From NCBI GenBank assembly GCA_963791045.1, contig CAWBQK010000019.1, positions 1 to 33,499 on the forward strand: 33,499 bases of DNA. The letters run 5' to 3'. A model generated the notes under the pieces. It had not been told where the DNA came from and did no database searches. It saw only the letters and a program-made list of their open reading frames with translations. The translations under genes were made by a program, and so were the position numbers. Positions 1 through 33,499 of this stretch are shown here, piece by piece (within the stretch, counting starts at the first letter, position 1; every line of letters starts with the position of its first letter). This stretch comes from Candidatus Latescibacterota bacterium (lineage in GTDB: Bacteria; Krumholzibacteriota; Krumholzibacteriia; WVZY01).

Positions 1-145
1 AGGGACGTGCACGGCCCCGGTGGGGTGACCGACGAACAGGAATTCCATGGTGGAGCGGATGTCGACCAGGACTGCCTGGGCGTCGTCCTGTACCATTTCC
101 CCAGGCTTGTAAGGGGTGAGGCTCTTTTGGGCCTAGGTCGCTCAT
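1..145 (-). CDS. Rhodanese-like domain protein, N-terminal part (runs off window; probable indel errors)
   Basis: Manual minus-strand reading from ATG at 145: MSDLGPK..LQAW, then after a 1-nt shift EMVQDDAQAVLVDIRSTMEFLFVGHPTGAVHVP. LVDxRxxxE..GHxxGAxHVP is the typical rhodanese N-terminal motif. Confidence 0.6.
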   Translation of the reverse strand, partial: MSDLGPKEPHPLQAWGNGTGRRPGSPGRHPLHHGIPVRRSPHRGRARP

Positions 146-343
146 TGGGGGTGTTCCTCTGGTTCGATGGTTTGGTGCTTATTTTTTGGTCTAATCGCCC
201 GTTTGCCGTCGTTAGGGAGACGCTGACTAAAGCCGGGGGTGGTCGTCATCGGCGTTCCCCAGTGCGGCCCAGCGAGTTTAACACCCGGATTCTTGGGTAA
301 ACCCCCCACGTGAAGGGGCCTTCGGAGACTCAGTGTGCAGCTT

Positions 344-603
344 ATGTCCAAGCGCCCGGCCGTGCGGAAAAATCAAGGGGTCAGAAGCTAAAGGAGTCGC
401 TTGCTTCAGGCTTAGTGCGTCTTGCCGCCAGGCTGCCCCTGTCTGTCTTGCAGCGCATCGGCTGGGCCCTGGGGCAACTGGTCGTCGTCTGGCCCAACAA
501 GCAGCGGCGCAATGCCCTGATCAATATCCGCCTGTGCTACCCAAACCTCGGTGCAGAGGAGCAGATCGCCCTGCGGGATCGGACCCTAAGGGAGTTCGGC
601 AGG
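344..603 (+). pseudogene. 5' fragment of a lipid A late acyltransferase (LpxL/HtrB-like), truncated at ~603
   Basis: LVRLAARLPLSVLQRIGWALGQLVVVWPNKQRRNALINIRLCYPNL...REFGR matches the LpxL/HtrB N-terminus (LPL..L..lG..lG...R......Nl..cfP). Similarity ends abruptly at ~603. The start is approximate. Confidence 0.6.
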
Positions 604-862
604 TACCCGCCCAGAACCACGCAACAATGGCAACCGTGGCGATCCGGTTTGCCATCCCCGTGAAAACCTCTTCCGCGTAATCCCACCACCGGTTTTTGCA
701 CAAAAACATCCCGAGGACGAGTCCGATCGCCGCTCCTAGAATGAGACCGTTTTCGTCGGGCGCGCCGGCCACGCTAATTGCGATCGCCCAACCGATAAAG
801 AAAACGAGAGGCAGGGCTGCTACGGCCTTTCCACCACGAAATCGCAGTGCCGGTTGCGTCAT
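604..862 (-). pseudogene. 5' fragment of an NhaC-like antiporter/amino-acid transporter, truncated at ~604
   Basis: GGAGGAG RBS before ATG 862. Hydrophobic MTQPALRFRGGKAVAALPLVFFIGWAI...GMANRIATVAIVAWFWAG, after which the frame becomes nonsense inside the antisense of the acyltransferase fragment. Confidence 0.5.
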
Positions 863-980
863 GACTCCTCCATTCAAGATGCGGTCGAGTGCTCCGAACT
901 GGCGTGTGTCGGCGTCCGTCCGGTTCGCTGAATTGTCGCTTTGGGTAACTCTAGCCTGTGGGGATGATAACCGTCAAGAA

Positions 981-3783
981 TCAGAGTCTGCTGAGTTTGA
1001 TTGAATACGATGCCCAACTCGATGGATTGCGGACACCCTCCGGTGAAATCATCGATCGGCGCCGTGCTTCGGAAAGCGTCTTGACCTCGTTCATACAAGT
1101 CCCTTTCCATAATTTTATAAATGATGTCATCAACGCGCGGGCATCGTCGTCTTTGACATTCCAGAACGTCTGGATAACCGCTCCCGCACCGGCGTCGAGA
1201 AACGCATCGCCCAGGCTGGGTCCGTGCCTCCCAATCGCCATATACGGAGCGCCGCTCGAACACCCGGAAAGGATTGCCACTCGACACCCACCGAGATCCG
1301 CGGTTCGTATGTCGAGGATGTCCAGGTACCCCGCGTCGGGCCCGGCGTCATCCGAGTCGACCGCCATCGGTATCAGAACCAGGTAAGGCACCGCGGGATC
1401 GCGCAGCGTGTGGGTAGCCAGATAAATGTACGACGCCTCACTCCACTTTTGCTGGAGTTTTGCCTTTGTCGCCACCTCACCTTCGAGATACGTGGCGGCC
1501 GGATCGAGCGCAGCCATGGCTCGTCCTTCCTCCGCAGCTTGTTCCAACTCCTGCTGGAAGGGAAACCGTTTCTGGAGCTCGTCCGACGGACGGGGGTTCA
1601 CAACGATTACTCCATTGGAAACCGGCGGGGTCTCGATGGCGGGATCGGCGTAGCGCACGTAAGCAACATCGCAGTTCAAAAGAAGGGGAGTGTACGGCCC
1701 CTCCACCGCTGTATCGAACGCATCAAATGGAATCTGATTGAGACAGCAATCCGGCGTCACCAGAAAGGTCGGCCTTGGTGTCTTGCCGTCCGCCGTCAGG
1801 ACCTCTACCGGAAGCAACGTTCGCCCCAGCTTCCGAAGATCCTTGAGCATCCGCGTTGACACGGCTTTCCCTTCGGAATCGTGCGACAGTCTATCGTAGG
1901 TCGACGCCACCACGATCTTCAGCTCCGCCGGAGTCGCACCCAGAATGTCCCGCCGGATACCGCCGCGAGTCACCGTCCACCTCCACACTTCATCTCCCTG
2001 GAGCCGATAGACGCTGTGGATCGCGTTCACATCTGCCACTCGCGCCATGACCGCCGCCGATTTTTTCTCGAGTTCTTCGGCGAGCGGCCCGCGCGGTGCT
2101 TCCGTGTGTTCGACGAGGCCGACCCCGCCGTTTTTCGAGGGTGATCGGCTTCCCATTTCGCGGTAGAAATCATGCCACAGCATTTCCACCCCATAACCCA
2201 TCTTTGGATCGACGGCAAAAAGGTCGTGTGCAAGTACGCGCAACCCCTCGCCTTCTCCAATCCACAGGTAACTGTGTACGCTGGGATCCATGAACCCAAG
2301 ATCTTCCCGGAGGCGAGTGAGTCCGCTCTCGAGCGCGTGTAAAGCCAATTCGCGGTCACCCGCTGCGAGTTCGATTTGACCGAGGAGCGCGTCCCGCCGC
2401 ATCCACTCCCTGGCGAAATACTGGATATCGCTCGATGCAAGCGAATCGAATTCCGCGATGGATACGCGTGCCTTGTCGAGTTCCCCAATCTGAACCTGGG
2501 TCTCCGCTCTCAAAAGGGCAAAACGAGGTGTGTATTCCGGTGTGAACTCGGTAATCGATCGGCGGTGCCCTTCGTCGATGATCGGGAGAGCGTCTTCCGC
2601 GCGATCGTTGTCCACCAGGCCTCGACTCCAATTGAAGAGCATTTCGATGAAGTCCAGCCGGTGCCGAAGGTTGTCAACAGGTTGTTGGATCTTTTTGTAT
2701 ATCGCGTCGGCTTTGTTTACGTCACCCCGCGCCATGGCCAGGCGGGCTTCAAACCGGTCTAGCCGGAGTTTTTGAACATCCAACAATTCATCGTTGTATC
2801 TTTTTTCGAGAAGACGGGCCCTGGCAAGATTCCGCTCGCAGATGTCCCAGCAGCCAAGCCGCTCATAGTAAGACATCGCCGCCAGGATATAGCGTACTTC
2901 CGAGTGACCACCTTTGAATTCGCGGCACCATTCGATGGCCTCCTGGTACATCGCATGGGCGAGCGCCAGTCGACCCTCCCGGTAGTAGTGCGCGGCATAA
3001 AACGAGTATATCCTGGCTGTCTGCCCCGGAATTCGGCTCTCGGTGGCTATTTTTCGAGCCTTCTCATAGCAGACGATCATCGAGTCGACTTTACCCGCAT
3101 CCGCATATCGCGATCCCATCACTCCGAGTATCTGACAAACCAGCCGAGTGTTCCCGACTTCGGTTTGAACGTCGTAGGCAATCCTCAACTCACGATCGGC
3201 ATCCGCCTCCCGGCCGATATCCGTGTACAGAGTGGACAATGCCATATGGCACATGCCCACGCCGTATTGATCGCCGACCTCCTCGAAGTACTCCAAGAGC
3301 TCGAATTGAAAATCAATCTTCTCCTGAACCGACAGGGTTTCGTCGTGTTCGACACGGGACCAGACCCGCCGTTTGGCGAGATCTCTCCGGCGATCTTCAT
3401 GAGAAAGAGATTGGAAAAATCTGACGTCGTTCAACGATTTTGAATAGTGATATTCGTCTTCAAGAACCCTGCCGAGCCGGAGAAGATATGTATCGAGGGT
3501 ATCGACATTCGCCTCGTAAAGGTCCGGGGGCATGTCTCCGATCCACCCTGCAACATCCCAAAACGCGTTGACGGTTCTCCACCACCCGATCTCCCGGCAG
3601 TAGGCCGTGAGCGTGCTGTCGTCGCTGGTTGTGAGGTGTTCGATAATTTGCGGCGAAAGCCCGGGAACGAGAGAGAGGCGTGTCGGTTTTATTCTTCGAA
3701 CAGGCGAAGAAAGCCATCATGATCGCCAGGATAGCGATCGGCAGCAACCATCGTTGGCGGTGGGGGCAGAGCGTTGCTTTCAT
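981..3783 (-). CDS. Lipoprotein-signal TPR-like + CHAT (caspase HetF-associated) domain protein; one frameshift near 3690
   Basis: ORF 981..3533 has helical repeats and a C-terminal CHAT domain (YLATHT, ILSGCSSG, AFLDAGAGAVIQTFWNVKD, NPSSWASY). Its frame stays open to ~3716 and joins, by removing one A of an AAAA run, to MKATL...LLPIAILAIMMAFFAC (lipobox-like). Confidence 0.85.
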
Positions 3784-3843
3784 TGAGAGGAATTTTATCA
3801 CGGGGCGACCGCGATCCTCAACGGGATTTATTCGCCGAGGAAA

Positions 3844-4269
3844 TCACGCCGTATACTCGAACGGTGTGCCTTTTCCCTTTTCGCAGAAGGATTTGAGGCT
3901 TTTCAGGTAGTAACCCCATTGATAATTGCAGTGCGCGTAGAAGTCCGTCATGTCCCGCCACCCGGTATGAGAAAAGCGGAGAAGCGTTTGATCGCCTTGT
4001 TTTTCGAGATCGAATTTGAAACGAGTGCCGATCCACTGCTCGTCGCCCTCGACGCACTCCCATTCGACCACGCTGTCTGGCTCGATCGTAAGCACTTTCA
4101 TTTTATTGAGATAACGGTCGCCAAACTTGAACTGGATTATGGCGCCCACCTCGGGCGCGGCGACGGTCTCACGTGTCCACCAGGCGGCGAGTCCCTCTTG
4201 TTCGGTAACAGCTCTGTACACGACATCGATAAGAGCGTCGACGAGAAGCATGTGACGAATTTCCGCCAT
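3844..4269 (-). CDS. SRPBCC/AHSA1-like domain protein
   Basis: VYRAVTEQEGLAAWWT...VEWECVEGDEQWIGT..LRFSHTGW...WGYYLKSLKSFCEKGKG is typical of AHSA1/START-like proteins; AGGAGG RBS. Confidence 0.85.
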   Translation of the reverse strand: MAEIRHMLLVDALIDVVYRAVTEQEGLAAWWTRETVAAPEVGAIIQFKFGDRYLNKMKVLTIEPDSVVEWECVEGDEQWIGTRFKFDLEKQGDQTLLRFSHTGWRDMTDFYAHCNYQWGYYLKSLKSFCEKGKGTPFEYTA

Positions 4270-4331
4270 TTGTAATCCTCCTGATTAAGGCGCGGCGCAG
4301 CGCAGCGCGGGTGGCGGCTCGCGCCCACTTA

Positions 4332-5234
4332 TTAAAGTATTGCGAGCAGGGCCGGGAGATAGAGCATCGCCAGAAATATCGATGTCGAAAGCAAACTCGC
4401 GGCGAAATCAACATCAAGCTTCGCGATCGACGAGTACACCAGTGTATTGAACCCGATGGGAGACGCGCCGCAAATGATCACCACGGCACGGGTGAGGCCC
4501 TCGAGGTTGAACACGGCGCAAAACGTCAGGGCAACCAGAAGACCGCCCCCCAAACGAACGGCGAGCACGGCAAAAAGAAGCCGCGGGCGCACGAGTCTGG
4601 GCGAAAAATAAATACCGAGCGCCATCATCACCAGCGGAATCATCAGGTTTCCCAACGGCGTTAGTACCGTTCGGATATGGGGATGAACGCCGGTGTCGGT
4701 CAAATTCAGCGTAACACCGATCAACAGCGCCCAAAGCGGCGGCGACGCCATCACGCGTTTGACCGCGCCGATCGAGTTTTCGGCGGCATCTCCATAACGT
4801 GACGCAATGTAATAGATCAACGTCAAGACGAGCAGTGCGTTGCCAAAATCGTACATCGCGACGCGTGCGAAACCTTCTTTGCCTTCCATCAAGATGACAA
4901 ACGGGTAGATGAAGGCCGTGTTAACGATCATCGATCCGACAAGGGTGACGCCAAACACGGTCGGCTCACCACGGAGCCGACGAAAAACAAGGTAAGCCAC
5001 GAGATAAGTGACAAGGATGATGGCGACGGCGACAACGGGAAGCACAAGGAAATCGCGGTTGAGTTCGGCATCGGGAAGCGACAGGAACATCAACGACGGC
5101 AGCGCGACATAGAAAACAATCCGCAGAAGGACCGCACCGTCGTCTTTTTTGAGAACGCCCGTACGCCGAAGCACGATCCCCAGAACGTACGCGAATACGA
5201 GAGGCGAAAGTTTGATATATACGTCTGTCATCAT
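4332..5234 (-). CDS. AEC (auxin efflux carrier) family transporter
   Basis: About 10 TM helices; IVFYVALPSLMF, NTAFIYP, SPPLWA, IPLVMMALG and ASPIGFN motifs. Confidence 0.85.
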   Translation of the reverse strand: MMTDVYIKLSPLVFAYVLGIVLRRTGVLKKDDGAVLLRIVFYVALPSLMFLSLPDAELNRDFLVLPVVAVAIILVTYLVAYLVFRRLRGEPTVFGVTLVGSMIVNTAFIYPFVILMEGKEGFARVAMYDFGNALLVLTLIYYIASRYGDAAENSIGAVKRVMASPPLWALLIGVTLNLTDTGVHPHIRTVLTPLGNLMIPLVMMALGIYFSPRLVRPRLLFAVLAVRLGGGLLVALTFCAVFNLEGLTRAVVIICGASPIGFNTLVYSSIAKLDVDFAASLLSTSIFLAMLYLPALLAIL

Positions 5235-5244
5235 GCCGCAATCC

Positions 5245-5388
5245 GGCACGGGTCCTGTCATCGATTACCCTGAGCGAAGCGAAGTGCGGGGTGTCACGCT
5301 CGGTTGCTTCAATCGTCAAGGCGGTTAGCCCACGTCCGCTCGCTTACGCTTCGCGGCCTCTGGGGGCCCCATCGATGCCACCCGCGCC
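5245..5388. repeat. REP/MITE-like palindromic element, copy 1 (144 bp)
   Basis: Ends GGCACGGGTCCTGTCATCGATTACCC ... TGGGGGCCCCATCGATGCCACCCGCGCC are shared with 13157-13288. The ends are imperfect inverted repeats and the interior is also palindromic. Confidence 0.85.
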
Positions 5389-5407
5389 TAATTTCAATAA
5401 TTTGTCG

Positions 5408-6649
5408 CTACAACAGCATGCCCACGATGGCGCCGGTCATACACGTCGCGAGCGTTCCGGCAAGAATCGAGCGGAAACCGAGCGATACGATCTCTTCGCG
5501 GCGCTCGGGCGCCATCGCGCCGAGCCCGCCGATCATGATTCCAAGACTTCCGGGGTTCGCAAAACCGCACATCGCGTACATAAGAATCGTTCGGCTCCTC
5601 GGATCCATAACATCTCCACCCATCCGTGCCATGTCCAGATAAGCGATCAACTCGTTGAGCACCGTTTTTGTGCCCATCAATGAGCCGGCGACCCCGCAGT
5701 CCCGCCATGGTATCCCCATGAGCCATACGAAGGGCGCCATTATTACCCCGAGTATGCGTTGAAGCGTGATCGGCGCTCCGCCGGCTTCAGGGATCACACC
5801 GAGCATTACATTGATAAGATGAATCATTGAGACGAGAACAATTATCATTGCGGCGACACTAACGAGAAGACGAACGCCCTGAACCGTTCCATTTGTTATC
5901 GCATCCATCGATGATTTCGCTTCGACGGGAGGAACAAGTTTGCCCGTTGTCACATCCTCGGTTTCCGGCACCATGATTTTCGCGATGGTTATCGCCGCCG
6001 GCGCGCTAATTATCGACGCGGTCAGAATGTGCCCCAGCGCGTTGTCGATTACACCCCTCAAGAAACTCGCGTAGAGAACCATAACCGTGCCTGCGACCGT
6101 CGCCATTCCGCAAGTCATCAACGAGAAGATCTCACTTCGAGTCATGTTTCTTAGATAGGGACGAACAAGGAGCGGAGCCTCGACCATTCCAACAAAAATA
6201 TTCGCCGCAACACCAACACCCTCCGCACCGCCAATCCGCATCGTTCGCTGGAGCGCCCATGAGAAGCCGCGGACGATGACCGGGAGGACTTTCCAGAAAA
6301 AGAGAAGCGAGGAGAGAGCGCTCATTATAAGAATCAGCGGCAGCCCTCTGAAGGCGAAGATGTAGCTGGCGCCCGGACTGGTTTCATCATAGGGAAGAAC
6401 CCCACCACCCAGATAGCCGAACACGACGCGGGTACCCGCGGCCGTGGACTCTTCGAGCGCGAGAATCACTTTGTTGAGAGAGAGAAACACATTCTGGAAA
6501 GCGGGCAGCTTGAGGAGGATGACACCAAGAACGAGCTGCAGCGCAAGGCCGATGAGAACCGTCCGAAGTGCGATCTTTCGCCGGTTCTCACTCACGATCC
6601 ATGCGATCCCGACGAACACAACGAGTCCCAGGATGCTTTGGAAGATCAC
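5408..6649 (-). CDS. nupC: Concentrative nucleoside transporter (CNT/NupC family)
   Basis: ANIFVGMVEAPLLVRPYL, MTCGMATVAGTV, TASIISAPAA, GTKTVLNELIAY and YAMCGFANPGS are CNT signature motifs; GTG start with GGAGG RBS. Confidence 0.9.
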   Translation of the reverse strand: MIFQSILGLVVFVGIAWIVSENRRKIALRTVLIGLALQLVLGVILLKLPAFQNVFLSLNKVILALEESTAAGTRVVFGYLGGGVLPYDETSPGASYIFAFRGLPLILIMSALSSLLFFWKVLPVIVRGFSWALQRTMRIGGAEGVGVAANIFVGMVEAPLLVRPYLRNMTRSEIFSLMTCGMATVAGTVMVLYASFLRGVIDNALGHILTASIISAPAAITIAKIMVPETEDVTTGKLVPPVEAKSSMDAITNGTVQGVRLLVSVAAMIIVLVSMIHLINVMLGVIPEAGGAPITLQRILGVIMAPFVWLMGIPWRDCGVAGSLMGTKTVLNELIAYLDMARMGGDVMDPRSRTILMYAMCGFANPGSLGIMIGGLGAMAPERREEIVSLGFRSILAGTLATCMTGAIVGMLL

Positions 6650-6727
6650 GCCGTCACCTCCACGGAATGTCTCCCGCAATCGACGATCGTCCGAGGCATA
6701 CCGTGCCGAACAGGGCTGGATCGATGG

Positions 6728-6964
6728 TTATGAACGTGACCACTTGATCTCAACCCCGTCGTCATCTCCAAGTGCCTTCCAGAGAACTTTCATCAACGCG
6801 GGGTCGCCGCCGCCCTTTTCGAGCATCTCAAGCGTGGCCCGATTGAGATAGTAGTCTTTGTCCTCCAGAGATTCTTCTTCGAGTTGATCGATGAGAAACT
6901 GAAGCTCGGCATCGGTGATTTCACCGAGCAGTTCGCCGGTGTCGTTGTTGTAGACTTTAATCAT
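6728..6964 (-). CDS. Small acidic conserved hypothetical protein (78 aa)
   Basis: AAGGAG RBS; MIKVYNNDTGELLGEITDAELQFLIDQLEEESLEDKDYYL... reads as a real small protein of unknown function. Confidence 0.75.
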   Translation of the reverse strand: MIKVYNNDTGELLGEITDAELQFLIDQLEEESLEDKDYYLNRATLEMLEKGGGDPALMKVLWKALGDDDGVEIKWSRS

Positions 6965-7047
6965 GTCTTCTCCTTTTTGAACAGTGTGCCGTTTATGATA
7001 CGCTTGGGTGACTCCGCGAACAAACAAAAACCGTCAATTGGAAATCA

Positions 7048-7644
7048 TCATCCCGGCTTCACCCCGATAATCTGAATAACCGCCCCGTCGCCCTGGTGGC
7101 ACTGCCCCTCGTGGATTTTTCGGATCAACTCCTCCGCGCTTTTGAACACAAGGCCGTCCAGTTCCGCCTTGATCGTCTCGAGATCCATGAGGAGCTCGAG
7201 CGTCGGCGGCCCGCCGGTTCTGTATTCGAGTTGCCGCGGAGAATATCCCTCGAGGATGAACACGCCGCCGGGGCAAAGCCCCTCGACGACACTGCGGTGA
7301 ACATTGGCGCGGACGGTCGGAGGCGTGTGGCAGAAAATCGAAACAATTCCGTTCCAATGGCCCGGCTCGATGGTGTATTCCGCGAGATCCGCATGCACCG
7401 TCTCGATCGAGAAACCGCGGACTGCCGCGAGTTCCGCCGCCTTTTTCAAACCCACCGATGACATGTCCACAGCCGTCACTTCAAAGCCATTTTCAACCAG
7501 AAAGGCGGCGTTGCGACCTTCTCCCTCCCCCAAACAGAGCACGGGCCCTTTGGGAATGTTGATATACGCTTCGGAAAGAAAGTGATTTGGCGTGGTTCCG
7601 TACACATACTCCGGTGTATCGAACCGTTCGTCCCATTTGTTCAT
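7048..7644 (-). CDS. Class I SAM-dependent methyltransferase (TehB-like)
   Basis: WDERF...YVYGTTPN and VLCLGEGEGRNA (motif I), VTAVDMS, SIFCH. Confidence 0.9.
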   Translation of the reverse strand: MNKWDERFDTPEYVYGTTPNHFLSEAYINIPKGPVLCLGEGEGRNAAFLVENGFEVTAVDMSSVGLKKAAELAAVRGFSIETVHADLAEYTIEPGHWNGIVSIFCHTPPTVRANVHRSVVEGLCPGGVFILEGYSPRQLEYRTGGPPTLELLMDLETIKAELDGLVFKSAEELIRKIHEGQCHQGDGAVIQIIGVKPG

Positions 7645-7689
7645 TTGTATGTTGTCCCCGTGGTTGTCGCTTTAACTAGACGATCGGAA

Positions 7690-8271
7690 TCAACCGAAGT
7701 ACGGCGGTTCGTTCCCGGGTTTCCATTTGATGTTGCATCCGATGCTCGGTTTCTGCTCCGCCGGCGCCGGCCGGCCGCCAACAACCGCATCGATTGCCCC
7801 GCGAAGATCCTCGCCGGTTACGGGAGCACTGCTCCCAGGGCGACTGTCGTCGAGTTGTCCCCGATAGACGAGCTTCGATTCGCTGTCGAACAGGAAGAAG
7901 TCCGGCGTACACGCGGCCTTGAACTTTTTTGCGACATCCTGCGCCGCGTCGAAGAGGAAAGGGAACTTCCACGCCTCACGCGCGGCAAGCTTTTTCATTT
8001 CGTCGGGGCCATCCTGCGGATAGTTTTCCACATCGTTTGAGTTGATCGCAACGATACCGACGTCTTTCCCGAGAAAATCACCGCCGAGCCTGGTCAGTTC
8101 ATCCATCACGTGAAGAACAAACGGACAGTGGTTGCAGATGAACATGACGAGCGTCGCTTTGTCCCCGGCGCACGAAGCGTCGGTCAACGTCTCGCCCGTC
8201 ACGGCGTCGGTCAGGGAAAAGCCCGGCATCGAAGTGCCAAGCGCGAGCATTGAAGAAGGAGTCTCGGCCAT
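7690..8271 (-). CDS. Thioredoxin-like/AhpC-TSA family redoxin
   Basis: MFICNHCPFV (CxxC), AINSND..YPQD, AACTPDFFLFD, YRGQLDDSRP, PSIGCNIKWK. Confidence 0.9.
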   Translation of the reverse strand: MAETPSSMLALGTSMPGFSLTDAVTGETLTDASCAGDKATLVMFICNHCPFVLHVMDELTRLGGDFLGKDVGIVAINSNDVENYPQDGPDEMKKLAAREAWKFPFLFDAAQDVAKKFKAACTPDFFLFDSESKLVYRGQLDDSRPGSSAPVTGEDLRGAIDAVVGGRPAPAEQKPSIGCNIKWKPGNEPPYFG

Positions 8272-8301
8272 TGGTGTCTCCGTTGAAGAATTATGCGCGG
8301 G

Positions 8302-9195
8302 TTAGATCAGCACGCCGTCCTGCCAACCAATCTTGACCAGATCGATCTTTTCCGGGTCCGCCACACCGAGCTTATGCCGCGTGTCCGCGAGAAATACATG
8401 TTTCGGCGGCGGGTTGATCGGCCGGTCCTCTCCGAAATGCTCCCGGCGTTTTGCCAGGAGAACCCGAACACCCGTTGCATCAACGGCGACCGGATCGGTC
8501 CCGACAAGCAATCCCTTGTACGGCCACGTAAACTCTGGACTGTAGCTGTGCGGGCCTACGCCGTGGAAAAGCGGCGTCATCATGACGAGCACGTTGAGCC
8601 GTGTTTTACCGGCGACCAGCGGGAGCTGCCACAATGTCGCGAGATCCGCACACGTGTCATCGTGATATGAAGAAGGAGAAGACGAGAAAGTTATGTAGTT
8701 TTTTAGAAGGCTTCCCACACCCGACCAGTGATGCGTTCGCATCGGGCGGGTGTTGATTAGTGCCGTCGCGTTCTTGAAAATCTTGTCTTCGTACAACCCA
8801 CGGTCGCGAATACCTATATTGTCGGCGGATACGCCGGCGTCGATCAGTCTCTTTTCGATCGCGGCCTCGAGTTCACTCGGCGTGGGAAGGTGCTGCCAAA
8901 CATTCGTTTTTATCCCGACAATGTCCTCGGGTTTGACAAGCTTCTTCCACGCTTCCACGGGATCCTTCTCGTCGAGAAGCGTCGTCACCGCATCGTCGAG
9001 CATCTTCTGCATGATGTCTGCATTGAAGTTGTTGGATCCATCGAGCACATCGTTATCGCGCACGAGCACGACACGCGATTTCTTTTCTACCTCGGACACA
9101 ACTTTCTCGGTGGAACCCATCAACAGGGCTCCGGCGAGCGCGGCGGACGAGGTCGTCTTCAAGAAATCCCGTCTTGTCACAACGTGCTTTTTCAT
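8302..9195 (-). CDS. DUF362-like protein with Tat signal
   Basis: N-terminal TRRDFLK twin-arginine motif; VGIKTN, RTHHWSGVGSLLKN, GTDPVAVDA. Confidence 0.75.
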   Translation of the reverse strand: MKKHVVTRRDFLKTTSSAALAGALLMGSTEKVVSEVEKKSRVVLVRDNDVLDGSNNFNADIMQKMLDDAVTTLLDEKDPVEAWKKLVKPEDIVGIKTNVWQHLPTPSELEAAIEKRLIDAGVSADNIGIRDRGLYEDKIFKNATALINTRPMRTHHWSGVGSLLKNYITFSSSPSSYHDDTCADLATLWQLPLVAGKTRLNVLVMMTPLFHGVGPHSYSPEFTWPYKGLLVGTDPVAVDATGVRVLLAKRREHFGEDRPINPPPKHVFLADTRHKLGVADPEKIDLVKIGWQDGVLI

Positions 9196-9228
9196 AGTGG
9201 CCTCCTTGGCATCCGCCGTACAACAGTA

Positions 9229-10137
9229 CTACCTGTGTAATTTGACATTCTTCTCCACGTCGTCGAGCAAGCCCAGAACGGCTTCCTTCGATGCCGCGTT
9301 GAACACAATGGCAAGCGCGGCGCCGGTCCGGCGGCAGCCCGTCCATGTGCCATCTTCGATTTGTACCACCGGTTCCCCCTTGAGTTCCGGCGCGTAGTGC
9401 TTTACAAAACCGTCCATCCCTTCCCGCGCGCGCTTGTCATACGCGTATTCAACGATAAGCAGCAGATGATTTGCCCCCGTCTTGCCATACTTCGCGAGGA
9501 CGGCATCCGTGTCCTGCTCAATGTGGAGAATGTTTTCGCCGGCAACGTAGTAATGGGAATTGAGCCAAATATAGTGATGAAAGTAGCGGATGCTGGCGGG
9601 ATTGAGCGATTCCCGCGGCAGCAGATCGAGAGTGCGTGGCAGTGGACCTTCGCCTGGTATCGCGTTGTCGATGTGTCGCGCCAGTTCGAACACAGTTTCT
9701 TTCGTTTCCGCGGTTTCGGGGCTGGCCAAAATTGAAACGTAGTATCGGTCCTTCCAGAAGAGCATGAGCCCATGCGAGTAATGTGAGCCCTGCCCGTACG
9801 TGTCATCGATTTCTTCACGTGAGTGCGAGAAAACGCCGAACGCGTTCTCGGATGACCCCATATCGAATATGTCGACGATGATCTCGGGCCGATCGGGGCT
9901 CGTGTACGTTCGGTTCAACACCTCGTTGAACCCGTAAGACAGATACAACTCGGCGCCGCCGTTTATGTAGTCGAAAAGATTTTCGGGGGTGAAGGCCTGG
10001 TCGTCTGCGCCCGTTCTCCAACCCTTAACGTCGTCGGGCAACAAACTGGCGAGATCGATTGACGGGCTGGACATACACGCGACTCCCGCGGCAATGACGG
10101 CAGCCGCGATAATGAGGACGGCTCGGCGAAGGCTCAT
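9229..10137 (-). CDS. DUF6599-like lipoprotein
   Basis: Lipobox-like AAGVAC; FTPENLFDYINGGAELYLSYGF...VDIFDMGSSENAFGVFS motif; directly upstream of the DUF362-like gene. Confidence 0.7.
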   Translation of the reverse strand: MSLRRAVLIIAAAVIAAGVACMSSPSIDLASLLPDDVKGWRTGADDQAFTPENLFDYINGGAELYLSYGFNEVLNRTYTSPDRPEIIVDIFDMGSSENAFGVFSHSREEIDDTYGQGSHYSHGLMLFWKDRYYVSILASPETAETKETVFELARHIDNAIPGEGPLPRTLDLLPRESLNPASIRYFHHYIWLNSHYYVAGENILHIEQDTDAVLAKYGKTGANHLLLIVEYAYDKRAREGMDGFVKHYAPELKGEPVVQIEDGTWTGCRRTGAALAIVFNAASKEAVLGLLDDVEKNVKLHR

Positions 10138-10153
10138 CGAATCCCCCAACGCA

Positions 10154-10678
10154 TTACTCGGGCGCTATGTAGGCATAGAGAAACTGGTCTACGATTTTCC
10201 CGTCTTTGATCGCGGAGCGGTTCATACGCACTTCGAGTTTGTACCCGGCCTTCTCGAGCACACGCATCGATGACGGATTCCACTCGAACGGCATCGCGTA
10301 GATACGTGTCAATCCAAAGGCCTCGATTGCGTATTCGGTCATCGCGACCAGCGCCTCGGTTGCGATTCCGCGGCCCCAGAGCGATTCGCTCAACCAGTAA
10401 CCCACCTCGGCGGACACCCGTTCCACGTCCCCATGAAGGCGAAATCCGATCGCACCGACGGGCTTGCCGTCAACCGTGATCGCAAAGTGCGATTCGGGTG
10501 TCGCTTCGAGAGAGGTTCGGATGAACTCGCTCGCGTGATCCTCAGTATACGGGTTGGGAAATGCATCGCGCAGATTGAGCCAGATGTTCCGATTGTTGGC
10601 GTGCAATGCGAGTGCCTCCGCATCGGCCTCACGGAACGACCTCAATTCACATTTTTTGAGGGTGATCTGCATACTCAT
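10154..10678 (-). CDS. GNAT acetyltransferase, RimJ/RimL-like
   Basis: AEVGYWLSESLWGRGIATEA, NPSSMRVLEKAGY; overlaps the upstream gene by 4 nt. Confidence 0.9.
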   Translation of the reverse strand: MSMQITLKKCELRSFREADAEALALHANNRNIWLNLRDAFPNPYTEDHASEFIRTSLEATPESHFAITVDGKPVGAIGFRLHGDVERVSAEVGYWLSESLWGRGIATEALVAMTEYAIEAFGLTRIYAMPFEWNPSSMRVLEKAGYKLEVRMNRSAIKDGKIVDQFLYAYIAPE

Positions 10679-12558
10679 TGTAGTGTATACGCTACAACCT
10701 TATTGTTCAAGAACGTCGGAACGATGAGCAGGTTCTTTTTTGCGATGTATTCGAAATCAGCGGTCCACTGCTGAGGCCCGGTGACATCTATAATTTTTGA
10801 GAAATCACCCGCCGGCGACACCCGGTAAATCCGGCCTTCCGCATGTGAAACAATATAATTGCCGTTTTTGTCGACCTTTATCCCATCGATGTTTCCCGCG
10901 GGGAGGGTGGTGATCACCCTCACAATCTTGTCCTCTGGTTCGATGGATTTGAGCCTCTGATCCGTATTGTTCCCCACGATCAGCTTCCCATCGTTGAACC
11001 ACAGCCCGTTGGGCGAGCCGATGTCGGGCGCACCCATCCACTCTTCAAATTGACCGTCGACGAGTCTGTAAATCACATTCTTTCTCGTATCCGAAACGTA
11101 GAACCGCCCTGCCGGATCGACGGCAACATCGTTCGTGAATCCAGGCGTCGGGAAAGAATAACGCGTCTTGACGCTCCCCGATTCGATATCGATCTCGGTC
11201 AACGCGCCTCTCTCCACCACAAAGAGACTGTTCTCGTGAATGACCATCCCCGTCGGCATGATCAAACCCTTCACCCATTTCTTTTCAATGATTTTGCCGT
11301 CGACGGAAAGTTTTGAGATAAATTGGCGGTCGAGTCCCGCTCCGCGGTTATAAGCGTCGTAGTTCGAAACGTAGATCACGTCGCGCTTCGAATCGTATAC
11401 GGCCGACTCGGGGACGAAGAAATCCTCACCCGTCTCCCACTCGGTCTGGGCGCCGATCTCGAACATGCGAGCCGACGCGTCCCGACCCATGAAGCCCCAA
11501 CCACCGAACACCTCGGCCACAATGAGGATTAGTTCGTTGTCGCCTTTTTCAAGCGGCAGATAAACACCGTCAAAATATCCAACGACTCCGAGGAATGACG
11601 GATCGCGCTGGCGGTAGGCGCTTTCACCAAAAAAGAGGATCTTGCCGTTGAGAAAAACTCCGACAAAATCGCTGTACCCGAAGAGAAATTTACGAGTCTC
11701 GACCTTGTGAGCGTTGATTGTGGCGCGCGCGATAACGCAATCCGGTTCACGCCCCTGGCGGATGAGATGACTCCCCACGTTGACCAACCCCGTGGGTTCG
11801 ATTTCCGCCCTTTTCCACTCGATACCGTCGAGCCTTTCTTTGCCCGGATACTTTTCGGGATCGAGCGCGCTGATCTTGATCGCCGGCGAGATCTCCCAGT
11901 TGGTAATGGTTCCCGGAGGCGTATCGACGGGCGGCGGCGGATCGAATTCGAGAGCTTCGGTGACTTCATAACTGAAATTAGAAAAGTAGGCGGTGCCGTT
12001 TCTCGGGCTGTCGAGCCCGATCGTGCCGCTCGACTCTCCGTGTTTGAGATCATTTATCACCAGCGCCGGAGTTTCGAGGTCGCCAAAGAAGACGCGGGCT
12101 TGTTTGCCTTTGATTTCCATTCTTAGCGTTATCCACTCGTCTTCGGGAATCTCGGTCGACGACGTATACCCATCGCCGTTGTAGAGCTGCCAACCCGATA
12201 TGCCGTTGGTCTCCGGCGTATACTGGATGGCGTCGGAATAAAATGGAGCGCGGTGGGGCCGGATGTAGATTCTTTCGTAGTTCCCTTCGGACTGGTAACG
12301 AAAAATGATCCCCGGGTAGGACCGCACGCGGCTGGTGGCGATATCGACCTCGATGATTCCGTTCTTGAACTCGACACCTTCGAGCAGGGCGCGGCCGATC
12401 AGGCACTTGCGGTCCATGTGGTCGACGACTTCCGCTCGTCCCTTGTTCCAGACGGTCGAATCGAAATCAACGACAAGGCGTTCCGCCTGAGCGAATCCCG
12501 CGCCGATTGACACCAGGACCATCGAGACAAGCACCAGTAAACAAACTGTGCGACTCAT
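10675..12558 (-). CDS. Exported multidomain protein: DUF1080-like N-terminus + SMP-30/gluconolactonase-like beta-propeller
   Basis: Signal peptide MSRTVCLLVLVSMVLVSIGAGFAQA; NGIIEVDI..YERIYIRPH..AIQYTP (lectin-fold like); C-terminal PESAVYD..IYVSN, NDVAVD..FYVSD, PNGL and DGI repeats. Confidence 0.7.
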   Translation of the reverse strand: MSRTVCLLVLVSMVLVSIGAGFAQAERLVVDFDSTVWNKGRAEVVDHMDRKCLIGRALLEGVEFKNGIIEVDIATSRVRSYPGIIFRYQSEGNYERIYIRPHRAPFYSDAIQYTPETNGISGWQLYNGDGYTSSTEIPEDEWITLRMEIKGKQARVFFGDLETPALVINDLKHGESSGTIGLDSPRNGTAYFSNFSYEVTEALEFDPPPPVDTPPGTITNWEISPAIKISALDPEKYPGKERLDGIEWKRAEIEPTGLVNVGSHLIRQGREPDCVIARATINAHKVETRKFLFGYSDFVGVFLNGKILFFGESAYRQRDPSFLGVVGYFDGVYLPLEKGDNELILIVAEVFGGWGFMGRDASARMFEIGAQTEWETGEDFFVPESAVYDSKRDVIYVSNYDAYNRGAGLDRQFISKLSVDGKIIEKKWVKGLIMPTGMVIHENSLFVVERGALTEIDIESGSVKTRYSFPTPGFTNDVAVDPAGRFYVSDTRKNVIYRLVDGQFEEWMGAPDIGSPNGLWFNDGKLIVGNNTDQRLKSIEPEDKIVRVITTLPAGNIDGIKVDKNGNYIVSHAEGRIYRVSPAGDFSKIIDVTGPQQWTADFEYIAKKNLLIVPTFLNNKVVAYTLQ

Positions 12559-12622
12559 TTTGTGCCTCCCTGTCGATACAAGACCGGAAATCTCTTTTTG
12601 CCCGTTCGCCGCGGGGCAATAC

Positions 12623-13063
12623 TCAACTTTTATCCAGCAATTTTCCCATACTCGTGTGCGGTTCTTCTTTGTAACCCAGCGCTTTGTAAAAACCGACAAC
12701 GTCCTCGTTCCACGCCCTCACCTGGAGATTGATTTTTGGACAGCCGCTCGCGAGGAGACGCACCTCGATTTCGTCCATCATTTTGCGGCCGATTCCTTTT
12801 CGGCGCTGCGTCCCGGTAACCCCGAGATGGTACGCCCACCCGCGAAACCCGTCGTACCCGCCGATGACGGTCGCCACCACCCGCTCATCGATAATGCCGA
12901 CGAGAAACAAATCCGGCCGGATCTCGAGCTTTCGGCGGATGACCTCGATGGGTTCGTTCCACGGCGGGTCTTTGGCAAACACCTCTCGCCACAGAGCGAT
13001 GACCTGAGCTTCGTCATCCTCGGCATACGACCGTATCACGAGTTCTTGGAGAGGTGTGTTCAT
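12623..13063 (-). CDS. GNAT acetyltransferase (YpeA-like)
   Basis: VIGGYDGFRGWAYHLGV..QRRKGIG, GCPKINLQVR, FYKALGY. Confidence 0.88.
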   Translation of the reverse strand: MNTPLQELVIRSYAEDDEAQVIALWREVFAKDPPWNEPIEVIRRKLEIRPDLFLVGIIDERVVATVIGGYDGFRGWAYHLGVTGTQRRKGIGRKMMDEIEVRLLASGCPKINLQVRAWNEDVVGFYKALGYKEEPHTSMGKLLDKS

Positions 13064-13156
13064 GGGTTTGTTCCTTTTACCTACGGAGGGAAGGGCGCCG
13101 TTGTTTCGCCCACCGCGAGCGCACAGGCAGTCAGGTACGGGTGGAACGAAGAACCC

Positions 13157-13288
13157 GGCACGGGTCCTGTCATCGATTACCCCACACAAGCTCGCTTTTA
13201 CGAGCGTGGACTCACGGGGTAAGGCGAACACTGCGTCGGCTCGCGAACGCTCGCTTGTTTTGGGGGCCCCATCGATGCCACCCGTGCC
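13157..13288. repeat. REP/MITE-like palindromic element, copy 2 (132 bp)
   Basis: Same terminal sequences as 5245-5388; diverged interior sharing AAGGCG...CGTCSGCTCGC...CGCT(T)CGC. Confidence 0.85.
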
Positions 13289-13302
13289 TGCCATGGTGCG
13301 AT

Positions 13303-13485
13303 TTAAGACTTCTTCTTGAGGGGTTCGCCGCAGCAGGCGATCACACAGGGTTCTTTTTCGTCGCTGCAGCCGCAGTCGCCAGTGGGTTTTCCGACGTCCT
13401 TACATTCCTTCATGACCTGAAGCTCGATTCCACAGCCCTCGCACATGTAGACTTCGCCGTTTCTCATGTTGTGACAATCCGCCAT
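13303..13485 (-). CDS. Small Cys-rich desulforedoxin-like/metallothionein-like protein (60 aa)
   Basis: AAGGAG RBS; GEVYMCEGCG...VIACCGEPL has the desulforedoxin CxxC...CC arrangement plus extra Cys residues. Confidence 0.8.
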   Translation of the reverse strand: MADCHNMRNGEVYMCEGCGIELQVMKECKDVGKPTGDCGCSDEKEPCVIACCGEPLKKKS

Positions 13486-13619
13486 ATCGCTTAACTCCTT
13501 ATAGGTAAACAGGTTTAATTTCTGCCTTCTTCTTTCGGTACTCCAATGTCTTCTTTATATATGCCTCGGTGTCGTTGGTTTTGCAACTCGTTTCACCACA
13601 AGGTGGACCTGCCGCAGGA

Positions 13620-13931
13620 TCAGATGTCCTCGACAAAGATCACACGGACGACATCGGTCAGCGCTTTCCCCATGTGACGGTGCTCGGCGCCCGACGGGAT
13701 GAAGACGCCGTCGCCTTCTTCGTAGACTTCGGTCACGTCATCGAACTTGATTTCAAAACGTCCGCCGAGAACAATGCCAAGGTGCCCCTTGTCGCACCAG
13801 TGCAGATCCATGTCCGGTGTGTATTCGACCATACGGAGCTGTTTTCCGCCGTCGCGCGCGGCTTTAAACCGGAGACCTTCCATCGGTTGTTCCCAGGACA
13901 GTTCATCGAAATTAACTTTGTAGATACTCAT
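13620..13931 (-). CDS. Cupin domain protein
   Basis: HWCDKGHLGIVLGGRFEI...GDGVFIPSGAEHRH cupin motifs. Confidence 0.85.
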   Translation of the reverse strand: MSIYKVNFDELSWEQPMEGLRFKAARDGGKQLRMVEYTPDMDLHWCDKGHLGIVLGGRFEIKFDDVTEVYEEGDGVFIPSGAEHRHMGKALTDVVRVIFVEDI

Positions 13932-13943
13932 CTCGTTCTTCCT

Positions 13944-14549
13944 TCAGTTCTCATTCCCGGAAATGCACTCGAGCAACTCGCCGAGATTGCTCACGCTCTT
14001 GTCGGCTTTCGCCGCATAGTCTTCCTTGCCGTGATTGTCCACAAAAACCGTGGCCGTTCCCGCTTCGTGCCCCGCGAGAATATCGAACAGGAAATCCCCG
14101 ACCATGACCGTCTCTCCCGGCGTCGCCTCCCACCGGTCGAGAAGTTGTTTTATCCCGTCGGCGCTCGGTTTGGGATCGCACATTTCACGCCCCATCACAT
14201 TCAGGGGATCAAAAAAATCGGCCAGGCCGCACGCCTCGAGGGTCGTGAGCGCATTGCGGTGGCTGTTTCGCGTCAAAATCCCGATAGTCGCTCCGCGGCT
14301 TTGGAGCGCCGTTAAAAGCTCCGATGAGCCGGGCTGTTTGACGGCATCCCGGGCGATTTTGAGCTCGATCTTTTCCAGACGGAGGCGAAGAGCCTCCGCT
14401 TTTTCCACGGGCAGGCCGGCGAGTTGTTCGAGTATCGGTTGGCCCTGCGGGAGTCCCAACTCATCGCGGATCGCATCAAAGTCGTGGGCGGGCACCGTCA
14501 GCGTGCCGTCCATGTCAAAAATCCAGTAGTGTCGTTTGCTCAGATCCAT
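13944..14549 (-). CDS. HAD-superfamily hydrolase IA
   Basis: FDMDGTLT, ILTRN, KPSADG, MVGDFLFD. Confidence 0.9.
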   Translation of the reverse strand: MDLSKRHYWIFDMDGTLTVPAHDFDAIRDELGLPQGQPILEQLAGLPVEKAEALRLRLEKIELKIARDAVKQPGSSELLTALQSRGATIGILTRNSHRNALTTLEACGLADFFDPLNVMGREMCDPKPSADGIKQLLDRWEATPGETVMVGDFLFDILAGHEAGTATVFVDNHGKEDYAAKADKSVSNLGELLECISGNEN

Positions 14550-14577
14550 TTGCGCTCTCTATGTTGATGTCTTTTCT

Positions 14578-16113
14578 TTACCGGCGGGCTCCGGGGAAAC
14601 CACTCGCCGGCAGGACAACGGTAAAACTCGTACCTTTGCCGACGGTGCTCTCGACCTCGATCTCACCTTTGTGGTCCTGAATTATCCGATAACAGATGGC
14701 CAGTCCTAATCCGGTTCCGACACCCACGCCCTTTGTCGTGAATCCCGGATCGAAAATTCGTTTCAAGTTTTGTTCGGGGATGCCTTTGCCCGAGTCTTTG
14801 ATCGTTATGCAGACATTCCCCCCGCGGACGAAGGTGCTTACGGTGATTTCACCATCGCCTTCAATCGCTTCATTCGCGTTCGTCAGTAAATTGAGAAACA
14901 CCTGGTTGAGCTGGGCCGGATAACAGTACACGGGGGGGATTTCATTGTACTGTTTCGAGACATTGACACCGGGTTTGATCTCGTGCTGAAGAATATTGAG
15001 CGTATCCTCCAGGCCCTCATGAATATTGAACATTTGGAGATCCGCCTCGTCGAGTTTTGCGAAGTTGCGGAGAGTGTCCACAACTTCGGTGACTTTTCTT
15101 GATCCGTCCTCGATTACCCTGTTGGCGTTGTCCATCACTTCGAGAATCGGTTTTAGTTTGGCGCTGTCGTCAAATTCCGTCCCGGCAAGAATGCTTCTGA
15201 GTTTGCCGACGGCGAGTTTGTTCGAATGGGCCATGCTTCGGACGGCCCCAATCGGGTTGTTGACTTCGTGTGCTATCCCAGCCACAAGCTGCCCCATCGA
15301 TGCCATCTTTTCCGAGTGGACGAGTTTTGACTGCGCTGCCTTGAGTTCCGCCGTTCTCTCCTCGACCTTCTCTTCGAGCGACAAATTGAGCTGATGGTTT
15401 TGCGCAAACTGGTAGCGGACGATGGCCAGGTAGAAGATCGTCACGGCGACCGGAAAGGAGAAAAACGTATAGGGCTGCGTCATCTTGCCCCACAGCGGGA
15501 GAATAAAAAACATTGCGATTGCGGGCAGGAATATAAGAAGGAAACCAGCCATGTTCAGAACGATGAACTCTTTGAAAATTCGATCGGCTGAAGAACGGTA
15601 CGCCGAGCCCAGGAGGGTGACGTTCCGCCCCGTTGCCAACACGACGAAAGCCATCGCCACATACATGAGCGGCCCGTAATGGACTCGAATCCACCCCGTA
15701 TCTACGATTTCGACATCCACGACAAATTGGCGCGAGCCCACGAGCAGAGCTATGAGAACGACCCAAATTGCCACGAATATAAGAAAGAAACGACCCGAGG
15801 GTTTTTTTCTGCCAAACATCCGTACATGGCCCCTCGCACCGGACAAAAGGTACGCATAGTAGTTGGCAAAACTGATCGCGAGGATACCAAACCCCGGGGC
15901 GAGTTTCGCATACCGCGAGACGGTCGTCAGGTCATCCGCGAGCGTCACTGAAAAAGCGACGGTTGACGCAGCCGCGAGAAAAAGGCAAAAGCCGGCAAAG
16001 ACCAACCAAAGCTTTTCCTTTTTCATCGAGAAAAACGTGACGATCGCCAGCGAGTACATCGCGAGGGCGCTTATGAGCGGCGCGACCGAATATATCTGTA
16101 TGTTTTCACCCAT
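14578..16113 (-). CDS. Membrane sensor histidine kinase (7TM-type input, NtrB-like kinase core), no adjacent response regulator
   Basis: About 7 N-terminal TM helices; H-box IAHEVNNP, N-box QVFLNLLTNA, G1 DSGKGI, F IFDPGFTTK, G2 GTGLGL. Confidence 0.9.
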   Translation of the reverse strand: MGENIQIYSVAPLISALAMYSLAIVTFFSMKKEKLWLVFAGFCLFLAAASTVAFSVTLADDLTTVSRYAKLAPGFGILAISFANYYAYLLSGARGHVRMFGRKKPSGRFFLIFVAIWVVLIALLVGSRQFVVDVEIVDTGWIRVHYGPLMYVAMAFVVLATGRNVTLLGSAYRSSADRIFKEFIVLNMAGFLLIFLPAIAMFFILPLWGKMTQPYTFFSFPVAVTIFYLAIVRYQFAQNHQLNLSLEEKVEERTAELKAAQSKLVHSEKMASMGQLVAGIAHEVNNPIGAVRSMAHSNKLAVGKLRSILAGTEFDDSAKLKPILEVMDNANRVIEDGSRKVTEVVDTLRNFAKLDEADLQMFNIHEGLEDTLNILQHEIKPGVNVSKQYNEIPPVYCYPAQLNQVFLNLLTNANEAIEGDGEITVSTFVRGGNVCITIKDSGKGIPEQNLKRIFDPGFTTKGVGVGTGLGLAICYRIIQDHKGEIEVESTVGKGTSFTVVLPASGFPGARR

Positions 16114-16306
16114 GACGAGTTCGCGGCGCAACCCGCGCCGATCATCCCTTCAACGGTTCAAAAAGCGCAACCACCGATCTGAAAAAGAGACCGGCGACAA
16201 AAGCGCCGGTCGAACAACTCTAAAATACAAATCGTAAAAATATGTCAACCGCCCATCAAGAAGCACAGAGCCGTCATAAGTGCTCGGCGGAGGTCCCCGG
16301 GATCCG

Positions 16307-16678
16307 CTAAAATCCCCCCGGGTAGAGCCATTCCTTGGCTTCGCCCGGATCGTTGAACACTCGATACTCAATTCCAAATTCTTCGCAGTGCTTCTGAATG
16401 AGGTGTCCCACTCCGATGCTTTCTTGTTTGTGAACGACCACCGCGATTTTTCGGCCGAAGTGCTCCATAAAAGAATTGATATTCTCGGCAGCCTGCTTCG
16501 GATCGATCGTCGATGGCTCCAGCGCCGACTCGATATCATAGGTCAAAATCTTGGAGCCTGGCACGAACCGGTGATCCGCAACCGCTTTGCTAAAGGCTTC
16601 GCTAAAATCATCTCCGGTCACATGATCCTTCGCGGTAAAAACTACCAGATCGCTCATAATTTCGTAGGTAACGGGCAT
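16307..16678 (-). CDS. Hypothetical protein, SpoIIAA/STAS-like
   Basis: KILTYD, KIAVVV and C-terminal RVFNDPGEAKEWL resemble SpoIIAA-like proteins; GGGAG RBS. Confidence 0.6.
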   Translation of the reverse strand: MPVTYEIMSDLVVFTAKDHVTGDDFSEAFSKAVADHRFVPGSKILTYDIESALEPSTIDPKQAAENINSFMEHFGRKIAVVVHKQESIGVGHLIQKHCEEFGIEYRVFNDPGEAKEWLYPGGF

Positions 16679-16808
16679 CGTGTTCTCCCATGTGAAGAAG
16701 GGCCCTTGCACGGCAGGCGCTCAAAAGTATTTCTATCCCCTGAGTCGGCACGACGAACATATAACAAACCCTCGAGGATTTCTACCCCCCAGTTAGACAG
16801 ACCTATAT

Positions 16809-17567
16809 TCAACTTCGGAGATACGAAGCGCCGTTGCAGTCGATTATCGTTCCCGTCATAAACTCCGATCCCTCGGCGGCCAGAAAGAGCACCGCCTGAG
16901 CTACATCTTCGGGCCGGGCGACCCGACCAAGCGGGCTTTGCCGCCGTATCGCATCGCCCTCGGGACCGGCGAGTTTCTCCGCCACGAGGTCTGTTTCCAC
17001 ATATCCCGGCGCGACGACGCCGACAAAGATGTTGTGCGGCGCGAGCCGCTGGGCAAGCGACTGGCTCATCGAATTGAGACCCGCCTTGCTCGCCCCGTAC
17101 GCGGGATTGTCGGGCTCGCCGCGGAAAGCACCGCGGGAAGACACATTGACGATTCTCCCGCCTCCGTGTTCGATCATAAATCGGGCCGCGCAATACGATA
17201 CGTTTGCCGGCCCCTGGAGATTGACATCCAGAATTCGGCGCCAGGTCGACCGCCACTCGTCATAGTCCACTTCCTCCACCCGGTGAGCCTTGTGGGTCCC
17301 GGCATTGTTGACGACAATGTCGAGCGCCCCGAATTCCTTCGTTACCGAATCGACGAGGCTTTTAGCCGCAATCGGATCTCCCACGTCCGCCTGGATATCG
17401 AGATGAGGTCCGCCGCTGAGCTCGCCGATGGTCTTTTTCGCCGCTTCCGTATTGGACAGATAACTGATCGCCACGCGGGCGCCGCGCTTCGCGAACGCAA
17501 TCGCCACGGCACGCCCGATACCGCGCGCTCCGCCCGTGACAAGAACGTGCTTTCCTGTGAAATCCAT
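16809..17567 (-). CDS. Short-chain dehydrogenase/reductase (FabG-like)
   Basis: [25 protein letters not shown]. Confidence 0.92.
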
Positions 17568-17584
17568 CGATGCCAACTCCTTCG

Positions 17585-18517
17585 TTATGAATGATGCGGG
17601 TAATCGTCCATCCGCGGAATCCCCAACCTCCCACCAAGTTCCTTGCTCACCATTGCCGCCGCCCACGCTCCATAATCGAGACTCTTCTCCGTGCTCCATC
17701 CGCGGACGATGCCAAGCGCCAGACCCGCGTGAAAAACATCCCCGCACCCGGTGGTATCCACCGCGTCAACCAGGTAGGCGGGCCGTTCGATCAGGTTACC
17801 ACGATCGAGCGCCGTGTACCCCCGAGGCCCAAGCGTCACGCCCGTGACCGCGGGCCCCAGATCGGCAATCTTGCGACAGGCCTCCTCGACCGCACTGCCA
17901 TCCAACGGTAGTTTGCTCGTGGGATCCTCACCGATTAGCTCACGGGCGAACTTTTCGGACGCGACGAAGTAGTCGCTCAAGCGGGCGAGATCGAGCATTC
18001 CCTCCCTCAACGACCCTGGATCGACAACAACCGGAATCCCCGACGCTTTTGCATCCCGTGCCGCGGCGAGCGACGCCTCTATCAAAAGACCGTCGGTATA
18101 AAAGACTTTTGCAAGGCGGAGCATCTCGAAGTTGATGTCATCGGGGCCCGGCGGAGCGCCGGTCGGGCGGCGCCAGAAGACCGTTCGATGGCCGATTCCC
18201 GGTTCGGCAACAATAAACGCAAACTGTGATTCCGCCCCCGCTCGCTGGATCAGTCCGCTCGCGTCAACGCCTTCATCGACAAGCGACTTCTTGATCATCT
18301 CGCCAAAGGAATCATCTCCAACCACGCCGGAGAACGTGCAACTGACGCCCCATCTCGACAGCGCGACCAGCGCCGTCGCCGTCGGGCCGCCGCCCTGGAT
18401 CAGGATCTTTGGCAGTTCACATTTGGAATCGGATGGGGGATAGGCTTCGACCGGAGAAAGGTAGTCCAGGCAGCACTGGCCAAGACCAAAAACTTCGAAC
18501 GTTTTTTTCGACATCAC
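17585..18517 (-). CDS. PfkB family carbohydrate kinase
   Basis: [40 protein letters not shown]. Confidence 0.9.
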
Positions 18518-18523
18518 GATCCG

Positions 18524-19177
18524 TTAGAGAAGAGACAAAACATCTTCGGGGTTCTCAATGATCGCCTGCGCGCCGCTAAGCTGAAGTTCGTCCGCCGTCC
18601 GAAATCCCCACAACGCCCCAACGGGGAACATGCCCGCGGCAACCGCCGTTTTCATATCGATCGATGTATCGCCCACAAAAATTATTTTGTGAGGCTCGAG
18701 CCCAAGCCGTTTTGCAATATCAAACGCGCCCAACGGGTCGGGCTTGGGCGGAACGCGTTCGCAAAGCCCCATGACAATCGCGAAGGACCAGGCCCCAAGC
18801 AATTCCGTGACGCATTTCTGTGTAAAGTATTCGGGCTTGTTGGAAAACACGGCGAGCTGGAGTCCGCGGCTCGTCAGGCCATCGAGCATCTCCGATACAC
18901 CCGCGTACACCGTTGTCTTGTTGTTCCAGTTGGCGTCGTATTCACGCCTGAACTCTTTTACCATCTTGTCGACCGTCGCGTCGTCGCGGGCACTCTCGGG
19001 AAGGACCCGGCGGGTGAGCTTACGGACACCGTCTCCAACGAAATACCGGAAATCGTCGAGAGGGTGCTGTGGAAAGCCGTGACGGGCGAGGACGCTATTC
19101 GCCGAGTCAGCGATGTCCTCGAGCGTGTCGAGAAGCGTGCCGTCGAGGTCAAATATTACGGCGTCAAATCGCATCAT
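18524..19177 (-). CDS. HAD hydrolase, phosphoglycolate phosphatase-like
   Basis: FDLDGTLLDT, SNK, KPDP, FVGDTSID. Confidence 0.88.
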   Translation of the reverse strand: MMRFDAVIFDLDGTLLDTLEDIADSANSVLARHGFPQHPLDDFRYFVGDGVRKLTRRVLPESARDDATVDKMVKEFRREYDANWNNKTTVYAGVSEMLDGLTSRGLQLAVFSNKPEYFTQKCVTELLGAWSFAIVMGLCERVPPKPDPLGAFDIAKRLGLEPHKIIFVGDTSIDMKTAVAAGMFPVGALWGFRTADELQLSGAQAIIENPEDVLSLL

Positions 19178-19482
19178 TCAACCAGGACGCATCCATCGTG
19201 CACGACCTCGCCATTGATTTCAAGAAACGCGCTCTTTCCCTTCGACCAGAATACATATTTGTCTCCCTCGTACTTCGCGCCTGACGCTGCCGGCACAAGC
19301 TTGAGAGTATGGTTTCTCCCGTCATAGCGAAGAGTCGCCGTGTTTCCGTCCTCGGGAATGGTGATCACGAGATACGTACCGTCTCCACACTTGTAGGTGA
19401 ATTGCTTGCCTTCGGGTTGCTCGCACGCAGTGAAGCCGATACACACGATTGCGGCAAGGATAAACACTCGTACAATCCTCAT
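19174..19482 (-). CDS. mliC: MliC/PliC family lysozyme inhibitor lipoprotein
   Basis: Lipobox-like GFTAC; YKC; AASGAKY and FWSKG motifs; C-terminal Cys. Confidence 0.85.
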   Translation of the reverse strand: MRIVRVFILAAIVCIGFTACEQPEGKQFTYKCGDGTYLVITIPEDGNTATLRYDGRNHTLKLVPAASGAKYEGDKYVFWSKGKSAFLEINGEVVHDGCVLVE

Positions 19483-19624
19483 CGTTCCGAGCCTCCAATG
19501 ATTCGTGTGTTTCCGTGGTCCGGCGGTCGATCCGCCGACCTGAATCTACACCGGCGACTGTATTTTCTCAAGGCGATTCAATATTCCGGTGGAAGAGGGG
19601 GGGGCACCGACTGGTCGAATTGAC

Positions 19625-19698
19625 AAAAAGAGCGGCGACCCGAAAGAGCCCGGCCTTTATTTGTTAAAAACACAGTAAACCGGGGTTTCAGATCGCCG
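19625..19698 (-). terminator. Long imperfect hairpin followed by CTCTTTTT (terminator-like)
   Basis: Minus strand CGGCGATCTGAAACCCCGGTTTA...TAAAGGCCGGGCTCTTTCGGGTCGCCG pairs nearly end to end using G-U pairs, then a U-rich tract. Confidence 0.45.
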
Positions 19699-19985
19699 AC
19701 TGTTCTATCGAGCCTCAACCCTCGCCTCACAAAGAAAATAGTCGAGGGGTTTCGTTCGATTTCGTATGCGAAGGCAGATCGTTTTCTTCGATGTTCGTTC
19801 GAAACGGCGGACGCAGAAAAACTGCAAGCGTGGAGGTCATCCCGGCAGACGTCGGAGACAAATCCATTGAGGTTTTTTTCACCGATATTACTCCCGCGCT
19901 GACAAGTGACGCGGGACGGTCCATAAAATACTACGGGGGAAACTTGTGGTGTGTTGCTCTCTTTTTTGCATCGGCGGGTTCGGGC

Positions 19986-20022
19986 AAAAAAAAGGGGGCG
20001 CCCCGACCAAGGTGAGCGCCCC
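19986..20022 (-). terminator. Rho-independent terminator
   Basis: GGGGCGCTC-ACCTTGGTCG-GGGCGCCCC followed by C and 8 T on the minus strand. Confidence 0.9.
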
Positions 20023-20154
20023 ATTTTACCGCAACCGACAGACCTCGCGGTGAGCTATCTCTTTTGGGCATCGCTGCGTCGCCATCCCATCGACCCGCCC
20101 CTGTGTGTCCGCCGGTCGTTTTGCGGAGTGCCGAGCTACCTTAATGATAGCCAC
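19986..20154 (-). ncRNA. Candidate ~170-nt small RNA (or leaderless 42-aa ORF) of unknown family
   Basis: Bounded by an extended -10 promoter and a strong terminator; several complementary segments (GGCTATC/GGTAGCT or GATAGC; CCGCAA..CGAC/GTCG.TTGCGG; ACC-GCGA-GGT). Confidence 0.55.
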
Positions 20155-20160
20155 GTCGCA

Positions 20161-20171
20161 ATTATAACACA
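20161..20171 (-). promoter_or_regulatory. Extended -10 sigma70-type promoter TGTGnTATAAT
   Basis: Minus strand reads TGTGTTATAAT; no consensus -35 at 17-bp spacing; predicted +1 near 20154. Confidence 0.75.
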
Positions 20172-20210
20172 TTCGGCGCGCCAGAGAGTTAGGGAAGGCC
20201 AAGTTTTTTC

Positions 20211-20224
20211 TTGATTTTTATCAA
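20211..20224. promoter_or_regulatory. FNR-type (CRP/FNR family) binding site
   Basis: TTGAT-TTTT-ATCAA, an exact match to the TTGAT-N4-ATCAA consensus, centred about -63.5 from the predicted +1. Confidence 0.65.
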
Positions 20225-20254
20225 CTAGTTACGCGTATTTTGTCAATTTTTGCC

Positions 20255-20830
20255 CTATCTTGACAGCCTTTTGACCTCGCGGTAACGGAAACAGTCGACG
20301 ACATGGTCGTTGACCATCCCAATCGACTGCATCAGCGCGTAGCAGATCGTCGAGCCGACAAAATTAAAGCCCCGCTTTTTGAGATCCTTGCTCATCGCGT
20401 CGGATTCGGGCGTCGTCGCTGGCAGTTCACGCATGTGATTCCACTCGTTCTGTATCGTTTTGAAATCAACGAATCGCCAAATATAGGCGTCGAACGTTCC
20501 GAATTCCTCGGCGACGTCGAGAAACGCCCTGGCGTTGCGGACGGCGGAGGCGACTTTGAGCCGGTTGCGGATGATCCCGGGGTTCTCGAGCAGCCGGGCC
20601 ATGCGTTTGTCGGTGTAGCGTGTGACTTTCGCCGGGTCAAAGTTGTCGAACGCCTTGCGGTAGGATTCCCTTTTTTTTAGAACGGTCGACCAACTGAGAC
20701 CCGCCTGGGCTCCTTCGAGCACAATCATTTCAAAGAGGAGACGATCGTCGTGGACGGGCACGCCCCAATCGTTGTCGTGGTAGTCGACATAAAGCGGGTC
20801 GGTGCCGCACCACTCGCATCGTTTTTTCAT
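20255..20830 (-). CDS. tag: DNA-3-methyladenine glycosylase I
   Basis: RCEW, YHDNDWG, LEGAQAGLSW, IIRNRLK, FVGSTICYA, MVNDHVVDC. Confidence 0.95.
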   Translation of the reverse strand: MKKRCEWCGTDPLYVDYHDNDWGVPVHDDRLLFEMIVLEGAQAGLSWSTVLKKRESYRKAFDNFDPAKVTRYTDKRMARLLENPGIIRNRLKVASAVRNARAFLDVAEEFGTFDAYIWRFVDFKTIQNEWNHMRELPATTPESDAMSKDLKKRGFNFVGSTICYALMQSIGMVNDHVVDCFRYREVKRLSR

Positions 20831-20892
20831 CTGCCGTCCCCGATGTGTTTTGTTTTATAAATGCCCGTTATATCTGCGCCGGCCGCTGCGGT

Positions 20893-22429
20893 TCATTCGT
20901 CCGATCCAGCCCGGGCTATCAGTTTGAGATCAGACTTCCCGATCGCTTCTTGAAAATGCATCGTCAGAACCCCGTCGTCAAACACCATCCGCGCACTGCC
21001 GCGCCGCGTTTGTCCGAGCGCTTCGAATTCGAGGACAAATGTGTTTTCGTTTTCCCAATGGCCCTTTGTACGCCTGGAGAAGTCCCTCCGCGTCGGATAA
21101 CCGGTGAACGCCGTCGAGACCGACATCGGCTTCGATGTGCCGGAATCCAAGGGAGGCCTCTATCGCCGCCTCGTTCTTGCCGGGTTCGAATTCGAGTTCT
21201 ATCCATTGGAATCCGGCGGCGTTGGCGTCGAAATCAAACCGCTTGCCCGAAATCTCCGCCGCCATACCGGGAAGCGCCGGGACGGGTTGGGGCTCCGGGT
21301 TCGCCGCATCGTCGATCACCTCGGCGAGCCGGCGCGCGCCTTCTGAGTCGGGTGACAACGGCTTATCGTCCACGACGGACAAAAGGATGAAATCATGATA
21401 GAGCTGCCGAGGCACAAAAAACTTGCGGGACTCGAGACAGCTCGTGACCACGGTTACCATGTTCTCGTCAGGGTGGACGAACACGTACTGTCCCGCGTGA
21501 CCGAGCATCATGTAGTAACCCATATCGTTGGGCCAGACCTGGTACCCGTAACTGTCGGACAACGTGCCCGCGACAATGTGCGGTTTGACGGACTCCTCCA
21601 TCCATTCCCGCGATACGATCTGCTTCCCGTCCACGTTGCCCTTATGGAGAAAGAGGTAGCCGATCTTCGCAAGGTCGGCCGGGGCCATTACGATATTGCC
21701 CCAGCCGGTGTTGATGCCGCTGCGGTCCATCATCCACTCGACGCCGGTGATACCAAGCGGTCCAAAGAGGTTTTCGTTGGCGAAATCGAGGGCCGTCATA
21801 CCGGTGGCTTTCTGCAGAATCGCGGTCAGAAGATACGACGCGCCGTTGCAGTACTCGAAGCGTTCACCCGGTTCGTGAATCATCGGAAGACCGAGCACAT
21901 AGTCCGCCCAGATCGGCTGCCTCATCATCGTCCGCAAGCCCGCCCATTCGAACTTGTAAGAGTCCTCGCACTGAAACCCCGTTGACATGGTGAGCAGATG
22001 CTCGATGGTCATCTTTTCTTTGGCCGCGTCACGGTTGTCGATTTTTTTGCCGGGAAAGAAATCGAGAACCTTCTGGTCGACACTATCGAGATACCCTTTG
22101 TCAATGGCGATGCCAATGAGCGTTGCGGTAATCGTCTTCGTGCACGAGTGTATGATGTGCGGCGTTTCCTGGGGATAAGGCGCGAAGGACGCGTCGAGTA
22201 CTTTGCGGCCGTTGCGGACAATGATGATGTTCCGGATCTTGATGTCTTTGTCGGGAATGATTTCGACAAGCGCGACGAGGGTGTCGGAACTCATCCCCTG
22301 CTCTTCGGGAGACGCCGTCCGCCACTCGTTGTTCGGCCAGGGCTCCTGTGCTCCGGCGCGAACGGGGAGCGTCCCGATCAGTACGGCGAGGACACAGACA
22401 AACCAACACGCGGTGTGGAATCTCCTCAT
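20893..22429 (-). CDS. Exported serine hydrolase, beta-lactamase class C/NylB-like; frameshift near 21063
   Basis: Signal peptide; SxxK (HSCTKT), LLTMSTG, YCN, LGHAGQ. Removing one G in AAAGGGCC continues YKGHWENENTF... to the stop at 20893. Confidence 0.85.
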
Positions 22430-22450
22430 GGCTTTGCCTCGCTGGAAGAA

Positions 22451-22909
22451 TTACTCGACCGGCTCTATATTAACCGCGGTGCCGTAACACAGCACCTCGG
22501 TCACACCCTCCATGACTTCGGTCGCATCGTAGCGAATACCGACAACGGCGTTGCCGCCGATTTGCTCGGCGTGTGTGATCATCAATTCAAACGCTTCTTC
22601 ACGCGTTTTTTCGCAGAGTGTCGTAAAGAGCGAGATGTTCCCGCCGATGATCGTCTGGAGCGACGCACCGAGCGTGCCGAAGATGGAGCGCGACCGAACG
22701 GTGATGCCGCGGACGACGCCAAGCTGTTTGACTATTTTGTGTCCCTCGATCTCGTACGATGTCGACGTCATGGGATGTTTCATGAGCGAATCGCGCTGCG
22801 CGAGCGTCTTGTCTTTGTCGCTGAGTTGATTAAAGCACTGGATGCACACGGTGTCGGTTTTGAAGTAGTACCGTGACGGGTACTCCTTGCTGCACTTTTT
22901 GCACTTCAT
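22451..22909 (-). CDS. YbjQ/UPF0145 family protein with N-terminal Cys4 zinc-ribbon-like extension
   Basis: LGVVRGITVRSRS...GGNAVVGIRYD..EVLCYGTAV; N-terminal CKKC...CIQC; AGGAG RBS. Confidence 0.88.
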   Translation of the reverse strand: MKCKKCSKEYPSRYYFKTDTVCIQCFNQLSDKDKTLAQRDSLMKHPMTSTSYEIEGHKIVKQLGVVRGITVRSRSIFGTLGASLQTIIGGNISLFTTLCEKTREEAFELMITHAEQIGGNAVVGIRYDATEVMEGVTEVLCYGTAVNIEPVE

Positions 22910-22939
22910 ACAAATCTCCTGTGTTTGCGGGGTTGGCCC

Positions 22940-22971
22940 GGCACGGGTCCTGTCGCCGATTACCCCGCGCC
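22940..22971. repeat. Collapsed 32-bp copy of the REP/MITE-like element
   Basis: GGCACGGGTCCTGTCGCCGATTACCCCGCGCC is the left end joined directly to the terminal bases of the right end. Confidence 0.75.
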
Positions 22972-22980
22972 TTTTAGAAA

Positions 22981-24300
22981 TCAAGGCCATGATAAAAGTA
23001 CGCGGATGTCGCGCACATTGTTGCCTGTCGGACCCGTCACGATTGTGTCTTCTAACTCGTCAAAAAACGCGTACGAGTCCGAGTTCTTCGCGAACTCCTC
23101 CGGATCCAGACCGTGGTCCTCGGCTCGCGCGAGCGAAGTCCCGTCGGCCACCGCACCCGCGGCGTCCGAATTGCCGTCTATCCCGTCGGTTCCCACGCTC
23201 ATCACGGCTATGTTCTTACCCGCAATCCGTGGAACGCATTCAATAACAAACGCCTGATTTCGACCGCCGAGCCCGTCGCCCGTCACCGGCGACCGCAGTT
23301 CGCCGCCGCAAATCACACAGGCCGGCTTGTCGGGAAATTTCTTCTGAAGGGCGTCCAGTCCCGCGAGCAGCTTGTCCGCCGCCATGGGCACGGGCTTGTC
23401 ATCGACCGAATTGTCTATCGCCACCGCCCACCCGGATTCCGCGGCAAAGGCCCTGACAGCGCCGACGGCGTCCCTGTTCGACAACACACACCGCCACGAG
23501 GATCGTTCGAACGCCGGGTCCTCCGCTTTGGCTGTGGAGGGAAGAGAGCGATCGTCGATCAGTTGCGCGAATGATTCCGGCAGCTTCTCGTAAAAATCAT
23601 AGATTCTCGACACGCGCCGGAAATCGCTCAATGTCGATTTGTCCGGTGTCGTCGGCCCAGAAGCCACCGTGAACTCCTGACCGTCGGGAACGTCGGAGAT
23701 AAGAAGCGTCGCCTGTCTCGCCGGCGCCGCGGACACGGCCAGGCGGCCGCCCTTCACAGCGGACAGGTGTTTGCGAACGATGTTCATCGCAACGATGTCC
23801 GCGCCGCACGTTACGAGCGTTTGGTGGAGTTTCTGAATGTCTTCGAGTGGAATTCCCTCGCGTATCGGACAATCGAGAAGCGCAGACCCGCCGCCTGAAA
23901 TCAAAAACACAACGAGTTCATCGGCAGTTGCCGCCGCTGTGAGTTCGAGCGCGGCATGCGCTGCCGCAATGCTGTGCTCGTTCGGCACCGGATGCCCGCC
24001 GGGAAAACACTGGATATTCGGCCACAGCGATTCATCGATTGCCGGCGCCGAAAGGATTCCTTCGACGCGATCGAGGTCGAACGACTCGGTGAACCACTGC
24101 GTCATCCTCAAGCCCGCCTTGCCGAAAGCGACAAGCTTGATCCGGCTCACGTCCGACGGTCGTCGCTGGTGGCCGGAAATGATTTCCCCAAGTTCGTCGC
24201 GTGCGCGATCGAGGGCCGACTCGAGATCGAGTTCGTTCATTGTATGGGCGAATAGATCCCTCAAGACTTGCCTGGCTTTTCCTTTGTGCAGCGCTTCCAT
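22981..24300 (-). CDS. Glycerate 2-kinase (MOFRL/TtuD family)
   Basis: FGKA, GGHPVP, LISGGGSAL, RKHLSAVKGGRLA, ISDV, ASGPT, GGRNQ, GTDGIDG, TGPTGNNVRD. Confidence 0.92.
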   Translation of the reverse strand: MEALHKGKARQVLRDLFAHTMNELDLESALDRARDELGEIISGHQRRPSDVSRIKLVAFGKAGLRMTQWFTESFDLDRVEGILSAPAIDESLWPNIQCFPGGHPVPNEHSIAAAHAALELTAAATADELVVFLISGGGSALLDCPIREGIPLEDIQKLHQTLVTCGADIVAMNIVRKHLSAVKGGRLAVSAAPARQATLLISDVPDGQEFTVASGPTTPDKSTLSDFRRVSRIYDFYEKLPESFAQLIDDRSLPSTAKAEDPAFERSSWRCVLSNRDAVGAVRAFAAESGWAVAIDNSVDDKPVPMAADKLLAGLDALQKKFPDKPACVICGGELRSPVTGDGLGGRNQAFVIECVPRIAGKNIAVMSVGTDGIDGNSDAAGAVADGTSLARAEDHGLDPEEFAKNSDSYAFFDELEDTIVTGPTGNNVRDIRVLLSWP

Positions 24301-24335
24301 GTATATTCGCTCCGGTTGGTATGAGTTGGGTTGAG

Positions 24336-24371
24336 GTTTATTATAAACGCAGCCGGGGGGTATCGTATAAT
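24336..24371. promoter_or_regulatory. Divergent -10 elements with an overlapping palindrome
   Basis: TATAAT on minus (24345-24340) and on plus (24366-24371); inverted repeat GTTTAT-T-ATAAAC at 24336-24348. Confidence 0.5.
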
Positions 24372-24391
24372 GAAACAAAAGGGGCATCGAC

Positions 24392-25930
24392 ATGCCGAGC
24401 GCGGGCATTGACTTCCATAACGTTTCGTTTTCCTATCCGGGCATGACCACGCCGCTCGTCGAGCAGTTCACCTGCCGTTTTTACAAGGGCTGGACGGGTG
24501 TCGTCGGCGCCAACGGCACGGGCAAGACCACGCTTTTGAAGCTCGCCACCGGGCTTCTCACACCGGAAGAGGGTGAGGTGCGCGCGCCCGCGTCCGCGAT
24601 CTACTGCGAACAGCGGACCGACGACCCGCCGGCGCTTTTCGACGACCTTGTCGGTGCCGAGGATCGCGACGCCGTTCTCATCAGGGCCGACCTCGGGATC
24701 GAGCTCGGACTGGTTCGATCGTTGGAATTCGCTCAGCCACGGCGAACGCAAACGCGCACAGGTCGGCGTGATGCTCTGGCGCCGTCCCGACGTGCTCGCC
24801 GTCGACGAGCCGACCAACCATCTCGATACATTTGCGAAATCACTTCTCGCGCGCGCGCTTCAAAAATACCGTGGGGTCGGTCTACTGGTCAGCCACGACC
24901 GCGGTCTTCTTGATCTTCTCTGCAATCATTGTCTTTTTGTCGATCCGCCCGAGATCACACTTCGGCGCGGCGGGTTCACAAAAGCATGGGAAGAGGCGCA
25001 GCGAGACGCGCTCGCCCAGGAACGCCGTCTGACTCAGGCGAAGGCGGAACGCAAGAAAATCGAACGCGAGTCGGCGAGACGCCGAGACGAAGCGTCGAAG
25101 GCGGATCAGAAGCGGTCCAAGCGCGGGCTCGCGAAAGGCGACAGCGATGGACGCGACAAGATCGACCGCGCGCTCATGTCGGGCAAAGACGCCGTCGCGG
25201 GAAAACTCTTCCGCCAGATCCAGGGCAGACTCGGTCAGGCTCTAAAAAAAGAAAACGAGATCAAAACCAAAAAGACCTACGAGATCGGGATATGGCTCCC
25301 CGGCTCGCAATCTAAGCGCGATGTTCTTTTTGATATCGAACCCGAGACCCTCGCCCTTGGCGGGAGTCGTTCTCTCCGTCACACGGGTCTCGTCATGCAG
25401 CCCGATGACCGGATCGCGCTCACGGGACCGAACGGCACCGGCAAAAGCACTCTCATCCGCCGGATCATCACGTCGCTAAACGTGCCGGCCGAGCGTCTCA
25501 CATATGTTCCACAAGAGATCGATGTCGCCGACTCGGCCCGCATACTCGCGGAGGCGCGCGACCTTCCAAACAAGACTCTTGGTGTGATGATGACGGTGAT
25601 CAGCCGCCTGGGATCGCGGCCGCATCGGCTTCTCGAGAGCTGTCGAGCCAAGCCCCGGCGAAACACGAAAACTTCTCCTCGCGATGGGCATCGCGACGGA
25701 ACCTCACCTCATTATAATGGACGAACCGACCAACCACATGGACCTGCCGTCGATCCAGTGTCTCGAAGACGCGCTCCGCGACTGCCCGTGCGGGCTGCTT
25801 CTCGTCAGTCACGACATGTCGTTTTTGCGGGGGTTGACCAACAAAGAGGTGGGACATCACCCCCACATCGGATGAGCAGGGCACGACCCCGCCGGAACAA
25901 TATGTACTTCGCGAGATCAACTGGGACTAA
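24392..25930 (+). CDS. ABC-F family ATPase (two ABC domains, no TM), broken by about three frameshifts
   Basis: GANGTGKTT, LSHGERKR, DEPTNHLD, VSHDR; second domain GPNGTGKST, SPGETRKL, DEPTNHMD, VSHD. Shifts near 24707, 25640 and 25846; reconstructed stop TAA at 25928-25930. Confidence 0.85.
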
Positions 25931-26017
25931 GAGAGAAGCGGCGACAAAGTCCCCGTGAGTTCGCCGATAATTACAGTTCGATAGAGAATCCTGCATGGAC
26001 TGTTTTTTTCAACATTC

Positions 26018-29000
26018 CTAGCTGCCAATAAGCACAAAGGCCGCCCAGTAATATGGATGACTGTAGGGCGTTTCTCCGGAAACATCGGTATATATACGGA
26101 GCCAATTTTTCGCTTCTCGCAAGGCCTGCGCTTTCTCACGCAACTCTTCTCCGCGCTCGCCGACCAGATTTTCATAGAATCGTTTCATCAACATTGCGCT
26201 TGCCCGATCCTCGACCTTCCACAAACTCACGATTAGAGATCGTGCGCCCGCCTGGAGAAAAGCATGCGAGAATCCGACATATCCCTCGCCGGCTAATTCT
26301 TCTCCCAGAGCCGTCTCGCATGCGCTCAACACCACCAATTCCGCGTCGAGGACCCACTCATCGAGAATCTCCTTGGTGGTGAGGAGACCGTCAAAGGTGC
26401 GAATACGTCCGTTGATCGTGCCCACGGACGAAACATAATCGACATACGATAAAACCAGCGCAGACTGCGCCGGTCTGCCAGAATTGATCAACACATGCGT
26501 AGCGATATGAATGCAAGAAAACCGTCCGAGTTCCTTCGACTCAGCAAGATTCATGAGACGTTCCTCGTCGGCATCGGTTCCGAGCAGAATGGTTGAAGAG
26601 TCGAAGAGGCGAGCTATATCGTTCACCTCCAATCGGGTGCCCGGCAGGGAAAGAAGCTGTTGAACAGAACTACGATTGCTTACGAGCGTGTTTTCGTTCA
26701 CCACTGTGTTGTGCATGGCCGAATCGGCCGGGCTACTGACCGCAGCTATCAGTGTGGGTTCCGGAGAAAATACCGGGTCACCCACGAGCAATACACGGTC
26801 GCTCGGTTCAATTTGTTTGCGTCCCCGCTGATTGTTCAACCATGTATGAATAGTTGCCGACGGCGCGTAGGACACACGGAACCGATCGACCACAGGGATG
26901 CCATCATCGTCAATGAGCGCTTCAACCGGCGTGTCCAACATTCTGCCGGTCGGGATAACCACCAAATGATCGACATCCGCCAGTTCCGACGCCAGCGGTG
27001 ACAGGCGGTCTTTCCATACTAATTTGACACTTGAGGTGATTGCCGATGAAAAGGCAGAAGGAGTGGTGAGTGCATCACGGAAGATATCTAAGTGTTCCAG
27101 GCCAGTCGCCTTCGCATGTGACCCGGCAGGCGGAAGCTCCCGCCAGACGACGGATCCCGTTCGCCGGATCAAGTACGCCCACGATGTGTGGGTGGTGTCC
27201 CCTTCCTCTGCATCCAACCATCCGAGAACTGCCGTGCGAGACTCGAGCCCTGATTGCACCTCCCGCAGCGATGCGGGTTGACCCTCAGTGATCGGATGTT
27301 GTGAACGCAACTCATCTTGGCAGGCTTCCCACGAAGACAAAAGCCGCAAATAGTCACCCTGAAGCTCCGAAAGGCGGACATTCATTTCCTCGCTGCGTCC
27401 TCGGGCCGCCGCCTTGCGAGCGGCGTCAAGGCTGGCACTCACCTCGTTCAGCTCAATTCGCAAAGAATCCTCGTGCGCTATCTCTGCGCTTGAGAGCGAA
27501 CGCCTTTCGGTCGCCTGCAAAAGATCGAGCAGCGCCCGAGCTAAATGTCGTTCCATGGCATCCCAGGCCAAATTCTCCTCACCGAGGAGCAAATAGTTTT
27601 TCGCGAGTTCATTGTAAGTTGATTTTTGAAACGTCGCCCTGGCCAAGCCGGCACCCGCACGGCGGCGCGCGATTTCGTAACAACGAACTGATTCTTCCAT
27701 AAGCTGTCCCGCCGATTCCAGGTCTCCCTGCATCTGCCGCAGGCGTGCGAGGTTTTGGAGACTCTGAGCCGTGTACTTGTTTTCGTCGCCCAAAAGCGCA
27801 CGGCGGGTTGCCAGCGCTTTGACATAGAGTGTTTCCGCTTCCGCGTACCGCCCCCGTTCTTGAAGCAGGCGTGCGAAATTATTCTGGGTTTGTGCGACGG
27901 TCGGATGCATCTCCCCGGCGAGTTCGAGATAGATATTGAGCGCCGTGCGAACCTGCTCTTCCGCTTCATCGAGTCTGCCGATTTCTTTGTAAAGATAACC
28001 TATTCCCAGATGTGTCTGGGCAACATCAGGATGCGCGGAGCCGTAAATACTCTCACGAAGCGACAGCGCAATTCTAAACAGCGTGTCCGCTTCGGCGTAA
28101 CGATCCTGCCTCATAACGAGATTCGCAAGGTTATTGTAATTGAGAGCGACATACGGATGCTGCCGCCCGAGGTTTTCCTCGAGGATCTCAATCGCCTCGC
28201 GCGAGACGGCCTCTCCATCGACAAAGTCGCCGCGATCGTATTGCAGTTCAGCGATACCTGTAAGTGCGACTCCCACCTTCACGTGACGAGCGCCGAACTG
28301 GTTTCTCACATCAGTCAGGGAGTGTCGCAGCTGCATCTCCGCGCCCACAAAATCCCCCGCCTGCTGGAGCGCCTGCGCCAGGACCAGAATACTTTGGGAA
28401 GCATCCTGATCCAGCAACACATAAATATCGACCGATTCCCGAGAGTGGGAGAGCGCACGATCGATGTTTCCGGCCCGAAGGGCGATCCAACTAAGTTGAT
28501 AATGATCCTCTGCCAGTGAAGGATGAATCCGTCCGAGAGTTATCAGGTCGATCGCCAACGCCTGCGTCAGAGCTCTGTTCGCCGATACATAATCGGCTTT
28601 CTTGCCCTCCAGCGTGCCAATCAATCGAAGGCAAGCACCGACCCGTTGTTCATCGCAACCGAATGCTTCACGGTAGATCGGAAGCGCTTCAGCGTAGCAA
28701 TCCCTGGCCTCACGAAATTGATTCTGGAGATACCACAGCAAGCCGAGCCGCTCGAGCATCGTGGCATATTCGGGATGGAGACCCCCGTACGCTCTCTCGC
28801 TGGCCGAAAGTGCTTCACGATATAACGAATCGGCTTTCGCGGCGTCCTGAAGGTACCAGTACGCCGTCCCCAGATCCTTGAGACACTCAGAATACTCGGG
28901 AGAATCGGCTCCCAGCAATTCTTCAAATATCTTCAGACGCTGGTTCGTCAATTCGACGGCGTTGGCTGGTTGGTTCAAGTCGAGATCGGCCCCCATCGCA

Positions 29001-29911
29001 TATGCGGCGGACAGGTCCGCTCTGGCCGAATCCGGCAACGCTTTCATCCGGGTGCAAGCGGTAACCTGCCGCTCGGCATCGGCAAGATGAAAGGGCCTCG
29101 CCAGTCGGGACACCGACGCCAGTAGCGTTCGCATTCGCGAAGCAACCGCTGTCGCCTCCTCAAAAAGACCACCATTGAGCAAGAGCGAAACTCGATCATC
29201 ATAGAATTGTGTGATGTTATCGATGGTATACAAGCTTTGGGCGGGCGGCGGTTCTTCCATCCTGGTAAGCATTGCCAGCGCGTCCGCGTAGAGCGATTCC
29301 GCTGCGGCGAATCCGGCGTGATCCTTCATCAGACCGGCGTATTCCATTAGGAGCTGCTGTCGTTCCAGGTGATCGTCGCCCCATGCCCGACGCGCCTGTT
29401 CCAGACATTCCTGAAATGATATCGCGGCTGTTTCCAAATCGCCGCTCTGCCGTTGGCCCCGGGCCAACCAGATCCGAGACCGAAGCACGTCGCCATGACC
29501 GCGAGGAAGAACACGGGAGCGAACAGCCAGTTGGCGGCGCGCGAGCTCAATTAGCAAAGCGCTATTCTGATTGAAATATCGTGCGCGAAGCGAATCGTCC
29601 ATACACTCCGCTCCAGCCGCCTCGGTTTGAAGCACAGGCGAAAGCGAAGTGTACGCGTCGAGTTCCTTAATCAAAAGGGCAAGATCGACCGATGAGAGCA
29701 GTGGATCATCCACCGTTTCGAGTGAAGCATACAGATCAGCAGCCAGAGATCGAGCCCCGGCGTAGTCCCCTTCGCATCTCGAATCTTGAATTCCCGTGAG
29801 GAAGTGCGTTAATTCCGGTGCGACTCCAAGAGCAAGCCGAGGCGAGAAGAACACGGAAAACAGTGTGAGCAGAACTGTCACCACGCACGAGAACCTGAAA
29901 AGATGAGTCAT
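26018..29911 (-). CDS. Signal-peptide TPR (kinesin-light-chain-type) + CHAT domain protein (~1297 aa)
   Basis: MTHLFRFSCVVTVLLTLFSVFFSPRLALG signal; many GxxHPxVA..NNLA repeats; CHAT motifs IHIATHV, LVVLSACETALG, AFLQAGARSLIVSLWKVED, HPYYWAAFVLIG. Confidence 0.9.
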   Translation of the reverse strand: MTHLFRFSCVVTVLLTLFSVFFSPRLALGVAPELTHFLTGIQDSRCEGDYAGARSLAADLYASLETVDDPLLSSVDLALLIKELDAYTSLSPVLQTEAAGAECMDDSLRARYFNQNSALLIELARRQLAVRSRVLPRGHGDVLRSRIWLARGQRQSGDLETAAISFQECLEQARRAWGDDHLERQQLLMEYAGLMKDHAGFAAAESLYADALAMLTRMEEPPPAQSLYTIDNITQFYDDRVSLLLNGGLFEEATAVASRMRTLLASVSRLARPFHLADAERQVTACTRMKALPDSARADLSAAYAMGADLDLNQPANAVELTNQRLKIFEELLGADSPEYSECLKDLGTAYWYLQDAAKADSLYREALSASERAYGGLHPEYATMLERLGLLWYLQNQFREARDCYAEALPIYREAFGCDEQRVGACLRLIGTLEGKKADYVSANRALTQALAIDLITLGRIHPSLAEDHYQLSWIALRAGNIDRALSHSRESVDIYVLLDQDASQSILVLAQALQQAGDFVGAEMQLRHSLTDVRNQFGARHVKVGVALTGIAELQYDRGDFVDGEAVSREAIEILEENLGRQHPYVALNYNNLANLVMRQDRYAEADTLFRIALSLRESIYGSAHPDVAQTHLGIGYLYKEIGRLDEAEEQVRTALNIYLELAGEMHPTVAQTQNNFARLLQERGRYAEAETLYVKALATRRALLGDENKYTAQSLQNLARLRQMQGDLESAGQLMEESVRCYEIARRRAGAGLARATFQKSTYNELAKNYLLLGEENLAWDAMERHLARALLDLLQATERRSLSSAEIAHEDSLRIELNEVSASLDAARKAAARGRSEEMNVRLSELQGDYLRLLSSWEACQDELRSQHPITEGQPASLREVQSGLESRTAVLGWLDAEEGDTTHTSWAYLIRRTGSVVWRELPPAGSHAKATGLEHLDIFRDALTTPSAFSSAITSSVKLVWKDRLSPLASELADVDHLVVIPTGRMLDTPVEALIDDDGIPVVDRFRVSYAPSATIHTWLNNQRGRKQIEPSDRVLLVGDPVFSPEPTLIAAVSSPADSAMHNTVVNENTLVSNRSSVQQLLSLPGTRLEVNDIARLFDSSTILLGTDADEERLMNLAESKELGRFSCIHIATHVLINSGRPAQSALVLSYVDYVSSVGTINGRIRTFDGLLTTKEILDEWVLDAELVVLSACETALGEELAGEGYVGFSHAFLQAGARSLIVSLWKVEDRASAMLMKRFYENLVGERGEELREKAQALREAKNWLRIYTDVSGETPYSHPYYWAAFVLIGS

Positions 29912-30092
29912 GCGCCGCACGACGAAATCAATGATCAAGTTCATGAAATTATAAACGACCGTACTGACGGAGTTCCGCTGAGAAGTCGACAACATAACCT
30001 CCGAACGATTCATCTGTGCTGAGGCGGCCCGGGACCTTGATTTGCGATGGACTTCGTTTCTCAACGGTGCCGGACCGCATGCACAGTGCTTT

Positions 30093-32267
30093 TTACCGCA
30101 TCAGCGTTGCTTTGCGTGTTAGCATCTGCTTCCCTACTTCAAGTCGGTAGAAATACACGCCGCTGGCAACCTGCTTACCGGCATGGTTGCGGCCATCCCA
30201 CGTTTCAACATAGATTCCTGGTTCTTTGAAAGCGTCGACAAGCGAGCGCACAAGGTGCCCAGCAATATCGTATACCTGCAAACGCACATGTTGCGCCTGA
30301 TCAACTCCGAATTTGATGTGGGTATCCGGGTTGAACGGATTGGGGACATTCTGATGCAATGTCAACTGAACGTGAGGCGTCGCCACATCAACTTCAAACT
30401 GGGCTGCTGGCTTGCTGTCTTCCAGGATGACAACACGATAGCTGTAGTCGGTTCCAGGCACGATGTCAGCATCCTCGAAACTGAACTCGTTCCGGCTCCG
30501 CGTGAACTCGAGTCCGGACATTTTTTTAAACGGTGTTTGTCCCGACTTTCGCCATACTTCAAAATCCAGATCATCGCTATCCGACGATAGGCTCCAGATG
30601 ACCTCAATACTGTTTTCTATCCAGCGCGCACTGAAAATCGATACCAGCACCGCCACTGGCGGTTCTGAAATATCAAACAGTGCGGCGACGCCATCGTATT
30701 GTCCGTTGTGAGATTCATCGTATGCGCCTGCCGTTGTCGGAAAGAAGCCAGCGTTAGCACTTCCTGCCACAAGGAGGTTTTCGTCTGAATTAAGAGCAAG
30801 GCCGTCTAGATTTCCAGGCAGATAGGAACTGTAGAGCAATCCTGATCCTGTCGAATTCAGTTTCGTCACTATGGAGTTGTTTGGTATCGCCTCCGTGTGT
30901 GTATGACTGTAGGCTTCAACGGTTGTTGGATACAGCGAATCCGTCGCCGTACCGGAAGTACTCCCGATGATGATGGGGTTGTCATACTGATCCAGTGTGA
31001 TTCCCGTCCCAACTTCAGAATTAATACCCCCTATCAAGGTACTCCACAGAAGAGATGAACCGGAGGCAGAGAGTTTCGAAACGAACACATCATAACTGCC
31101 GTTCCACGTCTCATCGTAAGCGCCCGGGGTCGTCGGAAACGCAGTTCCCGGGACGGCTATTGTCCCACCTGTGACAACAACATTTCCGAGAAAATCGAGA
31201 GCTACCGCATGTGCCTGATCACTACCGTTCCCACCTAAGAATGTGCTCCAAAGAAGCGTCGAGCCGTCTGAACTGAGTTTGAAAACAAACCCGTCGTAAC
31301 GGCCGTTTATGGTAGATCCGTGGCCGATGGTCTCCTGAAATGCTCCGCTTGTAGTCGGGAATGCGCTATCCTGCGTACGCCCAACACCAACCACATTACC
31401 CGTTGCATCAACGGTCACATCAAACGGCTGATCAAAACCGGAGTTTCCCAGATAAGTGCTCCAAAGAAGCTGGTAGTCCGATCCTCTGAATTTCGTGACA
31501 ACTAGATCCAAGTAACCGCTGAATGACTCTTGATAGGCCCCGTTGTCGTCGGATAGTCCGCTCCACCAGAGTTGCCGAGCACAAGAAGATCACCAACGGA
31601 ATCCATGGCGATATTGGGAGAATCTTCTGATCCACTCCCTCCGAGATACGTACTCCACAGCAAAGAGCTGCCGGACGCATCCAGAATGGAAACTGTAAAA
31701 TCTCTGCCACCGTTGAAGGATTGATCATAGGCTCCAGATGTGGTCGGAAACCCTCCCCAAGGTGTTCTGTCCGACGACAACAATAGAACCAGAGTTCGTC
31801 ACCAGGACATCATGGCCGACATCCGACTGCGAGCCTCCCAGGAACGTCGACCAAAGAGAGAGACTTCCGGTCGGATCCAATTTACACACCACAATATCGC
31901 TACTACCGTTATGTGTTTCGTCGTAACTTCCGGCTGTCACTGGAAAAGTCCCGCCGAGTCGGTGTACCGACAGGCACCAGGTCGCCGTCCGCATCCAGCG
32001 CCATCGCTGAAAACTCGGCACCGGGCCACCCGCCAATGAACGTGCCCGTCAGAGAAGTTTTGAGGGATTGACCATCGCAGATGTCTCGGGCTGCCCAAAA
32101 TCCTTCTTATCCTCGTTAAAGGCCCCATCTTTCGCGGAGACGAGGCCGGCCAATGAGACACAAACAACCACAACAATCATCAGCATACGAGTTATCGCAT
32201 TTAACGCCACGTGCGTCCTCCTTTTCTGATTACGCTGATTGATATCGAAAACAAATGATCGGTTCAT
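30093..32267 (-). CDS. Exported SBBP beta-propeller repeat protein with C-terminal FlgD-Ig/T9SS-like sorting domain; several frameshifts in 31500-32060
   Basis: Repeats LLWSTxLGGxxxD...VxGxT....FPTTxGAYD....G..DxxVxKL across ORFs 31725-32036, 31502-31783 and 30093-31511; C-terminal LHQNVPNPFNP..VYDIAG..WDGRN..VASGVYFYRL; signal peptide in 32049-32267; AGGAGG RBS. Confidence 0.8.
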
Positions 32268-32602
32268 GCTGACTTCCTCCTGGTGCTTATACGCCCGGAC
32301 TACGCAACGGCTGCCTGCCGCTTCGAATCACCCTCTGTGCCTTTCGGGAAAACTTGACAATCACCGGAAAAATCATCAGATTATTGACGTGAAACGCACG
32401 GCGAGCGCCGTGCTTTCACTCCCGGCTCGACGGATTGGTTTTGAAGGGCCGTCCGTCGGGCCTTTTAAGCTGCTAGATCAAACCGCGACGATTGTTTTGC
32501 GCCGGACTACATTTGAAGGCGTTCAAATCTGTGTCAGATTTTCCGAAGTAGGGCACGGCTTAATTGCATCGAGCCCATTACATCTCTTGGCATTCCCTCC
32601 TT

Positions 32603-33334
32603 TCACACTCCTATGCCCTCAGTGACATCTTCAATATGCTTAAGATTCAATGGCTTAGAAACACGGCTACATATTTTTTCGCTGTTGAAGTCGAAAGAAC
32701 GCTCTGTATCTGAAACGAGGATAATTTTTACGTGGGGTATGCGTGAATCGTTGGAAAGGTAGTCACAAAAGTCTTTGGCTTTGTGAAATGAGCAATCGAT
32801 GATCGCAAGATCGGGTCTCATCTTTTCGACAATTGAAGAGCATTCATATTCGCACTTCGTTGTCTTAAAACTGAGAGTCGAAGCGCCATCGTCGAAATCT
32901 GCCAGAAACTCACTGTCGTCAGTAACCACCAAAATACCGAGAGAGTGATCTCTGGCATATTTACGGTAGTCGCATTCTTCGCAGTTTGAATCACAAAGGA
33001 GTTTTAAAAGCCCGAGTTCCTTTGGAACAGAACTCAACTCATAGCACAATTTTGCGCGGGATTTATAAACGAGACACCTTCGACATTCGTCTTTCAACGT
33101 GTCGTCTTGGGCGCTGAACTCCCAACAATACTGGAAGGTCTTTTGCGGCAGGGCGGTCTTGGCGGGCAGAGTCGATGGTTCTTCCTGAGAAGTTAGTTCA
33201 ACCAAAGTATCTTTTTGGATTCGGAAATGCCCTCCCAGTGTTCGGGTGGCGGGTATTTTCCCGGACTTTATCCATTTGAGGACAGTATCCGCTGAAACAC
33301 CCAGGATCTCTGCCGCTTGAAATGTGGAGTACAA
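32603..33334 (-). CDS. Excisionase-family HTH regulator with Cys-rich middle domain and receiver-like C-terminus
   Basis: YSTFQAAEILGVSADTVLKWIKSGKIPATRTLGGHFRI (HTH_17); YCWEF..CRRC..CYE..C...CEEC; ILVVTDD, PDLAIIDC, LVS, SKP. The true start may lie a few codons upstream. Confidence 0.85.
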   Translation of the reverse strand: MYSTFQAAEILGVSADTVLKWIKSGKIPATRTLGGHFRIQKDTLVELTSQEEPSTLPAKTALPQKTFQYCWEFSAQDDTLKDECRRCLVYKSRAKLCYELSSVPKELGLLKLLCDSNCEECDYRKYARDHSLGILVVTDDSEFLADFDDGASTLSFKTTKCEYECSSIVEKMRPDLAIIDCSFHKAKDFCDYLSNDSRIPHVKIILVSDTERSFDFNSEKICSRVSKPLNLKHIEDVTEGIGV

Positions 33335-33356
33335 GTTTTTGATCTTGTCCCGCTCC

Positions 33357-33383
33357 TCGGATATACTGAATATTCTGAGTATT
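33357..33383 (-). promoter_or_regulatory. Three 9-bp tandem direct repeats (putative operator)
   Basis: AATACTCAG-AATATTCAG-TATATCCGA between the promoter and RBS of the HTH gene. Confidence 0.5.
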
Positions 33384-33391
33384 ATGAGGGG

Positions 33392-33420
33392 ATTCTATCA
33401 GGGTTCTTGCCAACTGTCAA
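33392..33420 (-). promoter_or_regulatory. Sigma70-type promoter of the HTH regulator
   Basis: TTGACA-17 bp-TAGAAT with a TGn extension. Confidence 0.8.
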
Positions 33421-33499
33421 TTTTATTTGTCAGTAAAGTCCTACAATTCGACCCGTACATTGTTCGGGTTGGCGGCACCCTACACCACCGCTTCCTTCC

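Follow-up and report, generated by a model that had tools for sequence, protein, structure and literature searches.

A candidate FNR-controlled orphan small RNA gene behind the tag coding sequence of an uncultured sediment bacterium

Results

An interval without credible genes downstream of tag

The window, that is, the whole stretch of 33,499 nucleotides that we analysed (contig CAWBQK010000019.1 of a Candidatus Latescibacterota bacterium), contains between the genes tag and mliC an interval of about 770 nt in which no gene is credible. Table 1 lists the features of this interval and its borders. An earlier note on this DNA had drawn attention to an FNR box, an extended −10 element, and a GC hairpin followed by a U8 tract, and all three were found in place. 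The arms of the hairpin read GGGGCGCUC on the 5′ side (20022–20014) and GGGCGCCCC on the 3′ side (20003–19995), and the U8 tract occupies positions 19993–19986. Beyond this terminator, a second hairpin with a U-run is located at 19712–19615, and mliC lies on the same strand as the unit that these elements delimit.

Table 1. Features of the tag–mliC interval and its borders, in positions of the window
Feature	Position	Strand	Remarks
tag (DNA-3-methyladenine glycosylase I)	20255..20830	−	PF03352, E 4.4e-85
TTGACA, perfect −35-like hexamer	20241..20246	−	9 nt past tag stop codon
Perfect FNR-type palindrome TTGATAAAAATCAA (TTGAT-AAAA-ATCAA)	20211..20224		centre 20217.5
Extended −10 element TGTGTTATAAT (TGn + TATAAT)	20161..20171	−	inferred +1 = 20154
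58-codon ORF, TTG start	20026..20202	−	graded non-coding
Contig of the RNA run, 172 nt	20028..20199	− (inferred from terminator)	run X3, depth 5, 0 mismatches
5′ hairpin GGCUAUC-AUUAA-GGUAGCU	20134..20152	−	7 bp, −8.0 kcal/mol, z −2.2
Central long-range helix domain	20029..20126	−	−41.1 kcal/mol, z −2.43
Intrinsic terminator	19986..20022	−	9-bp GC stem, 10-nt loop, U8, −19.1 kcal/mol
Gene-poor gap ahead of mliC	19483..19985	−	148- and 65-codon ORFs, very stable terminal hairpin
mliC	19174..19482	−	PF09864; next convincing gene

Promoter and terminator signals

The extended −10 element had been described as lacking a −35 partner, and this was borne out: the six letters that stand 17 nt ahead of the −10 read ACTCTC. 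We counted the motif TGNTATAAT throughout the genome and found 84 copies, 40 of them intergenic, with intergenic DNA making up 10.4% of the genome. Judged by this distribution, TGNTATAAT counts as a genuine promoter signal of the host genome. The 6S RNA gene of the same genome is preceded by TGgTAAATT and likewise has no −35 element. Since a 6S promoter without a −35 element and an intergenic excess of TGNTATAAT occur in one genome, an extended −10 element alone is plausible as a promoter here.

A perfect TTGACA hexamer is also present just past the tag stop codon. The −10 candidates located 16 to 18 nt downstream of it (TTGATA, TGATAA, and GATAAA) are poor, and none of them fits TANNNT; accordingly, the arrangement is not among the 153 sites counted for TTGACA-N16-18-TANNNT. 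This hexamer may belong to a weak upstream promoter.

A strict terminator scan gave 145 terminators genome-wide, and the hairpin at 20022–19986 was the single one within 19000–21000. A consensus terminator scan overlooked it, because the loop limit of that scan is 8 nt and the loop here has 10 nt. Neither scan revealed a terminator of tag's own between 20255 and 20022. Transcripts of tag must therefore enter the RNA region, and the unit doubles as the tag 3′UTR.

The FNR box and a cognate regulator

The palindrome at 20224–20211 matches the FNR consensus TTGAT-N4-ATCAA perfectly, as the earlier note had stated. Perfect FNR boxes occur 12 times in the genome, and three of these, including the one at 20211–20224, are intergenic on a crude ORF map that covers 89.6% of the DNA. 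When the letters of the half-site were permuted (n = 20), the mean count was 3.4 in total and 0.75 in intergenic DNA; the FNR half-site ranked first with 12, followed by permutations with 10 and 9. The statistics of box counts are thus modest: the FNR half-site tops the permutations, not by much. Allowing up to one mismatch gave 43 intergenic boxes, and 20 neighbouring genes were annotated in a search for a classic FNR regulon. Among them only sufB, a ribonucleotide reductase gene, and a gene for a fumarate-reductase-type Fe-S subunit were suggestive, and the one-mismatch boxes look mostly like noise. A fourth candidate for a perfect intergenic box, at C13:88039, sits within a small hydrophobic ORF on the opposite strand.

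Whether the genome encodes a regulator that could recognise such a box was examined at the protein level. A CRP/FNR-type protein of 235 residues is encoded at C9:122844–123551. It combines a PF00027 (cNMP_binding) domain with a PF13545 (HTH_Crp_2) domain, carries an N-terminal CxxCx8C motif, and has FnrL and Fnr as its top NCBIfam models, both matched over the full length with scores below the cut-offs. Its recognition helix reads ETLSR, which provides the ExxSR-type FNR/CRP protein that had been called for. Orthologues of this fnr gene were found in 4 of the 36 relatives searched (G012, G017, G007, and G004). The helix is ET[LF]SR in three of the four; the match in G004 is partial and does not display the helix. 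A box is located directly 3′ of fnr in the host genome and in all four orthologue holders, where it is perfect in three and has one mismatch in the remaining one.

Spacing between FNR boxes and −10 hexamers in the family

We measured the spacing from the end of each box to the next TATAAT-like hexamer, accepting at least five of six matching positions with A2 and T6 kept. The two boxes at the organism's own fnr locus gave spacings of 43 and 65 nt. Among the fnr-linked boxes of the relatives, those of G012, G017, and G004 gave 63, 44, and 64 nt, respectively, and that of G007 was followed by no qualifying hexamer. Another box in the host genome, on C18, showed a spacing of 63 nt. For the box at 20224–20211, the gap to the extended −10 element is 44 nt.

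A scan for a box followed after 42 to 66 nt by TAnAAT was then applied to 13 genomes of the family, and it returned seven matches; the reversed control returned none. The seven boxes and hexamers were 43, 44, 47, 52, 64, 65, and 65 nt apart, the 47-nt match lying within a coding region. The 43-nt match, in G011, lies upstream of a multi-haem cytochrome c gene, and the 52-nt match, in G010, upstream of sufB. The background near one-mismatch boxes was about 0.0037 such hexamers per position. In the intergenic DNA of the host genome, loosely defined boxes showed a small excess, with 9 of about 50 box/hexamer pairs at 43–46 nt over 70 spacings. Some of the spacing classes were picked once the data had been seen, and the fnr-linked promoters have a common ancestry; read in this light, the data agree in placing the predicted FNR boxes of the family typically 43–44 or 63–65 nt ahead of TAnAAT, which would correspond to about −63 or −84, and the box in the window has the same geometry.

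According to PMC3688515, the site is centred at −41.5 ± 4 in 19 of the 23 activated promoters of E. coli, and activation by FNR from about −61.5 is rare, with very few sites there. The earlier note had placed the present box near the class I position. Its arithmetic of −63.5 is right if the RNA starts at 20154, but the value is 2 bp off the −61.5 of E. coli.

RNA from the locus in a sediment metatranscriptome

Parts of a 781-nt query were present in 16 public runs from 12 studies, one of which is an RNA library. Contigs of four runs (X1–X4, with X3 as the RNA run) were mapped on 19100–20900. The DNA runs X1, X2, and X4 yielded fragments of near-identical strains over 19438–20048, too few for an analysis of variation. 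The RNA run X3, a sediment metatranscriptome, yielded five pieces. One of them is a whole contig of 172 nt that is 100% identical to the window at 20028–20199, with a depth of 5; it comes from a single run of a single study, and contigs of this kind give neither strand nor true ends, so that the minus strand is only presumed for it, from the orientation of the terminator. The other four pieces carry 3 to 19 mismatches and lie on tag, and hence represent conserved parts of it from other organisms. No second piece with at least 99% identity was found in X3 over 19100–20900, and at that identity tag, mliC, and the region downstream of the hairpin had no cover. DNA carry-over at a depth of 5 would have covered the flanks as well, and the 172-nt contig therefore reflects a local enrichment of RNA.

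The limits of the contig call for caution. Its 3′ limit, 20028, falls at an A-rich linker just ahead of the GC hairpin. Its 5′ limit, 20199, precedes the inferred start at 20154 by 45 nt, and some molecules consequently start further upstream than 20154. Read-through from tag, processing in the A/U-rich stretch 20210–20200, or the weak TTGACA promoter could supply such long molecules. In the case of molecules initiated from TTGACA, the predicted box and the promoter would overlap, and a regulator in this position would repress. Of the discrete, self-contained transcript from 20154 to 19986 that the earlier note had proposed, the presence of local RNA was upheld; its self-contained nature was called into question by a contig that runs from 20199 and a tag gene without a terminator.

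These data bear directly on the possibility that the RNA is nothing but a long tag 3′UTR, or a decay or processing fragment protected by the hairpin, with the box and the −10 element having no role. The lack of a terminator between the tag stop at 20255 and position 20022 is what such an RNA would be expected to show, as is a contig reaching 20199, where supply needs read-through or an upstream promoter, and the sequence is not conserved (see below). However, the tag coding region had no cover at 99% identity or better in the same run that gave a depth of 5 for the 172-nt piece, and a perfect extended −10 element and a perfect box are unlikely to come together by chance at the spacing typical of the family. 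We regard this origin as unlikely, though as the likeliest of the competitors to an RNA gene with its own promoter.

The position ahead of mliC also raises the question of whether the RNA is a cis-acting leader or attenuator, with a conditional terminator, for the unit at 19985–19615 or for mliC. The alternative pairings of GGCUAUC, the shared strand of mliC, and the second hairpin with its U-run at 19712–19615 would fit such a role. On the other hand, mliC begins only after about 500 nt past the terminator that show no coding signal, no segment was seen on reading the sequence that would clearly compete with the terminator stem, and the X3 contig ends ahead of the hairpin with no cover from that run downstream. 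A known riboswitch or leader was rejected, as Rfam gave no match to such a family and the next coding gene lies about 500 nt past the terminator. A leader function thus seems quite improbable.

Fold, homologues, and predicted targets

The complementary segments that the earlier note had listed are all present: GGCUAUC (20152–20146) faces GGUAGCU (20140–20134) locally and GAUAGC distally, CCGCAA (20126–20121) faces UUGCGG (20034–20029), and ACC-GCGA-GGU can form a capped stem. In the computed structure, the central domain consists of the CCGCA/UGCGG pairing and a 10-bp helix, ACCGGCGGAC/GUCUGUCGGU, which enclose an inner hairpin. The 171-nt RNA folds with −68.2 kcal/mol (z −1.43), and 18 of 200 shuffled sequences were equally good; the 227-nt form reached z +0.13 against its shuffles. 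A mild excess of stability was seen for the central 100 nt (z −2.43, equalled by 6 of 200 shuffles) and for the 5′ hairpin (z −2.2, equalled by 5 of 200). As computed, then, the fold of the whole RNA is no better than that of shuffles, and its sub-domains are mildly better. The GNRA-capped stem is absent from the minimum-energy fold. The candidate switch-like pairing and the putative GNRA stem can be read in the sequence, but gained neither statistical nor comparative support.

Rfam gave no match at gathering score over the window, in agreement with the earlier claim that the RNA belongs to no known family. At E ≤ 10, a search over 19850–20350 returned only spurious matches to miRNA families and Xoo2 at the terminator, and no FnrS. 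A 6S-like fold had been offered as a weaker alternative. Nothing here matches RF00013, and this reading was rejected because the usual single 6S gene sits at C6:15203–15379, where it scores 58.1 bits.

Homologues were sought at several levels. BLAST of 247 nt against 60 relatives gave four chance matches of 22–27 nt, and the one that was inspected lay inside a long ORF. Neither blastn nor nhmmer detected a homologue beside tag in 28 relatives, and none was found at 80 loci from metagenomes (best Tag identity, 77%) or at 80 loci from genomes; 242 loci were covered overall. Relatives of Tag at 63–72% identity are spread over many phyla. A search for one exact 23-nt pattern in genome contigs likewise gave no homologue. 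A covariance model built from the single sequence and run against the 60 relatives retrieved hairpin-plus-terminator look-alikes, the best of which reached 27.9 bits with 101 model positions deleted. None of these searches yielded a homologue, and hence there was no alignment in which covariation might show. The host genome has a single copy of the element, and its genus is represented by one species among the genomes compared. The RNA is, by these comparisons, an orphan, with nothing alike in Rfam 15 or in the sequence collections searched.

Complementarity to the start regions of 3,241 ORFs extended to 12 nt at the longest, compared with 11–14 nt in 30 shuffles, and an unconstrained duplex search for targets gave meaningless long duplexes. 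Taken with its orphan status, this lack of a thermodynamic or target signal would suit an element without function, in which promoter-like letters stand together by chance or in decay within a variable spacer, seen through pervasive transcription. The gene mliC was found in only 2 of 36 relatives, which places the spacer in a variable locus. What speaks against such an origin is the co-occurrence of the box, the extended −10 element, the spacing typical of the family, a strong terminator, and a local enrichment of RNA, and we consider it very doubtful.

Coding potential of the unit

Coding potential was assessed with a codon log-likelihood score trained on 1,511 long ORFs of the same genome. 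The 58-codon ORF scored −0.106, and the 148- and 65-codon ORFs of the downstream gap −0.107 and −0.057, compared with 0.222 for tag and 0.191 for mliC; ORFs that cross the unit itself gave −0.106 and −0.096. Genuine in-frame chunks of 58 codons had a mean of 0.185, and the three gap ORFs fell in their lowest 2–3% (the 58-codon ORF in the lowest 2%). They were mid-range among stop-free chunks read in the wrong frame, whose mean was −0.046. No Pfam family was found for any of the three. For the 58-codon ORF, tblastn against 60 relatives gave no homologue (the best E of 0.03 per genome is noise), and a set of 5.8 billion protein clusters gave no candidate. An internal ATG at 20172 would yield a product of 48 residues with four cysteines. 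Neither this ATG nor the TTG start is preceded by a Shine-Dalgarno sequence, whereas mliC has GGAGG. On these grounds the unit looks non-coding.

A small basic protein of 48–58 residues with four cysteines (ORF 20202/20172–20026) hence has little to recommend it: the ORF from 20202 to 20026 is almost coextensive with the contig from 20199 to 20028, its stop codon lies 4 nt ahead of the hairpin, and the product would show a CxxC...Cx9C pattern, but its codon score is typical of stop-free wrong frames, Shine-Dalgarno sequences and relatives were not found in the searches above, and transcription from the strong −10 element would start downstream of the ATG.

Discussion

On the basis of these results, we propose that the 3′ region of tag holds a lineage-restricted, non-coding sRNA gene that is controlled by an FNR-family regulator and ends at 20022–19986, a reading to which we give a probability of about 0.5. 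In broader terms, the unit probably represents a real orphan small RNA, regulatory and of a kind known in other bacteria. Its main promoter would be the extended −10 element TGTGTTATAAT, from which transcription would start near 20154 to give an RNA of about 167 nt. The FNR-family regulator would most likely drive the unit at low oxygen from the box 44 nt upstream, through a class-I-like contact from about −63. The terminator shared with tag would end the RNA, and the longer molecules that start at 20199 or before would stem from tag read-through or from the weak TTGACA promoter. As to its action, the class of terminator-ended bacterial sRNAs suggests that it would pair with mRNAs.

An sRNA gene of this layout has parallels elsewhere. 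Small RNAs from 3′ regions that share the terminator of an mRNA include DapZ and MicL, which have promoters of their own, and CpxQ, which is produced by processing. Like these, the present unit follows directly after a coding region and uses the only terminator of the gene, and for it, too, an origin by its own promoter and one by read-through are both possible. It differs from DapZ and MicL in that the putative promoter lies past the stop codon and not within coding sequence. Lineage-specific sRNAs with FNR, Anr, or FixK boxes, AniS of Neisseria among them, are not known to share more than a promoter box of the FNR type; the present unit has such a box in common with AniS, and its sequence is unrelated.

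The closest comparison is with FnrS (RF01796). In both, a small RNA gene is preceded by a consensus FNR site and closed by an intrinsic terminator, and the shared logic would presumably be that of an oxygen sensor turning on a riboregulator. FnrS measures about 120 nt and the present unit about 167–225 nt. FnrS depends on Hfq, whereas Hfq (PF17209) was not found in the host assembly, which is 81% complete. No match to the covariance model of the FnrS family was seen in sequence or structure. The FNR consensus of E. coli is TTGATnnnnATCAA, and fnrS is under direct FNR control from a class II site at −42.5, as given in PMC3688515. The centre of the present box, in contrast, would lie at −63.5, and a start at 20176, from which the box would be read in the fnrS manner, has no −10-like hexamer to go with it. 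Small RNAs driven by an FNR box are already known, as FnrS shows; what is new here is the orphan sequence in an uncultured lineage.

A more speculative extension of the proposed sRNA gene is that a single FNR dimer acts as an isoform switch, shutting off a long form and turning on a shorter one. The long RNA has its 5′ limit at most about 18 nt downstream of the box centre, so that binding would block the long form, and the same dimer, sitting at −63.5 relative to the start from the extended −10 element, would activate the short form. The long form would carry a CU-rich, anti-Shine-Dalgarno-like 5′ extension, CUUGGCCUUCCCUAACUCUCU, that the short form lacks. We rate this as a long shot. If true, oxygen would alter the isoform and the target range of the riboregulator and not only its amount, and the FNR of an uncultured lineage would work from −63/−84 instead of −41.5.

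In model bacteria, small RNAs switched by an oxygen sensor rewire metabolism. For uncultured sediment lineages, in contrast, knowledge of riboregulation is close to nil, and for one of these the proposed sRNA gene provides a concrete candidate with RNA support in situ. The promoter geometry is the more general lead and perhaps more useful than the RNA itself. The spacing predicted for the family differs from the E. coli norm, and, used as a rule, it would allow the genes of the low-oxygen regulon to be predicted across these genomes.

The region between tag and mliC

Past the first terminator, which ends the candidate FNR-box small RNA downstream of tag, about 360 nt more of non-coding-looking DNA was found, closed by a long hairpin. 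The folding energy of this hairpin was −40.2 kcal/mol (z −5.3), and 0 of 200 shuffles folded as well; CUCUUUUUG lies 3′ of it. It is present in one copy in the window's own genome (G000), and cover in the metatranscriptome run X3 was absent over it. The hairpin could serve as a further terminator or represent another small RNA. Of 36 related genomes, only 2 were found to carry mliC, and the spacer between tag and this gene is therefore part of a variable chromosomal region.

Among the housekeeping RNAs of the genome, the 6S RNA gene has an extended −10 element (TGgTAAATT) without a recognisable −35. The tmRNA calls, one of them permuted, gave implausible tag peptides and are probably a single tmRNA called twice.

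Locations of the features described (G000, genome of the window; C, contig; L, locus)
Feature	Genome	Location	Strand	Basis
Long hairpin	G000	window 19615-19712	−	folding vs shuffles
mliC (lysozyme inhibitor)	G000	window 19174-19482		
6S RNA gene	G000	C6:15203-15379		58.1 bits
tmRNA, two overlapping calls	G000	C13:4256-5159		ARAGORN
Second gene-poor spacer, between convergent genes	G000	C1:216970-217310		
Two FNR boxes	G000	C18:83332-83434		
Second FNR-like paralogue	G000	C3:60463-61176		
FNR box and cytochrome gene	G011	C170:3994-4056 and downstream (L266)		
sufB with upstream FNR-like box	G000, G010	C13:222340 (G000); L265 (G010)		
fnr-like locus, box, promoter and ORF	G000 and relatives	C9:122150-122860 (G000); L249-L252		

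FNR boxes elsewhere in the genome and its relatives

The second gene-poor spacer contains two FNR-like boxes with one mismatch each, a good predicted promoter (TTGACA-17-TGcTAATTT), an intrinsic terminator and a 35-codon ORF (MSLANFSS...); its product may be a small protein or an sRNA. On C18, one perfect and one one-mismatch box stand 89 nt apart, with a CHAT-TPR gene on one side and a Ser/Thr-kinase-TPR gene on the other, and the flanks of the perfect one resemble those of the window's box (85% identity over 26 nt).

In the relative G011, TATAAT follows a perfect FNR box by 43 nt, upstream of a gene for a multi-haem cytochrome c that carries several CxxCH motifs. This promoter is an independent case of the family's −63-type geometry. 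At sufB, G000 has the upstream FNR-like box TTGATTTTTGTCAA, and in the relative G010 a perfect box precedes TATAAT by 52 nt, with TTGACC as the −35. These boxes may tie Fe-S assembly to the regulator.

Four HTH_Crp_2 matches in G000 exceeded the family cut-off. In the second FNR-like paralogue, the recognition helix reads ETLVR, not ETLSR, and a CxxC is present in the N-terminal part.

Directly 3′ of the fnr-like gene, an FNR box and a predicted promoter were present in G000 and in all four relatives in which an orthologue was found (in G007, no −10 hexamer matching TATAAT at 5 of 6 or better was found after the box). An ORF with a signal-peptide-like hydrophobic start comes next in G000, G012 and G004; that of G000 encodes 172 aa and matched no Pfam or NCBIfam family. 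This downstream unit appears to belong to the conserved core of the lineage's low-oxygen regulon.
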